A stretch of DNA of 64,000 nt from an uncultured Acidobacteriota bacterium (GCA_963836075.1 CAWIIB010000009.1:2368001-2432000); one strand, 5' to 3'; counted from the first letter of the stretch, positions 1 to 64,000 are shown. Program-made: numbers and translations. The notes: generated by a model from the letters alone, not told the origin.

Positions 1-1601
1 ATGTCGGCCATCAGACCATGGCGGCGCAGCCCGTCCATCACCAGCTGGTCCAGCTCACGCAGCAGGTCGAGACGGGGGCGGGTGATCCCGCCTGGCCGGA
101 CCTCGGCGGAGACGGGCGCTTCGTCCAGCAGGTTGTAGATACCGCGGTTCACCCCGGGCACCTCCTGGCAGATCCGGCCGGCCAGTCTGGTCAGGGTCTG
201 CCACTCCGCTCCCGGGCCGTGGAGCAGCACCGGGAACTCGTAGCTCCGCAGATCGGCCTTGACCCCCACACTGCGCACCGGCAGCAGCAGTCCCTCCAGG
301 CCGGAGGGCTCCAGCAGCGGTTTCAGTTGCGCCCCGGCGCCCTGCGGGTCGTAGCCTTCTGGTTCGCCATCGGCGGCGCAGAGAACCCTGATTCCCAGCC
401 CCGGGCCGGGGAAGGGGTGGCGGTAGAGCAGGTCGTCACTGATCTCCAGTTGTTTGCCCAGTTCCCGCACTTCCGACTTGTAGAGCTCCCGCAGCGGTTC
501 GATTACCCGGCCCTCGGCGATCATCTGCTCGACGATATCCACCCGGTTATGGTGGGTCTTGATCACGTCGGAGTGCTTGGTGCCTCCGGTTTCGATGGTG
601 TCGGGGTATATGGTGCCCTGGCCCAGCATGAATCCTTCGAGGTCCAGCCGTCGGGCCTCGCTGTTGAAGACATCGATAAAGGTGGTACCGATGATCTGCC
701 GTTTGCGCTCCGGCTCCGTTACCCCGGCCAGGGCCTGGAGGAAGGTTTCCGAGGCGTCGATGAAGTGCAGGTTCTCCCCCATGCCGTATTCCCGGAAGCG
801 GTCCACAACCCGCCGGCTTTCGCCCTTGCGCATCAGGCCGTTGTCGATGTGCAGCAACTGCAGCCGCGAAGCGCCCAGGGCCTTTTCGATCAGCCGGGCG
901 GTCACCGTGGAGTCCACACCGCCGCTGGCCAGCAGGAAGACGCTCCGCTCGCCGGCTTCGCGACGGATTGCCTCCACCTGCTCGACCACGTAGTCGTCGA
1001 TCTTCCAGGTGGGCCGGCAGCCGCAGATACGGAAGACAAAGTTGGACAGCATCTCCAGCCCGTGCACCGTGTCGTCCACCTCGGGGTGATACTGGAAGCC
1101 GTACCGTTTGAGGCCCGGGTGGGCGATGGCCGCGTTGCGGTGCGGCGGCCGGCCGTCTCCGATGGTGCTGGAGGCCAGTTCGATGAACCCCTCTCCCAGT
1201 TCGGTGACCGAGTCGCCGTGACTCATCCAGACCTGTTCCTCAGGACCCAGGCCTTGAAAAATCTCGGCCTGTTCATAGATCTGCAGTTTGGCAAAGCCGT
1301 ATTCCCGGGCGGTGTGTTCCACCTGTCCGCCGTAATGCTTGGCGATCTCCTGGTGCCCGAAGCAGAAGCCGATGATCGGCAGCTCCAGATCGAGCAATCC
1401 CTCCGTAAATTGCGAACCTTCACCGGCCGAGGCCAGCGCGGGGCTGCCGGAGAGCACGATCCCCTTGTATTCCTTAAACGAGTCCAGCGGGTCGCAGGGA
1501 TCCTTGATCTCGGCCAGCACGTCGAGTTTCCGGATCTTGGTGGCGATGAGGTGGCAGAACTGTCCGCCAAAGTCCACTACTGCGATTTTGTCGTGATTCA
1601 T
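1..1601 (-). CDS. guaA: Glutamine-hydrolysing GMP synthase, long form; 3' end lies beyond the window
   Basis: Absent from the ORF track because it has no stop in the window; translated by hand. Starts MNHDKIAVVDFGGQFCHLIA. Has GATase motifs GFCFGHQ and QYHPEV, the PP-loop SGGVDS and RHPFPGPGLGIRVLC. Confidence 0.95.
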   Translation of the reverse strand, partial: MNHDKIAVVDFGGQFCHLIATKIRKLDVLAEIKDPCDPLDSFKEYKGIVLSGSPALASAGEGSQFTEGLLDLELPIIGFCFGHQEIAKHYGGQVEHTAREYGFAKLQIYEQAEIFQGLGPEEQVWMSHGDSVTELGEGFIELASSTIGDGRPPHRNAAIAHPGLKRYGFQYHPEVDDTVHGLEMLSNFVFRICGCRPTWKIDDYVVEQVEAIRREAGERSVFLLASGGVDSTVTARLIEKALGASRLQLLHIDNGLMRKGESRRVVDRFREYGMGENLHFIDASETFLQALAGVTEPERKRQIIGTTFIDVFNSEARRLDLEGFMLGQGTIYPDTIETGGTKHSDVIKTHHNRVDIVEQMIAEGRVIEPLRELYKSEVRELGKQLEISDDLLYRHPFPGPGLGIRVLCAADGEPEGYDPQGAGAQLKPLLEPSGLEGLLLPVRSVGVKADLRSYEFPVLLHGPGAEWQTLTRLAGRICQEVPGVNRGIYNLLDEAPVSAEVRPGGITRPRLDLLRELDQLVMDGLRRHGLMAD

Positions 1602-1683
1602 GACCGGCCCCGCTATGGTTAAACGTGATTGATGAGGATGAATTCTACCGACAGGGTTCCAATGGCGTCAAGGCGGGAGGGGA

Positions 1684-2666
1684 TCAGGCCGCAGGGTCCA
1701 CCAGCACCTTGAGGCTGCCCGGGCGGGACGCCTCAATGAAAGCCTCCACCCCCCGGGTCAGCGGGTAGCGGGCGCTGATCAACCGGTCCAGCGGGTAGCG
1801 GTGGCGGGCCATGGAGGCCAGGGCGGCGGGGAAGGGGCCGCAGCGGGAACCCAGCAGACTGATCTCGTCCACCACCAGCGGGGTGAGGTTCTGCGGTTCT
1901 CCGCCGGCCAGGGTCGATTTGAGCACCAAGGTCCCGGCGGGGCGGGCCGCCGCGAGCGCACTGTTCAGTCCGGAGGCCGTGCCGCTGGCCTCCACCACCA
2001 GGGGGAATCGCTCCAGGGGTGCCGGCGGGCGCCAGTGATCCGTATGCACCGCGGTGATGCAACCCGGGACCCCGCCGGCAGCCAGGGCCAGCTTGTCCTG
2101 GTGCCGGCCCAGCAGGGTGACCGGACAGCCGCCGTCGGCTGCGAGCACCCAGGAGCAGAGAATGCCCAGCTTGCCGTCGCCCACCACCAGCACCGGTCCG
2201 GAGGGCCCCGGGCTGAGTTGCTCGAGGATGCGGCAGGCCGCGGCCAGCGGCTCGGTGAACAGTGCCTCTTCGTTGCTCAGTTCCGGGGGTACGGCGTGCA
2301 GGTTGGCCGCCGGGAGGACCGTCAGTTCGGCCAGGCAGCCGTCCCGTCCGGCAATACCCAGCACGGTGCGGTCCGGGCAGTGGTTGCCCAGTCGGTCCCG
2401 GCAGAAGGAGCAGGTGCCGCAGGGGCAGTTGATCTCGCCCACCACCCGCTGTCCCAGCAGCTCGGGCCGCTCCGGGCTCGCTTCCACCCGGCCGACAAAC
2501 TCGTGGCCCAGCACACCGTCAAAGCCCATGTACCCTTTTACCAGTTCCTGGTCGGTGCGGCAGATGCCGGCCAGCAGCACCCGGATCAGGGCTTCCCCGG
2601 GGGCCGGCCGGGGCTCGGGGTGGTCACCGGTCAACAGTGGGCTGCCCGGGCGGCAGAGCAGGGCTC

Positions 2667-2670
<4 letters not shown>
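1684..2670 (-). CDS. Zinc-dependent alcohol dehydrogenase family (MDR) protein
   Basis: GICRTD, GHEFVG, structural Zn site CxxCxxC-x7-C and GDGKLG Rossmann motif. The GTG start overlaps the upstream stop (GTGA). Confidence 0.9.
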
Positions 2671-3488
<818 letters not shown>

Positions 3489-3522
3489 GACCTGGTACTC
3501 TACAGGAGCCGCCGGGAACCGG

Positions 3523-3996
3523 TCAATCGGTGACCAGCGGCGAAAAATCGGTGACCGCCAGGTAGGCCGCGGCCAGTTGCTCCAGCCCTTCCCGGTCTTC
3601 GCTGGTGAACCGGCCGGGTTCCGGGCTGTCCAGGTCCAGCACGCCCACAAGCCGGCCCTGCGGCAGCAGGGGGACCACCAGCTCGGACCGCGATGCCGCG
3701 TCGCAGGCGATGTGGCCGGGGAACTGCCGCACATCCTCCACCAGCTGTGTCTCCCGCTTTTCGGCCGCCGTGCCGCAGACGCCGCGGCCCATCCTGATGC
3801 GCACACAGGCCGGTCTTCCCTGGAAGGGCCCCAGCACCAGTTCCTGGTCCCGTAAAAAGTAGAACCCGGCCCAGTTGAGCCTGGGCAGCCGTTCAAAAAT
3901 CAGCGCGCAGGTGTTGGCCGAGTTGGCCAGCAGGTCGTTCTCATCCCCCAGCAGCACCTTCAGATCCCGGGTCAGTGAGACGTAATCGAATCCCAT
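3523..3996 (-). CDS. msrC: GAF-domain free methionine-(R)-sulfoxide reductase
   Basis: NWAGFY, LGPFQGRPAC, GVCG, FPGHIACDAASRSELVVP and LDLDS motifs. Confidence 0.88.
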   Translation of the reverse strand: MGFDYVSLTRDLKVLLGDENDLLANSANTCALIFERLPRLNWAGFYFLRDQELVLGPFQGRPACVRIRMGRGVCGTAAEKRETQLVEDVRQFPGHIACDAASRSELVVPLLPQGRLVGVLDLDSPEPGRFTSEDREGLEQLAAAYLAVTDFSPLVTD

Positions 3997-4048
3997 ACCT
4001 CAACTCTCCATTTCACCGAAGCGGCCCAACCCGTCTCCGGATACTGCA

Positions 4049-4681
4049 TCACTCACACGTCCAGGTGAACCGCCCGATCTGGGGGCTCTCGGCAACGAGT
4101 GTATCACCTGGAACCACCGGGCCCACCCCTGCCGGGGTGCCGGTGTAGATCAGGTCACCGGGCAGCAGTTCCCAGGTGCGGCTGAGGATTTCGATCAACT
4201 GCTCCAGGGGGAAGAGCATGTCCGCCGTGCTGCCCTGCTGGTGCATCTCGCCGTTGATCTCCAGCCGCATCTCCACCACCGCCGGGTCCGCTTCCACGAA
4301 GTCGCCGATGGGGGCGCTCTGGTCAAACGCCTTGCACAGTTCCCAGGGCCGGCCCTTGTTCCTCAGTCCGGACTGCAGCTCGCGCAGGGTCAGGTCGATA
4401 CCCAGGCTGATCCCCGATACATGGCCCGGAGCATCCTCCCGGCCGATGTTCTTTCCCGCCGTTCCGATGGCGGCCACCATCTCCAGTTCGTGATGCACCA
4501 CGCCCTGTCCCCGGGGCAGGGTCACCGCGCTACCGGCGGGTACCAGGCTGGTGGCCGGTTTCATGAAGATGATGCAGCTGTCGTCCAGGGCCGCACCCAT
4601 CTCGCTGATGTGGTCGCCGTAGTTCCGCCCGATGCAGAAGACCCGGCGTGGTTCCACCGTTCCGTGGGGCAATCGAAGCAT
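4049..4681 (-). CDS. Fumarylacetoacetate hydrolase family protein
   Basis: CIGRNY, FMKP, HHELE and PGDLIYTGTPAGVG motifs. Confidence 0.92.
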   Translation of the reverse strand: MLRLPHGTVEPRRVFCIGRNYGDHISEMGAALDDSCIIFMKPATSLVPAGSAVTLPRGQGVVHHELEMVAAIGTAGKNIGREDAPGHVSGISLGIDLTLRELQSGLRNKGRPWELCKAFDQSAPIGDFVEADPAVVEMRLEINGEMHQQGSTADMLFPLEQLIEILSRTWELLPGDLIYTGTPAGVGPVVPGDTLVAESPQIGRFTWTCE

Positions 4682-4691
4682 CTCCTCTCCT

Positions 4692-5156
4692 TCAGTCCTC
4701 GCCGCGATCCGGCCGCGGCGGCTTCCGGCTGCTCTTCAGTCGTGCGCGCCGCTGTTTGGTGTCCAGCCGGCGTTCCACCGAAGCCTTGCTGGGCCTCGTC
4801 TTTCGTCTCTTCTTCGGCTGCTCCGTGGCGCGGCGAACCAGGGTGACCAGCCGCTGGACCGCGTCCTCCCGGTTGCGCTGCTGGCTGCGAAAGCGCCGGG
4901 CCACGATCACCAGCACCCCCTCGGCGGTAACCCGTCTGCCGGCCAGGCGGATCAGGCGTTCCCGCACATCCGGCGGCAGGGCAGGGGAGGCGCCGGCGTC
5001 GAAACGCAGCTGCACCGCGGTGGCCACCTTGTTCACGTTCTGTCCGCCCGGGCCCGAGGACCGCACGAAACTGAACACCAGCTCCTCCTCAGGTATCCGG
5101 ATGGATTCGGTGACCACGATCACTTTTCGCAGTTCTTCCGCCGGTACGTCGGTCAT
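4692..5156 (-). CDS. arfB: Alternative ribosome rescue peptidyl-tRNA hydrolase ArfB (YaeJ)
   Basis: RSSGPGGQNVNKV (GGQ motif), RSQQRNRE and a basic C-terminal tail. Confidence 0.93.
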   Translation of the reverse strand: MTDVPAEELRKVIVVTESIRIPEEELVFSFVRSSGPGGQNVNKVATAVQLRFDAGASPALPPDVRERLIRLAGRRVTAEGVLVIVARRFRSQQRNREDAVQRLVTLVRRATEQPKKRRKTRPSKASVERRLDTKQRRARLKSSRKPPRPDRGED

Positions 5157-6274
5157 GGCCCACTCTCCGCGTCATGCCCGGCCGGCAGCCGTGAGATCTC
5201 TCTGCCGTCGCGGGTCAGGTAGCCGTTGTGCAGGCTGGCGGTGATACAGGAGTGAACCGGGTAGACGTGAAGCAGGTCGCCGGGGCGTACCCGGGAGATC
5301 AGCGGTCCACCGGCGACAAGCATGCCATGCTCCTGGGTCAGGCCGGTGAGGGATGCGGCACCCTGGAAATCTGAGGCCGGCGGCTCGTCTCCGGCGAGGG
5401 CCAGGCCGTAGATTGTCGGGCCGCCTTGCCTGCGGGTCAGGGGCTCACGCCCCAGATGTACTGTTCCGCCATAGATGGCGATCCGGTGTCGTGGCGGGTA
5501 GACCCCGATCACCGGGCAGACGGCAGCCAGGGCGATATCGTTGGCAGTGCAGGCTCCCAGCTGGAGCTGCATCAGGTCATAGAAGACAAAGTTGCCCGGC
5601 CGGACTTCATCCACCCCTTCCAGACGGTCAACCACACTGCAGCCCGGTGTGTCCCCCACGGAGAGGTCGCACTGGATTCCCTCTCCCTGCAGTACGTCAC
5701 GGATATCCTGCAGCCGGGCCGTGGTTTCGGCCTGGATGGCCCTGATCCGGTCCACTGTGGCCGCCTGGTATGTCTGCCCGCTGTGGGCCAGCAGGCCTCT
5801 CAGTCGGCAGTGCCTGGCCTCCCGCGCCTCCCGGGCCAGGCATTGAATGGTGTCAGTGTCGTCCCAGGGGATCCCGGTCCGGCCATAACCAGGATCGATC
5901 TCGATCCAGAGGTCCACGGGGCGGGACAACCGGTGTTCCAGAGCCTGCAGGCTCTGCCGGTCGTCCACCAGCAGCCCGAGGGCGATCTCCCCGGCCAGAT
6001 GGTCGATGGCATCCAGTTCGCGGAGGTTCACCGGTACGGCCAGGGTGATGTCCGCCCAGCCGTGACCGGCGAAGTAGCGGGCCATGGCCAGCGAGGAGAC
6101 CGTGATCGATTCCACCCCGCAGTCCCGGAACCAGCGGCCCACTTCGGCCGACTGGTGGGTCTTGAAGTGCGGGCGGAAACGCACCCCCGAGGCCCTGACC
6201 CTCCCGGCCATCCGCTCGATGTTTCGCCGTGCCGTCTTCTCGCTGAGCAGCAGGGTGGGCCGGGTGATCTGCAC
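5153..6274 (-). CDS. PLP-dependent fold-type III enzyme, D-threonine aldolase / D-serine dehydratase-like
   Basis: RPHFKTH (PLP lysine), EVRPGNFVFYD, QEHG and PVHSC motifs. Confidence 0.88.
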   Translation of the reverse strand: MQITRPTLLLSEKTARRNIERMAGRVRASGVRFRPHFKTHQSAEVGRWFRDCGVESITVSSLAMARYFAGHGWADITLAVPVNLRELDAIDHLAGEIALGLLVDDRQSLQALEHRLSRPVDLWIEIDPGYGRTGIPWDDTDTIQCLAREAREARHCRLRGLLAHSGQTYQAATVDRIRAIQAETTARLQDIRDVLQGEGIQCDLSVGDTPGCSVVDRLEGVDEVRPGNFVFYDLMQLQLGACTANDIALAAVCPVIGVYPPRHRIAIYGGTVHLGREPLTRRQGGPTIYGLALAGDEPPASDFQGAASLTGLTQEHGMLVAGGPLISRVRPGDLLHVYPVHSCITASLHNGYLTRDGREISRLPAGHDAESGP

Positions 6275-6451
6275 CGTGATTGTCCTCCGTTCCTTGTACT
6301 CCGGGGCCGTCTGATTCGCTATGATATGTGTGCGTGTTGCGGAGCGTCAAGAAACGGTCCGGCCCGCCTTGTCCCGCTGTCGACCGATGTGGTAGCTTTG
6401 CACCTTGCTTCCCGGCCGGGCAATACGGCCCACGGGAGAAGGAGAGATGGT

Positions 6452-7234
6452 ATGGAGCGCGAGATACTGGAGGCCTGCAGAGAACTGACCGAGGCCGGCG
6501 AAACAGGGGTGCTGGCCGTGGTGGTCTCCGCCAGCGGGTCGGTTCCCCGCGAGGCCGGGGCCTGGATGCTGGTCTCCGCGCGGGGGATGACGGGCACGGT
6601 GGGCGGCGGCGCCCTGGAAAAGCGAATTCTCGACGAAGCCCCCGGTGTGCTGGCCGCCGGCGTGCCGCAGCTCTTCTCCTTCAGCCTGGGCCAGGATCTG
6701 GGCATGAACTGCGGGGGCAGCGTTTCGGTCTATCTCGAGCCCCTGCTCCCGGCCGGCCGGCTGGTGATTTTCGGCGGCGGGCACATCGGCCTGGCCCTGC
6801 ACCGCCTCTCCCCGCTGTTGGGAACCCGGACGGTGGTGGTGGATGAGCGGACCGAGTTCTCCGCCGCCGGCCGTTTCCCCGGTGCGCGCACCATCTGCGC
6901 CATGCCTGCCCCGGCTGCCGAAGATCTGGCCATCGGCGGGCGGGACTCGGTGGTGGTGGTGACCCACCAGCACTGCCACGACCTGGACGCGGTGCGGGCG
7001 GTGATCGAAGCCCGTCCCGGCTACCTGGGGATGATCGGGTCGCGGAGCAAGGTGAAGAAGACCCGGGACGCCTTGCTGGCCGACGGCGTTCCGCCGGAGC
7101 TGCTGGGCACCCTGCGCGCCCCGGTGGGTCTCGACCTCGGCGGGCGGACCCCCGGTGAAATCGCGGTGGCCATCGCCGCCGAAATCATCGCTCTCCGTTC
7201 GGGGCGTTCTATCCCGGCGGAACTCTCATGGTGA
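6452..7234 (+). CDS. xdhC: XdhC/CoxI family molybdenum hydroxylase accessory protein
   Basis: GSVPREAGA, GTVGGGALE, GMNCGG, YLGMIGSRSK and APVGLDLGGRTPGEIAVAI motifs. Confidence 0.9.
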   Translation: MEREILEACRELTEAGETGVLAVVVSASGSVPREAGAWMLVSARGMTGTVGGGALEKRILDEAPGVLAAGVPQLFSFSLGQDLGMNCGGSVSVYLEPLLPAGRLVIFGGGHIGLALHRLSPLLGTRTVVVDERTEFSAAGRFPGARTICAMPAPAAEDLAIGGRDSVVVVTHQHCHDLDAVRAVIEARPGYLGMIGSRSKVKKTRDALLADGVPPELLGTLRAPVGLDLGGRTPGEIAVAIAAEIIALRSGRSIPAELSW

Positions 7235-7857
7235 TCGGGGCGGTGATTCTTGCCGCCGGAGCCTCCCGGCGGATGGGCGGGCGGCCCAAGGCGCTGCTCA
7301 CGGTGGGCGGCACCTCCTTCCTTGCCCTGCTCACCGGCACCTTCCGTTCCGCCGGCGTGGACCAGGTCCGGGCGGTGGTCTCGGCGGACCTCAGACCCCG
7401 GGCCGCGGCGCTTGCGGTTGCGGGCCTCGAACTGCTGGTGCCCTCCGAACCCACACCAGAGCCGCTGGCCTCGCTCAAGGCGGGGATGGCCGCAATACCC
7501 GACGACTGGGAGGCGCTGCTGGTCCAGCCGGTGGACCACCCGCTGGTGCACCCCCAGACCGTCCGTCGCCAGATCGGCCTTTTCTCCTCGGATTCCGAAC
7601 GGCCCATCGTCCAGCTGCGCCGCCGGGGCTGCGGGGGCCACCCGCTGCTGGTGGGACGGGCCTGTTTCGAGGAAATCCTCCACCTGCCGGAAGGGGGGGA
7701 CGGGCTGCGCCAGATGCTGCGCGCCGATCCGGGGCGGGTCAGACCCTGCGAGACGGCGGACAACGGGGCGTTCTCCGGGGTGAACACCGAGGAGGACTAC
7801 CGCCGGCTGCTCCGGCTGGAGACCGGCGGGCGGCCGATCACTCATCCGTCTCGTTGA
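7228..7857 (+). CDS. Nucleotidyltransferase, MocA/YgfJ-like molybdenum cofactor cytidylyltransferase
   Basis: ILAAGASRRMG..K, PVDHP and GHP motifs; overlaps xdhC. Confidence 0.85.
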   Translation: MVIGAVILAAGASRRMGGRPKALLTVGGTSFLALLTGTFRSAGVDQVRAVVSADLRPRAAALAVAGLELLVPSEPTPEPLASLKAGMAAIPDDWEALLVQPVDHPLVHPQTVRRQIGLFSSDSERPIVQLRRRGCGGHPLLVGRACFEEILHLPEGGDGLRQMLRADPGRVRPCETADNGAFSGVNTEEDYRRLLRLETGGRPITHPSR

Positions 7858-8770
7858 GCGCGCCAAAGGGCACGTGCACCGCGGGCACCGCCCCGGAGGC
7901 CGGTCCGGCGTGGGTCATCTGGTCGTCGAAGAAGATGTGCGGCCGGAAGACCTCCAGCACCGGCCGTTTTTCCATCCCGCCGAGAAAGAGGGTCTCGTCC
8001 ACGCGGATGCCCCAGCTGCGCAGAGTGGTCACCACCCGCTCGTGAGCCGGGGCGCCCCGCGAGGTGATGATCGCGGTGCGGATTTTCGGCCGGTAGCCCG
8101 GTTCCCGCTGCTGCCGTTCGGTCTCCCATTGCTGCAGGGCGGCGATCTCCCGGAAGAGGCGGGTCAGCGGGCCGGGGCGGTGGGCGGTGGCGGCCTGCTC
8201 GGCCTCGCTGTCCTGGAAACCGGCCAGACCCTCGGTGCGGAAGATGTTCTCCGCCTCATCGTCCACCACCACCCCGTCAAAGTCGAAAGCCACTCGCAGT
8301 TCGTCGTCGTTTTGATCATCGACATAGTCGGATTTGAGGACCAGGCCGGCCGGGAAACCGCGCTGGATGGCGTCCCGGATGTCCGCCTGGTCGGCGGAGA
8401 GGAAGAGGCTGGCGTTGAAGGCATCGAGGTAGCGCCAGGGCGGCCGGCCGCTGAGGAATGTGCCGCGGGTGATGTCCAGCCCGTGGGCGGCCATGGAGCG
8501 GAAGGCCCGCAGCCCGGTGTCCGGGTCGTTGCGGGAGAGCAGGATCACCTCCACCGGGCGGTCCGCCTCCTCCACGCCGTTGAGGCTCAGCAGCCGCTTG
8601 ATGAAGGGGAAGGCCACACCCGGGTCCAGCGAGGTCCGTTCGTGGTCCCGCTGGTACTTCCGGTATTCCTCCAGGCCCCGCTGGCGGTAGATCCGGTCGG
8701 CCTCGGCGAGGTCGAACAGCGCACTGGAGGCCACAGCCACCACCAGTTTGTCTTTGATGGGGAAGGGCAT
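7838..8770 (-). CDS. 5'-nucleotidase (HAD-like, cN-I type)
   Basis: LVVAVASSALFDL, LRVAFDFDGV, FLGG and PHIFFDDQ motifs. Start taken at MPFPIKDK. Confidence 0.9.
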   Translation of the reverse strand: MPFPIKDKLVVAVASSALFDLAEADRIYRQRGLEEYRKYQRDHERTSLDPGVAFPFIKRLLSLNGVEEADRPVEVILLSRNDPDTGLRAFRSMAAHGLDITRGTFLSGRPPWRYLDAFNASLFLSADQADIRDAIQRGFPAGLVLKSDYVDDQNDDELRVAFDFDGVVVDDEAENIFRTEGLAGFQDSEAEQAATAHRPGPLTRLFREIAALQQWETERQQREPGYRPKIRTAIITSRGAPAHERVVTTLRSWGIRVDETLFLGGMEKRPVLEVFRPHIFFDDQMTHAGPASGAVPAVHVPFGALNETDE

Positions 8771-8777
8771 GGTTCGC

Positions 8778-9350
8778 TCAGCAGCACCGTTCACCGGTCC
8801 GGCCGCAGCCGGGGCAGTGCTTCGCTCCGGGAGGCAGGGCCGCGCCGCACCCCGGGCAGCCCTCGATTTCCACGACCAGGGCCAGACCGCAGGAGGGGCA
8901 CTCGGCCGCACTTTCCGGCGCGGGTTCGCCGCAGGCCGGACAGGTTTCGGGATTGACCTGGGCCGGTGCTGACCCCTCCAGCTCGGGCACGTCGGCACAG
9001 AGCTGCTGGGCGTCGACACTGGCCGCCGCCTCGGCGTCCGGACGGCGCACCAGGACATTGAAGCGGCCGGTTCCGTGGCAGCACTTGGCCCCCGGGGTCT
9101 CCTGGGCCTCGATCAGGTGGTCGATGCCGGCCCGTTCCAGCCGGGCACCCAGCCGCTTGGCCCACTCCAGGTCGGCCACCCGGATACAGACCAGGTCGCG
9201 GGTGTCCCGGGGTGGAGCCGCGGCGGGGGGCGGGGGGATGTGAGCCGGCTGTCCGGGCAGCACCAGGGTTTCTCCGCAGTCGGCACAGCGCTCGATCTGC
9301 GGCACGTATTCCGCTCCGCAGGCGGGGCAGACCTTGACCATTTCTTCCAT
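8778..9350 (-). CDS. Zinc-ribbon protein with a central DUF2007-like domain
   Basis: Three CxxC...CxxC pairs (one N-terminal, two C-terminal) around RLERAGIDHLI...VLVRRPDAEAA. Confidence 0.75.
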   Translation of the reverse strand: MEEMVKVCPACGAEYVPQIERCADCGETLVLPGQPAHIPPPPAAAPPRDTRDLVCIRVADLEWAKRLGARLERAGIDHLIEAQETPGAKCCHGTGRFNVLVRRPDAEAAASVDAQQLCADVPELEGSAPAQVNPETCPACGEPAPESAAECPSCGLALVVEIEGCPGCGAALPPGAKHCPGCGRTGERCC

Positions 9351-9396
9351 TGCGGTCTCCGGTTCGGGAATGGGCGGCCCCGCAGGGGGCCCGGTC

Positions 9397-10206
9397 TCAG
9401 GACGTCGGCTCGGGCAGGCGCCGGACCATCTGACGGAGGTCCTTCACCGCCGCCGGTGCACCGGCGAGGATGAAACCTCCCAGTTCTTCGCCGTGAACCA
9501 TGCCGGCGTAGTCCACGGGACCGCCGCGCAGCAGTTCGAAGTCGAGACCCACGGCGATGTTCACCGCGTGTGAGCCGGCGATATCCCAGATGTGCACCCT
9601 GCGGTTTTCCATCGCCGCGGTGATCCCGGGGTAGATCAGCGGACAGCAGAGGTGCAGGGCGGCGCTGCCCAGGTTGCGGCACTTCCCCGGGTAGCGGCTC
9701 ATGTCCATGTGCTGATGGATCCTCGAGTAGACCATGATGTTGGTTTTTGACGATATGGGCTGGTGGGGATCGGGCGGCTCGATGCGTCGGCCGTTGCAAG
9801 TGCCTTCCAGTCCAACATCGGCGAAGAAGAAGAGGCCCAGCCGCGGGGCAAAGAGCAGCCCGCCCACCGGGGTCAGGGTCTCGTCCAGCAGGCCCACCGA
9901 GACGCACCAGCCGGGCATGCCCCGGCTGAAGGAATCGGTGCCGTCCACCGGGTCGATGGAAAAAGTGAAGTCGCGCGTGATCTTGTAGTCACGGACGGTC
10001 TCTTCGGAGATGATGTTGGTGTCCGGATAGAGCCGCCGGATCTCCCCGGTGAGGAACTCCTCCACCAGGTGGTCGGCGCGAGTGACCACCGAGCCGTCGG
10101 CCTTGAACTGCCGCTGGTCATATTCCAGGGTGTTCTGCTGGTCCACGGCGATGGTGCCGGCGCGGCGCATCGGGCCGATCAGTTGTTCCAGGTGCGGTAT
10201 GGGCAT
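9397..10206 (-). CDS. Inositol monophosphatase family protein
   Basis: VTRAD, ISEE, IDPVDGT, GSAAL and WDIAG motifs. Confidence 0.9.
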   Translation of the reverse strand: MPIPHLEQLIGPMRRAGTIAVDQQNTLEYDQRQFKADGSVVTRADHLVEEFLTGEIRRLYPDTNIISEETVRDYKITRDFTFSIDPVDGTDSFSRGMPGWCVSVGLLDETLTPVGGLLFAPRLGLFFFADVGLEGTCNGRRIEPPDPHQPISSKTNIMVYSRIHQHMDMSRYPGKCRNLGSAALHLCCPLIYPGITAAMENRRVHIWDIAGSHAVNIAVGLDFELLRGGPVDYAGMVHGEELGGFILAGAPAAVKDLRQMVRRLPEPTS

Positions 10207-10269
10207 CGTTCCTCCGGGTAGCACAGTATTCTTGTTTCCACCCGTGCGATTGTCAAGGGATCGCGTATT

Positions 10270-10356
10270 TGGATCAGGTCAAGCGGAGTTGCATCAGGGC
10301 GACGTTGGAGCGCTTCGCGACCGGAGCCAGAGTACAACTCCGCTTGACCTGATCCA
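10270..10356. repeat. Perfect 22-bp inverted repeat (REP/MITE-like hairpin)
   Basis: TGGATCAGGTCAAGCGGAGTTG (10270-10291) and its exact reverse complement (10335-10356) enclose a 43-nt spacer; intergenic. Confidence 0.85.
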
Positions 10357-10379
10357 GTATTCGCCCCACATTGAAGGAC

Positions 10380-10592
10380 TCAGTAATGCGGCGGCGGCGG
10401 TTCGTCTCCGGCGTCCCCGGACACCGGGGACGCCCCTTCCCGCAGGTGGCTGACGATGGTTTCCAGCTTCGCCTCCAGGATGTCGATCTGACCCTGCTGG
10501 CGGGTGACCACCTCGTTCAACTCCTCGATGGTCCGTTCCTGGTAGGTCAGCCGTGTTTCCAGGTCCACGAATCGTTCTTCCATGGTGCTCAC
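10380..10592 (-). CDS. slyX: SlyX family protein
   Basis: LETRLTYQERTIEELNEVV and terminal EPPPPHY. Confidence 0.92.
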   Translation of the reverse strand: MSTMEERFVDLETRLTYQERTIEELNEVVTRQQGQIDILEAKLETIVSHLREGASPVSGDAGDEPPPPHY

Positions 10593-11302
10593 CTCCTGGC
10601 CACGAGGACCATGCCTCCGCCCTCGAGCGGGTCGAACCGCTTGCCGCTGAAATCAGCGAACAGTTCCGTCCGGCGGAACCCTGCTTCGCGGTGCAGCTCC
10701 ACCAACGGCTCCGAACGCACCGGGTGGAGGGTCGTTTCCTCGGTGAAGCGCACCTCACCTTCCAGTACCAGCTCGACCCTGAAGGTCACCTGCTCCTCGC
10801 TGATCTCCGGATAGCTGCGGCGGAACTCGTTGCCCTGGCCGGCGAACGGCTTCACCGGGAACTCCTGTTTTCCCTGGTGCAGGATGCGGTCCCAGTTCAC
10901 CACCTGCATGACCCAGGTCCCGCCAGGTTCCACCATCCGGCAGAGCTGTCCCAGCAGCGCCGCGAACCGGTGGGTGGGCAGATGGGACGCCACGTTGCCG
11001 ATACAGAAGATCCCGTGGAAGCCGCCGCCCAGACTGCCGGCCCGCTCCATGTTCCGGCAGTGGAATTCCAGCTCCGGATTGCGGGTCCGGGCCTCGGCGA
11101 TCATTGCCTGGTCCAGGTCGAGACCCGTGGCAACCACTCCATCAGCGGCAAATCGGCTGCAGTAGTGGCCCGGACCGCACCCGATGTCCAGAATCTTCAG
11201 TGATCTCCGTTCCGGCAGGCAGCCCTTGAGAAAATCGTAGACCTCCTCGCGAAAGGGAAAGATCTGCTCGTAGTATTCGGCGAACCCCGAGTAGAGCGAC
11301 AT
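10589..11302 (-). CDS. Class I SAM-dependent methyltransferase
   Basis: Starts MSLYSGFAEYYEQIFP; ILDIGCGPG and FCIGN motifs. This is the C-terminal part of ORF 10589..13069. Confidence 0.88.
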   Translation of the reverse strand: MSLYSGFAEYYEQIFPFREEVYDFLKGCLPERRSLKILDIGCGPGHYCSRFAADGVVATGLDLDQAMIAEARTRNPELEFHCRNMERAGSLGGGFHGIFCIGNVASHLPTHRFAALLGQLCRMVEPGGTWVMQVVNWDRILHQGKQEFPVKPFAGQGNEFRRSYPEISEEQVTFRVELVLEGEVRFTEETTLHPVRSEPLVELHREAGFRRTELFADFSGKRFDPLEGGGMVLVARR

Positions 11303-11310
11303 CGGCAACC

Positions 11311-12459
11311 TCACTTGAGCCAGAGACCCACGCCCACCCCGATGAACGTGGCCACGGCGTAGCCCAGGGTGCCGCAGAGGATCGCCGGGATGACCAGCGC
11401 CTCCCAGCGACGGGCCACCGCCATGGCCGCGGCGGTGGTGGGGCCGCCCATGTTGGCATTGGACGCGATCACCAGCTCGGCCAGGTCGAGCTTGAACAGC
11501 CGGCCGGCGGCCAGCAGGAAGACCAGGTGGATCAGCAGGATCAGGGCGGCAAAGAGGAAAAGCCTGGGACCCACCTTGACCACCACGATGATGTTGGCGC
11601 TGGCCCCCAGGGCGGCGAAGAAGACCTGCATCAGCAGCGTCCCCATGGTGCCGGGGCCATTCACCGCCCCCAGACGGGAGGGGAAGGCCGTGGCCAGGGT
11701 GACCATGATGGCGGTGATGATCAGGATGCCCAGCGCCCGGTTCCCGGCCAGTTCGGCCAGCCCGAATCCCACCGCGCAGACCACCGCGGCCAGGGCCATG
11801 GCCTGGGCCATGCTCAGCGGGGTGATCCGGCCCCGGCGGGCCAGCGGCGCCTCGCTCACCGTGTCGATGTCCCGGGCCGCCTCCTCGTGCCGGTTGGGGA
11901 ACCAGCGGGTGAGGAACCCGATGGAGGGGATGGCGAAGAGCAGCATGAAGTAGAGGGTCATCACCAGGTTGTCCGCGGCGATGCCGGCGGTGAGCAGGTC
12001 TCCGGAGTGCAGCTCCAGCGCTTCGGCCGCGGCCACGTAGTTGATCGAACCGCCCACATAGGTGGAGCAGAAGATGCCGGCCAGTTTCCAGCCTTCGTCG
12101 CCCAGCGGGATCAGCTTGAAGGCGACCCAGGTGCCGATCACCGTGCCCAGCGCGCCGAAACCGAAGGCCAGCAGGGTGGGCCCCGACTCGCGCAGGATTT
12201 TCCTCAGGTCGGCCCGGAAGAGCAGCAGGGGGATGGCCAGCGGGACGATGTAACCCCAGACCGTGTCGTAGACCGGTGACGAGGCCGGGATCACCAGGCA
12301 GTTGGAGAGGACAAAAGTGGTGAGGATGGAAACCACCGCTCCTGATATTTTGGCCCCCCAGCGGGTCTTCTCCGCCCAGAGGCCGAAGGCCGCCGCGGTG
12401 AGCAGTACGGCCCAGAGGGCCCAGTGCTGGTCGGCGCCGATCAGGGTCTGTCCGTCCAC
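11311..12459 (-). CDS. DUF819 family multi-pass membrane protein
   Basis: About 11 hydrophobic segments; STYVGGSINY and ASNANMGGPTTA motifs. Confidence 0.85.
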   Translation of the reverse strand: MDGQTLIGADQHWALWAVLLTAAAFGLWAEKTRWGAKISGAVVSILTTFVLSNCLVIPASSPVYDTVWGYIVPLAIPLLLFRADLRKILRESGPTLLAFGFGALGTVIGTWVAFKLIPLGDEGWKLAGIFCSTYVGGSINYVAAAEALELHSGDLLTAGIAADNLVMTLYFMLLFAIPSIGFLTRWFPNRHEEAARDIDTVSEAPLARRGRITPLSMAQAMALAAVVCAVGFGLAELAGNRALGILIITAIMVTLATAFPSRLGAVNGPGTMGTLLMQVFFAALGASANIIVVVKVGPRLFLFAALILLIHLVFLLAAGRLFKLDLAELVIASNANMGGPTTAAAMAVARRWEALVIPAILCGTLGYAVATFIGVGVGLWLK

Positions 12460-12474
12460 CGGTCACTCCTCGCT

Positions 12475-13504
12475 TCAGGGGGTGATCACCACCCGCACGT
12501 CGCTGCCGAACGTCCCCAGGTCGTCCAGCACGCTGTTGATCGCCTCCGCTTCCAGGGGCACGCTGCGGGTCACCGCCCGGGAGAGGTCCAGACCGCCCCG
12601 GCGGGCCCATTCCAGCAGCTGGGGGATCTCCGAGGCCAGGTGGTCGGAGACCCCGATGATCTCGGCCTCCCGGCCCAGCAGGTCCTTGTAGGGCCGCACC
12701 TGGAACGGGTCGTTGCCCAGGCCGGCCACCGCCGCCCGCCCCTGGACCGCCAGGCAGCGGAAGGCCTGCTCCATGGTCTGCGGCGAGCCCACCAGCTCCA
12801 GGGCCACGTCCACGCCCCGGCCTCCAGTCAGCTTTTTGATCTCCTCCACCGGGTCGAGGGCCGAGGCGTCCACCGGGATGGCCCCGTAGGTCTGGGCCGC
12901 GGTCAGCTTGCTCTGCCGGATGTCCACCGCGTAGACCTCCATGGCGCCGAGGCAGCGGGCCAGCTGGATCGCCGAGGTGCCCAGACCGCCGGCGCCGAAC
13001 ACGGCCACCGTTTCTCCCGCCACCAGCCGCGCCTTTTTGAGGGCGTGGAGCGAGGTGGCCGAGGAGCACATCATGATCGCCCCGTGTTCAAAGGGGATGT
13101 CGTCGGGCAGGATAAAGGCGCTCCGTTCGGGCATCACGATGTATTCGGCATACCCGCCGTCACGGTTGTTGCCGATCATCCGGCCGGTGATCGCAGAACT
13201 GCTCGCTCCCCCGGTCGCAGTGGCAACAGCAGCCGCAGGTGGCCATGTAGTGCAGGCAGACCCGGTCACCCTCCTTGAACCCCCGCACGGCTTCGCCGAC
13301 CCGCTCCACCTCACCGGCCACTTCGTGCCCCGGGGTGAGGGGAAGCGATTTCAGCGTCACCGTGCCGTCCCGGTAGTGGGCGTCGGAATGGCAGATGCCG
13401 GCGGCCCGCACTTTGACCAGCAGGTCATGGGGCCCCACCTCCGGCAGGTCCAGCTCCACCTCGACCAACGGCTTCCCCTGTTCCACCAGTCTCACCGCTT
13501 TCAT
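12475..13504 (-). CDS. Zinc-dependent alcohol dehydrogenase, split by a single frameshift near 13190 (probably an assembly error)
   Basis: N-terminal half (GICHSD, GHEVAG, CxxCxxC) is in ORF 13160..13504. C-terminal half (GGYAEY, GAGGLG) is in ORF 12475..13314. Confidence 0.85.
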
Positions 13505-13546
13505 CGGGTCCTCCCTCGCTGCTCAGCCGGTTGTGCGGAGCACTGA

Positions 13547-14419
13547 TTATACCCGCCTTTTGGCCCAGCGGGCGATCATTCCGGTCAGATTTCCGGCCGC
13601 TTCCCGCCCCTGGGCAAAATAGAGGGCCGGCTCGATCAGCTCCAGTTCCATCAGCAGGAAGCCGGCCTCGGTCTCCACCCCGTCCACCCTGGCGTAGTGC
13701 CAGGGATGGGGGACCGCGGCCACCGCCGCTTCCGCTGCGGCCACCAGCCGGTGGGACGGTTCGCCCCGGGCCACCGTTCCGCCGAAGTCGGGCTGGACCC
13801 GGAAGTCCCCCGGTTTCGGCGATTTGAGCGCTGCGTGGCTATACACCCCGTCGAGGAAGATCAGCGACCACTCGCCCTGACCGGTGATCTCCGGCAGGAA
13901 CCGCTGGACCAACATCTCCTCGATGACCAGGGCCCGCGCCAGTTGCGGTCCGCGGCAGGCCGCTTCTTTCCGCCGCACCCGCCAGGTCTGGTGGGCCGAG
14001 GCGGAGACCGCCGGTTTGACCACCGCATCGTCCCAGCCGGTGCGGCGGAAAATCTCCACCAGCGATTCGCCATCCTCCCGGGAGGGCCAGCAGGTGGGCA
14101 CCACCGCTACGCCGGCGGCTTCCAGGTCGCGGAGGTAGCCCTTGTGGGCGTTCCAGCGGACCACCGGCAGCGGGTTCCAGAGGGTCACCCCGGCACGGTC
14201 CAGCTTTTCGAGCCAGCCGAGGAACTCATCACAGCGCAGGTGGTAGTCCCAGCAGCTGCGGATCAGCACCAGGTCAAAGGACTCCCAGCGAAGATTCTCC
14301 GCGTCCCAGAGGGCTGTCACCACCTCGAAACTGCACTTCAGCAGTTCGTCGCGCAGAATACGGTCGTCGGGGGTCAACCGCGGCAGGTCACGGCAGGTGG
14401 CCAGTGCAATTCGTGTCAC
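13547..14419 (-). CDS. ATP-grasp protein (RimK / glutathione synthetase-like)
   Basis: RSCWDY, NAHKGYL, VVKPAVSA, YARVD and LMELELIEP motifs. Confidence 0.85.
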   Translation of the reverse strand: MTRIALATCRDLPRLTPDDRILRDELLKCSFEVVTALWDAENLRWESFDLVLIRSCWDYHLRCDEFLGWLEKLDRAGVTLWNPLPVVRWNAHKGYLRDLEAAGVAVVPTCWPSREDGESLVEIFRRTGWDDAVVKPAVSASAHQTWRVRRKEAACRGPQLARALVIEEMLVQRFLPEITGQGEWSLIFLDGVYSHAALKSPKPGDFRVQPDFGGTVARGEPSHRLVAAAEAAVAAVPHPWHYARVDGVETEAGFLLMELELIEPALYFAQGREAAGNLTGMIARWAKRRV

Positions 14420-14955
14420 GCGGGTTCCTCTTGGCCGGTGGGACAGTCAGGGGAGGGCTGCTCCCCACTCTCGAACAGCTCGGTCAGGTAGCGGAAGATG
14501 AGCCTGGATGCCCGTGGCGGTTTGCCGGCGTCAGCTTCCTTGCCGGCACTGCGCACCAGGGCGCGGAGGTGCTGAACGTCCACTTCGGGAAACTCGGTGA
14601 TCAGCTCCTCCAGGCAGCTGTTGTCTCCCTCCAGCAACCGGTCGCGGCACTGCTCGGCCCGGTGAAAAAGCCGCTTCTCCCGTTCCCGGAGGTGGTCCAG
14701 GTCGGCGAGGGCCAGTTCGATGGGCCCGGTCTCCAGGGAGCGCATCAGGACGCCGATAAACTGCCGCTGGCGTTTCAGTGCCCCGCGCTTGGTCAGGCGC
14801 CTGGCCAGGCGGATCGCTTCCAGCAGCTCCTCGGGCAGGTCGAGCTTCTCCAGCCGCGAGTCGGGAAGTGCGATCAGCCGTTCGCCCAGCGCTTGCTTGG
14901 CCTCCACCTCCCGTTTGGCCTGGGTCCGGCTCTTTGTTTCACGTTCTTCGCACAT
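14416..14955 (-). CDS. darP: Ribosome biogenesis factor DarP (YjgA, DUF615)
   Basis: KSRTQAKRE, KRQRQFIGVLMR and terminal SRLIFRYL. Confidence 0.88.
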   Translation of the reverse strand: MCEERETKSRTQAKREVEAKQALGERLIALPDSRLEKLDLPEELLEAIRLARRLTKRGALKRQRQFIGVLMRSLETGPIELALADLDHLREREKRLFHRAEQCRDRLLEGDNSCLEELITEFPEVDVQHLRALVRSAGKEADAGKPPRASRLIFRYLTELFESGEQPSPDCPTGQEEPA

Positions 14956-15509
14956 TACTGGATACCCAGCCACTGGTCGATGGCCTCTCCCAGCTCGGCC
15001 AGTGCCTCCTCCTTCTCGGCCAGCTCGTTCTCCAGTTCGATGATCCGCTGGTCCAGATGCCAGACCCGGTCGCCGGACCGCTGCAGCGGGACGCTGATCT
15101 GCTCCGGCATGTTGCGCAGACGCTGGACCACTTTCTCGTCGCCCTCGCTGATGGCCCGGGACAGCTGGTTGTTGACCCGGTCCAGTTCGGCCTCCAGCAG
15201 CTGCTGGTCCTCCAGGGCCAGGCGCCGTTCGTCCTCCGCCTTGCGCAGGTCCGACTTGATCGGCCCCAGCTCCTCCCGGGCCATGGCCAGCCGGCGCAGG
15301 GCCAGCTCCATGGCCTGCTGGTCCAGGGCCGCCTGCTGCTGTTCGAGCACCTGCTCCATCAGCACGCTCAGCTCCTGGATCGCGGCTCGCAGCGCCGCCA
15401 TCTCCCCGGCCAGATCCTCGGCTGATCCCTGCGGCTCGGCACGCGCCCCGGCGCAGCAGAGCAGAATGAGCAGCCCGCAGGCCAGAATGTTCTTCAGTGG
15501 GTTGATCAT
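14955..15509 (-). CDS. Exported coiled-coil hypothetical protein
   Basis: Signal peptide ending AGARA followed by heptad-rich E/Q/L helices. Confidence 0.7.
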   Translation of the reverse strand: MINPLKNILACGLLILLCCAGARAEPQGSAEDLAGEMAALRAAIQELSVLMEQVLEQQQAALDQQAMELALRRLAMAREELGPIKSDLRKAEDERRLALEDQQLLEAELDRVNNQLSRAISEGDEKVVQRLRNMPEQISVPLQRSGDRVWHLDQRIIELENELAEKEEALAELGEAIDQWLGIQ

Positions 15510-15541
15510 CGTTCGCATCTCCACACGGGTTCGGTCGTCGC

Positions 15542-16582
15542 TCAGCTTCCGGCGGATTTTCCCGAGCCGAGCATGATCGATATCCAGCGGGTGTCGTCGA
15601 AACTCCCCAGGGCGATCTTGACGATCATGGTCAGCGGCACCGAGAGGAGCATCCCCACCGGGCCCAGCACCCAGCCCCAGAAGATCAGGGAGAGGAAAAC
15701 CACCAGGGTGGAAAGCCCCAGTCCCTGGCCCATGAACTTCGGTTCGATGATGCTGCCCACCAGGATGTTGACCACCAGGTAGCCCGCGGCCACCAGCATG
15801 GTCCGGGGGAGGCCGAACTGGACCAGGGCCAGCAGCACCGCCGGGATGGCGGCGATGATCGAGCCGATGTTGGGCACGAAGTTGAGGAAGAAGGCCAGCA
15901 GGCCCCAGAGCACCGGGTAGTCGACACCGAGGATGGCCAGCCAGATGGTGATCACCAGGCCGGTGGCCAGGCTGACCGCCGTCTTGATCGCCAGGTAGCG
16001 GTTGACGCTTTCGGTGAACTCGCTGAAATGGGCCAGGGTCTTTTGCGGGTCGGCCATGGCCGCCTGGAACTTGGCCCGGAAACCGGCGGCCTCCAGCAGG
16101 ATGAAGACCACGGTGAGCAGGATCATGAACATGTTGGTGGCCATGCCGCCGAGACCGGTGAGCATGTTGGCCGACATCTGCAGCGCCACCCCGGGATTGA
16201 AATGCTCCTCCAGCAGTTGGCGGTTCAGCTGGATGTCCATCCCCTCCAGCCAGGCCACCACCGAGGCCTGGATGCCCTGCAGGCTTTCCAGGTAGGCGGG
16301 GAGCGAGCGGGTGAAGTTGTTGATCGAGGAGCCGACAAAGTAGCCGGTTAGGGTGGTCAGGCCGAGGATGCCCAGCACCACGATCAGCACCGCCAGGACG
16401 TTGGGCACCTTCTTCCGCTGCAGCCAGTAGAGCAGCGGGGCGCAGATGATGGCGATGAAGACAGCGAGAATGAAGGGGATCAGGATCGGGGTGGCGGCCT
16501 TCATCCCGGCCACCACGATGACAAAGCTTGCCGCGGAGATCAGAAAGCGGGAGCCCACGGATGTTTGAGGTCGCTCAGCCAT
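15542..16582 (-). CDS. AI-2E family transporter (YhhT-like)
   Basis: LNFVPNIGS, IEPKFMG and WGWVLGPVGMLLSVPLT motifs; multiple TM segments. Confidence 0.92.
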   Translation of the reverse strand: MAERPQTSVGSRFLISAASFVIVVAGMKAATPILIPFILAVFIAIICAPLLYWLQRKKVPNVLAVLIVVLGILGLTTLTGYFVGSSINNFTRSLPAYLESLQGIQASVVAWLEGMDIQLNRQLLEEHFNPGVALQMSANMLTGLGGMATNMFMILLTVVFILLEAAGFRAKFQAAMADPQKTLAHFSEFTESVNRYLAIKTAVSLATGLVITIWLAILGVDYPVLWGLLAFFLNFVPNIGSIIAAIPAVLLALVQFGLPRTMLVAAGYLVVNILVGSIIEPKFMGQGLGLSTLVVFLSLIFWGWVLGPVGMLLSVPLTMIVKIALGSFDDTRWISIMLGSGKSAGS

Positions 16583-16690
16583 GGGGCCATTCTAGCGGAG
16601 GGGCCGCGGCAAATCCAGCCGCACGGTCGTCCTCTCCGGGGGAGCGCCGGCCGGATGGCGCAGCGGCGAAGTGCAGGCGACAGGCAGCGA

Positions 16691-17760
16691 TCAGGCCCCC
16701 GTTTCGGCGTGAGAAACGTTTTTCAGGCAGCGCAGCCGCTCCGCCGGGGCTCCTGACCCGGAAGCCCGCGTCACCTGGCCCGGAAAGCTGGTCAGCGGGC
16801 AGCGCCGCGCCCCTTCGTCTTCGGAGAACAGCCCCCGGATCCAGGTCAGCGAGAGATCCTGGTCCAGTGCCAGGGTGCCGTCCTCCTTCAGCCGGCCCAC
16901 CTGGTTCTCCGGCCGCTCCAGGGCCAGCGAACACTTGTTCAGCCGGCCGTCGGCCCGGACCACGAAACAGTTGGCCCAGGCCGCGTAGCAGACCGGCCCG
17001 CAGTCCTGCTCGGTGTGCAGAGTGATGCCCCTGGAGGCGGCCAGCTCCCGCAGGGCCACGATCCGCTGGTCCTCCAGCCCGCCCTCCAGCACGGCCACGC
17101 TCTCGTCGTTGGCCCCGCCGAAGCGGGAGAGGGCGCGGATGAAGAGGCGGAAACGCGGGTCAGTTTCGAAGGCCTCACTGTAGAGGTCGATGAACCCGGG
17201 CATCGCCTGGTGGTTCTCCTCGTCCACGTGCACCCGGATGTCGACGATGAACGGATCGGGAACCGCCCGCAGCGACGAGACGTTCTTCCACAGCCGGTCA
17301 AAGGTGCCCCGGCCATCGGCGAGGACCCTTTTTTATCGTGCCACTCTTGCGGCCCGTCGAACGAGATCTGGTACTCGGTCACCCCCCGGGCCAGCAGGCC
17401 TTCGAAGACCTCCCGGGTGAGCAGGTAGCCGTTGGTGGTCATGCTGGAGCTGCACTCTATCTTCGGGTGGGATTCGATCAGCACGCCGACGTGATCCATC
17501 ACCTGCTCCACCACGCCCCGGGCCAGCAGCGGCTCCCCCCCGAACCAGCCGAGGGAGAGGTAGTCGAGCCCCTCCGCCCGGCGACTGAGAAAGCGCTTCA
17601 GCCCCTCCACCACCGGCTCCTCCATCCGGCCGTGCCTGAATTCCTCGTAGCAGTAAGTGCAGCGGAAGTTGCAGGCCTCCGTGGGCAGAACGATCAGGCA
17701 CAGCCGGTTGCCGGCCAGGTAAGGGACCATTTCGGGTGAAGGAGGACGCATGTTGACCAC
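16691..17760 (-). CDS. Radical SAM protein with a SPASM/twitch-like C-terminus, frameshifted at a T6 run (17329-17334)
   Basis: LPTEACNFRCTYCYE (CxxxCxxC), WFGGEPLL, TTNGYLL and QISFDG. Adding one A restores HDKKRVLADGRGTFDRL and joins the frame carrying CYAA...KC...CP. Confidence 0.9.
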
Positions 17761-17780
17761 TGAATATTGACGCCAAATGC

Positions 17781-18122
17781 CTATTCGCAGCTTCCATTGG
17801 GATTCAGTTTGCAGGGGCAGACCTTATCAATCGGGGGGCTGTTGGTTACTATTCCTGGCTTTTCTCGAATTATGATCCCTATGGTACGGTTTGTCTCCTC
17901 CCCTTCAATTTTGGCGAAATGAATTTCCTGGAAGGGGTTTTATGGTGTGCCAGTGGTACAGTCCATTTTATCCGGAGGCCATTCCCAGTCATACTTTTCG
18001 TCGGGCGGACCTTCAACCAGATAGTATATGTTCTCGTCAAACCAAGTGACATCTGCTTGGTCCTCAAGCCAGATCCTTAAATTTCCACTCGCATCCCAAT
18101 CGACTGAAACCTTTCCATTCAT
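17781..18122 (-). CDS. Orphan low-GC small ORF: 60 aa, TAA at 17940-17942, then 52 further open codons; candidate radical SAM / CHAT substrate
   Basis: GGAGG-type RBS before ATG 18122. The frame stays open after the TAA until TAG at 17781-17783 and fills the gap between the CHAT and radical SAM genes. Confidence 0.6.
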
Positions 18123-18202
18123 TCGTCCACCCTCCCTCGCCGCCACGGCCTTGACCTTGGCCGTTCGGCCCCGGTTATTCACCATCACACCTCCCGATCG
18201 CA

Positions 18203-21200
18203 TCACCTCCAATCGCCGGCGGCAACAAAGGCCGCCCAGTGAAACGGGTGGTCGCTGAGGCCCTTTTCCCGCCGGTTTTCCAGCAGGCTGAGACTCGCCT
18301 CACGGACCGCCTGTGCCATGTCCCTGTTCCCGTAGAGCCTCGATCTGTAAAAGGCCTCCATCCAGAATCGTGTGGCCTCGTCGTCCACCGGCCAGAGGCT
18401 CATCACCACCGTGTTCACCCCGGCCAGACGAAAGGCGCGCCGCAGCCCGAACACGCCTTCCCCGGCCTGGACCGTGCCCAGGCCGGTGCCGCAGGCGGAG
18501 AGCACGGCCAGCTGCACCCCGGTGAGATCCAGTGCGGCGATTTCTTCAGCCGTGAGGATGCCGTCCTCGTCACCGGTGGCTGACGCTCCCCGGGTGTTGG
18601 CGTTGGCCAGCGCCAGGCCCGCGCGAAGCAGCGGGTTCGCGCCAGGTGAACTCACCGACACCCTGGTCTCCGGCAGCCCGGTTACCGCCCGGGTTCCCTC
18701 ACCCTTTCCGCCGCCTGCGGCGAACGGGCGCGGATCGAAAAAGTATCCGTGGGTGGCCAGGTGGATCATCCGGCACCCCGGCGCCTGTGTTTTGAATGCC
18801 GCCTCGGTGGCCAATGCCCCGGTGAGACAGGCCACCGCTTCACTACCTCGATCCGGCCACAGCGACGCCACTTCCTCCGCCTCCTGCACCGACTGGGGAA
18901 GTGGGCTGAAACCAAGCGAAGCGTAGCGCACGTCGAGGAAACCTGAGTCTGCCGGAGAGTCGCTGCCGTTGTCCGGGACAGCGGTGTCGGGCGGTGCGTC
19001 CCCGAAATCCGGGGCGCCGAATACCAGTATTCCGCTGCCCTCCCGAGAATCATGGCGTGACGGGCAAAGATCCCTCTCTGCCGTAAGGTAATGAATCGGG
19101 GGGCCCTGCTCCAGGAGGTAGCCTCCATCGTCATCGGGCAGGGCGGCGAAGCTCACCAGGTGCAGGGAGGCGTCGGGAACGATGAAAATCCGTTTCGCTT
19201 TGGCCAGGTGTGCTGTCAGCGGATCCCAGATCTTCTGTCGAAGCGCCAGGCCCGCCGTCCGGTGATCACCCTCGTTCGGTTGACCCGGCAGCCGGATCGG
19301 CAAGATCCCGCGCAGCGCATTGCGCCAGCGGTCCACCAGGCCGTCGATCTCCTCGTTCGTGCCCAGGGGGACCGCATGCACGTCGTCCGAGTCGCTGGAG
19401 ATGACAAAGGCGAGATACGAAGGCAGGGGTGCCTCGCCGGGATCGACGCAGATGGAGTCCTCGTAACGAAAGTAGGCTACCAGGGCGCTGTCCTCCGGCA
19501 GAGCCTCCCTCACCTCGACCAGGCCCAGTTTCAGGCTCTCCTGCTCCTTGCGGAACGCCGCGCTCGCCTCGGCCAGCTTACGCTCGGCCGACGCCTTCCT
19601 CTCCCTGGCCTGCCGGAGGTCATTGGATGTGGGCTCTCCCGCCGAGTCCTGCCCCCCGCACACGGTCAGCCCGGACAACTCCTCACAGGCCAGGCGCAGT
19701 TCGGTGAGCAACGCCTCCATCTCGGGGTCCGCGGAATCCCGGGCCGCGCGGTTGCGGGCCACCAGTTCGTCGAGCACCAGGGCGCGCCAGTGGATCACCG
19801 CATCAAAGGCCCGCTCCAGGCCGGGCAGCCGCTGGCGGGCGCACCTGGCGGCGATGGCCGTTGCCAGGTGGAGCCCGTCTGTTCCTGACGCCGCATAGCG
19901 GAGGGCCAGCTGGGCTTCCAGCGTGCGGGAGGTGAGGAGCAGGTGCTCTCGCGAAAACTGCTCAGCTTGCAACGCGGTTTCCAGGGCACGGTCATTCTCA
20001 CCGAGGGCCGCCTGGGCGCGGCCGAGATCGTTCAGAGTCTCGAGCATCAGGACGTGGTCGTGATCCTCTGCCTGCTGGTGGAGATCGCTTATCCGGTTCA
20101 GCAGATCCCGTGCCTCAGCGTAGTTGCCGGTGGAGCAGTGCAGCCGGGCCATAATGTGCAGTGGAAAGAGTGTCTGCAGATGGTCTTCGCCGTAATTGGC
20201 CCGGGCGATTTCGGTGGCTCGCCCGATGACGGCCGCAGCTTCCTCGAACCGGCCGGTCTTCCGCAGAAAGTCTCCGTAACAGCAGAGAAAGTAGCAGAGG
20301 TCCGTTTTCGGTTGATAGCTTTCCTGCTCAGCCACGGCCAGCGCGTGCTCGAAGTGTAGCCGGGCTTCGTCGTGCTTGCCCAGATCGTAAAGGACGTTGG
20401 CCAGCATGATCTGGGTATGGAGTGTGCTCCTGTGTTCTCGGTCCTGGCTCGCTTGCTGGATTTCCAAAGCGCTTTCATATAAGCGGCGCGACTCCTCGAG
20501 ATCTCCGATCCGGCTGAAATAACCAGCCAGGCTCATGAGGCTTGAGGCCACCATGAGGTGGTCGGGCCCCAGGTTCTCCACGAAAATGGCCAGGCTTCGC
20601 TCCAGGTGCTGACGCGCGCCGCTGTAGTCCCCGATGATTTCCAGAAGGATTCCCAGGCTGCGGTGACTGTTGGCGATCAGGGGATGTCCGGGCCGCAGGA
20701 CTCTTTGCCTCATCGCCAGGGCGCGCGCGCAGAGCCGCTGGGCCTTGGTGAAGTTTCTCCGTTGTTGGACGGCGCCTTCCATATTCAGGCGCTCGGCCAC
20801 GTCGGGATGGTCGGCCGGGAGTGTGGAGTCCTGGATTCGGGCGGCCCGTGCCAGGTATTCCAGCGCCTCAGTGATCCCGCCGTCCTGGTCGTCGCGAACA
20901 CCGCCGAGCATGATCAGGGTCATGGCCGTGTCCGGGTGCAGGGGATCCAGCGTGCACTCCTGGATACCGAGGGCATGTTCAAAGGCCGTACAGGCTTCAT
21001 CAATCTCATTGCGGAAAAAGTGGAGGCGGCCCAGCTCGAAGTACCCGGACGCCACGACGGGATGCTCGGCGCCGAGCAGTTCGATCTTCCGCTCGAGAGA
21101 GCGGCGCGCCAGGTCCAGGGTTTCCGGATCATCATGCCGGTTGATCCGGCGCAGGGCTCCGGAGAGGAGCGACATCATCTCGGCCCGGGCCAGGGCATGA

Positions 21201-21508
21201 CGTTTTGCGTTTTCAGTGGCTGCGTTGTCGGTGTCTCCACTGTCCTTGTCCGGCGGCAGCCAGTCCTCGTCATCTCCGGATGCCTCCAGCAGCTCGCGCG
21301 CCCGGGCCTCGGCCTTGATGTAATACCCGTCCGCGATTAAATTCCGGACTTCCTCGACGTGGCTTTCCTCCACCGGAACGGGCTTTGTGCAGGAGAGAGG
21401 TGCCAGCAAGGCAAGCAGGAATAGCACAAACACGGCAAACGAATGTTGGCCCAGGCGGCCGGGGCCGTCCAGATGAGAGAGCAATGGCGATTTCAGGGGC
21501 ACGGGCAC
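18203..21508 (-). CDS. TPR-repeat CHAT-domain (caspase/HetF-like, clan CD) protease with an N-terminal hydrophobic anchor
   Basis: Kinesin-light-chain-type TPRs (LGAEHPVVA, LDPLHPDTA, LGPDHLMVA). Intact dyad motifs IHLATHG and VLSACGTGLG, plus SLWPVDD and HPFHWAAF. Confidence 0.93.
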   Translation of the reverse strand: MPVPLKSPLLSHLDGPGRLGQHSFAVFVLFLLALLAPLSCTKPVPVEESHVEEVRNLIADGYYIKAEARARELLEASGDDEDWLPPDKDSGDTDNAATENAKRHALARAEMMSLLSGALRRINRHDDPETLDLARRSLERKIELLGAEHPVVASGYFELGRLHFFRNEIDEACTAFEHALGIQECTLDPLHPDTAMTLIMLGGVRDDQDGGITEALEYLARAARIQDSTLPADHPDVAERLNMEGAVQQRRNFTKAQRLCARALAMRQRVLRPGHPLIANSHRSLGILLEIIGDYSGARQHLERSLAIFVENLGPDHLMVASSLMSLAGYFSRIGDLEESRRLYESALEIQQASQDREHRSTLHTQIMLANVLYDLGKHDEARLHFEHALAVAEQESYQPKTDLCYFLCCYGDFLRKTGRFEEAAAVIGRATEIARANYGEDHLQTLFPLHIMARLHCSTGNYAEARDLLNRISDLHQQAEDHDHVLMLETLNDLGRAQAALGENDRALETALQAEQFSREHLLLTSRTLEAQLALRYAASGTDGLHLATAIAARCARQRLPGLERAFDAVIHWRALVLDELVARNRAARDSADPEMEALLTELRLACEELSGLTVCGGQDSAGEPTSNDLRQARERKASAERKLAEASAAFRKEQESLKLGLVEVREALPEDSALVAYFRYEDSICVDPGEAPLPSYLAFVISSDSDDVHAVPLGTNEEIDGLVDRWRNALRGILPIRLPGQPNEGDHRTAGLALRQKIWDPLTAHLAKAKRIFIVPDASLHLVSFAALPDDDGGYLLEQGPPIHYLTAERDLCPSRHDSREGSGILVFGAPDFGDAPPDTAVPDNGSDSPADSGFLDVRYASLGFSPLPQSVQEAEEVASLWPDRGSEAVACLTGALATEAAFKTQAPGCRMIHLATHGYFFDPRPFAAGGGKGEGTRAVTGLPETRVSVSSPGANPLLRAGLALANANTRGASATGDEDGILTAEEIAALDLTGVQLAVLSACGTGLGTVQAGEGVFGLRRAFRLAGVNTVVMSLWPVDDEATRFWMEAFYRSRLYGNRDMAQAVREASLSLLENRREKGLSDHPFHWAAFVAAGDWR

Positions 21509-21564
21509 CTCGTCTCAGAAAGCATCTATTGTTTTTACGATAAAGATTTAATTACGTTTTGATA

Positions 21565-21593
21565 AATATGTGGAGAAAGGGGGAAAAAGTCAA
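21565..21593 (-). promoter_or_regulatory. Putative sigma70 promoter for the CHAT-orphan-rSAM module
   Basis: Minus-strand TTGACT-N17-CATATT in an AT-rich gap about 60 nt upstream of the CHAT start. Confidence 0.45.
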
Positions 21594-21659
21594 GGGGAAG
21601 GGCTGCTCCCTTTGTTTCCAGTAATATCCGTATACAACAGGTGACTTCAGATCAATGCT

Positions 21660-21788
21660 TCAGACCTTGCCCTCGTTGACCAGCCGGGCGAAGTGGCTGA
21701 ACGAGCGGTCCCATGAGGCTTCGGCATCATCGGGAACGACGCAGGCCGGCCTGGTGAAGGCGTCGATCTGGAACATCTTCAGCTTCAC
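21660..21788 (-). pseudogene. 42-aa remnant: PhzF-family N-terminus fused to an unrelated C-terminus
   Basis: MKLKMFQIDAFTRPACVVP resembles the PhzF start (QIDAFT...GNPACVVP) with the middle missing. The GTG overlaps the upstream stop. Confidence 0.6.
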
Positions 21789-22306
21789 GGTTTCTTTCCT
21801 CCCGTGGCCACGGCCACTCCGGACAGGCGGGTCCAGGTCCAGCCGCGCGATTCGGTCTTGCCGTTCACAGCACCTGAAATGGTGACGGTGAGCGTGTCTG
21901 ATGCAGTCAGCTGGTAGGTGATCCGCTGGGGGAAGTCGTGGGCCTTGTTTTCGAACACCGCCCTGCTCCCCGAGCACTCCACCAGCTTGAAAGAGGTGGC
22001 ATCCCCGCCCCTGGGAGAGGCGCGGTAGAACACGCCCTCGGCGGTCTGCTCCAGGCGCAGGTATTCGAAAAAGGCTTTGCCGGATTCGCTCATATCCCGA
22101 TTCAGTCCCAGCATCAGGCCCCCGGCCGGGGGCAGCCATAATTCTTCGGTGACCCGGCCTTCGGATCCGCCATGCCAGTGGCCGGCCAGCCAGACCAACT
22201 GGTCCAGAGTCGGTGTTTCGATGATCGGGGGCGTTGTATCCGCGTGGACCGGTGATGAAAGGAGCAGCAATATGGCGGTGACGAAAAGCAGAGTCAGATT
22301 TCTCAT
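21785..22306 (-). CDS. Exported DUF6265-like protein
   Basis: Signal peptide; LVWLAGHW, EELW, FFEYLRL and FENKAHDFPQRITY motifs. Confidence 0.8.
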   Translation of the reverse strand: MRNLTLLFVTAILLLLSSPVHADTTPPIIETPTLDQLVWLAGHWHGGSEGRVTEELWLPPAGGLMLGLNRDMSESGKAFFEYLRLEQTAEGVFYRASPRGGDATSFKLVECSGSRAVFENKAHDFPQRITYQLTASDTLTVTISGAVNGKTESRGWTWTRLSGVAVATGGKKP

Positions 22307-22403
22307 GTCCACCTCGGGCGCGATTCTGATGTCCGGCTCAGTGCTTAGAACAGTATACACGCGTCAGCGGGGTGGACGGGGCCGCAGGCGGTGGGGGGAA
22401 GAA

Positions 22404-22432
22404 GAAAACGGGGGCCGCCGGGCGGCCCCCGT
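22404..22432 (-). terminator. Rho-independent terminator downstream of the 22485..24107 gene
   Basis: Minus-strand stem ACGGGGGCCGC/GCGGCCCCCGT followed by TTTCTTC. Confidence 0.75.
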
Positions 22433-22484
22433 CAAAGTTATCGAATGTCAGCACCCTGGCAGGGTGCTGACGGAAAGCGATCGC

Positions 22485-24107
22485 TTAGGGGCAGATCGTG
22501 GTGACACCGCAGGTGGCGGTCTCGATCCAGCCGGCCGCGTCAAGTCCTGCATCTTCGCAATAGGTGCAGTCGGTGGCTTCGACGTCGAAGACCAGGGTGC
22601 AGTTACAGGTCGGCGGCAATGCCGGGATGTACTGGCCCCAGCCGATGAACGTGGTCTCACCGGCCATGAGCACCATGTTGCCCGCACGGAGGTTGGAGAT
22701 GTGCGCACCACTGCAGGTGGTCACACCGACATTACCGCAGATCTGACGGGCGGAGTCGAAGGTGCTGGTGACGTAGACGCGGAGCTGGGTCTGCGCGGGC
22801 ACGATAAACGGCTCCGTGTCGCAGGTCATGCTCACGTCGAAGGTGTCCACCGGGGTGGCCGGGGTGACCACCACGTCGAGGTCGAAATCACCCTCGGAAA
22901 GGGCACCGCTCGAATAGTAGGAGTCGGCCATGATGTAGTAGTAGCCGGCACAGTTGAAGGTCAGCGTCGCGGTTTCCGGGTCACCGGTGAGGCCGGCGTC
23001 GGCACCGCCGACACAACTGCCCACCGGGTCATAGCAGTCGCTGATGACGTAGAGGGCCGGATCCCAGTCGGTGGTCGGCGTCAGGGTCAGGTCGAGGGTG
23101 TCGCCATCGTTGGCATAGAACGAGTAGACGGCTTCCGGGCCGCTGGTGGCGTAATCGATGCAGTCCGCGGTGACGTCGACGAAGTTCCTCGCGCAGACGG
23201 TGGTGCCGCTGAAGGTGCCGCCGGTCCCCACGTTGATCGCCTGCCAGCACTCGTCGTTGGGCACCAGGCCGTTGAGGTAGACGTTGAGGTTGTAGCCGCC
23301 CCCGCCGCCTTCACCGTGGAAGTCGACGTAGATATACATCGTGGTGGCATCGCCGGCGGTGGTGGTGTAGCAGAAATACTCACTGCTCCACGTGCCCCAG
23401 TCGTCGGCGCCGGCAACGGCGGTCACCGGCCCGTCGGTGCACTCGTTGCTCAGGGCGATGGTGATGTCCTGCTCGGTCCACGGATAGGCATTGACGCAGA
23501 CCTCGTAGCCCGGGCACGGGATCTCGAGGGCATAGACGTGGTCGTTGCCCTCCAGCGGATAGGCCCAGAGGTTGTAGCTGGGGAAGGTGTTGCTGCAGTT
23601 GGTGGTGTCACCGGAGTTGTAGCTGTCGGTGAGCAGCTGGGCGCTGGCGCAGTCATCGGGGCCGACGCAGACAGGCAGATCCGAGAAGTCGAAGTCGATG
23701 GTGTCCCAGGTGGCGTCGGGCAGGCCGTCGGCACCGTCATCGTAGGATTCGTAGAAGTCGAAGGTCCAGACACCGGCCGGGTCGCCGCCGGCCAGGGTGG
23801 AGTCGGTCCCGGTAAAGGCTGCGCCGGGAGCATAGGTGGTGCCGCTGCCCAGGGTCAGGAAGGCCGTACCCAGGGGGCCGGAGATGTCGCACCGCAGCTC
23901 GGAGCCGTAGGTGCCGCTGTTGATCGTGGAGGCGAAACCGTCCCAGTCAAGGGAGGACATGGTGAAACCACCGGTGACGGTGGCGGTATAACTGACAAGG
24001 CCGGAGGTGGCCTGGCTGTCAACAGCGGTGAAGGATACCACTTCAGCGCCGGCGCCGACGGATACCGTCAGCATGATCGCGCAAAGACAAGCAAGTAACT
24101 TACTCAT
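22485..24107 (-). CDS. Secreted acidic Cys-rich protein: two PPC-like repeats plus a conserved C-terminal domain
   Basis: Signal peptide MSKLLACLCAIMLTVSVGAGA. Internal repeats start GPDDCASA and PNDECWQA. The C-terminal ~120 aa resembles that of the neighbouring gene. Confidence 0.85.
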   Translation of the reverse strand: MSKLLACLCAIMLTVSVGAGAEVVSFTAVDSQATSGLVSYTATVTGGFTMSSLDWDGFASTINSGTYGSELRCDISGPLGTAFLTLGSGTTYAPGAAFTGTDSTLAGGDPAGVWTFDFYESYDDGADGLPDATWDTIDFDFSDLPVCVGPDDCASAQLLTDSYNSGDTTNCSNTFPSYNLWAYPLEGNDHVYALEIPCPGYEVCVNAYPWTEQDITIALSNECTDGPVTAVAGADDWGTWSSEYFCYTTTAGDATTMYIYVDFHGEGGGGGYNLNVYLNGLVPNDECWQAINVGTGGTFSGTTVCARNFVDVTADCIDYATSGPEAVYSFYANDGDTLDLTLTPTTDWDPALYVISDCYDPVGSCVGGADAGLTGDPETATLTFNCAGYYYIMADSYYSSGALSEGDFDLDVVVTPATPVDTFDVSMTCDTEPFIVPAQTQLRVYVTSTFDSARQICGNVGVTTCSGAHISNLRAGNMVLMAGETTFIGWGQYIPALPPTCNCTLVFDVEATDCTYCEDAGLDAAGWIETATCGVTTICP

Positions 24108-24202
24108 TGCTTTCTCCATTCGAAAAGTGAAACAGAACGTTACAGAAACAACTCGAAAGTCCCTCTCTCATCGGCCTCGTCAGAGGCCGAAACGACGAGC
24201 GG

Positions 24203-26173
24203 TTAAAAGTCGCAGCTGGTGGTGATGATACAGCTGTCCTCCATCTCACTCTCGGTGGCCAGGTCGGTGCCCACGAGGGTCCAGACCAGGTCGCAGTTAC
24301 AGGTGGAGTTGTAGCGGGGGATGTTCATCATCCAGGACTGGGTGAATGTCTCACCGCCCTGGAGATTCGTGGTGCCCCGGCGAATGTTGTTGATGGTGTT
24401 GCCGTAGCAGAGCGTCACGTTCAGCGCACCCTGGACCTGCATCAGGTCGTTGGTGTTGTTCACCGCGGAAACGTCGAAACCACCCATGTCGGGCAGGGTC
24501 AGGGTCGGCGTTGTGCAGTCGATGTTCACCTCGAAGGGGAAGAACTGGCTGATCTCCATCTCGGTGAAGATCAGACCCATGGCATCCATTCCGCCGTCGT
24601 CCAGCGTCATGTAGAAGCTCGTCAGGCCGGTGTAGTCATAGATCCCCACCGCGTCCATGATGTCGAGCGATTCCAGGGTTTCACCCTCATACCCCACTTC
24701 GAAATGGGTCCCGAACGGTCCGAAGATCCCGGGCTCGTCCAGGGGCAGGGCGGGCCAGGGCCAGTCCACGTTGTTGTCGGCGACAAAGAAGCCGTCGGAG
24801 ACCGGGTCGTTGTTGCGCAGCACGAAGTAAGGGGTATTCCCTGCGGGATAGGGATCCAGCAGGCCGACAGAGGCCGATCCGATGGTCATCGAGTACGACG
24901 CCAGGTCGATCCAGTAGCCGCGCGTGTTATAGGTTGTGCTGTCCGTGAACTGGTCCGAGATGACCTGGAACTTGATGGTCACAGGGTCGCCGGCGGTGAC
25001 GTCGGCGAACAGGCCGTCGTTCACCTGGTTGTACTCCACTTCACCGGTGACCACCACGTCGAAGGTGTAGACCGGGGGCACGATCTTGACCAGCCAGCCC
25101 ACGTACTCATAGGTGTCCGTGGTGTAGCCCTGGCCGCCGATGGCGTAGCCGTCGGCGGAAATGGTCAGACAGGAAGTCAACACGATGTTGTCCGGGATCT
25201 CAACTTCCTGTTCGGCGAGGTAATCAGTGATACGCACCATGCCGCCAGCCTCGGTCCAGACGATCGGCTCCTGGATACCCCACGGTCCGGTGGCGCCGCT
25301 CCAGCCGACCACGATGCCGGTATCGGACACGGCCATGCCCATGCTGCGGTCGTTCCAGGGGTCCGAGCCGGGCAGGATGCCCATGTCGACATAACCCCCA
25401 TCGTCGGAATAGAGGAAGCCGATGGACCAGCCATACCCGGGATCGTCATTGAAGCCCACGGCGCCGGTGATCAGCGAACCGTCGGAGGAGGCGCCGTTGG
25501 CCTCGCCCCAGGTGTCGGCGCCGAGGAACAGGTCGAAAGCGCCGCCGTCCACCCAGCGAACCGGGCGGCGGTTGCCAAAGTTCTCATCCTCCCAGAAGCC
25601 CACCACGGTGGAACCGTCGGCCGAGACGGCCGAGGCGCGGGAGGAACCGAAATCCGGACTCGGACGGCCCAGGTCGACGATGCCGCCGGCCTCGGTCCAG
25701 GTGAAGCCGGAGGCCTTGTAGCCGGGGTGCCAGGCCAGGCCGACCACCATGGAGCCGTCGCCGGAGATGTCGTAGCCGGAACCGAAGGTCCAGTCAGTGC
25801 CGTCGGTGTACGGGGGATCCACGTAGAGGGTGTCGAGTTCTTCCCAGCCCATGCCCTCAGTCCAGCGGGCCGGACCGAAAACGCGGGGGTCCGTGTCGCC
25901 GTATTGGACGGAGGAAGCGATCTGGGTGCCGTCGTCGGAGATCCCGATGGTGTGCGTCCACTGCCACTCGGAGGGCGACAGCAACTCGATACCGGTGGCC
26001 TCACTCCAGCGGAAGGCCTGGCCGTTATCGGTGCCCGCGGCCCAGGTGCCGTCAGGCGTCACGTCAAAGACAGCGGTGCTGGAGCCTTGGCTCACCACGT
26101 GGAATGATCCGCCGGCCATGGCCATGCCGGCAGACAGGAACAGAGTGAGAAGACAAGTTACGAAAATACGCAT
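24203..26173 (-). CDS. Secreted protein with HAF-like extracellular repeats plus a conserved C-terminal domain
   Basis: Signal peptide MRIFVTCLL...AMA. Repeats of the form (I/V)SxDGSxVVG and (A/G)FxWTExGGxxxLG. Shares its C-terminal domain with the neighbour. Confidence 0.85.
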   Translation of the reverse strand: MRIFVTCLLTLFLSAGMAMAGGSFHVVSQGSSTAVFDVTPDGTWAAGTDNGQAFRWSEATGIELLSPSEWQWTHTIGISDDGTQIASSVQYGDTDPRVFGPARWTEGMGWEELDTLYVDPPYTDGTDWTFGSGYDISGDGSMVVGLAWHPGYKASGFTWTEAGGIVDLGRPSPDFGSSRASAVSADGSTVVGFWEDENFGNRRPVRWVDGGAFDLFLGADTWGEANGASSDGSLITGAVGFNDDPGYGWSIGFLYSDDGGYVDMGILPGSDPWNDRSMGMAVSDTGIVVGWSGATGPWGIQEPIVWTEAGGMVRITDYLAEQEVEIPDNIVLTSCLTISADGYAIGGQGYTTDTYEYVGWLVKIVPPVYTFDVVVTGEVEYNQVNDGLFADVTAGDPVTIKFQVISDQFTDSTTYNTRGYWIDLASYSMTIGSASVGLLDPYPAGNTPYFVLRNNDPVSDGFFVADNNVDWPWPALPLDEPGIFGPFGTHFEVGYEGETLESLDIMDAVGIYDYTGLTSFYMTLDDGGMDAMGLIFTEMEISQFFPFEVNIDCTTPTLTLPDMGGFDVSAVNNTNDLMQVQGALNVTLCYGNTINNIRRGTTNLQGGETFTQSWMMNIPRYNSTCNCDLVWTLVGTDLATESEMEDSCIITTSCDF

Positions 26174-26276
26174 TTCAATACTCCTTTTTGCAATGCGCGG
26201 GAAACCGCCCATCGGCCTCCCTGATTCACCTACACAACCGGCGGGTGGACAGCGGAATTGCAGCCACCCGCCCCCG

Positions 26277-26660
26277 CTACGGATTCCGGGGCGTCGGGGC
26301 GCCCCCTTCCAGACTTTTCTTCGAGCCCGTGGAGCGTCCCGTCCCCCGGATCCGCTCCAGCGATTCCAGGCCGTCGGTGCGGCTCACCGTGTGGAACCGG
26401 ATCTCCGGCTTCCGGCTGGAGATCTCCATCAGGGCCAGAACTTTCCAGAACAGCTCGGAACGGATGTGACGCTCGAGGTCTTCCTCCGTCCCCCAGGCCA
26501 CCATCAGCGAGAGCAGCCCCTCGGACCTGACATCCGCGAGGATGCGGCAGGTCTGACAGCCGGGCTGCGCCTCCAGCGGTCCGGCCACCTGGCGCATGGC
26601 GCCGAGAGCCTTGACCCACTGGCTGGCGGTGACATCGATGTCGAGCATCATGAGAACCAT
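26277..26660 (-). CDS. ABM-domain (putative quinol monooxygenase-like) protein
   Basis: QPGC, W...EDLERHIRSELF and PEIRF motifs. Confidence 0.75.
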   Translation of the reverse strand: MVLMMLDIDVTASQWVKALGAMRQVAGPLEAQPGCQTCRILADVRSEGLLSLMVAWGTEEDLERHIRSELFWKVLALMEISSRKPEIRFHTVSRTDGLESLERIRGTGRSTGSKKSLEGGAPTPRNP

Positions 26661-26824
26661 CTGTTCTGAAGCTCCCACTTGTCATTCGTGTTGAAATGTA
26701 AAATATCGGCTGAGGTACCATCCTGACGTTCACCAGGTTCCAGCGGATCACCGCTGATCCCGGTGTCAGAATTTATCGTGGAGTAGAGTCTACTGATTCC
26801 CGGGGCCTGTCCGCTCACCTGCAG

Positions 26825-26854
26825 GTCGCAATTGTTGACCTCCATGTCGCAATT
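26825..26854 (-). promoter_or_regulatory. Tandem 9-bp direct repeat at 21-bp spacing, putative AraC-type operator
   Basis: GTCGCAATT at 26825-26833 and 26846-26854. A minus-strand TAGACT (-10-like) lies at 26787-26792. Confidence 0.5.
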
Positions 26855-26955
26855 TGACTTTTTTCAAATATTTAGGCCGTCAAGAAGGCACCGTTCCGTG
26901 TTTGGGGACGAAATTCGACTTGGATGGCGGACAATCCGGCGGGGGGGGGGAAGTC

Positions 26956-29900
26956 CTATGCTTCGGGTGTCGAATCGGAAGCGGGATCCGGGTTCCCGTC
27001 CGGATACGATGAGGGTGTGATACCGAACTGCTCGCGGAAGCAGCGTGTGAAATGACTGAGGCCCTTGAATCCGACGGAATAGGCCACCTCGGTTACATTT
27101 CCGTAACGGCCCCTGAGCAGTTCGGCGGCACGGTGCAGCCGGTGGGAACGGATGAACTCCCTTGGGCCCAGGTCGGTCAACGCCTTCAATTTCCGGTGGA
27201 GCTGGCCGCGGCTCAGGCCGACCTCCCGGGCGTAGGCCGCCACCGACAGGTCATCTTCGAGGTGTTCGTCGATGATCTCACGGCAGCGCTCCAGGAACCG
27301 GTCGTCCATGGATGTTACGGGCAGGGGGTCGGGATCGAGAGATTTGACCCGGTCGGCATATCGTTCCTGCAGCTGGCGGCGCAAGGCGGTCAGGTTCGCG
27401 ATACGGGCCATCAGCTCCCGGGAATCGAACGGCTTGGCGAGGTAGTCGTCGGCACCGTGCTCCAGACCGGTCAACCGGTTCTCGATGCCGACTTTGGCCG
27501 TCAGCAGGATCACCGGGACGTGACTGGTGCGCCAGTCGGTCTTCAGACGGCGGCAGAGTTCGAGGCCGTCCATCACCGGCATCATCACATCGGAAATCAC
27601 CAGGTCGGGAATCTCCGCCAGCGCCAGTTGCAGAGCCTCCTCACCGTTCACAGCGGTGAGCACGTTGTAGGAAGAGCCCAGCGACTGGGCCAGGTACTGG
27701 CGCAGGTCTTGATTGTCTTCCGCCACCAGCAGTTGCTGCCGGCCGGAGGAGGCGGCCTCCTCTTCCTCAGTAGTCGTTTCCGCGGCAGGAGTGGCGGCGT
27801 CGGCGGGTTGGCAGGGCTCGCCAGCCTTCCTTGACGGCGGTTCCAGGAACAGCGGCAGCTCCACGGTGAAACAGGTGCCCCGCTCGGAATCACTGCTCAG
27901 GTGGACAGACCCCTCCAGCAAACTCACCAGTTCTTTGACCAGGGCGAGACCCAAACCGGAACCGCCCGCCCGCCCGCCTCCGGCCAACTGCTGGAAACGG
28001 TCGAAGACCAGCTCGTGCTCGGCGGGCGGGATGTAGGAACCCGTGTTGGCCACCGAGAGGCAGAGCCCCCGCGAGAATCCTTCGGTGCGTAAATATGCAG
28101 AACCCGGGTCAACGGGTATTGGATGGGATCGCGGTGTTGCCGCCACCGTGGAATTGACCACGATCCGGCCGCCGGGCGGCGTGTGCTTGACCGCGTTGGT
28201 CACCAGGTTCACAGTCACCTTCTCCAGCAGGTCGGCATCGAACCACAAGACTGCCGGGTCCTCGGGGATCCGCACCTGCAGGTCGATACCGCCTTCGCTT
28301 GCCAGGGGCTCGAAACCGGTGATCAGGGTCCGCAGGAACGCGGTCACGTCGTTGCAGCCCCAGTGCAGGGGCAGGCGACCGGCCTCCAGGCGCGAGAGGT
28401 CGAGGAGCTGGTCGATGAGCTGCCCCAGACGATCGGCATTGCGGCTCATCATCGCAAAGAGTTCGGCGTTCCCGGAGTCGGGGGCCTCACGCAGCCGCTG
28501 CAGCGGGGTGCGCAGCAGGGTGAGCGGTGTGCGAAACTCGTGGGACACATTGGAGAAGAACCGCTTTCGCAACCGGTCGAGGTCCTGCCACTGCCGGGCT
28601 TCGACCCGCTCCACTTCCAGTGCCGTGCGGATTCGCATGCGCTGGATGATCTGCCGGTAGACCAGGGCCACGAACCCCAGGGCCAGCAGCATGTAGACCA
28701 GTCTTGCCCCGGCGGACTGCCACCAGGGAGGCAGGATTCGGATGTCGAGACGGGTCTCTTCCTCGTTCCACAGCCCGTCGGCATTGCTCCCTCGCACACG
28801 AAAGGTGTAGCGGCCGGGCGAGAGGCTGGTGTAGATTGCACGCCGGTCCTGGCCGGGGTCGCGCCAGTCGTCGTCCACCCCATCGAGGCGGAAACGATAG
28901 CGGTTGCGCTCGGGGCGGGCAAAGTGGAGCGTGGCAAAATTAAGGGTTATGTCGTTTTGATCGTGCGCCAGCGTGATGCCGTCCTTCAGTTCTATGGCCC
29001 GGTCAAGCGGTGAACCCGGCCCCGGCCTGACCTCCCGGTCAGCGATGCGGAGTGCGGTGATCACCACCGGGGGCACGAAATCGGACCGGCGGAAAGTGGT
29101 CGGATCGAAGGAGACCAGGCCGCCGCGGCCGCCGAAGTAGATGGTGCCGTCGTGGCCGCGGGCATATCCGAAGTGCACCTTGTTTGTGGGCAGGCCATCC
29201 CTGGAGTCGAAGCTGCGGAGCTCCCGGGTTTGCGGGTCGTAGCGGGCGAAACCACGATCCGTGGACATCCAGAGCATGCCGTTTTCGTCGGCCAGCAGGG
29301 AGCCGACCTGGTCATGGGGCAGACCGTCGGGCCCGCTGATCGCCTCCACCACCCGCCCGTCCTGATCGAGGCGCAGCAGCCCGGCAAAGGTGCCCATCCA
29401 GAGATTGCCCTCCAGGTCCTCTGCGGCGCACATGGGGGAGGCCAGACCTCTGTCGGGATCGAAGCAAATGACAAGGCTGTCCGTCTGCTTGTCGTGGAAG
29501 GCCAGGCCACGTGTATCGAAGAGAATCCACATCCGTCCCCGGCGATCGCGATAGATCCCGATCACGTTCCTGCTTGGTGAGTTGGCCGCCACACCTTCCC
29601 GCACCGTGTAGGTCCGCAGCCGGGACGTTTCCGGCTCCCACACACTCAGCCCGTCCGATGTGCTCCCCACCCAGATATGGCCGGCCTCGTCGATGGCCAG
29701 GGCCCGGACATTGGTCCGATACGCCGGGTCGCCGGGTTTCGAGAGGCCGGGCACGCGCTCTGGGGTCGTCTTCCCTCTGGGCAGTGTCCAGAGGCCCTGG
29801 TCTGTGCCGATCCAGATCGATCCCTGGCGGTCCTCGCAGATGGCGAGGACCTTGGTCGGCGGTGAGACCTCATCGGCGGGGAAGGGGTGGTGCCGGAATT

Positions 29901-31165
29901 TCGTTTCACCCGGCAGCCGGCTATTCAGACCGCCAGGTCCTGATACCCGTCGACAGGTGGCCGGTGCCCACCCAGAGCACGCCGCGGGAGTCCTCGAAGA
30001 TTCCCTGGACCACTCCGTAATCGAGAGAACCGGGATCGTCGGGATCATGGGTCTCCACGCGAAACTGGTTGGCGTCTGGATTGATCTTGTTCAAGCCGGC
30101 GTGCCAGCTACCACCCCAGACTATGCCCGCCGTGTCGCAATGGATGCTCAGCACGGGACCGTCGAGAACCGTATCGCCGTTTTCGGGGTCGTGATCGTAA
30201 TGCTGGAACCGGCCGGTGTCCGGCTCGAACCCGTACATGCCGTCCGCCGCACCGATCCAGAGCCGACCCGCCTGGTCATGATCGACACAGACGAGGTAGT
30301 TCTGGATGTGCTCGGGATCCTCCGGCAGGGGAACGATCGACGTGAATCCCTGCGTGGCCGGATTGAAACGGGCAAGCCCCTTGCGGGTGGCCACCCAGAT
30401 TCGCCCACGGTCGTCCTGGTGCAGGTAGGTGGCGAGGTCTGCCGGCAGACTGGCTGGATCGTCCGGATCATGGCGGAAGTGGTGCCAGCGGTCGGATCCC
30501 GGCTCCCGGTACGCCACGCCTGCCCCTTCGCTGGCCACCCACAAGCGCCCGGAGGCATCCATCATCACCCAGCTCAGCGTCGCATCAGGCGGTGCGCTGT
30601 CCACCGGCTCGCCGGGCTGAAGCCGGTGTTCCTGCACGGAACCGGCCTGCGGATCGATGGCCGCCAGCCATCCCTCGGCCGTGGCGGCCCAGACCGTGCC
30701 GTCCGATGCCTGGCAGAGGCTGTTCACCTGCACTCCACCCAGTCGGTGCTCCTCGGGGGAGTCCGGTCCCCAGTGGTCGAAACGCCCGGTATCGGGATGC
30801 AGCCGCCACAGTCCGGTGGAGAAGGTGCCGATCCAGATGTCCCCATCCCGGTCCTCGAACAGGGCGGTGGTGCCGAGGTTCTGGGGCCGGCCCGTGGATT
30901 CAAGGACCGGGGCGAATGGCACCAGTGATCGGCCGTCGTAGCGGACCAGGCCGTTTTGCGTTCCGAACCAGAGGAAGCCGAGACGGTCCTGGACCATGGC
31001 GCGCACGGAACTGTCGGGTAGACCGTCATCGACGGTCAGGTGCTCGAAACGGGGGGCGGCAGGCAATGTCTGCGCGGGGGCCGGGCTGCTGATCATCAGC
31101 AGCAGGATGACGAGGATGATCTTTCGGCCCGATCGGATGCTGTCCTGTCTAGCGATGTCACTCAT
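26956..31165 (-). CDS. Hybrid two-component system (beta-propeller sensor, YYY, TM, HisKA, HATPase, REC, AraC HTH), single frameshift near 29945
   Basis: Reg_prop repeats ([15 protein letters not shown]), [40 protein letters not shown] and [13 protein letters not shown]. ORFs 29921..31201 and 26956..30048 join. Confidence 0.93.
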
Positions 31166-32871
31166 CCACTCTTCTTCATCGCCTTCTCTATCTTGGCCCA
31201 ACTGTCGCGCAGGGTCACCGTGCGGTTGAACACCGGAGCTCCGGGCTTCGAATCGTGGCTGTCCGGACAGAAGTACCCCGTGCGCATGAACTGGCAGGCT
31301 GTGCCCGGTTCAAGCCGGGCCAGCGCCGGCTCCAGTTTACAACCGGTGAGCACTTTCAGCGAGTCGGGGTTCAGCTCCGATTCGGCGCCATCCTCGGCCT
31401 CGGCCAGCAGGTGGTCGAAGAGCCGCACCTCGGCATCCACCCCGTGCTGCGCCGAGACCCAGTGCAGGGTCCCCTTGACCCGCCGGCCGTCCTCGGTCCC
31501 GCCGCCGCGGGATGCGGGGTCGTGGGAGCAGTGCAATTCCACGATCTCGCCGTTGTCGTCCTTGACCACCTTCTCACAGGTGATGTAGTAAGCGTGCTTC
31601 AGCCGCACCTCGCGCCCCGGGGACATGCGGAAGAATTTCTTTGGCGGGTCCTCGAGGAAATCACTGCGCTCGACCCAGACCTCCCGCGAGAAGGGCACCA
31701 TGCGGGTGCCGGCATTTTTGTCCTCGGGGTTGTTCTCCGCCTCCAGCTCTTCCACCTGCCCCTCGGGGTAGTCGGTGATCACCACTTTCAGCGGTTCGAG
31801 CACCGCCATGAAGCGCGGCGCCCGCTTGTTCAGGTCCTCGCGGATGTGATACTCCAGCAGGGCCACGTCCACCTCGCTGTCCCGCTTGGCCACCCCGATA
31901 CGGTCACAGAAGGCGCGGATCGCCTCCGGGGTGTAGCCCCGTCGGCGCAGACCGCAGATGGTGGGCATTCGCGGGTCGTCCCAACCGTCCACCACCCCGT
32001 CCTCCACCAGCTTGAGCAGCTTGCGTTTACTCATCAGCGTGCGGCTGAGATTGAGCCGGGCGAACTCGATCTGTTTCGGGACGTGGGGCACGTCCAGCCG
32101 GTCGATGAACCAATCATAGATCTCGCGGTTGTTCTCGAACTCCAGGGTGCAGACCGAGTGCGTGATCCCCTCCAGGGCGTCGGAGAGGCAGTGGGTGAAG
32201 TCGTACATCGGGTAGATGCACCAGGCGTCGCCGGTGCGGTAGTGGCTCTGGTGGCGGATGCGGTAGATCAGCGGGTCGCGCATCTTCATGTTCGCCGCCG
32301 CCATGTCGATTTTCGCCCGCAGCACGTGGGCCCCGTCGGGAAACTCACCGGCCCGCATGCGGCGGAAGAGGTCGAGGTTCTCCTCCACCGGGCGGTGGCG
32401 GTGCGGGCTCTCGGTGCCGGCCTGCTTCACCGTGCCGCGATACTGCCGGATCTCCTCCTCGCTGAGGTCGTCCACGTAGGCCTTGCCCTTCTGGATCAGC
32501 TCCTCGGCGAACTGGTAGAGCCGCTCGAAGTAGTCTGAAGCGTGGTAGAGGCGGTCCTGCCAGTCGAAGCCGAGCCAGTGCACGTCCTCCTTGATCGACT
32601 CCACGTATTCCACGTCCTCGGTTTCGGGGTTGGAGTCGTCAAAACGCAGGTTGCACAGCCCGCCATACTCGGCGGCGATGCCGAAGTTAAGGCAGATCGA
32701 CTTGGCATGGCCGATGTGCAGGTAGCCGTTTGGTTCAGGGGGAAAGCGGGTGTGCACCCGTCCGTCGTTTATTCCCCTGGCCAGGTCGTCGGCCACCCGG
32801 GCCCGGATAAAGTCGAGCTGGGCGTTTTCGTCGGTTACGGTTTTTTTATCGTTGTCCTTTTCGGAACTCAT
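31162..32871 (-). CDS. glnS: Glutamine--tRNA ligase
   Basis: [27 protein letters not shown] and VKGTLHWVS motifs. Confidence 0.97.
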
Positions 32872-32968
32872 GGCCTTTGGAACCTCTGTTGCGCTTTGGA
32901 TGCACCCGTGGGTAGTTAGATCGATGCTGGTTGGCGCTGAAATTCTAGCATATCCGAGGGGCTGCGGG

Positions 32969-33766
32969 TCAGTCCAGATCCCCGGCGTCGCGGGCGCAGC
33001 GGAAACCGACGGCGATATCGACCCAGTTGGACGGCAGGCCGTTGCGGAAGTGCAGGGGTGTGCAGCCCGGGCCGGTATGCCAGCCCCCGCCGCGGATCAC
33101 CCGGAAACGGCCCTTTTCCGGGCCCAGGGGGTTGGCCGCCGGGGAGACGTCGTAGTAGCCGGCGTCGTAGCGGTCGATGACCCACTCGCTGACATTGCCG
33201 GACATGTCGTGGAGCCCGAAGCCGTTGGGCGGGTAGCTCTCCACTTCCACCGGCGCCTGGTGCTCCGACTTGGCATAGTTGGTGTGCGTGGCGTCGACCT
33301 CGTCACCCCAGTAAAACTTCCGGCCATTGACTCCGCCCCGGGCGGCGCGCTCGAACTCCGCTTCGGAAGGCAGCCGCTTGCCGATCCATTTGGCGTAGTC
33401 CCTGGCGTCCGACCAGCTGACCCCCACCACCGGATGGCGGGGCCAGTCCGGGCCGCTGCGGTAGCGGTCCATGCCCCAGAATTCGGGGAGTTTGCGGTCA
33501 GTGGCCTGGCAGAAAGCCTGGTACTGGGCGTTGGTCACCTCGTGGCGGTCGATGTAGTAGGCGTCGAGGTGGACTGTGTGCGGCGGGCTGGCACTGCCCT
33601 CGCCCTCCACGCCCATCACGAATTCGCCGGCCGGGATGAGGACTTCGGGTGTGGGGGCCGGTGGTGCCGCGGGAATGCCGCTGGTAACCCTCCTGGCCCC
33701 GCCGCAACCAGCGGCGGCCAGGGCCAGTAAAAGAACCAGCAGTGGTTTGATCAGCTTCAGTGCCAT
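32969..33766 (-). CDS. FGE-sulfatase (SUMF1-like) domain lipoprotein
   Basis: Lipobox LAAAGC; [33 protein letters not shown] and GFRCA motifs. Lacks the catalytic Cys pair of true FGE. Confidence 0.9.
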
Positions 33767-33796
33767 CCTGTGTCCTCGCCCCGGAAACGGCCGCCG

Positions 33797-34375
33797 CTAC
33801 TTGCCCAGCACCCCTTCCCTGAGATCCTTGTTAGGGGGCTCCTTGCCGAGCCAGATCAGGAGCAGCGCGGACTGGAACTCCCGGCCGGTGATCGTTCCCT
33901 TCACTTCCCCTTTTACGGAAACGGTCACTGTTTCATCCAGAAACTCGAGGACCATCTGCTCGCCCTCTTCCATGGAGGCCTGCATCCCGTGAAACTGGTG
34001 GATCTGATCCTTGATGGAATCGATACTGTCGGTGTTTTTCTCGAAGCCCTCCTGCCAGGCGTCCTGCAGATCCGACTCGGCCACCGCGCGGACAAAGTGC
34101 ATCACGATCTTCTTGGCCTGGTCCGAGGCGGCGATGGCCGGCCCGTCCTTGCTCTTCTCTTCCAGGTAGAGGCCCATCACGTAGACCTTGACCTTGAGGA
34201 AGGTGGCCTTGCGGGTGCCCATGCCGTTGAGCACCAGGTCCTTGCCTCCCACTTCAGCCGTTTCGGGCATGGTGATGCCGTCGAGGGTGCCGCAGAGGGC
34301 CGGCAATGGCTGGAACATCGAGAAGGCAATACAGATGGCGAGCAGGGTCAATCCTGAACGGGTGAAGAGCTTCAT
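33797..34375 (-). CDS. Periplasmic chalcone-isomerase-like protein
   Basis: Signal peptide; LVLNGMGTR, KVYVMGLYL and IWLG..P...L motifs. Confidence 0.85.
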   Translation of the reverse strand: MKLFTRSGLTLLAICIAFSMFQPLPALCGTLDGITMPETAEVGGKDLVLNGMGTRKATFLKVKVYVMGLYLEEKSKDGPAIAASDQAKKIVMHFVRAVAESDLQDAWQEGFEKNTDSIDSIKDQIHQFHGMQASMEEGEQMVLEFLDETVTVSVKGEVKGTITGREFQSALLLIWLGKEPPNKDLREGVLGK

Positions 34376-34511
34376 GGCACCGGCCTCCCTGGCCCCCGCG
34401 GGGGCAGCTGGGTCAGATAGGAAGATCATCCGACGTGTTACCAGAGGTGAAATACGGTTGGATCCACTGAGGCTACTATATCTTCAACAGTCCGGGTTGT
34501 CATGTCCACTC

Positions 34512-34597
34512 TTGGGGTCAGGTCCTGAAAACTGACATTTTTCAGTGGCGTGGCGAGAGAATTGTCACTTTTCGGGACCTGACCCCCAAAAGTGACA
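34512..34597. repeat. Composite inverted repeat with GGACCTGACCCC cores
   Basis: TTGGGGTCAGGTCCTGAAAACTGACA (34512-34537) pairs with TGTCACTTTTCGGGACCTGACCCCCAA (34563-34589). The right copy is itself a hairpin (TGTCACTTTT...AAAAGTGACA). Confidence 0.75.
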
Positions 34598-35020
34598 AAG
34601 GCGGTGGTAGTACTGCAGGCTCCCGGCGAAGAGCGCCGTGCCGATGGCCGCGTAGAGCACGGCCAGGACGGGGCGGGGCAGGGGCGAGTGGCGCAGGGCC
34701 AGACCCATGGCGATCATCAGGGCCACCAGCAGCCAGCTGTGCCAGGCCTGGAAAGAGAAGAGGCATGGCCGCTCGCTGCTGCGGCAGATCCGCTCGATAT
34801 TCTTCCGCGCCACCCGGGAGAAGTTGAAGCGGTGGATCAGCAGGCCGAGGAGCAGACCCGCCAGGCCCAGCACCACCGACCAGGGCAACTGCATGTCGGC
34901 CAGCCAGCCCAGGGCCAGCCGGCCCAGCCCCAGGCCCACCATGGTCCAGACCAGCCCGGCCAGCACCAGCAGCCAGTGCCGGGGAACCGCAGGTTTCAGC
35001 CGGTGTCGAAGCATGTTCAC
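34565..35020 (-). CDS. Hypothetical 4-TM membrane protein
   Basis: Hydrophobic segments with KPAV, CLFSFQAW and LRHS motifs; codon usage matches neighbours. Confidence 0.75.
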   Translation of the reverse strand: MNMLRHRLKPAVPRHWLLVLAGLVWTMVGLGLGRLALGWLADMQLPWSVVLGLAGLLLGLLIHRFNFSRVARKNIERICRSSERPCLFSFQAWHSWLLVALMIAMGLALRHSPLPRPVLAVLYAAIGTALFAGSLQYYHRLCHFWGSGPEK

Positions 35021-35025
35021 CGCAG

Positions 35026-35061
35026 ATGCAACAAAAGGGGGCTGACCCCATTCTGTTGCAT
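35026..35061. repeat. Hairpin with a GGGGGCTGACCCC core
   Basis: ATGCAACA-AAAGGGGGCTGACCCCATTC-TGTTGCAT. Confidence 0.7.
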
Positions 35062-35075
35062 TTTCTCATTTTGTT

Positions 35076-35684
35076 TCATCCGGTCACCCCCCGCCAGAGC
35101 TGGAACAGGGCAAAGCCGGCCAGGGCGGCGGCCGAAGCGCCCAGCAGCACCCGGGTCACTTTCGGCCCCAGGTCCCGCGCCTTGCCGAAGACAAGGATGA
35201 TCAGGGCGAAGGTCCCCACCAGCGTACCATAAAACCCGAACAAAAATCCGATCCCCCGGGAGGGCGCCGAGCGGAAGGCCTCGAGGAATAGTGGGCCGGC
35301 CACCAGGCTCCAGTAAATGTAAGGGCCGGGGCTGATGAAGTTCATCAGCACCGCCTTGGCCATGGTGGTCCCGCCGTGGTCCTGCCGGATCTCCTGTTGC
35401 TTTCTCGATTCGAGCCAGCTCTTGAACGCCCCCCAGGCCAGCCAGAGCAGAAAGAGGCCGCTGGCCAGGTGCAGTGCCCGCTGCAATGACGGGGGGATGC
35501 GGCTGAGCACCAGCAGTACCAGCAGGATGATCGGGCCGTCGCTGATCAGCGGGGCCAGGGAGATCCAGATGGAGCGGCGCCAGCCGTTCTTCAGTGTCTG
35601 GCCGATGGCAAAGGCCTGGAAAGGGCCCGGCTGCACCGCGCCGGCGAACCCCAGGCCGATTCCCTGGATGAGAGAGGCGATCAT
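35076..35684 (-). CDS. LysE family translocator
   Basis: QPGP, DGPII and NFISPGPYIYW motifs; about 6 TM segments. Confidence 0.85.
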   Translation of the reverse strand: MIASLIQGIGLGFAGAVQPGPFQAFAIGQTLKNGWRRSIWISLAPLISDGPIILLVLLVLSRIPPSLQRALHLASGLFLLWLAWGAFKSWLESRKQQEIRQDHGGTTMAKAVLMNFISPGPYIYWSLVAGPLFLEAFRSAPSRGIGFLFGFYGTLVGTFALIILVFGKARDLGPKVTRVLLGASAAALAGFALFQLWRGVTG

Positions 35685-37252
35685 CGTTCCTCCGGGGGTG
35701 TGGTGGCCGCCGCACCCAGCACCCAGGCCATGTCTGCACGCCACCGTTCCGGATCAGCCGCGGCCAGGGGCTGGTGCCCGGCTTCAGGGTATTCGGAGTA
35801 GCGCTTCGGTCCGGCCAGAGCATCATACAGCCGCTTCGATTCAACGGAGGAGACCCGCTGGTCGTTTGCACCGCAGAGAACCAGGGCCGGACAGCGGACC
35901 CGGGCGGCGTAGGTTGCCGGGTTGTGGCCAAAAGCGTTGAACCCGCCCCGCACTCCGCCCCAGAGGACCAGCAGCTCGGCCAGCGGCGACGGCGGAAGGC
36001 CCATGGCCCGGAACCGGCTGCGCACCGTGTTGAGCAGCGTGTCAAATGTGCTCTCCACCACCAGGGCCGCCGGTGCCGCCCCTTCGGCGGCCACGGCCCG
36101 GAGCAGTGCCGCCCCGCCCATGGAGAGCCCGTAGAGCAGCACCGGCCGGTCCGCCCACTGCTCGGCCGCGAAGTTGAAGGCCGCCGCCGCGTCCCCGCCT
36201 TCCCGGTAGCCGATGGTGGTGCCGCTGCCCGTGGAACCGCCCGAGCCGTAGAAGTCCACCAGCAGTACGCTGCAGCCCAGGGCGTGGAGGCGGGCAGCCG
36301 TGGGCAGCAGGTCCGCCTTGCACCCCGCGTAGCCGTGGAAGAGCAGGACCAGCACCCCATCGTCGTTCGGCCCGGGGATGTGCCACGCTTCCAGCTGGTG
36401 GCCGCCGCTGCCGGCGAAGCGGTGGGTCTCGAAGACCAGGCCCAGGTCTGCCGGGGTGGCGATGCCCGCGGGGCGGGGCACGGTGACTCCGGTGAGCAGA
36501 GTCCGGACCGTCTGGAGCGGGCCCAGACTCTCCGGAGGCGGAGTCCGCCCCCCCTGCTCCGCAAAGCGGGTCATCGCCCCGGCGTGGAGGAAGGCCGCGA
36601 GGTTCAGCGCCAGGAATGCCGCAGCCAGGGATGCAAACAGCAGCCGCCGGATCAGCCGCCAGCGGCCGCTGAGCGGCAGGGGGATGAGCATGGGGACTCT
36701 TTGCCGGTAGCGGCGGTACTGGTCACCGAACTCGGCGGTCAGTTTCCGTTCCTCCAGCAGGGTGCCCACCAGCAGGTAGGCGGTGAGGATCAGGTTGCTG
36801 ACCAGGGTGGCGGTATCGATGTCCCGCGCTGCGGACCAGAGGAAGAAGAGGGCGCCCAGATACCAGGGGTGCCGGGTGCGGCCAAGGATGCCGCTGTGGC
36901 TGATCTGTCCGTCACCACTCAGGGTAGCGCCGCTCCCCGCCCCGTCCAGGCCGAGGAACTGCCTCATGTCGTAGGCCCGCGCCCCGGCAAAGAAGAGGAG
37001 GCCGGCCGCGGCCAGCAGGCCCAGCCGCAGCGGCACGAGTATCCCCTCCCAGCTGAAGAGCAGGGTGGTCTGAAGTGATCTCTCATAGAACACCACGGCA
37101 GCGAGCGTGACCAGGGCGGTCAGGTTGTAGAAGACGCGGTAGAGGTGGAACCGGTCCCCCAGTTTCCGGCGGAGCCAGGCGGTCACCGGCCGGGCGATCA
37201 TCCCACTGTGCACCAGGCACCAGAGAACCCAGGCGACGACCAGCAGGGGCAC
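35681..37252 (-). CDS. Fusion of an ICMT/PEMT/nurim-like membrane methyltransferase domain and an alpha/beta hydrolase
   Basis: N-terminal half has RHPWY and EERKL...YRRYRQRVPMLIP. C-terminal half has FHGY, GLSMG, GANDQRV and AGH. Confidence 0.8.
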   Translation of the reverse strand: MPLLVVAWVLWCLVHSGMIARPVTAWLRRKLGDRFHLYRVFYNLTALVTLAAVVFYERSLQTTLLFSWEGILVPLRLGLLAAAGLLFFAGARAYDMRQFLGLDGAGSGATLSGDGQISHSGILGRTRHPWYLGALFFLWSAARDIDTATLVSNLILTAYLLVGTLLEERKLTAEFGDQYRRYRQRVPMLIPLPLSGRWRLIRRLLFASLAAAFLALNLAAFLHAGAMTRFAEQGGRTPPPESLGPLQTVRTLLTGVTVPRPAGIATPADLGLVFETHRFAGSGGHQLEAWHIPGPNDDGVLVLLFHGYAGCKADLLPTAARLHALGCSVLLVDFYGSGGSTGSGTTIGYREGGDAAAAFNFAAEQWADRPVLLYGLSMGGAALLRAVAAEGAAPAALVVESTFDTLLNTVRSRFRAMGLPPSPLAELLVLWGGVRGGFNAFGHNPATYAARVRCPALVLCGANDQRVSSVESKRLYDALAGPKRYSEYPEAGHQPLAAADPERWRADMAWVLGAAATTPPEER

Positions 37253-37258
37253 GGTTTC

Positions 37259-38005
37259 TCACTCCTTCCCGGCAGGCGGTTCCTCAGCCTCTGCATCCCA
37301 CAGCTGCTGGACCCACTTCACTCCCCGGCGCAGGGCCGGCGCAAAGGCGGCGGTGCTGTAGTGGGTCGGGCCGTCTTCCAGCACCACCAGCCTGGCGGTG
37401 ACGCCCCGCTTCTTCATCTCCTGCACCGCCTTTTTGGCCGGGCCCAGGTCGATCACCTGGTCCTGCCGGCTGTGAATGGCGTAGAGCGGGATGGTCACCG
37501 GCGGCCCCCCCGAGGGGCCTCCGGCCACCGGCAGGGCGGCGGAGAAGATCTCCGGGTGGCGCGCCGCCAGGTGCCACGTGCCCATACCGCCCATGCTGAA
37601 CCCGGTGACCACCACCCGTTGCGGGTCGGCGGGCCAGTTGTGGAGAGCATGCCGCACCAGGGCCAGGGCCGCCTGTTCGCTGGCCGGATCGCCCCAGCCG
37701 CGGCCCGGGCAGTCCGGAGCGATGATGATCGCCCCCAGCCGCTCGAACGCCGGCTCGGGCAGCATCTCCAGATAGGGCATGCTGAACCAGGGGGTCACCT
37801 CGCCGCCATAGTGCAGGGCGAGGACCAGGGGGACCGCAGAGCCTTTCTCCAGCTCTGGCACGGAGAGCGAGTAGCGGACCGTCTGTCCGCTCTCCAGGGT
37901 TAGGCTCATCCGGTGCCGGCCGGGACCGGGGATCAGGTTTTCTGCACGGCATGGCATGGCGCAGGCCAGCAGCGGCAGGAAGATCAGGATCACCACCAGC
38001 TTCAT
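37259..38005 (-). CDS. Exported phospholipase/carboxylesterase-type alpha/beta hydrolase
   Basis: Signal peptide; PLVLALH, TGFSMGG and HSRQDQV motifs. Confidence 0.85.
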   Translation of the reverse strand: MKLVVILIFLPLLACAMPCRAENLIPGPGRHRMSLTLESGQTVRYSLSVPELEKGSAVPLVLALHYGGEVTPWFSMPYLEMLPEPAFERLGAIIIAPDCPGRGWGDPASEQAALALVRHALHNWPADPQRVVVTGFSMGGMGTWHLAARHPEIFSAALPVAGGPSGGPPVTIPLYAIHSRQDQVIDLGPAKKAVQEMKKRGVTARLVVLEDGPTHYSTAAFAPALRRGVKWVQQLWDAEAEEPPAGKE

Positions 38006-38595
38006 GATTTTTCTTGCCCCTTTTCTCCGAGGATGATGCTCTCCAGCGACCTTTTGGGTACGTGGTGCGTGCCACCTTCATCCCGCCAGTATTTGATCCC
38101 GCCGTCTTCTCCCAGCGGGTCGATGACCACCTGCTCGGCCGGTTCGCCAATGGCGATCACCAGAAGGATTTTCAGGTTTTCAGGGATGCCCAGCGCCTCG
38201 GCCAGGGCCTCCCGTTTCACCGAGGCGACCATGCAGCCACCGAGGCCGCGCTCAACAGCGCCGAGGAGGATGCTCTGCGACGCGATGCCCAGGTCGCAGT
38301 CGGTCCAGCGGCCGGCATCCCGGCCGGCGGTCACCACGATGTAGGCCGAGGGCCGTTCCCCTTCGTCCGGTCCGGTCCAGTCCTTGAGGTAGCCGGCCCA
38401 GGCCAGATGGGGAAAGATCCTGGCATTGGTCTCCGTATCCGCGGACAGGGAGTAGCGCAGCGGCTGGAGGTTCATTGCCGAACCCGACTGCCGGGCCAGG
38501 TCCACCAGTTCCCTGAGGGTTGCCATGGCCACCTTTCGGGACTGGCGAAATCGGCGATAGCTGCGGCAGCGGCGAACCAGCTCGTCCATCTTCAA
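38002..38595 (-). CDS. Nitroreductase family protein
   Basis: RSYRRF, NLQP, WAGYL, GLGGC and HHVPKR motifs. Confidence 0.9.
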   Translation of the reverse strand: MKMDELVRRCRSYRRFRQSRKVAMATLRELVDLARQSGSAMNLQPLRYSLSADTETNARIFPHLAWAGYLKDWTGPDEGERPSAYIVVTAGRDAGRWTDCDLGIASQSILLGAVERGLGGCMVASVKREALAEALGIPENLKILLVIAIGEPAEQVVIDPLGEDGGIKYWRDEGGTHHVPKRSLESIILGEKGQEKS

Positions 38596-39530
38596 CCGTT
38601 TTCCCTCCCGGCCCGTGCCGCCGTCTCCATGGGGAGCAGGCTGGCATGGAGGAATGTGTTGGCCGGCACGGGCACCCCGGATTCCCGGCCCAGCCGCACC
38701 GTGGCGCCCACGTGGGCCTCCAGCTCCGACGGCCGGCCTTCCATGATGTCCCGCTGCATGGATGAGGTGGCCGCGGCCGGCAGGCCATCAAAGAAGTCGA
38801 GGGTTCTGGCCACCGCGTTGTCGGCCAGGGGCACCCCGCGGGCGGCGGCCAGCCGGTGCACTTCTTCCATGGCATCGGTGAGCAGCTGCCTGGTTTCCGG
38901 GATGCTCCTGACCAGGCCCACCGGCGAACGGGTCACCGCGCAGACCCCGGCGGTGGGGGAGACGAAGAGGAATTTCTCCCAGATGGAGGCATGGATGTTC
39001 TCCGGTCTGCGGGCGGTGATCCCGGCATGGGTGAAGGCCTGCACCAGCTCATCCACCCGCCGGCTGGGCCTGTTGTCCAGCTCACCCAGGGCGATGAACG
39101 GCTCCACCCCCAGGTGTTTGATGTGCCCGGGAGTTTCGGCCATGGCGATGATACGGCAGATGGCCCCCAGCACCCGTTCCCCGCCGTAGAGACCGGCCAG
39201 TTCCGTTTCCGATTCCACCCCGTTCTGCAGAGGGATCAGCGCTGTTTCCGGCCCCACCATGGGCCGGATCGATTCGGCTGCCGCGGCCAGCTGCCAGGTC
39301 TTGACCGTGAGCAGCACCGCGTCCACCGGACCGATGTCGTCGGGCCGGTGGGTGGTCTGGAGGCCGGCGAGGGACAGGTTGCCGTTGGGGCTGGCGATCC
39401 GCAGACCGTCCCTGCTGAGCGCCTCGAGGGTTTGCCCCCGGACAAGGAAAACAACGTCTTCCCCCGCCGCTGCGAGGCGTCCGCCAAAGTAGCCGCCCAC
39501 GGCGCCGGCCCCGATTACTGCGATACGCAC
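38592..39530 (-). CDS. panE: 2-dehydropantoate 2-reductase
   Basis: GAGAVGGYFG, PLQNG, WEKF and SSMQRD...PSELE motifs; GTG start with a GGAGG RBS. Confidence 0.92.
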   Translation of the reverse strand: MRIAVIGAGAVGGYFGGRLAAAGEDVVFLVRGQTLEALSRDGLRIASPNGNLSLAGLQTTHRPDDIGPVDAVLLTVKTWQLAAAAESIRPMVGPETALIPLQNGVESETELAGLYGGERVLGAICRIIAMAETPGHIKHLGVEPFIALGELDNRPSRRVDELVQAFTHAGITARRPENIHASIWEKFLFVSPTAGVCAVTRSPVGLVRSIPETRQLLTDAMEEVHRLAAARGVPLADNAVARTLDFFDGLPAAATSSMQRDIMEGRPSELEAHVGATVRLGRESGVPVPANTFLHASLLPMETAARAGRENG

Positions 39531-39531
39531 G

Positions 39532-39723
39532 TCAACGTCCTCCTGCTCTGTTTTTTCTCCGGGTGAAGCGCAGCCCGGACCAGGTGCTGTCGGTGGAGCA
39601 GACCTTGTAATCCACAAGCCCGGCGGCCGGCAACGTCTCGAATCCCGCATCCCGCAGCAGATTGACCTGGGCCCCGGCTTCAGTGGCGTTCCAGTGGAAG
39701 AGGTGTACGCGGTGGTGCGGCAT
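39532..39723 (-). pseudogene. 63-aa internally deleted remnant ending in a DUF3052-like C-terminus
   Basis: GLVDYKVCSTDSTWSGLRF follows a short N-terminus (RVHLFHWNATEA) directly. It has its own RBS, and its stop lies just before the panE start. Confidence 0.55.
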
Positions 39724-39825
39724 CGGGGCCTCCGGACCAGGGCTGAAACAGGTGGAAATCCCGTACGGGTGGATGAATCAATCATGCCTCAGCGGATCGC
39801 GGAAATCAAACGGCGGGCGGGTCCG

Positions 39826-41016
39826 TCAGTGTTGCCGGGCCTGCTCCTTCACCCAGGCCTCCACCAGCGGCATGAACTGCCCGGCATACTCGTGCATCGA
39901 GCGGTCCAGCATGCCGCTGAAGCGGTCGGCATTGATCTGCAGGGCCAGGGCGAAGCGGTGGACCTGACTGAACTCGATCTGGGTCTGGTGCCCGGGGAAG
40001 ATGCCGCCGTGGCCATAGATCAGCCCCGAGTCCGAAGCCCAGATCTGCAGTCCCAGGCCGTAGGATTCACCCTCGGTGTGCAGGGCCTCCGCGTCCGCCG
40101 GTACGCGCATGGCCAGCCGGGCCTCTTCGGAAAGCAGGTTGCCGTCCGCAAGATTCCGCAGCCAGCGAGCCATGTCGAGACTGTTGGTGACGAAGCCGCC
40201 GCCGGTCCACTCGAACTGCGGATTGATGAAGTAGACCCCGTCCTGCAGGGGGTGGGCCGGGAAATCGAACATCTCCGATTCGCCCGAACAGCCCTGGATC
40301 AGACCCTCCAGGGTCCGCGAGACGGATGGTGCGGTGCGCGTCAGGCCCAGCGGGCGGATGAACCGGCGCTCCACTTCGCCATAGAACGTGTTCCCGGTGA
40401 CCTGCTCGATGATCATTCCCACGATGATGAAGTTGGTGTCGGAATAATCCCAGCCCTGGCCGGCGGGGTGCAGCGCCGGGTCGTCGAAGATGTAGGAGAG
40501 CAGTTCCTCCGGCTGCCACACCCGGTCCGGCTCGGTGGCCAGGTCCTCCCAGAATTCGGTCTTCAGCACGTAGCGCGGCAATCCGCTGGTGTGGCTGAGC
40601 AGCATGCGCACCGTGATCTCGTCGTGGTTGGGGAGACGGGCCAGCCATGGCGTGCCGCCGAAGAAGTCGGCCAGCGGCTGCTCCAGTCTTACCAGCCCCT
40701 CGTCCACCAGCTGCATGGCCACTGCCGCGGCAAAGGTCTTGCCGGTGCTGCCGGAAAACATCCGGTCCTGCGGTTCCATCGGGGTTTCCCCCTCGGGGTC
40801 GGCCAGGCCGGTGGCCAGGTGGACCTGCCGGCCGTCGGCCAGCACCACGGCCAGGGTGGCCCCGGGGAAGCCCGACTCCACTTGCACTTCGTCCAGTCGT
40901 GTCTGGAGCTGTCCGGCAAGCTCTGTCAAAGCGGGGTCGGGATCGACGGGGCGCGTCGTGCAGGCACCGAGCAAGAGGAGGACCGGCAGCAGGGCCGGCA
41001 GCAGCTTTCTGATCAC
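39826..41016 (-). CDS. Serine hydrolase (beta-lactamase/PBP-like) lipoprotein
   Basis: Lipobox LLGAC; SxxK (STGK), LLSHTSG, YSD and GHGG motifs. Confidence 0.9.
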   Translation of the reverse strand: MIRKLLPALLPVLLLLGACTTRPVDPDPALTELAGQLQTRLDEVQVESGFPGATLAVVLADGRQVHLATGLADPEGETPMEPQDRMFSGSTGKTFAAAVAMQLVDEGLVRLEQPLADFFGGTPWLARLPNHDEITVRMLLSHTSGLPRYVLKTEFWEDLATEPDRVWQPEELLSYIFDDPALHPAGQGWDYSDTNFIIVGMIIEQVTGNTFYGEVERRFIRPLGLTRTAPSVSRTLEGLIQGCSGESEMFDFPAHPLQDGVYFINPQFEWTGGGFVTNSLDMARWLRNLADGNLLSEEARLAMRVPADAEALHTEGESYGLGLQIWASDSGLIYGHGGIFPGHQTQIEFSQVHRFALALQINADRFSGMLDRSMHEYAGQFMPLVEAWVKEQARQH

Positions 41017-41047
41017 GTGGGGTTCCTTCCCTGGTCGGTCATGGTGG

Positions 41048-41572
41048 TTACCCGGCCAGTTCCCCGAGCAGTTCGGTGATTCTGGTCAGGTGGTAGACGT
41101 CGTGCTCGGCAAAGAAGTAGACCGCGTCCACCGTACGCATCGGTTGGTCCAGACGGGGGTGGTGCGCGCTGCGGCCGAAGTCATCCGGGGCCAGCGCTTC
41201 CAGGCGCCGGACCAGCCCGCCGCGCCGCTCCCGCAAGGCCCGGAGGATATCAGCCGTGGGAAAGTGATTGTAATCGGCTTTTTCGGTGCGCCGGTTCGAC
41301 ATGTCGGCGGCGGTCAGTGTCTCAACGCCGGCGTCGTAGTCGTCCAGCCGCGCTTCCAGCAGGTCGTCGACACTGATCAGGTGGCCCAACTGCTCGCGGA
41401 CCGACCAGCGGCCGTCCATACACCTGCGGGCCAGCAGGTCTTCGGGAAGTCCACGGACAATGTCACTCGCGCGGCCGGGCAGGCCGCGGAGCCGTTCCAC
41501 CATCTCGGGATAGAGGTCCACCGGAAAGTCGAAGTTGAATTTCCGCTGGACCCAGTTGATTCGGGCGGTCAT
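41048..41572 (-). CDS. DinB/YfiT family protein
   Basis: WSVREQLGHL and AEHDVYHL metal-binding histidines. Confidence 0.88.
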   Translation of the reverse strand: MTARINWVQRKFNFDFPVDLYPEMVERLRGLPGRASDIVRGLPEDLLARRCMDGRWSVREQLGHLISVDDLLEARLDDYDAGVETLTAADMSNRRTEKADYNHFPTADILRALRERRGGLVRRLEALAPDDFGRSAHHPRLDQPMRTVDAVYFFAEHDVYHLTRITELLGELAG

Positions 41573-41913
41573 CCGTCCATCCTCTTCACTGGCGGTTCGT
41601 AGCGTTCGTAGTAGCCGATCACCGCACCGCTGCCGTCACGCACGGCCCGCATGTAGATCCGGTATTTTTCGTTGTCCGTGATCCGCCGCTCCTCCTCGGT
41701 GCCCGCTTCGAAGGCGGCCAGGACATCCACCATGATCTCCCCCGACTCTTTGTTGTGGCAGTCGAAGAGCGATGTCCCCAGCAGTTGGTAGCCGTCCGTG
41801 TAGTGTATTGCCGCGGCCTTGTTCATGTAGCGGACGACGTGGTCCGTATCGGCGAAGAGCAACGGGTTCTTCAGGCTGTCCAGAATGCTCTCCAGTAATT
41901 CAACGTGTGTCAT
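41569..41913 (-). CDS. Stand-alone PAS domain protein
   Basis: [20 protein letters not shown] and VRDGSG..IGYYE motifs. Confidence 0.8.
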
Positions 41914-42380
41914 GCTCCTCCTGTTCCATGCTCGCGGCCCCAGGCGGTGAGAAACCGGTCCAGCTGGTTGGCAAAGGCTCGGCGGTCTCCCTGGTTGAAC
42001 GCCGGTGGGCCCCCGGTCTCCACTCCGGTGGAGCGCAGTTCGTCCATGAAGTTGCGCAGGGTCAACCGTTCCTGGATATTCTCTTCAGAGTAGAAGGTGC
42101 CGCGCGGGTCGAGGGCTTCCGCGCCTTTCTCGATCACCTTGGCCGCGAGAGGGATATCGGCGGTGATCACCAGATCACCGTGCTCCACCAGGTCCACGAT
42201 CCGCTCGTCGGCGGCGTCGAAGCCGTTGGGGACCACCATTGTGTCGATCAAGGGTGACGGCGGGGTCCGCAGTTGCTTGTTGGCCACCAGGGTCAGGGGA
42301 ACACCCACCCGCTCGGCAGCACGGAAGAGAATTTCCTTGATCACGCCGGGGCAGGCATCGGCATCGACCCAGATGTGCAT
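41910..42380 (-). CDS. YaiI/YqxD family (DUF188) PIN-like protein
   Basis: [13 protein letters not shown] and VITADIPLA motifs. Confidence 0.93.
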
Positions 42381-42405
42381 TGGTGGTCATACTCCGGCGG
42401 AGGTC

Positions 42406-42876
42406 TCAGCAGGATTTTCTGCTCTTGCCGCTTTTCTTGTGCTGGATGTTTTTCACCAGGTTTATGTATTCCTCCACCCCCATCGAGGCAATGGCCTCGC
42501 CGATCAGGGGCAGGGGCAGGTCCTCAAGTTTTCTGAAGCGGACGCATGATTTACCCAGGTCGAACCGCTTTCCGGTGGCCTTGTAGTCAGCCTCGAATTT
42601 CTTTCGGGCTTCCTCCGAGCTGTAGATACAGCTGAGGTAGACCGCCATATGGTTTTTCTGCGAAGCCAGCGCGGCCAGCATCAAGGGCTTCTTGTTGTAT
42701 GTGTCGGGGTAGGTCTCCAGCGGAACCTGGTAGGTGATCATCCCCCAGTCCATCACCTCTTCATAGCCCTGGGGCAGGTTGGCCAGAATGGTTCCGCGCA
42801 CCGTTTCGATGGCCGTCCGGCGCTCCTCCGGCAGTTCTTCCAGATACTGCTCCACAGTGGTGGCCCTGGATTGCAT
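42406..42876 (-). CDS. DUF1801 (YdhG-like) protein
   Basis: WGMITYQVP, LASQKNHMAVY and DLGKSCVRF motifs. Confidence 0.88.
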   Translation of the reverse strand: MQSRATTVEQYLEELPEERRTAIETVRGTILANLPQGYEEVMDWGMITYQVPLETYPDTYNKKPLMLAALASQKNHMAVYLSCIYSSEEARKKFEADYKATGKRFDLGKSCVRFRKLEDLPLPLIGEAIASMGVEEYINLVKNIQHKKSGKSRKSC

Positions 42877-42888
42877 GATTCCGAACTC

Positions 42889-43299
42889 CTAGTCGTAGCG
42901 GACACCGTCATACTCGATCCAGCCGCCGGGGTGGTTGCCCCGGGAGGCATGGTGCGTCCAGTGTACCACGCCGCCCTTGTTGTTCCACTCGTATTCCCCG
43001 CGAAAGCGGACCGTTTCACCGGTTCCCCGAAGCGGGACGCGGCGGCCCACGTCGATGTTGTGGGCGATGAGCAGGGACAGGCCGGAGGGGATCTCCACGA
43101 TGAACCGCTGGTGCTTCGACCCGCGGGTGTCGTCGCGGAGAATTTTGACCACCACGCCTTCGGCCTCCACCGGCACATCGCTGGCCATCTCGGCAAATGC
43201 CCGGTCGATGCCATCCGGTTCGATTTCGGGTGCGCAACCGGCAAACTGGACGATTCCCAGGAAGAGTAGGGCGAGGATGAGGTGACGTAACGTATTCAT
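42889..43299 (-). CDS. DUF3465 family lipoprotein
   Basis: Lipobox FAGC; GSKHQRF, AHNID and GEYEWN.KGGVVHWTH motifs. Confidence 0.88.
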   Translation of the reverse strand: MNTLRHLILALLFLGIVQFAGCAPEIEPDGIDRAFAEMASDVPVEAEGVVVKILRDDTRGSKHQRFIVEIPSGLSLLIAHNIDVGRRVPLRGTGETVRFRGEYEWNNKGGVVHWTHHASRGNHPGGWIEYDGVRYD

Positions 43300-43310
43300 G
43301 TTTCTATTCC

Positions 43311-44048
43311 CTACATCGCGGGGAGCGAGCCCGTGGTGGCCAGGGAGACCAGGATATAGATGATCCCGCCCACCAGACCGCCGATGTTGGCCAGCATGTG
43401 CAAACCAATGGCCGGCACGAGGCTTCCCGACAGTGCTCGATGGTGCCCGGCCAGCAGTCCCAGAGAGAAAGTAAAGAGGACGATGATCAGGGTGGAGGTC
43501 CCATCGGCCCCCGAGAGAAGCAGCACCAGGTGCATTGCCCCGAAAAACGCCGCACTGATCAGGGTCGGGAGGTCGACTCTGATGCCGGGCAGCCCCACCT
43601 GAAAGCGGCTGAGTGCACTGAGATGACTTTGCAGGAAGCCGCGGGTGAACACCTCCTCGATGGTGCTGGAGGAAATCCAGACAAAGAACACGATCTGGAG
43701 AAACGACAACTGTTTGATCAGCGGGTTGCCGACGGCTCCGGAGAACAGGATCGCCAGGCTGGCTGCCGCTCCCAGACCCAGCGCCGCCACCACGGCAACG
43801 GCCAGGCGAGGCAGACTCCGGCGGGTGACGTAGCTCTTGACGGGCCGGCGAAAGCCGTATTCTCCGAACCGTCCGCGGCCCAGGATGCCGATGGCCAGAA
43901 GACTAAGCAGCAGCTCGACAGCCTGCCCGGCGGCCAGTGTCCGGGCCGCGCCCTCAAGTATCAGTTTGGGCAGGACAATGGCCAGGGCAAAGATCACAAG
44001 GCCCACGGCCAGCGTCTGGAGGATTCGCTTCTTCTCGCTACGGGTCAT
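43311..44048 (-). CDS. CPBP (Abi/CAAX) intramembrane glutamic endopeptidase
   Basis: EEVFTRG, FGAMH and HMLAN motifs. Confidence 0.88.
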   Translation of the reverse strand: MTRSEKKRILQTLAVGLVIFALAIVLPKLILEGAARTLAAGQAVELLLSLLAIGILGRGRFGEYGFRRPVKSYVTRRSLPRLAVAVVAALGLGAAASLAILFSGAVGNPLIKQLSFLQIVFFVWISSSTIEEVFTRGFLQSHLSALSRFQVGLPGIRVDLPTLISAAFFGAMHLVLLLSGADGTSTLIIVLFTFSLGLLAGHHRALSGSLVPAIGLHMLANIGGLVGGIIYILVSLATTGSLPAM

Positions 44049-44634
44049 GGGGCGCCTTCCGGTAGGGTTTGTGTCCGTAGTACTTGGGCCATGAGTCGAG
44101 CCTCACGTGGAGCCAGGGGACGCCGCCCCCGGCGGTGCTCACCCAGACCGGCCGTTCACCGACGGTCTGTTGGAGAGCTGCGCCCACCGCTTTCCACAGG
44201 GCATGGTTCTGCTCCTCGGAAGCGCGGCGGACAAAGGCGGCCAGGTGCCCGTAAGCATCCCCCGGGCCGCAGGGGAGGGGGGCGACCAGCAGGGCGTCGT
44301 GGCCCAGGTTGGGAAACGATATGACGTTTCGTTGCGACGTGCCGGCAAAGAGATCGCTGAAGGCCGTCATGTCGGGTGGAATGTCGAGACCGGGACTGTC
44401 CAGCAGGACATACTCGAACCGGCGCCCCAGGCAGGATGAAGTCACTGGCGGCGTTTCCCAGCGGAAGGCGGTATACGGCGCCAGGGAGAGCCGGGAGATG
44501 AAGAAGGAACGGAAGGCCGGATCCTCTTGCCAGAGGGCCATCACCTCGGCGTAGCCGAGCGAAATCCCGCCACGGCGCACCGAAACCTTCAGCCCCAGGC
44601 CCCGGCCAAGTTGTTGCTCGTCGGCTTCAAACAT
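44038..44634 (-). CDS. DUF6940-like hypothetical protein
   Basis: FRWETPP, FPNLGHDALLVAP and WVSTAGGGVPWLHVRLD motifs. Confidence 0.75.
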   Translation of the reverse strand: MFEADEQQLGRGLGLKVSVRRGGISLGYAEVMALWQEDPAFRSFFISRLSLAPYTAFRWETPPVTSSCLGRRFEYVLLDSPGLDIPPDMTAFSDLFAGTSQRNVISFPNLGHDALLVAPLPCGPGDAYGHLAAFVRRASEEQNHALWKAVGAALQQTVGERPVWVSTAGGGVPWLHVRLDSWPKYYGHKPYRKAPHDP

Positions 44635-44710
44635 ACCAGGGGCGGCAATCGGCCGAACACCCCCCGGGGGTCGCTGCAACGCCCCGGGAGGTGACCGGCA
44701 TCAACCAGGC

Positions 44711-45004
44711 TTATTCAGCCACCCGGTCCTTGAGGCTTTTGCCAGCCTTGAAGGTGGGGTAGGTCTTTGCCGCCAGCTGTATGGTCTCACCGGTGGCCGG
44801 GTTGCGGCCCGAGCGTGCTGACCGTCGCTTTGTGCCGAAGGTGCCGAAACCAGTGATCCGAACTTCCCGGCCGGCATCCAGTTCGATGGCGATGATGCCC
44901 TCTCCCGGGGCCGTGTCGAAGATGCAGTTCACCACCTCCAGCGCCTTTGCTTGCGAAAGGTCGCAATTCTTCGCCAGCTTCGCCGCCATTTCACTCTTGG
45001 TCAT
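44711..45004 (-). CDS. hup: HU family DNA-binding protein
   Basis: MTKSE, ITGFGTF, GRNPATGETI and PTFKAGKSLK motifs. Confidence 0.93.
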   Translation of the reverse strand: MTKSEMAAKLAKNCDLSQAKALEVVNCIFDTAPGEGIIAIELDAGREVRITGFGTFGTKRRSARSGRNPATGETIQLAAKTYPTFKAGKSLKDRVAE

Positions 45005-45125
45005 CAGATTCCTCCTGATGGTAATGGGCCGCAGCCCTCTTTCGCAGGCGTGATTCCGCCGAATCCGCACCGGCAACCACTGCCGTATCCCGCCTGTCGA
45101 GTGTTTTTGAGACTTCTATGCCCGC

Positions 45126-45155
45126 AGTATATGTATATTTTCGTGAAAAATGCAA
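45126..45155 (-). promoter_or_regulatory. Putative sigma70 promoter of hup
   Basis: Minus-strand TTGCAT-N18-TATACT in an AT-rich gap. Confidence 0.5.
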
Positions 45156-45167
45156 TAAGAACAAGCA

Positions 45168-45491
45168 CTATTGAGAATTCGTGAACTGCAGATATTCCAC
45201 CGGCGCACCGTCGCAGACCACAAAGGCCACCATCACACCCTCAGATGGGCTGTTCGGTTCGATGATCACCTGTTGCCCCTTCAAGGCCGCTTCCAGGTCA
45301 TCCACCTCGAAGGCCACGTGGGGTACGGTCTGTACCAGTTCGGGCAGGGGGGAGTCCTGTTCGTAGCGCATCCACTGGATGCCGTGGGGGTTCCTCCGGT
45401 GGTCGGTGCAGTAGAGCCCGTAGCGCGGGAGATAGGTTTCGCCTGTTTGCGGAGTATCGGTGGGGATCCCCAGGTGGTGGTATTTCTTCAT
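45168..45491 (-). CDS. VOC/glyoxalase-like small protein
   Basis: YHHLGIPT, PHVAFEVDDL and GAPVEYL motifs. Confidence 0.78.
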   Translation of the reverse strand: MKKYHHLGIPTDTPQTGETYLPRYGLYCTDHRRNPHGIQWMRYEQDSPLPELVQTVPHVAFEVDDLEAALKGQQVIIEPNSPSEGVMVAFVVCDGAPVEYLQFTNSQ

Positions 45492-46558
45492 GGATTCTCC
45501 TGTCGCTTTTTGTGCCGGCGATACCCGGAAGTGATCTCTTTCCAGCGCTTCTTCTCCTTCAGCGCGGCCCTGACGTCCTGCTTGCGCTCGAGGTAGTCCA
45601 ACTCCTTGCGCAGCTTGAGGTAACTCTCCAGCCGGCCGTGGTCCAGGACGCCCTGCTCCACGGCCTGCCGAACCGCGCAGCCCGGTTCCGAGTCGTGCCC
45701 GCAATCGGCATACCGGCAGCTCTCGGACAGTGATCCCACATCGGCAAAGCTCTTGCCCAATCCGGCCTCAGCGTTCCAGAGCTGGATTTCGCGCATCCCG
45801 GGTGTATCCAGCAGCAGCCCGCCGCAGGGCAACAGCACCAGCTGGCGGTGGGTGGTTTTGTGCCGCCCCTTGCCGTCCCCCTCGCGGATATCACCGGTGA
45901 GCATTACCTCAGACCCGGCCAGGCTGTTGAGCAGCGTTGATTTCCCCACCCCCGAGGATCCCAGCAGGGCGATGGTCTTACCCGGGGCCAGTGCCGGGGC
46001 CAGAGCTTCCAGGCCCGAACCGTCTCTTGCGCTCACCGGGTGGACCGGGATACCGAGCAGCGACGATTCGAGATCGGCTGCCGTCTGTTGGGGGGCATCT
46101 GCAAGATCGGACTTGCTCAGGATCACCCAGGGCTCCGCTCCGCTCTCCCAGACCAGGGCCAGGTAGCGGTCGATGCGGTTGCGGTTGAGGTTCGGACCAA
46201 AGGCGGTAACGATCCAGACGGTATCCACATTGGCCGCGATCACCTGTTCGTCGGTGCGGGCTCCGGCCGATTTCCGGGAAAACCGGGTCAGCCGGGGCAG
46301 CACCAGGTTGATCTGTGCTTCGCCACCCCGGCCATCCGATGCGGCAACCCAGTCGCCCACTGTCGGCAGGTCGGCGGGGCTGGCGGCCTCGTGGCGCAAG
46401 CGTCCGGATATGCGGGCAGCCAGTTCCGCCTCCCCGGTCCGGATCCGGTATTGGCCTCGGTGTTCGGCAACGACTCTCGCCGGAACAGACTCCGGCCGAT
46501 GGGCATCGGTGAATTTCCCGGCCCAGCGGTCATCCCAGCCATAGTCCTCGAGGCTCAT
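45488..46558 (-). CDS. rsgA: Small ribosomal subunit-dependent GTPase A
   Basis: SKSD, GSSGVGKS, DTPGMRE and the zinc site CRYADCGHDSEPGC. Confidence 0.95.
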   Translation of the reverse strand: MSLEDYGWDDRWAGKFTDAHRPESVPARVVAEHRGQYRIRTGEAELAARISGRLRHEAASPADLPTVGDWVAASDGRGGEAQINLVLPRLTRFSRKSAGARTDEQVIAANVDTVWIVTAFGPNLNRNRIDRYLALVWESGAEPWVILSKSDLADAPQQTAADLESSLLGIPVHPVSARDGSGLEALAPALAPGKTIALLGSSGVGKSTLLNSLAGSEVMLTGDIREGDGKGRHKTTHRQLVLLPCGGLLLDTPGMREIQLWNAEAGLGKSFADVGSLSESCRYADCGHDSEPGCAVRQAVEQGVLDHGRLESYLKLRKELDYLERKQDVRAALKEKKRWKEITSGYRRHKKRQENP

Positions 46559-46587
46559 CTTTTCCTCTCCCTTTCCGGCGCAGTCTA

Positions 46588-47277
46588 CTACACGATCACC
46601 GCACGGCCGTTGTCACTGGCAGAGAGGGCCAGCAGGAAGGGTGCCGCCCGCCCGGCCCATTCGCCGGGTGAGGGACAGGCTGCCGCGCCGTCCCCCCAGC
46701 AGCTGCGCAGCATGTCGGTATCGATGACCCCGGGGTTCACCGCCACCGCGGCCATCCCGGGGGGCAGTTCCTGTGACAGCGCCTCGGTGAGGCCTTCCAC
46801 CGCGTACTTGCTGGCGCAGTAGGGCGCCACCTCCGGGGCGGTGGAGCGGCCCCAGCCGGAACTGATGTTGGCCACCACCCCGCGGCCCCGCTGGATCATC
46901 GCCGGCAGATAAGCGCGGATCAGATTGGCCGTGCCGCAGACATTGGTCAGGATCACCGACCGGAACTCTTCGTCGGAGACCTCCCACAGGCGGGCGTTGC
47001 GGTTGATCACCCCGGCGTTGTTCACCAGCAGGTCCGGGGGACCGCTCTCCCCGATCACCGATTGGGACCAGGCCAGCACCGCCGGCCAGTCGGTGATGTC
47101 CAGCATGTCGAAACGGTGCGGGGCGCCGAGGTTGTTGCGCAACTCCTTGATCTCCGTCTCCGACCGCCCGCAGCCGATGATGGTGTGGCCCATGCCGGCC
47201 AACCGCTCGGTCAGTGCCCTGCCGATGCCCTTGGTCGCACCAGTGATCAGGATCGTTCTGCTGTCACTCATCGCCAC
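46588..47277 (-). CDS. SDR family oxidoreductase
   Basis: TGATKGIG, NNAG and YCASK motifs. Confidence 0.93.
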   Translation of the reverse strand: MAMSDSRTILITGATKGIGRALTERLAGMGHTIIGCGRSETEIKELRNNLGAPHRFDMLDITDWPAVLAWSQSVIGESGPPDLLVNNAGVINRNARLWEVSDEEFRSVILTNVCGTANLIRAYLPAMIQRGRGVVANISSGWGRSTAPEVAPYCASKYAVEGLTEALSQELPPGMAAVAVNPGVIDTDMLRSCWGDGAAACPSPGEWAGRAAPFLLALSASDNGRAVIV

Positions 47278-47899
47278 CCCCTGTTGATGACACGTGAAAT
47301 TCCGTCTCGCCCCTGGTGGCGGCCAGATCGCCGAAATAGAGGCAGAACAGTTCGTGGTTCCCGTCGAGGAAGAGCCGCTGGCGCTCGTGGGCCGGAAGTC
47401 CCTTCAGTTCTCCGGTATCCACCAGCGGCGGCAGCACCAGGGCCAGGTTGCCGGTGAGTCCGAACACGGTTTCCAGTAGTCTGTCCGCCGGCGGTTGGGT
47501 GTTCGATTGGCGAAAACGGTATACGTGGCCAGGCCCGGTGACGGCCCAGTCCGGGTCGAGGAATGCCGCATCCACCGGCGGCAACTGCTGGAGCAACTGC
47601 TGGTCGAGGATGTCTCCGAGAATGAAATCCACCCGGTCCGTCTGGCCGGCCTGCTCCACGTTGTGCCGGGCCTGGGCCTGAATGACCGGGTCGATCTCCA
47701 CGGTGTGGACCTGCCGGGCCTCACGGGCCAGGGAGATGGTGGTGAAACCGCCCCCGGTGCAGGTCTCGAGAACAGTGCGGCCCCGGACCCGGTCGGCAAA
47801 GTGCGCGGTGAAGCGCAGGTCGATGCCCATGGTGAACGTCCGCTGGTCGGCGCTGTAGTCGTCCCCGAATTTCGAGTGGATGTCGCTGGGATCCATCAT
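47264..47899 (-). CDS. SAM-dependent methyltransferase, TGS1/RsmD-like
   Basis: LETCTGGG, VEID, FILGD and FLDPDW motifs. Confidence 0.75.
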   Translation of the reverse strand: MMDPSDIHSKFGDDYSADQRTFTMGIDLRFTAHFADRVRGRTVLETCTGGGFTTISLAREARQVHTVEIDPVIQAQARHNVEQAGQTDRVDFILGDILDQQLLQQLPPVDAAFLDPDWAVTGPGHVYRFRQSNTQPPADRLLETVFGLTGNLALVLPPLVDTGELKGLPAHERQRLFLDGNHELFCLYFGDLAATRGETEFHVSSTGGGDE

Positions 47900-47930
47900 T
47901 GGCGGCTCCGCAAGAGGGCTTGCTCCTTCG

Positions 47931-48488
47931 TCAGGATTTGGTCAGCAGTGCCGTCCGGCAGAGGAACATCCACGGCCCGGGGCCGGGGGCCAGGCCGGCC
48001 TCCCGGGCGCGTTCCAGAGACGCGGCAAACTTCTTCTTCGAAACGTGGAACGGCGGTTCCACCACCAGCACGCTCCCGCCCTCTGACAGCAGCGATGCCA
48101 CTTCATGGTAGAAACGGTCCTGGTCCGGAATTTCGTGAACCACATAAAAGGCGAGAACGAAGTCCACCGGTTCATCGAGGCCGATCCGGTCTTCCTCGCA
48201 CTTGTGCAGGGTGATCCGCTGCTCCAGTTCAGTTCCCCGGATCTTCTCCCGGACCTTGTCCAGCATCCCCTGTTGCAGGTCGCTGGCGATCACCCGGCCG
48301 TTCTCGCCCACCAGGCGGGCCAACTCGGTGCTGAAGAACCCCGGGCCGCAGCCCAGATCCAGAACGGTCATCCCCGCACGGATATATGGGCTGAGGATTT
48401 TCTGCGGATCCTGCAGCCAGCGTCGCAACCGGGTGTCCAGGGCGCCCGCCCGTTCCACCGGGCAGACCCGCTCGGACCTCTTGCTCAT
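47931..48488 (-). CDS. Class I SAM-dependent methyltransferase
   Basis: VLDLGCGPGFF and FYVVHE motifs. Confidence 0.9.
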   Translation of the reverse strand: MSKRSERVCPVERAGALDTRLRRWLQDPQKILSPYIRAGMTVLDLGCGPGFFSTELARLVGENGRVIASDLQQGMLDKVREKIRGTELEQRITLHKCEEDRIGLDEPVDFVLAFYVVHEIPDQDRFYHEVASLLSEGGSVLVVEPPFHVSKKKFAASLERAREAGLAPGPGPWMFLCRTALLTKS

Positions 48489-48504
48489 CTCTCGCACCCT
48501 CCGC

Positions 48505-48888
48505 TCATCGCGGCTCGTCCAGCCTATTCCGGCGCCATCTGAAAAAGATGTAGCCGTAGATCGAGACGTTGATCAGCAGTACGGCCGCGCCGAGCACCAC
48601 CTGCAGCTGGCGGGTCAGCCCCGCGGGGTAGATCAGCGGGATCAGGTAGTGCTCGATGAAACCGCCGCGGTACCCGGCCTCACCGCCGGCCCGGCGCAGC
48701 CAGTTCTCCAGCGGGGTCAGCGGGCAGTACAGGCCGCTGAATTCCACCAGTGCGCCCCACGCGGCGGCCGGGACGTGGAGCCAGGCGGCTCTCGGCCACC
48801 TGACTGCCAGCAGGCCGCCAAAAACAACGAGGAGGATGAATAACAAGTGGACGACGACCGCCATGTCGGCGGCGATTCTGTATCCCAT
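48505..48888 (-). CDS. DUF2784 family membrane protein
   Basis: CPLTPLENWLR and GFIEHYL..LIYP motifs. Confidence 0.9.
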   Translation of the reverse strand: MGYRIAADMAVVVHLLFILLVVFGGLLAVRWPRAAWLHVPAAAWGALVEFSGLYCPLTPLENWLRRAGGEAGYRGGFIEHYLIPLIYPAGLTRQLQVVLGAAVLLINVSIYGYIFFRWRRNRLDEPR

Positions 48889-49401
48889 TCAGTCCCCGTT
48901 GTCCGCGCGGGCCGAGGAGAGGTCACTGGCGTTGAGTGCCCGGACGCTCTGTCGGCTCCCGGTGACGGCGCGGCGGTGGTAGTCCACCTGGCCCAGGTGA
49001 TACCCCAGATGGACCGCCAGGTGGAGCATGAACTCGCCGGTCTGCAGTCTCTGTTCACCCACCAGCAGGGGGTACGGCTGCTCCAGCGCTTCCTCGGTCA
49101 GCGCGGCGAGCGCCGTTTTCACCTCCACCATGGCGGTGTCGATTCCGGCCAGCAGCTCGTCCCGCGGGACGTCCCGGGCCGCGAACTCCCGGTCGCGATC
49201 CCGGATGTAGCCCGAGCCGCCGAACTGCGCACCGATATAGTGTCGCAGGTTGCCGGTGAGGTGCAGGGCCAGGGTGCCCGCGGAATTGGCCACCCCCGGC
49301 AGGCCGGCCCAGATCTGCCGCTCGTCCTCGTAGGCCAGAAGTTCACTTCGCAGGCCTTTCAGCTCTCTGAGAATCATGCCCGTCAGCTGTTCGATGAGCA
49401 T
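48889..49401 (-). CDS. DinB superfamily (DUF1572-like) protein
   Basis: NSAGTLALHLTGNL, RDRDREF and HLGYHLGQVDYHRR motifs. Confidence 0.88.
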   Translation of the reverse strand: MLIEQLTGMILRELKGLRSELLAYEDERQIWAGLPGVANSAGTLALHLTGNLRHYIGAQFGGSGYIRDRDREFAARDVPRDELLAGIDTAMVEVKTALAALTEEALEQPYPLLVGEQRLQTGEFMLHLAVHLGYHLGQVDYHRRAVTGSRQSVRALNASDLSSARADNGD

Positions 49402-49424
49402 CGTTTTCTCCTCGGTGTCCCGAT

Positions 49425-50000
49425 TCACTCTTGCGGAGCCATCCTGACCCAGAACAGGCCCCGGAAGTCGCCCTCCTTGAACCCCCGGGCCGCGTCCTCG
49501 GGGTAGAGGGTGTCGATCTTATTCGCCACCCCGGGGTCCATGGTCTCGCCATGGCACTTGAGGCAGGCCGGCCGGACAACGATCGGCTCGACATAGCCGT
49601 GACCCCCGTCCTCCAGGTCCACCAGGGTTGGCGCCGACAGACCGGGGTCGGCGGCGTATCTCTCCAGCAGCGGCTCCATCCAGGGTTCGGGCGCGTTGGC
49701 CGTGTTGCGCAAGCGGTGGCTGGTCCGGCCGAGCGTGACACCAGGCGAACCCGCCTCGGCGGCAATGATCGGTGCCTGCTCACTGCAGACGAGGATTGCC
49801 GCTTCGGGCCCCTCTTTCATCCCTTTGACCAGGGCTGACATCAGTTGTTGCTTGAACGGCCTCAACGCCGAGGCGCCAAGTTCCATCAGGCGGTCCTCGT
49901 CGGGGCCGGCCAGGGCCAGGGCCGCCGGCAGAACCGCGGCCAGCAGGAGCAGGGCCAGCAAGGTGAATGTGGATCTGGTTGCGGGACGTTTCATGACCAT
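49425..50000 (-). CDS. DUF3365 c-type heme protein
   Basis: Signal peptide; RTSHRLRN, CLKCH and GDFRG motifs. Confidence 0.88.
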   Translation of the reverse strand: MVMKRPATRSTFTLLALLLLAAVLPAALALAGPDEDRLMELGASALRPFKQQLMSALVKGMKEGPEAAILVCSEQAPIIAAEAGSPGVTLGRTSHRLRNTANAPEPWMEPLLERYAADPGLSAPTLVDLEDGGHGYVEPIVVRPACLKCHGETMDPGVANKIDTLYPEDAARGFKEGDFRGLFWVRMAPQE

Positions 50001-50052
50001 ACCTCCAGGGGCGGATAGAAAATATCAATGCTTCTCAGGATGATTCGGCTGT

Positions 50053-50436
50053 TCAGGATAGATTGTAACGTGATCGGAGCGTATTTGACAAAAAGACGAA
50101 AATCGAACCGAGAGTGAAAGCGGCCACTGCCCCGAGGATAACCGCCATCCTGATCCAGGGGAGACCCAGGTCTGATCGCCAGGCAGCCAGGACGGCCGCG
50201 GTTCGGACCCACTCCAGGGCGGCGAGGACAAGCGCCAGCTGGACCAGCCGCACCGCCGCCGGCCGGCGGATCAGCAGCAGCAGGGGAGCGGCCAGGCAGA
50301 GCAGAACCAGTATTGGATACCCGGACCGCAGGAAGTGGGCCGCGATCAGCAGGGTGCTGAGCAGGATCGGCAGCAGCTGGAGCAGAGCGAGAATTCGGGC
50401 CTGCACCGCGGCTATTTTGAAATACTTCTCACTCAT
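50053..50436 (-). CDS. Membrane protein with an apparently foreign (nitrilase-like) N-terminal 13 aa
   Basis: MSEKYFKIAAVQA is followed by LLPILLSTLLIAAHFLRSG...ALEWVRT...PWIRMAVIL. Confidence 0.7.
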   Translation of the reverse strand: MSEKYFKIAAVQARILALLQLLPILLSTLLIAAHFLRSGYPILVLLCLAAPLLLLIRRPAAVRLVQLALVLAALEWVRTAAVLAAWRSDLGLPWIRMAVILGAVAAFTLGSIFVFLSNTLRSRYNLS

Positions 50437-51040
50437 TGTCTCCCGCTGGTGACTGGTGTTTTCCCGGTGTCCAGCCGTATTGGGTCAGCCAGTCGCTCCC
50501 CGACTGCCGGGCGCCCTCTTCCATGGAAGTGGCCATGCTGTCGTTCCAGCGGTTGAGGTAGCCGAAGAGGGCCACCACGCCCAGCAGCTCCACGATTTCT
50601 CCGTCATCCCAGTGGGCATGGAGCCGCTGTTCCAGCTCGGGGTCAACGGCGTTGGGTATGGTGGACGCGGCCAGGGCCAGGTCCAGCGCCGCCCGTTCGG
50701 CTTCGCTGAATGCCGGGTGGGTCCGGTAGTCCCATACGTTTTCCAGTTTCTCCCGCTCGGCACCGTAGCGCTGGGCGGCGCGGATGGCGTGGGCCTGGCA
50801 GTAGCGGCAGCCGGCCGCGCGGCTGGAGACATAGCCCACCAGGCGCTTCAACGAGCTGCTCACCCGGCCGTGGTTCTGCATCACCGCTTTGTTCAGCGAA
50901 ATGACCGCCTTGGCGATGGCCGGCCGGTGCTGCATGGTGAGCACGCTGTTGGGGCAGAAGCCAAGGGTTTCGTTGAAAAAACGGGAGAGGTCACGAACCT
51001 CCTCATCCGCATCGGGCGGCAGCGGGGTGACCAGCGGCAT
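50429..51040 (-). CDS. Carboxymuconolactone decarboxylase / AhpD-like peroxidase-related protein
   Basis: LGFCPNSVLTM, CRYCQAH and GYLNRWND motifs. Confidence 0.9.
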   Translation of the reverse strand: MPLVTPLPPDADEEVRDLSRFFNETLGFCPNSVLTMQHRPAIAKAVISLNKAVMQNHGRVSSSLKRLVGYVSSRAAGCRYCQAHAIRAAQRYGAEREKLENVWDYRTHPAFSEAERAALDLALAASTIPNAVDPELEQRLHAHWDDGEIVELLGVVALFGYLNRWNDSMATSMEEGARQSGSDWLTQYGWTPGKHQSPAGDNE

Positions 51041-51144
51041 GTGGGGGCTCCTCGATTAATGGGGTGCGCCGCAGCGCGAGCTTATTTTTCAAACCAGTTT
51101 CGCCGCACCGTGGGCCGCCGCCGGCCATGGTTGTTGGCCCCTTG

Positions 51145-51507
51145 CTACCCGGCGTTACCGAATCTCCCCGCCAGGGCTTTCCAGGCTGCCGCAACGGGCA
51201 GCGAGGGGAAAGCGGTCTTTTCCAGTTTCACCGTGAACCCCGCGCGCAGCAGCCCTTCCAGCAGGAAAAAGCCGCCGGTCAGGCCCAGGGGCACGGCCTG
51301 CTTCAGGGCGATGGCACTCATTCCCCAGCGGAACAGCACTTCGCGAAGCAGTTGCCAGCCGCAGAATGCTTCCACCACTGACGACATGATGCCCATGGAC
51401 CGCGGGTTCCACCAGGGCAGCCGGGCTTCCAGAAGCCGCTGGCCGTGGGTGGGCAAACCACCGGCAATATACAGGCTCCAGAGCAGCACGCTGAGTGCGG
51501 TCTCCAT
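51145..51507 (-). CDS. Hypothetical membrane protein
   Basis: Co-directional hydrophobic ORF filling the gap; no recognised motif. Confidence 0.5.
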   Translation of the reverse strand: METALSVLLWSLYIAGGLPTHGQRLLEARLPWWNPRSMGIMSSVVEAFCGWQLLREVLFRWGMSAIALKQAVPLGLTGGFFLLEGLLRAGFTVKLEKTAFPSLPVAAAWKALAGRFGNAG

Positions 51508-51540
51508 GGGCACCGAGTTGGTAGCGGGCCTTCGTAGCGG

Positions 51541-51699
51541 TCAGCACCTCGTAAAACCCCGGCACATCAGGCCGAGGACGACCAGGGCAACGGCGAACAC
51601 CATGCAACTGGTGAAGACCGAAATGGTTTTGGTCAGCAGCAGTGTGGCCAGCACCACGGAGATGGCGAGAAGTGCCCGGCCGGCCGTCTTTCTGTTCAT
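51541..51699 (-). CDS. 52-aa two-helix membrane protein
   Basis: MNRKTAGRALLAISVVLATLLL...; the ATG overlaps the upstream TGA (ATGA). Confidence 0.65.
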   Translation of the reverse strand: MNRKTAGRALLAISVVLATLLLTKTISVFTSCMVFAVALVVLGLMCRGFTRC

Positions 51700-52478
51700 C
51701 GTTCCGTACCTCTGGCCGGGGAAACCCCGTCCGGCCAGTTCAGGTCGTCCTCGCCATGCTGGCTGTCGTGGTAGGTCACCACCGGCCGGACCAGCGGATG
51801 GTCGATGAAATCTTTGTAGGTCTCGTCGCCGCGCTCGAAGGCGAACTGGACCCACGTGCGGAGGATGTGTTGTTCCACGTGGACGGGCAGCGGGTCGAAG
51901 GATTCATCGATCTCGAACATCTTGTCCAGCCGGTCCTCCAGCTTGCGGTCCGCTGCGGTGTAGACCCACCTGTCGGAAGGGCCCTTGGTCAGTTCCATCT
52001 CGGTGCAGCCGCGCTTGAGGATCACCGGGGTATCCGGCCCGAAACTCTCGCGCACCGCCGCTTGCACCTCGCGGTAGCGCTGTCTCGCCCCTTCCAGGCC
52101 GCCGTCGATGGGGCAATACCAGTAGGCGCCATAGAGCGCCGGGACGAACTCCCGGATCTCCAGCCCGCATTTGGAGTAGTAGTTCAACTCCTTCTGCACC
52201 TCGCGCATCTTCATCAGGTCGCGGAGGGTCTTCAGCCGTACAACCACCTTGAAACAGCGCTGGCAGTTCCGGGGCAGGAGACCATACAGCCGGAAATAGA
52301 TCTCCCACACCTTGCAGTGGCGGTCCTCGGCCAGCCGGGTGTGCAGCCAGGGCGTGTCACACCCCAGGCTGTCCGGGATGATGATCCTGTCCCCCTTGAG
52401 GATGACCCGGCCTTCCTTGATGTCGTCAATAACCGGCACCAGCAGGTCCTGTGCCGTCCATTCCTCATACAACCCCAT
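51696..52478 (-). CDS. Hypothetical protein with Cys motifs
   Basis: AAGGAGGT RBS; CQRCFKVVVR, SKCGLEIR and LKRGCTE motifs. Confidence 0.8.
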   Translation of the reverse strand: MGLYEEWTAQDLLVPVIDDIKEGRVILKGDRIIIPDSLGCDTPWLHTRLAEDRHCKVWEIYFRLYGLLPRNCQRCFKVVVRLKTLRDLMKMREVQKELNYYSKCGLEIREFVPALYGAYWYCPIDGGLEGARQRYREVQAAVRESFGPDTPVILKRGCTEMELTKGPSDRWVYTAADRKLEDRLDKMFEIDESFDPLPVHVEQHILRTWVQFAFERGDETYKDFIDHPLVRPVVTYHDSQHGEDDLNWPDGVSPARGTER

Positions 52479-52563
52479 GACGTTTTACCTCCTTCCCCGG
52501 GTATGCGATCCATCAAACGACTATAAAGCCCACCTCTTTGCCGGCGCAAGGGAAATGGCCCGC

Positions 52564-53091
52564 TCAGGAGGCAAATCGCGGGTCCCCTTCCACGGCGAGA
52601 ATCTCTCCGAAGTAGATCCGGTGGTAGTCCTTTTCCGGGTACTCCTTTCCCACCGCGGGGTCGAGGAAACGGGACGGTTCCAGGTCGTCCCAGTAGATCT
52701 TCCGGCACTCCAGCACCAGCTCCGCTTCGGCAAAACAGGGAGACTCCACCAGCGTCGAGGCCACCGGCGTCAGACCGGTTTCAATGATCTTGTCCCCGTC
52801 GCGGCCCGATTTCGTTCCCAGGATGCCCAGCGCCTTCTTGTGCTTTTTGGGAAAGGCGCTGAGGGTGAAAGTCGGATAGCGCTCGAGGAAGGTAAATGTA
52901 TGGCGGACCGGGCGCACCACTATCTGGGCAAAGGGTTTGTGCCACATAGTCCCCAAGCTGCCCCAGGCCACGGTCATGGTGTTGAAGTCCCCTGTCTTGA
53001 AATCGCCGCAGGTCAGCAGGAACCACTGCTTGTCCCAGATGTGCAGGGAATCCAGACGCAGGTTGTCAAAGGGGATCGGGGTCCGGTTCAT
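52564..53091 (-). CDS. Flavin reductase-like (flavoredoxin) protein
   Basis: NTMTVAWG, VRPVRHT, GTKSGRDGDK and HRIYFGEI motifs. Confidence 0.9.
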   Translation of the reverse strand: MNRTPIPFDNLRLDSLHIWDKQWFLLTCGDFKTGDFNTMTVAWGSLGTMWHKPFAQIVVRPVRHTFTFLERYPTFTLSAFPKKHKKALGILGTKSGRDGDKIIETGLTPVASTLVESPCFAEAELVLECRKIYWDDLEPSRFLDPAVGKEYPEKDYHRIYFGEILAVEGDPRFAS

Positions 53092-53128
53092 CGTTCTCTC
53101 ACCTCTCGCTGATAGTGGGGTTGCCGTC

Positions 53129-53515
53129 TCAACTGACCTGGTAGATCTGGATCAGGTTGCCGCAGGTGTCATCGAATGCGGCGAGCACCACGAAACCCTG
53201 GTTGGTCGGCTCGGAGGTGAACACCACCCCCAGCTCTTTCAGCCGGCGGCATTCCTCCTCGATGTCCTCGACCTCGAAGGCGGTGGCGGGGATGCCCGCC
53301 CCGTGCAGGGCCCGCTGGTACTCGGCAGCCGCAGGGTTGGCGTCCGGCTCGAGGACCAGCTGTGCGCCCTGTGGTTCGTCCGGGGACACCACGGTGAGCC
53401 AGCGATGCTTCCCGGCGGGGAAATCGATCTTTTTGCTGAAACCGAGCACCTCGGTGTAGAAACGCAGGGCATGGTCCTGGTCCTGAACGATCACACTGTT
53501 CAGCTTGATTTTCAT
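53129..53515 (-). CDS. VOC family protein
   Basis: ALRFYTEVLGF, WLTVVSP and FDDTCGNLIQ motifs. Confidence 0.92.
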   Translation of the reverse strand: MKIKLNSVIVQDQDHALRFYTEVLGFSKKIDFPAGKHRWLTVVSPDEPQGAQLVLEPDANPAAAEYQRALHGAGIPATAFEVEDIEEECRRLKELGVVFTSEPTNQGFVVLAAFDDTCGNLIQIYQVS

Positions 53516-53658
53516 TGTCGACTCCTTTGGGCTGGCTCTTTGCCCAGCACCATGATTTCGATTTCGGCCACGGTGTTATTGGTGAAACAGTTCTCTTCGT
53601 ATTCAGGGGCGTGCCCGTTGAAGAACTCGGCCCACTCTGAACCTCGCTGTTCTGTCAT
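53512..53658 (-). pseudogene. 48-aa internally deleted methyltransferase-like remnant
   Basis: Hand translation: MTEQRGSEWAEFFNGHAPEYEENCFTNNTVAEIEIMVLGKEPAQRSRQ. ATGA overlaps at both ends. Confidence 0.6.
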
Positions 53659-54821
53659 TGCCGATCCTCGTGCTTCTCCACTCCAAACCACTGCTCGAGC
53701 AACGGTTCCAGCGGCAGCGGGACATCGCTGCGGTTGCTCAGAACGACCACGTAGGCGTCCAGGTGGAGGTAGTAGAGGTTCGCCGCGACGTGACCCATGG
53801 ACCGGCCGAGGTTCCCCTGCACGGGGCCGAAAGGTCCGTCGGCCAGCAGGTAGCCCAGACCGTTGTGAAAGCCGGGCTGCACGGTGCTCATGGCGGTCCA
53901 GGAGGTTTCGCTGAGTAGACCGCCCTGCCGCAGCGCCCGGTGATAGCGCAGCAGGTCGCCGGCGCTGGCCACCACGCTGCCGTCCGCCGAATCGGGCAGC
54001 GCCTCGTCCGCCGACGAGCAGTCAGCCGGTTCGCCCTCTGCCGCACCCCAGTTGGCGGCGCCGCTGTAGCCTCGGGCCCGGTGCCTCTCAGCAGTGGACT
54101 CACCGTAGAGATACATCTGCCGCAGCCCCAGGGTGTGGACGATCTGCTCGTCGAGCAGTGCGGCCAGGGGTTTGCCGGTGAGCGTCCTGATCACCTCGCC
54201 CACCAGCAGTCCGTTGGTGTTGCTGTAGTCCTGCCGGCTGCCCGGTTCGAAGATCGGCGCACGGTCGGGAATGGTGGCCAGCAGATCCGCCGGAGTGCGG
54301 TGCGTTCTGAAAAACTCGGGTATGCCGCCGTCCCCGGCGGCCGCGAAGAGATCGCGGCTCAAGTAGTCCGGTATGCCGGAGGTGTGGTTGAGCAGCATCC
54401 TGATGGTGATCTCTTCTCCGCGGGGCCAGGGCACGAACTCGGACAGCGGGCTTTCCAGGTCCAGACGCCCCTGGTCAACCAGGCGCAAGGCAACAGTGGC
54501 GAAGATATTCTTGGCCACGCTGCCCAGAAAGAACATGGTGTCCGGGGTGACTTCGATCTTGCGGTCACGGTCGGCCAGGCCGGCGCCGGCCACCACGGGT
54601 TCCCCCCCCGTACCGGTGGCGATGGCCACGGACAGGCCGGGGATGTTGTGGTCCGCTTGCAACTGCTCCACCAGGGCCTGGAGTCGCTCCGTTTCCGGGG
54701 CCTCCGTCCCCTCCGGCACGCCCCGCTCAGCCGTAGTGCAGCCGGCCAGGGCCAGGATCAGGATGGCGCTGATCAACACTGGAACCAGCCTTGTTGAGAG
54801 AAGCTTCATGCTCTTATTCAC
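53655..54821 (-). CDS. Serine hydrolase (beta-lactamase/PBP-like) lipoprotein
   Basis: Lipobox LAGC; SVAK, LLNHTSG and YSN motifs. Confidence 0.9.
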   Translation of the reverse strand: MNKSMKLLSTRLVPVLISAILILALAGCTTAERGVPEGTEAPETERLQALVEQLQADHNIPGLSVAIATGTGGEPVVAGAGLADRDRKIEVTPDTMFFLGSVAKNIFATVALRLVDQGRLDLESPLSEFVPWPRGEEITIRMLLNHTSGIPDYLSRDLFAAAGDGGIPEFFRTHRTPADLLATIPDRAPIFEPGSRQDYSNTNGLLVGEVIRTLTGKPLAALLDEQIVHTLGLRQMYLYGESTAERHRARGYSGAANWGAAEGEPADCSSADEALPDSADGSVVASAGDLLRYHRALRQGGLLSETSWTAMSTVQPGFHNGLGYLLADGPFGPVQGNLGRSMGHVAANLYYLHLDAYVVVLSNRSDVPLPLEPLLEQWFGVEKHEDRQ

Positions 54822-54828
54822 AACTCCA

Positions 54829-55284
54829 TCAAGCGGAGAGAATATCCTGGATGATCCTCAGGTGATGGTTGTTGTGGATCCGGATCAGGCGCAGGGCCCG
54901 GTCCCTCTTCAGGATCCCGAAGGCAAAGTGCTCGAACCAGTTCTGCGGATCCAGGTCTCCGGCTTCGGCCACCAGCTTTTCCGACTGGTCCAGAATGGAC
55001 ACCAGTTCATCAGTTGAGAGCGCGACCTCCGGCACCGAAATCGCGGGAGCCTGGCCTTTCCCCCGCGGAATACGGCCGGAGTGAAAAACGAACGCTGCCG
55101 CCAGCGAGAGCCGTGAAGGGGGCGGAGGCGGGGTTGAGGCGGCCAGTGCCTGGCAGATCTCGATCATGGCCAGGCCGCAGTGGTGGATGTGCATGCCGGT
55201 GGACCAGCCCGATACGGCAGGGGCCTGCCTGTCAGCAGCGGATACAGCATCCCGTAAACCTTCGAGCCCTGTCTTTTTCAGCAT
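54829..55284 (-). CDS. DinB-like (DUF1569-type) protein
   Basis: WSTGMHIHH, HFAFG and HNNHHL motifs. Confidence 0.78.
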   Translation of the reverse strand: MLKKTGLEGLRDAVSAADRQAPAVSGWSTGMHIHHCGLAMIEICQALAASTPPPPPSRLSLAAAFVFHSGRIPRGKGQAPAISVPEVALSTDELVSILDQSEKLVAEAGDLDPQNWFEHFAFGILKRDRALRLIRIHNNHHLRIIQDILSA

Positions 55285-55379
55285 GGTTCAGTTGCTCCTC
55301 GTGAAGCGCCACTGTACATGTTCGTTCGATAAAACCAGTATCTTACAGCATTCCGAGTCGCTAAAAGGACCGTCTCGAA

Positions 55380-55931
55380 CTAATTGTCCCGAGTGTGGGA
55401 GGCACCAGTGCCGGGCGATGTCCTCGGCGGGCGCTGGGGGCGTGCTTTGCCGGCCGTGAACACCCAGCGTAGCAACCGCACCCATGCCGGCCATTTGACC
55501 ACGGTGGGTTCCTGCCCCAGCGACGCCTGGGCGCGGGCCAGGGCGTCCTCCATCAGGGCGTCGTGCAGCGGCCTGAACAGAACCGGCCAGGTGAGCAGGG
55601 CCGGGCCGCTGGTGCGCATGTCGACGGTGTGCCGGAGTACGGTACCGTCCGCGGCGTCTGTCAGAACATCGAAGCCGTGCCAGCCATCAAAGCCGGCCGG
55701 TCCGAGGAAGCGGAAGCGGATGCTCTTGCCGGGCTGGTATTCTTCCACCCGGTAACGTATCGGCCCGTGTCCGCCGGTTGCGCCAACCGACAACGACCGA
55801 TCGAAGGCCATGGTTGGCCAGAGGTCCCCGGGCCACAGCAGGTCTTTGGGGGAGGCCAGGGTGTCGATCAGGGCGCCGACATCCCCGGGCGGGAGAGCAA
55901 AGGTCCGTTGATGGATGTTCAATACGTTCAA
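55380..55931 (-). CDS. SRPBCC family protein
   Basis: GGHGPIRY, FRF, GWHGF and RPLHDALMED motifs. Confidence 0.82.
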   Translation of the reverse strand: MNVLNIHQRTFALPPGDVGALIDTLASPKDLLWPGDLWPTMAFDRSLSVGATGGHGPIRYRVEEYQPGKSIRFRFLGPAGFDGWHGFDVLTDAADGTVLRHTVDMRTSGPALLTWPVLFRPLHDALMEDALARAQASLGQEPTVVKWPAWVRLLRWVFTAGKARPQRPPRTSPGTGASHTRDN

Positions 55932-55994
55932 GGGACGATCATCCCTCCTTCAGTTCCTCCCTGGCCAGGGCCGGGTATCTGATGGACGACTATC

Positions 55995-56246
55995 TCAACA
56001 TCCGCAGTTCAAGATCAGCAGGGCGATGAAGGGCACGACATTGAAGATAATGAACATGATTTTGAAAAACCCGAGGAAGCAGTAGATCACCACGTTGTAC
56101 GTTTCCCGGGGCATGGGGAAAAAAGTGCTTTGCAGGCGGTAGACGAGGCCCGGCGTAAAAAGGATGAACACGGACCAGAAGATCAGCAGCCCGCCGTTGA
56201 TGATGGTGCACCACTTGAAAAAGTTGGTGAGAGCTTGAAGATCCAT
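55995..56246 (-). CDS. DUF6868-like small membrane protein
   Basis: FFKWCTIINGGLL and FNVVPFIAL motifs; GAGGAGG RBS. Confidence 0.8.
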   Translation of the reverse strand: MDLQALTNFFKWCTIINGGLLIFWSVFILFTPGLVYRLQSTFFPMPRETYNVVIYCFLGFFKIMFIIFNVVPFIALLILNCGC

Positions 56247-56408
56247 GGTGTTCCTCCTCGTTTGATCGTTGCTTTTCCATCGCGGATTGTCCGTTCCCCT
56301 CGCACGTCCTCAGGCTGAACGTCCCGATATCCGCATGATGCAACATGGGTTGCCGATCCAATCTGTCGAGGATACCCCTGGAGCGTCCGGAAGAAAAGTG
56401 GAGCTGGG

Positions 56409-57029
56409 TCACTGTTTTTCCAGAAGCAGGGCGCAGAACTCGCTGAGCATCAGGGTGCTTCTGGTGCCGCAGCCAAGCCGCTCGTAGCGTTTTTTTACGT
56501 CGAAGGCCTGTTCGTGAAGAATGCCGGAGAGGACCATCGGGGCGCCCGGCCGTGCCCGGGAAACCAGCGATTCGGCCTCGGCCAGCAGGATGTCACCGTA
56601 GATGTTGGCCAGCACCAGGTCATGGGTGCCCTCCGGGGCGTCGGCCAGGGTGCCGAGGTGGGTGGTGAATTGCCGGGCGACCCCATTCAGAGCGGCGTTG
56701 CGGCGGCAGGAGGCAACCGCATCCGGATCGTTGTCGATGCAGAGAGCATGGGCGGCGCCCAGTTTGACCGCGGCGATGGCCAGGATGCCGGTGCCGCTGC
56801 CCAGGTCGAGGACCGATGTCCCGGCGTCCATGGGTAGGCCGGCCAGCAGTTCCAGGCAGGCGGCGGTTGTCTCGTGCTCGCCCGAGCCGAAGGCGCCGGG
56901 GGCCATTCGCAACCGGGTCAGGCCTTCGCCGGCCGGCTGGTCATGGTCCGGGGGGACGATGAGGAAACGCCCGCCGATGGTGAAAGGGTCAAAAACCCGG
57001 CCTGGTTGTTCGCGGGGTGTGCGGTTCAT
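56409..57029 (-). CDS. prmA: Ribosomal protein L11 methyltransferase-like protein (lacks most of the N-terminal domain)
   Basis: AFGSGEHETT, LDLGSGTGILAI, ANI and LSGIL motifs. Confidence 0.8.
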   Translation of the reverse strand: MNRTPREQPGRVFDPFTIGGRFLIVPPDHDQPAGEGLTRLRMAPGAFGSGEHETTAACLELLAGLPMDAGTSVLDLGSGTGILAIAAVKLGAAHALCIDNDPDAVASCRRNAALNGVARQFTTHLGTLADAPEGTHDLVLANIYGDILLAEAESLVSRARPGAPMVLSGILHEQAFDVKKRYERLGCGTRSTLMLSEFCALLLEKQ

Positions 57030-57256
57030 TGCCCGTGCCGATCGATTGTGCCGCAGAACCAATTCCCCGGCACTCCGTTATAATGTTACTGTAATCCGGG
57101 TCTGGATCACACCGGCTTTGTGCGCCCGGGAAGGGTTGCCCAAAGGCCTTGATCTTTTTGCTGAAATACTTGAGGATATTCTTTTTTGGCCATCAATACA
57201 GCCGGCACCCCGGTGATCTTCGGGGGCCGGCAATCGAACGTCTGAGGAGCCGATAC

Positions 57257-58408
57257 ATGACGACGCAGCCATCGATCCGCCGGTTCACCATCCTGTACCA
57301 GGCGGCCCTGCCGCTTCTGGCGCTGGTCATCCTGCTGGCCGGCGGTTGCGGGGGCGGCCAGCAACCCGCCGCCGGCGGCCAAGGACCGGGGGCGGGGATG
57401 GGTCACGGTGGAGGGCCCGGGGGGAAGCCGGTGATGCCCGAGGCACCTGTTTCGGTGGAGGCGGTGAGCCGTGGCGACCTGGCCAGCTACTACAGCGCCA
57501 ACGCCACCCTGGAGGCGGACAAGGAGGCCGAGGTGCTGGCCCGCATCTCCGGGGTGGTGCTGGAGTTGAAGGCCGAGGAGGGGGATTTCGTCCGCCGGGG
57601 AGCCCTGCTGCTGGCCATCGAGGAGGATGAATACCGCCACCGGCTGACCCAGGCCGAGGTGGAAGCCGAGAACCAGCGTTCCCGTTTCGAGCGGGCGGAG
57701 AAGATGTTCGAGCAGAACCTGGTCTCCGCCGAAGATTTTGACTCGGCGCGTCGCGACCTGCGCACCGCCGAGGCGGCGCTGCAGTTGTCGGCCTACGAAC
57801 TGTCCCTGGCCCGGGTCACCGCGCCGTTCACCGGCCGGGTCACCGTCCGTTCGGTGGACCTGGGGGAGAATGTTTCCAACGGCACCCCTCTCTTCACCCT
57901 GGTGGACATGCGGCGCCTGCTGGCCCGGGTCCAGGTGCCGGCGCGGGAATTCCGGTCAATCAGTCTCGACCAGCCGGTGGTGCTCACCGTCGATTCCAGC
58001 GGCGACCGGCTCGCCGGGATCATCGAGCTGGTCAGCCCGGTGATCGACGCCACCAGCGGCACGATCAAGGTCACCGTGGCGGTCACCGATTTCCCGGCCT
58101 CCACCCGGCCCGGGGACTTTGCCGAGGTGGCCATCGAGACCGACCGACACCTCGACACCCTGCTGGTGCCGCGCATTGCGGTGGTCAGCGAGAAGGGCGA
58201 GCAGGTGGTCTTTGTGGCCGAGGAGGGCAGGGCGGTGCGCCGGCTGGTCACCGTCGGCTTCCAGGACGACGAGCACTCCGAGATCCTCGACGGCCTGGCT
58301 GAAGGGGAGATGGTGGTGATCCAGGGCCAGCGGTCGCTGAAGGACGGCCAGCCGCTGAAGATCCTGGAGAAGATGGACTTCACTGAAGAAGAGAAGGACC
58401 ACTCCTGA
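57257..58408 (+). CDS. RND efflux periplasmic adaptor (MFP)
   Basis: N-terminal hydrophobic / lipobox-like LAGGC; EGDFV, APFTG, SPVID..SGT and RPGDF motifs. Confidence 0.92.
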   Translation: MTTQPSIRRFTILYQAALPLLALVILLAGGCGGGQQPAAGGQGPGAGMGHGGGPGGKPVMPEAPVSVEAVSRGDLASYYSANATLEADKEAEVLARISGVVLELKAEEGDFVRRGALLLAIEEDEYRHRLTQAEVEAENQRSRFERAEKMFEQNLVSAEDFDSARRDLRTAEAALQLSAYELSLARVTAPFTGRVTVRSVDLGENVSNGTPLFTLVDMRRLLARVQVPAREFRSISLDQPVVLTVDSSGDRLAGIIELVSPVIDATSGTIKVTVAVTDFPASTRPGDFAEVAIETDRHLDTLLVPRIAVVSEKGEQVVFVAEEGRAVRRLVTVGFQDDEHSEILDGLAEGEMVVIQGQRSLKDGQPLKILEKMDFTEEEKDHS

Positions 58409-61400
58409 TGCACGGTTTCGTCTCCCTCGCAGTGCGCCGCCGGGTGGCCGTGCTGATGGCCGCCCTGGCCATGGCCGCCTTCGGCGTGGTGGGCTACCAG
58501 CGGCTTTCACTGGACCTGCTGCCCGACATCTCCTATCCCTCGCTCACCGTGCAGACCGAGTTCCCCGACACCGCTCCGGCCGAGGTGGAGAACCTGATCA
58601 CCCGCCCGGTGGAGGAGGCGGTGGGCGTGCTCAAGGGTCTGCGCTCGATTCACTCCGTCTCCCGTCCCGGCATCTCCGAGGTGACCCTGGAGTTCGACTG
58701 GGGCTCGGACATGGACATGCTCTCCCTGGACGTGCGGGAGGACCTGGACCGGCTGATCCTGCCCGAAGAGGCCGAGGACCCGATCGTCCTCCGTTTCGAT
58801 CCCTCCCTCGACCCGATGATGCGCATCGCCCTCGGCGGCACCGACAACCTCACCGAGAGCCGGCGGCTGGCTGACCGCAAGCTGAAACAGGACTTCGAGA
58901 CGATTCTCGGGGTGGCCTCGGCGCGGATCAAGGGCGGGCTGGAGGAGGAGATCCAGATCGACGTGGACCAGGAGCGGCTGGCCGCCCTGGGTATGCCCCT
59001 GGACCGGATACGCGATGGTGGTGGGCATCTCCAACGTCAACCTGCCCGGCGGTTCGCTGCGCGGGGAGGAGAACCAGTTCCTGATCCGCACGGTCAACGA
59101 GTTCGAGTCGGTGGAGGAGATCGCCGGGCTGGTGCTGCGCCGGGACGGCAACTCGATCCTGCGGGTGGGGGACGTGGCCGAGGTGCGCTGGGGGGCCAGG
59201 GAGCGGGAGGAGATCACCCGGGTGGGCGGGGTGGAGAGCGTGGAGATCTCGGTCTACAAGGAGGGCGACGCCAACATCGTCACCACCGCCCGGGATGTCC
59301 GCGAGCGTCTGCCCGAGATCCAGGCCCTGCTGCCCGAGGGCTACCAGCTGACGCTGCTCTTCGACCAGTCGCGGTTCATCGAGCAAGCGGTGAGCGAGGT
59401 GCGCAGCGCGGCCCTGGTCGGCGGCCTGCTGGCGATCATTGTCCTCTTCGCCTTCCTGCGGGATTTCCGCTCGCACGCTGATCATCGCCACCTCCATCCC
59501 GCTGTCGATCCTGGCCACCTTCATCGCCATGTACCGCATGGACGTCTCGCTGAACATCATGAGTCTCGGCGGGCTGACCCTGGGCATCGGCATGCTGGTG
59601 GACAACGCCATCGTGGTTCTGGAGTCGATCTTCCGCAAGCGTGACGAGGGCCTGGGCCTGACCCGGGCCGCGGTGGAGGGCACCGTGGAGGTGGGCGGGG
59701 CGGTGGCCGCCTCCACCTTCACCACCGTGGCCGTTTTCCTGCCCATCGTTTTCGTGGAGGGGATCGCCGGCCAGCTCTTCGGCGACATGGCCCTCACCGT
59801 GACCTTCAGCCTGCTGGCCTCGCTGCTGGTGGCGGTGACCCTGATCCCCATGCTCAGTGCGGTGGGCCGGGAAGGGAACGGCAGAGGCCCCGGCCACCCG
59901 CCGGAAGCCAGAGACGGGGGCCATGAGCCTCGGCTTCTTTTCCCGGGCCTACGACCGCCTGCTCCGCGGGGCGCTGCGCCTGCGCTGGCTGACCATCCTC
60001 TTTGCCGCGGCGATCTTTGCCCTCGCCCTGGGCGGGGTGCGGCTGCTGGACACCGAGCTGATCCCGGCGATCAGCGAGGGCGAGTTCTTCTTCGAGGCCA
60101 CCATGCCCGAGGGGACGCCGGTGGCCGCCACCGACCGGGTGATCCGGCGCATGGAGGAGGCGGCCGCCGCCGAACCGGGAGTGGCGACCTACTACTCCAC
60201 CGCCGGCAGCCGGCTGGTTTCCGGGGGGATGACCCTGAACACCAAGGCCGAGCATTTCGGCCAGCTCAACGTGGTCCTGGCCGACCGGCGGGACGAGGCG
60301 GCCGAGGAGGCCCTGGTCCAGCGGATGCGGCAGTCCTTCGCCACCATCCCCGAGCTGCTGGCCAAGCACGGCAAGCCGACCTACTTCAGCCTGAAGACCC
60401 CGGTGGAGGTGATCCTGTTCAGCGAGGACCTGCGAGCTGCTGGAGACTTACGGCGGCCGGCTGGAGGCGGCCCTGGAACGGGTGCCCGGCCTGGTGGACC
60501 TCCGCTCGTCGCTGGAGGAGGGGAACCCCGAGCTGCAGATCATCTTCGACCGTGAGCGGCTGGCCGCCCTGGGTCTGGACATGCGCGACCATGTCCGAGA
60601 CCCTCCGCGACCGGGTGCAGGGCGTGGTGCCCACCCGCTTCAAGGAGGAGGACCGGCAGATCGACATCCGGGTGCGCAACCGCGAGGAGGACCGCCAGAA
60701 CCTGAGCGACGTGCGCAACCTGGTGATCCCCGGGCCGGACGGCCAGCCGCATCCGCCTGCTCACCGTGGCCGAGGTGCGCGAGGACCGCGGACCGGCGGA
60801 GATCCACCGGGTGCAGCAGCAGCGGGCGGCGATCATCAGCGGCAACTGCCGCGGCCGGGGCCTCGGCGCGGTGGTGGACGACATCGAGCGGTCATCGACG
60901 AGGTCCCGCCACCACTGGGGGTGGCGGTGGAGCTGGGCGGCCAGAGCGAGGAGATGCAGGTCTCCTTCGCCAGCCTGCGCTTCGCCCTGCTGCTGGCCGT
61001 CTTCCTGGTCTACCTGGTGATGGCCGCCACCTTCGAGTCGCTGGTCCACCCCTTCATGGTGCTCTTCACCATCCCCCTGGCCCTGGTGGGTGTGGTGATC
61101 GGCCTGCTGCTCACCGGCACCGCAGATCAGCGTCATCGTGCTCATCGGCGCGGTGATGCTGGTGGGCATCGTGGTCAACAACGCCATCGTGCTCATCGAC
61201 AAGGTCAACCGGCTGCGGCGGGAGGGGATGGAGCAAGCTGGAGGCGCGTGGTCACCGGCCTGCCACGTCCGTCTCCGTCCGATCCTGATGACCACCCTGA
61301 CCACCGTGCTCGGTCTGACCCCCATGGCCCTCTCCATCGGCGAGGGGGCCGAGCTGCGGGCGCCGCTGGCCATCACCGTCTCCTTCGGCCTCGTCTTCGC

Positions 61401-61500
61401 CACCTTCCTCACCCTGGTGGTGATCCCGGCGGTCTACCACGTGGTGCCCTCCCGGGTGCGGCCCCGCCGGGAGAATGGGGATGGGGGAGAGTCGTCATGA
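58408..61500 (+). CDS. RND efflux permease subunit 1 (AcrB/MdtB-like), broken by several frameshifts
   Basis: Pieces across frames: LLPDISYP, EVENLITRPVEE, GMLVDNAIVVLE, GIVVNNAIVLID and RLRPILMTT. Confidence 0.88.
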
Positions 61501-64000
61501 CCCTGCCCGAACTGGCCATCAAGCGACCGGTGACCACGCTGATGATCCTGGTCAGCATGGTGGTTCTCGGCGCGGTGGCCCTGGAGCGCCTGCCCCTGGC
61601 CTTCCTGCCCGACGTGGAGCAGCCCCAGCTCTTCGTCCGGTGCCCTACCCCAACGCCACCCCCGAGCAGATCGAGCGGCTGATCGTCCGCCCGCTGGAGG
61701 AGGTGCTCGGTTCGGTGAAGGGGGTCAAGGAGCATGTGGTCCAGCTGCGACGCCGACGGCGGGACGGGTGCGGCTGGAGTTCGAGTGGGGCCACGACATG
61801 AGCCTGGCCCGGGTCGAGGTGCAGGAGAAGATCGACCGGATCCGCCGCGACCTGCCGGACACATCGGCGACATCACCATCGGCGGCAGCTGGGGGATGCG
61901 GGACGCGGACTCCCCGGTGCTCGAAGGACGGCTCTCCTCGCCCCGCGACCTCAGCGAGAGCTACGACCTGCTGGAGCGGAAGATCGTCCGCCCGCTGGAG
62001 CGGATCCCCGGGGTGGCCCAGGTACGGCTGGACGGGGTCAACCCCAGGGAGGTGCGGATCAACCTGCGGGTGGACGACCTGGAGGCCCACGGCGTGGACG
62101 TGCGCGACGTGCTGCGCCTGCTGCGCGACTCGAACTTCGACCAGAGCCTGGGCGATGATCCGCGACCCGGAGCGGCGCTACACCCTGCGCACCCTGGGCA
62201 CCTTCACGTTCGCTGGAGGAGATCGCCAACCTGCCGCTGCGGGAGGACGGGCTGCGTCTCACCGACGTGGCCGACGTGGTCTACGAGGAGCCGCCGCTGG
62301 AGTACGGCCGGCACCTGGACGGCAACTTCGCCATCGGGGTCACGGTGACCGCACGAGGCGGCAGCCAACGCGGTGGCCATCTGCGACGAGGTGCGGGCCC
62401 GGGTGGACGCAGATGAACAGCGACCCCGAGCTGGAGGGGGTCAGCTTCCTCATCTGGTTCGACCAGGGCGACGAGATCCGCAACACCCTCGGCGACCTGA
62501 CCTTCACCGGCATCTTCGGCGCCATCCTCGCCTCCATCGTGCTCTTCGGCTTCCTGCGCCGCTTCAGCATGACCGTGGCGGCGGTGCTCTGCATCCCCTT
62601 TTCCATCATCGTGGCCTGCGGCATCATCTGGGCCCAGGGCAAGACCCTGAACACGCTTACCCTCCTCGGCCTGATCGTCGGTATCGGCATGCTGGTGGAC
62701 AATGCCGTGGTGGTGATGGAGAACATCTATCCGTCACCAGCAGGCCGGTCTGAGCCGTTTCGAGGCCGCCGCGGTGGGTTCGCGGGAGGTGGCCACCGCG
62801 GTGACCGCGGCCACCCTGACCTCGGTGATCGTCTTTTTGCCGCTGATCTTCAACAAGCCCAGCGAGATGAACATCTATCTCCGTGAACTGGGGATCACCG
62901 TCTGCCTCACCCTGCTGGCCTCGCTGTTCATCAGCCAGACCATGATCCCCCTGGCCACCTCGCGCTTCATCCGCACCCGCCAGCGGCCGCGCAGCAAGCT
63001 GATGGTGCGCATCGAGAAAGCCCACGAGCGGGTACTGGCCTTCAATCTCCGCCACCGCTGGCTCGACCCCGTTGATCGGTCTGGCGGTGGTCGGTTCGGC
63101 GGATCTACCCCTTCCTGCAGGTGGACAAGAACTTCGATGCCAACACTGCCGAGGTGTTCATCAGCTTGCGCTACGAGTTCAGCGAGCCGCTGAGCCTCGA
63201 CCGCAAGGAGCAGGCGATCTCCATGGTGGAGGAGATTCTCGAGCCGCACCGCGAGGAGATGCACGCCAGGCACATCTACAGCTTCTGGAGCGACCGCTGG
63301 TCCATGACCCGCATCTACATGGAGGAGGGCCACTCCAACGACCGGGCCATGGCCCTGGCCCGGGCCAAGCTGCGCGAGATTCTGCCCGACCTCCCCGGGG
63401 TCAACCTGATGGTGGAGGACCAGAGCGGCGGGCGTCACCGCCGCGGCGGCGGGGGCAAGTCCGTCGCCTTCCAGCTGGTGGGGGAGGACAGCGGGGTGCT
63501 CGTCCGAACTGGCCGAGGAGGCCAAGCTTCAGGCTACGGGAGATCCCCGGGCTGGTGGACCCCTGGGCCAGCAGCCAGTCGGGAGGGATGGAGCTCTTCG
63601 TCGACCTGGACCGCGAGCTGGCCTCGCTGCTACGGCGTACCGCTCAACCAGCCGGCCGAGGTGATCTCGCTGACCTACCGCGGCCGGCGGCTGCCAGCGC
63701 TACCGCACCGCGGACGGTGAGCGGGAGATGCGGCTGACCCTGGACGAGCAGGAGAACGAGAGCCTCTCCCAGCTGCGCAACCTGCCGCTGTGGACCGAGG
63801 AAGGGGAGAAGATCCCCCTGGCCTCGCTGGCCGATTTCCGCCTGGCCCCCGGGCCGGAGCGGATCCAGCGGGACAACCGGATGACCAGCGTCTGGGTCGG
63901 CGCCCGCTACGAGGAGGGCACCATCGACGACTACCTGCCCCGGGTCACCGCGGCCCTGGAGGCGATGGAGTTCCCCTACGGCTACAGCTACACCTTCCGC
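61497..64000 (+). CDS. RND efflux permease subunit 2, heavily frameshifted, runs off the window
   Basis: Starts MTLPELAIKRPVTT (ATGA overlap with subunit 1); IVRPLEE, GMLVDNAVVVMEN and TLTSVIVFLP motifs. Confidence 0.85.

Follow-up and report, generated by a model that had tools for sequence, protein, structure and literature searches.

A recurrent cassette of genes for a TPR-CHAT protease, a small peptide and a radical SAM enzyme in distant uncultured bacteria

The enzyme NxxcB is described as forming a thioether between Cys and the C-beta of Asn, with Asp tolerated as acceptor and with auxiliary Fe-S, and the enzymes PapB and CteB as making beta- and gamma-thioethers (PMC9389541). TPR-CHAT proteins are described in other settings. 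DdvA is reported to be an extracytoplasmic TPR-CHAT protein that has a His/Cys dyad, is tied to an ECF sigma factor, and awaits a protein or peptide signal as yet unidentified (PMC11506125). In craspase, where the TPR-CHAT protein Csx29 is combined with Cas7-11 and has Csx30 as its substrate, the TPR-CHAT protein is reported to cleave the product of a neighboring gene (PMC10028731).

Genes for an apparently secreted caspase-like protease, a small peptide, and a putative peptide-cross-linking radical SAM enzyme are a recurrent cassette in distant uncultured bacteria. We encountered it in a 64,000-nucleotide stretch of DNA from an uncultured Acidobacteriota bacterium (GCA_963836075.1, CAWIIB010000009.1:2368001-2432000), here called the window. 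We give somewhat better than even chances to the reading that the window locus is a copy of this conserved, undescribed three-gene cassette, with the precursor, thioether, and CHAT roles proposed below. The three co-directional genes recognized in a first-pass annotation are real, all lying on the minus strand (Table 1). That annotation had not recognized the combination as a named RiPP class, and we likewise found no curated family or paper for it; nor did we find in the literature a description of CHAT paired with a radical SAM or SPASM enzyme.

Table 1. Features of the cassette locus in the window
Feature	Position	Strand	Remarks
Radical SAM enzyme, C piece	16691..17332	-	TIGR04463 positions 207-384; C-x13-G-x4-C ... 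C-P tail
A6 run, enzyme frame break	17329..17334	-	one base longer in relatives
Radical SAM enzyme, N piece (likely start ATG 17751)	17329..17760	-	CxxxCxxC; PF04055; TIGR04463 positions 80-206
Small ORF, part 2 (52 further open codons, same frame)	17781..17939	-	three-frame translation
Small ORF, part 1 (60 aa, ATG 18122 to TAA 17942-17940)	17940..18122	-	low GC; leader-like segment
TPR-CHAT caspase-like protease (1101 aa)	18203..21508	-	Pfam CHAT and TPR matches
Sigma-70-like promoter match, TTGACT-N17-CATATT	21565..21593	-	9/12 consensus positions, AT-rich spacer; pattern match only

The pairing of the TPR-CHAT protein with the enzyme is not due to chance. Among 160 related loci, a TPR-CHAT gene adjoins the enzyme gene at 12 and at none of the other 148. 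The loci comprised 80 from genomes and 80 from metagenomes, and six of each are CHAT linked (L013 to L018 and L093 to L098, with L096 nearly identical to L097); in each collection scan they are precisely the six with the best scores. In an enzyme tree of 167 rows, all 12 fall inside one 30-row clade. Gene order differs among them, and most have a small ORF beside the enzyme. The check proposed in the first-pass annotation, whether the trio is a conserved unit, was thus borne out by CHAT at 12 of 160 loci and a small ORF at most of these. Within the same clade, one locus with full flanks (entered as L021, L104, and L106) lacks CHAT, and CHAT was not seen in the available flank of four loci with partial flanks.

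The protease gene encodes a protein in which Pfam recognizes a CHAT domain at residues 753-1099 (PF12770, clan CD caspase-like peptidases; 2.5e-69; 234 bits, cut-off 24) and TPR_12 in seven stretches. Its His/Cys dyad had been described as intact, and the motifs that we take to be the catalytic pair are indeed present: HLATHG (916-921) and LSACGT (1003-1008), with His920 and Cys1006. Both motifs occur in 11 of the 12 cassette-linked CHAT homologs, L018 having the His motif only. By eye, the N terminus is a hydrophobic, lipoprotein-like signal segment ending in ...PLSC, and the N termini of the cassette-linked CHAT proteins are also hydrophobic. The CHAT protein thus looks exported and the enzyme cytoplasmic, a distinction missed by the first-pass annotation. 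Over its full length the protein shares 42% identity with its ortholog in the sister species G002. G000 has about eight TPR-CHAT genes; clustering placed the 12 linked proteins and one paralog together, separate from six other G000 paralogs, and the window's protein groups with cassette-linked CHAT proteins of other phyla, not with most of its own paralogs. The promoter-like site reported upstream lies about 57 nt before GTG 21508 and is a consensus match only, with four such sites in 6 kb where shuffled sequence would give 0.9.

Membership of the second enzyme in the radical SAM superfamily follows from CNFRCTYC in the N piece and from PF04055 (7.8e-13, 49 bits against a cut-off of 29.5); the C-Y-A-A...K-C...C-P tail seen earlier is present as well. 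We take the SPASM signature, that of a seven-Cys domain with two auxiliary clusters, to be C-x9-15-G-x4-C, then CxxCx5Cx3C, then a final C. A seven-Cys SPASM tail was rejected, as the CxxCx5Cx3C block is absent and only C-x13-G-x4-C and the distal C-P are conserved in 27 full-length relatives, where C255, G269, C274, and C318 are invariant; the tail is therefore twitch-like or a reduced SPASM. The C piece matches no Pfam family. No curated NCBIfam cut-off is reached by the enzyme, for which the nearest model, TIGR04463, gives 149 bits against a cut-off of 525 (five other family members, 128-157 bits), and its best NCBIfam matches are all peptide maturases. The nearest solved sequence is CteB (5wgg; 2.6e-11), and the predicted structure (pLDDT 87.9) most resembles anSME and CteB (query TM-scores, 0.57-0.67). 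Grouping with sulfatase maturases, which had been named as an outcome that would speak against the module suggested at first pass, was rejected on sequence (TIGR03942, 48 bits against a cut-off of 349; TIGR04463, 149 bits). No sulfatase stands beside the enzyme gene in the window, and 1 of 54 neighbor proteins of the relatives is one. The earlier statement that no RRE domain or dedicated exporter is evident was borne out for an RRE and for a conserved exporter at the CHAT-linked loci; the enzyme is without an RRE, since matches begin around position 80 in the profiles of RRE-bearing families and at position 4 in those of PapB and DynA.

The small ORF had been read as one uninterrupted gene, the in-frame TAA having been overlooked. 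GGGAGGG stands 7 nt upstream of ATG 18122; the gene caller's start is ATG 18185, giving 81 aa. Part 1 holds a leader-like V-S-V-D-W-D-A-S-G-N-L-R-I-W-L segment. Part 2, a candidate core region, contains no ATG, GTG, or TTG and ends ...D-K-V-C-P-C (17828-17811)...N-G-S-C-E before TAG 17783-17781, 29 nt ahead of the enzyme ATG. D-K-V-C-P-C fits [N/D]-x-x-C-(P-C), with which cassette-linked peptides end, and both D-K-V-C and N-G-S-C lie only beyond the TAA. Several earlier descriptions hold in part: the ORF is Cys-rich only if the TAA is read through to the TAG, the 60 aa before it having a single Cys; the 80-nt gap after CHAT stands if ATG 18122 is the start; and the second gap of about 20 nt exists only with read-through, the distance from the TAA-terminated ORF to the enzyme ATG being 188 nt. 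Low GC was confirmed (GC, 0.46; GC3, 0.48 against 0.77-0.91 in neighbors), and the GC3 of the ORF (0.48-0.54) resembles that of no neighbor. Its frame has one stop in 113 codons of 46%-GC DNA, where our base-composition estimate gives about 6 and the other two frames have about 9-11 each. Searches of 5.8 billion clusters and of 1.84 billion representatives gave no homolog, the only other match being a tandem-repeat artifact; the 60-aa, part 2, and read-through forms gave no match to the L103-family peptide HMM with E values up to 1000 reported, and the ORF was not among the top 40 of an HMM from CHAT-linked peptides. Its membership in the family therefore rests on position, open frame, and short motifs. 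Co-folding, another suggested check, lent slight support when part 1 of the ORF was paired with a relative's enzyme (0.57, against 0.01 for the best control).

Elsewhere the peptides are more readily recognized. Of 12 distinct CHAT-linked peptides, 10 have N-x-x-C at or near the C terminus and an eleventh has D-x-x-C. With a single small ORF as its seed, an HMM detected 46 ORFs in 37 of the 160 loci, including loci without CHAT; all 46 are on the enzyme's strand, 43 are within 600 nt, and some loci have tandem copies, up to four. The HMM from CHAT-linked peptides recovers wider-family peptides at ranks 14-31. In the wider enzyme family, tandem precursor genes and C39-ABC exporters adjoin the enzyme gene, so that the family is of RiPP type. 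Clustering of the 80 genome loci gave an ABC-transporter cluster in 18 and an HlyD-like cluster in 9, one representative of each being tested by Pfam and the ABC representative proving to be a C39-peptidase exporter; an S49 peptidase or subtilase occurs at the loci of other relatives. Two of the peptides show export features by eye, a Tat-type lipoprotein signal in L093 and a lipobox in L017. Most CHAT-linked peptides are without a signal peptide and no exporter is conserved, which counts against the route proposed next. An ECF sigma gene and one for a DUF4384 Ser/Thr kinase share the cassette operon in about a third of loci, and one or both are found in L014, L015, L017, L032, L098 (weak match), and G002.

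The model that we propose begins with a small precursor that would be basic at its N terminus, with a phi-x-phi-D-x-x-G-x-phi-x-phi leader and then a helix ahead of a C-terminal tail of the form [Asn/Asp]-x-x-Cys(-Pro-Cys). The leader would be recognized in the cytoplasm by the radical SAM enzyme, which is without an RRE and has a single auxiliary-cluster site of reduced SPASM/twitch type. The enzyme would bond the sulfur of Cys to a carbon of the Asn or Asp that precedes it by three residues, yielding a small thioether ring, a chemistry that we infer by analogy with NxxcB and PapB. The exported TPR-CHAT protein, its dyad intact, would meet the modified peptide outside the cytoplasm and either bind it as a ligand or cut off the leader, a role that in relatives would fall to C39-ABC exporters, an S49 peptidase, or a subtilase. 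We infer that CHAT processes or senses the peptide outside the cytoplasm and, as suggested at first pass, may release or activate the product. More speculatively, and in our judgment unlikely, the cyclized C-terminal peptide would be an extracytoplasmic signal, not an antibiotic-type product, with the exported TPR-CHAT protein as receptor and processing enzyme and with relay via the membrane Ser/Thr kinase (DUF4384) to ECF sigma. If true, this would be a new peptide signaling pathway in Gram-negative and uncultured phyla and would offer a candidate ligand type for periplasmic TPR-CHAT sensors such as DdvA.

In the window copy only the protease gene is whole: the TAA interrupts the frame of the peptide gene, and a deletion of 1 nt breaks that of the enzyme gene. 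The frameshift noted at first pass is real in the assembly, the N and C pieces matching TIGR04463 at 80-206 and 207-384. Full-length relatives read ...WHDKKRVLADG... across the break, which implies that an A7 run is short by one A at 17334-17329, and in a 93% identical metagenome contig an additional base at 17333 keeps the frame open. We lean slightly toward an inactive peptide/enzyme half in the source genome; this would agree with the sister species, where the same half is partly deleted. There the peptide gene and the 5' end of the enzyme gene are gone, the CHAT stop being followed directly by an enzyme ORF without about 90 N-terminal residues, CxxxCxxC included, and this loss of the peptide gene and of the enzyme's catalytic N terminus had escaped the first-pass annotation. 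A quite plausible alternative, to which we give rather less than even chances, is that the cassette is the same and intact in the organism, the missing A being an assembly error and the TAA either an error or natural (two peptides, or a core peptide begun at a noncanonical codon after GGGGAGGAG at about 17905-17897). The assembly is error prone, a GC3 frame-switch scan giving 153-221 candidates, of which three of five tested were clear frameshifts in conserved genes (e.g., a UvrD helicase and a PFL-like enzyme) and one more was probable; thus the enzyme frameshift may be an artifact and the copy active. Consistent with this, the lesion lies in a homopolymer, both enzyme pieces keep a native GC3 (0.87-0.88) and every conserved residue, the peptide frame has its single stop, and another contig, of a sequence identical to the window's, breaks off right at the A-run edge, as a variant site would cause. 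However, two lesions within 600 nt are unlikely at roughly one error per 15-30 kb (our estimate), stop-creating substitution errors are rarer than indels, part 2 offers no usual start codon, and the loss in the sister species is real.

The remaining alternatives question the partnership itself. It is doubtful that the TPR-CHAT protein is no partner of the peptide and enzyme and acts, like DdvA, as an extracytoplasmic sensor or protease in a pathway that works through ECF sigma or a Ser/Thr kinase, with the radical SAM pair merely traveling in the same island. The ECF sigma and DUF4384 kinase genes listed above, the precedent of periplasmic DdvA in ECF signaling (PMC11506125), and a CHAT gene intact in G000 and G002 beside a damaged peptide/enzyme half would all suit such a role, but the association is restricted to a single clade of the enzyme and a single cluster of CHAT proteins, persists across phyla and changes in gene order, and gives way to other proteases in CHAT's place in relatives; moreover, neither an ECF sigma nor a kinase gene lies next to CHAT in the window, where the upstream gene encodes DUF6265. 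Maturation of a protein, for instance of CHAT before export (compare anSME and sulfatases, or QhpD and a dehydrogenase subunit), with an incidental small ORF, is improbable: anSME is a joint-best structural match, the enzyme is without an RRE, and the window's ORF is without a homolog, but the strand and distance of the HMM-detected ORFs, some tandem and some with double-glycine-type leaders, their linkage at loci without CHAT, and the low anSME score all argue against it. Least probable is an anti-phage module with CHAT as effector protease. Prokaryotic viperins do belong to the radical SAM enzymes, and TPR-CHAT proteases are reported to act in type III-E CRISPR craspase systems (PMC10028731); against this, the CHAT protein looks exported, and the neighbors at 12 loci are of signaling and housekeeping type. 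Nothing points to the defense role once suggested, PADLOC giving generic matches only (pVip, 46 bits on the radical SAM core; TPR, 1e-4) and none to a system-specific model.

The cassette of protease, precursor, and thioether-forming enzyme that we favor stands near several described systems. It may resemble NxxcA/NxxcB of streptococci, as described (PMC9389541), in the Asn-x-x-Cys precursor motif, which most CHAT-linked peptides carry and which the window's ORF has only beyond the TAA; it differs in its RRE-less, reduced-SPASM enzyme, its occurrence in Gram-negative and uncultured phyla, and its exported TPR-CHAT protease partner. The best sequence and fold relatives are CteB/PapB (TIGR03974, NF047865) and TIGR04463, which act on Cys-containing peptide substrates (TIGR04463, 149 bits; PapB, 100 bits; CteB 5wgg, 2.6e-11; query TM-score, 0.63-0.67), at scores far under the curated cut-offs (525, 340, and 425). 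Unlike the ranthipeptide/SCIFF maturases, the cassette enzyme has neither the CxxCx5Cx3C block nor CteB's N-terminal RRE. As with DdvA, ECF sigma genes occur at several cassette loci, but the window's CHAT protein has a signal-like N terminus only, with no cytoplasmic zinc anti-sigma domain; assignment as a DdvA-type anti-sigma factor, which would call for that domain at the N terminus, a TM helix, and a cognate ECF sigma gene alongside, was rejected, as only about 45 residues precede the TPR region and the upstream gene is not a sigma gene. DdvA is reported to regulate CBASS/CRISPR and is not known to have a radical SAM or peptide partner (PMC11506125). Craspase is cytoplasmic, RNA guided, and CRISPR linked, none of which is seen at the window locus. 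Finally, among double-glycine leader RiPPs and bacteriocins, the non-CHAT members of the family have ...ELEEIAGG-type leaders beside a C39-ABC exporter and HlyD, whereas the CHAT-linked clade, without exporter and GG motif, has longer peptides (77-168 aa) with the putative core at the extreme C terminus.

The TPR-CHAT protease gene, the small ORF that is the candidate precursor peptide, and the radical SAM enzyme gene form a cassette that is more than an adjacency. Using an enzyme-family alignment, we sampled the best 80 of at least 555 relatives on one-genome-per-species contigs (600 stretches scanned) and the best 80 of at least 566 relatives in metagenomes (590 stretches scanned). In a tblastn search with the CHAT protein of the window, the matched loci were precisely the top six by score in each set, and none of the other 148; recurrence with CHAT and small ORFs, a check proposed in the first-pass annotation, was run on the best 80 per set and placed CHAT at 12 of 160 loci. 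The genome loci (L013 to L018) belong to two Eisenbacteria, one Omnitrophota, two Planctomycetota, and one unclassified genome; among the metagenome loci (L093 to L098), L096 and L097 are nearly identical. The order is CHAT-peptide-enzyme in L013 to L016, L018, L094, L095, and L098, enzyme-CHAT-peptide in L093 and L096/L097, and peptide-enzyme-ECF sigma-kinase-CHAT in L017.

All 12 CHAT-linked enzymes fell inside one 30-row clade of a FastTree phylogeny with 167 rows, comprising 157 of 161 loci and 10 database proteins (four loci with matches of fewer than 250 residues were dropped, including that of G002, a sister species in the same genus). Within it, CHAT was absent from one fully flanked locus (L021, the same as L104 and L106) and from four with partial flanks; the remaining flanks were too short to judge. 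A quick tree of CHAT domains grouped the 12 linked proteins with one long-branched paralogue from G000, the window's own genome, apart from six other paralogues. G000 has about eight TPR-CHAT genes, of which a single one adjoins this radical SAM enzyme. That the linked CHATs nevertheless cluster, and their enzymes form one clade, argues that the module travels between phyla as a unit. Within the window's phylum, a survey of 401 sampled genomes found the enzyme at E <= 1e-30 in 17; no CHAT appeared at the 19 new loci within +/-1.5 kb, a flank too short to be informative. A downstream AI-2E transporter (15542-16582) considered as the missing exporter was rejected as a neighbor only, given its recurrence in 0 of 161 loci. 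Rfam gave no match at E <= 1 across window positions 16000-22500.

Features of the cassette, of related loci, and of frameshifted genes in the window's genome (G000)
Feature	Location	Strand	Remarks
TPR-CHAT ORF, 1101 aa	window 21508..18203	minus	Pfam CHAT 2.5e-69, residues 753-1099; seven TPR_12 stretches
Small ORF part 1, 60 codons	window, ATG 18122 to TAA 17942-17940	minus	GGGAGGG 7 nt upstream of ATG
Small ORF part 2, 52 further open codons	window, to TAG 17783-17781	minus	same frame; 29 nt ahead of enzyme ATG
Enzyme N piece	window 17760/17751..17329	minus	CNFRCTYC; PF04055 match; TIGR04463 positions 80-206
Enzyme C piece	window 17332..16691	minus	gapless continuation of TIGR04463 profile, positions 207-384
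Small protein	L093 4645-5040		Tat-type lipoprotein signal
Small protein	L017 7572-7955		lipobox
Peptidase_S49 (SppA-like)	L021 5957-7807 (= L104, L106)		directly upstream, in the position of CHAT; one subclade
Subtilase, 932 aa	L015 8918-11716		after enzyme, additional to CHAT
UvrD-helicase (UvrD/PcrA-type), clear frameshift	G000		profile 1-224 then 229-271
PFL-like glycyl radical enzyme, clear frameshift	G000		profile 1-477 then 480-647
Sulfatase, clear frameshift	G000		profile 2-123 then 148-301
Frameshift example sites	G000: L206 C1:838568-840938; L208 C9:1074615-1076994; L210 C8:123244-125227

As first described, the three genes of the window are codirectional; all lie on the minus strand, and the protease ORF was recovered with its CHAT and TPR_12 matches and with HLATHG and LSACGT, which we take to be the motifs bearing the caspase-type His/Cys dyad. 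Of the 12 cassette-linked homologues, 11 have both motifs and L018 the His motif only. The promoter-like site quoted on first pass was located, as a match to its pattern, at 21593..21565. At the end of the first ~45 residues of the protein, a hydrophobic stretch runs into PLSC, with LLSC as the counterpart in the G002 orthologue; other homologues have plain signal-like N termini. Judged by eye from its sequence, the window protein would be exported and is probably a lipoprotein. No sigma factor or kinase gene adjoins the CHAT gene, the upstream neighbor being a DUF6265 gene (22360..21785). Near 21870, at the end of that gene, GC3 switches frame on the minus strand (21660-21880), and a short open tail then runs to 21660, just ahead of the CHAT promoter region; the tail, in which Pfam detects nothing, reflects a further frameshift or else what is left of a gene. 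A PhzF-like remnant at 21660-21800, suggested by a motif, had no Pfam support. Farther along, positions 26956-30048 (minus) encode a 1030-aa hybrid two-component protein with a Reg_prop/Y_Y_Y propeller, HisKA/HATPase, receiver, and AraC HTH domains.

The frameshift reported in the enzyme is present in the assembly, where the family profile is split across two pieces. All 27 full-length relatives (327 to 362 aa, with P0001 closest to the window enzyme at 81% identity) read ...WHDKKRVLADG... over the break point, so that one A of an A7 run is missing from the window. The RRE domain is the usual leader-binding domain; its absence was borne out, since enzymes of this family have about 25 residues ahead of the cluster motif. 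The SPASM auxiliary-cluster tail stood in part: cluster Cys residues are kept, but the family retains only C-x13-G-x4-C and a distal C-P, and the tail is thus a twitch-like or reduced SPASM and not the seven-Cys domain. No curated NCBIfam cutoff was reached by the enzyme (best TIGR04463, 149 bits versus 525), and it was assigned to none of the curated families against which membership was tested. Grouping with sulfatase maturases, which the first-pass annotation had named as a contrary outcome, was not seen (48 bits with the anSME model versus a cutoff of 349). Among solved structures, the thioether synthase CteB is nearest in sequence, and an AlphaFold model of the enzyme (pLDDT 87.9) has anSME and CteB as its closest folds. 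Elsewhere in G000 (C8:123244-125626), a frameshifted sulfatase is the immediate neighbor of a further radical SAM match (C8:125357-125626), likely a true sulfatase/maturase pair distinct from the cassette enzyme.

For the family, there is good evidence that the small ORF is the substrate of the enzyme. An iterated HMM started from one small ORF (locus L103) detected 46 ORFs spread over 37 of the 160 loci, every one on the same strand as the enzyme, with 39 upstream, 7 downstream, and 43 within 600 nt. Up to four copies occur in tandem, and some peptides carry double-glycine-type leaders (...ELEEIAGG). When the 80 genome loci alone were clustered, an ABC-transporter gene cluster was found in 18 and an HlyD-like cluster in 9; Pfam, run on one representative per cluster, identified that of the former as a C39-peptidase exporter. 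The CHAT-linked small ORFs are longer (77 to 168 aa) and share a leader, phi-x-phi-D-x-x-G-x-phi-x-phi, plus a helix; an HMM built from them recovers peptides of the wider family at ranks 14 to 31.

The case for the window's own small ORF as a substrate is weaker, and its peptide is an outlier within the family. Its frame is open on both sides of an in-frame TAA, and the remaining two frames are full of stops in a three-frame comparison; part 2 contains no ATG, GTG, or TTG and ends in D-K-V-C-P-C...N-G-S-C-E. The TAA had been overlooked on first pass, so the gap of 20 nt and the label of Cys-rich, both obtained by reading through it, hold only with such read-through. The descriptions as low-GC and as an orphan stood. 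The 362-nt segment is 46% GC, with GC3 of 0.48 to 0.54 versus 0.77 to 0.91 in its neighbors; a repeat or mobile element was rejected, the segment being unique in G000. Database searches found no homologue of any form: a word-index search with the 60-aa form and the read-through (with X) returned nothing beyond the 81-aa gene call of the genome itself, exhaustive phmmer returned the ORF itself and P0038 (a tandem-repeat artifact), ESM Atlas had no usable match, and NCBIfam and Pfam gave nothing meaningful. The peptide HMMs likewise left it undetected in any form. It is these failures that weaken the case; in its favor remain position, the open frame, a leader-like segment (V-S-V-D-W-D-A-S-G-N-L-R-I-W-L), and the D-K-V-C-P-C/N-G-S-C end. 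A canonical precursor sought elsewhere in G000 with alignment A5 gave 0 matches, in a search that had no positive control. Cofolding of the 60-aa ORF with P0001 scored 0.57, versus 0.01 for the best of three controls, for a verdict of "weak support" (of 80 solved complexes, 58 reach this mark, as do 2 mismatched pairs of 110, scores of 0.60 or less among them coming from only 7 of the 80 solved complexes but from both mismatches); contact agreement between runs was at least 37%, partner pLDDT was about 50, and the result was not counted as evidence. Inside part 2, at 17865-17905 on the minus strand, lie a strong Shine-Dalgarno-like GAAGGGGAGGAG and a promoter-like GAGACA-N17-CATAAT (17897..17869), signals from which the enzyme, or a short core peptide, might be expressed independently.

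Two lesions, the TAA of the small ORF and the 1-nt loss in the enzyme, thus lie within 600 nt, and we lean towards the view that the peptide/enzyme half of the window copy is decaying. In G002, immediately after a CHAT orthologue with 42% end-to-end identity comes an enzyme ORF that begins about 90 residues in and lacks CxxxCxxC, and the peptide gene is absent; this lesion differs from the window's but hits the same half. Both the closeness of the two lesions and the different damage in G002 argue against an assembly artifact, to which we would still give somewhat less than an even chance, because the G000 assembly is error-prone and has frameshifts in conserved genes. A GC3 frame-switch scan, biased to one class of shift, flagged 153 to 221 places in G000, and five that were tested comprised three clear frameshifts in conserved genes, one probable, and one undecided. 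With so many such frameshifts, broken genes of G000 need read-level confirmation. A public contig from a 93%-identical relative has an extra base at the A run, where its frame reads through; one identical to the window breaks off where the run begins or ends, and none of the contigs compared covers the peptide region (17740-18195). The G002 locus (L012, contig C20, 8351-13813) also carries an ECF sigma gene (13259-13813) and a gene for a 257-aa protein that matched no Pfam family, besides CHAT and the truncated radical SAM ORF; its CHAT-stop/enzyme junction has GGAGGTGATG-like microhomology with the window sequence.

The role of CHAT as a whole is one that we infer. The protease looks exported and the enzyme cytoplasmic; by eye, two linked peptides bear export signals (RREFL...LLAGC in L093 and the lipobox of L017) and most have none, a hint that some modified peptides reach the compartment of CHAT. 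Where relatives lack CHAT, a different protease takes its position, in many a C39-ABC exporter and in L021 the S49 peptidase, and L015 has its subtilase besides CHAT; this favors a role in processing. A defense module, also raised on first pass, gained nothing specific from PADLOC. A sensing or signaling role is kept open by recurring neighbors, namely Ser/Thr kinase genes with DUF4384 (L014, L015, and L017, also L032 and L091) and ECF sigma genes (L017, L032, G002, and, by a weak match, L098), together with the precedent of the anti-sigma factor DdvA, of which a periplasmic TPR-CHAT is the sensor part and whose signal is reported as unknown (PMC11506125).

Radical SAM peptide maturases are a main source of new peptide chemistry, and the precursor and enzyme family described here is unnamed. 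A pairing of CHAT with radical SAM/SPASM enzymes was not found among 8.1 million PMC papers and 0.36 million preprints, and the supplementary tables of RiPP compendia may list the clade; nor did we find an exported caspase-like protease reported as a partner for any RiPP. In TPR-CHAT protease signaling (separase, craspase, and DdvA), natural ligands are, to our knowledge, largely unknown. If the protease processes or senses a cross-linked peptide, modified-peptide biosynthesis and this signaling would become linked fields. Being damaged or misassembled, the window copy is less directly useful; intact, testable examples of the family exist in Eisenbacteria, Omnitrophota, and Planctomycetota MAGs.

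A chemistry can be proposed from the CHAT-linked peptides. N-x-x-C stands at or near the C terminus in 10 of 12 distinct linked ORFs, followed in seven by P/S/G-C, and D-x-x-C is found in one. The streptococcal NxxC peptides have this same N-x-x-C motif, and in them NxxcB links the Cys sulfur to the Asn C-beta and tolerates Asp (PMC9389541). By analogy, the cassette would work like a thioether RiPP system of the kind represented by NxxcB, PapB, and CteB.
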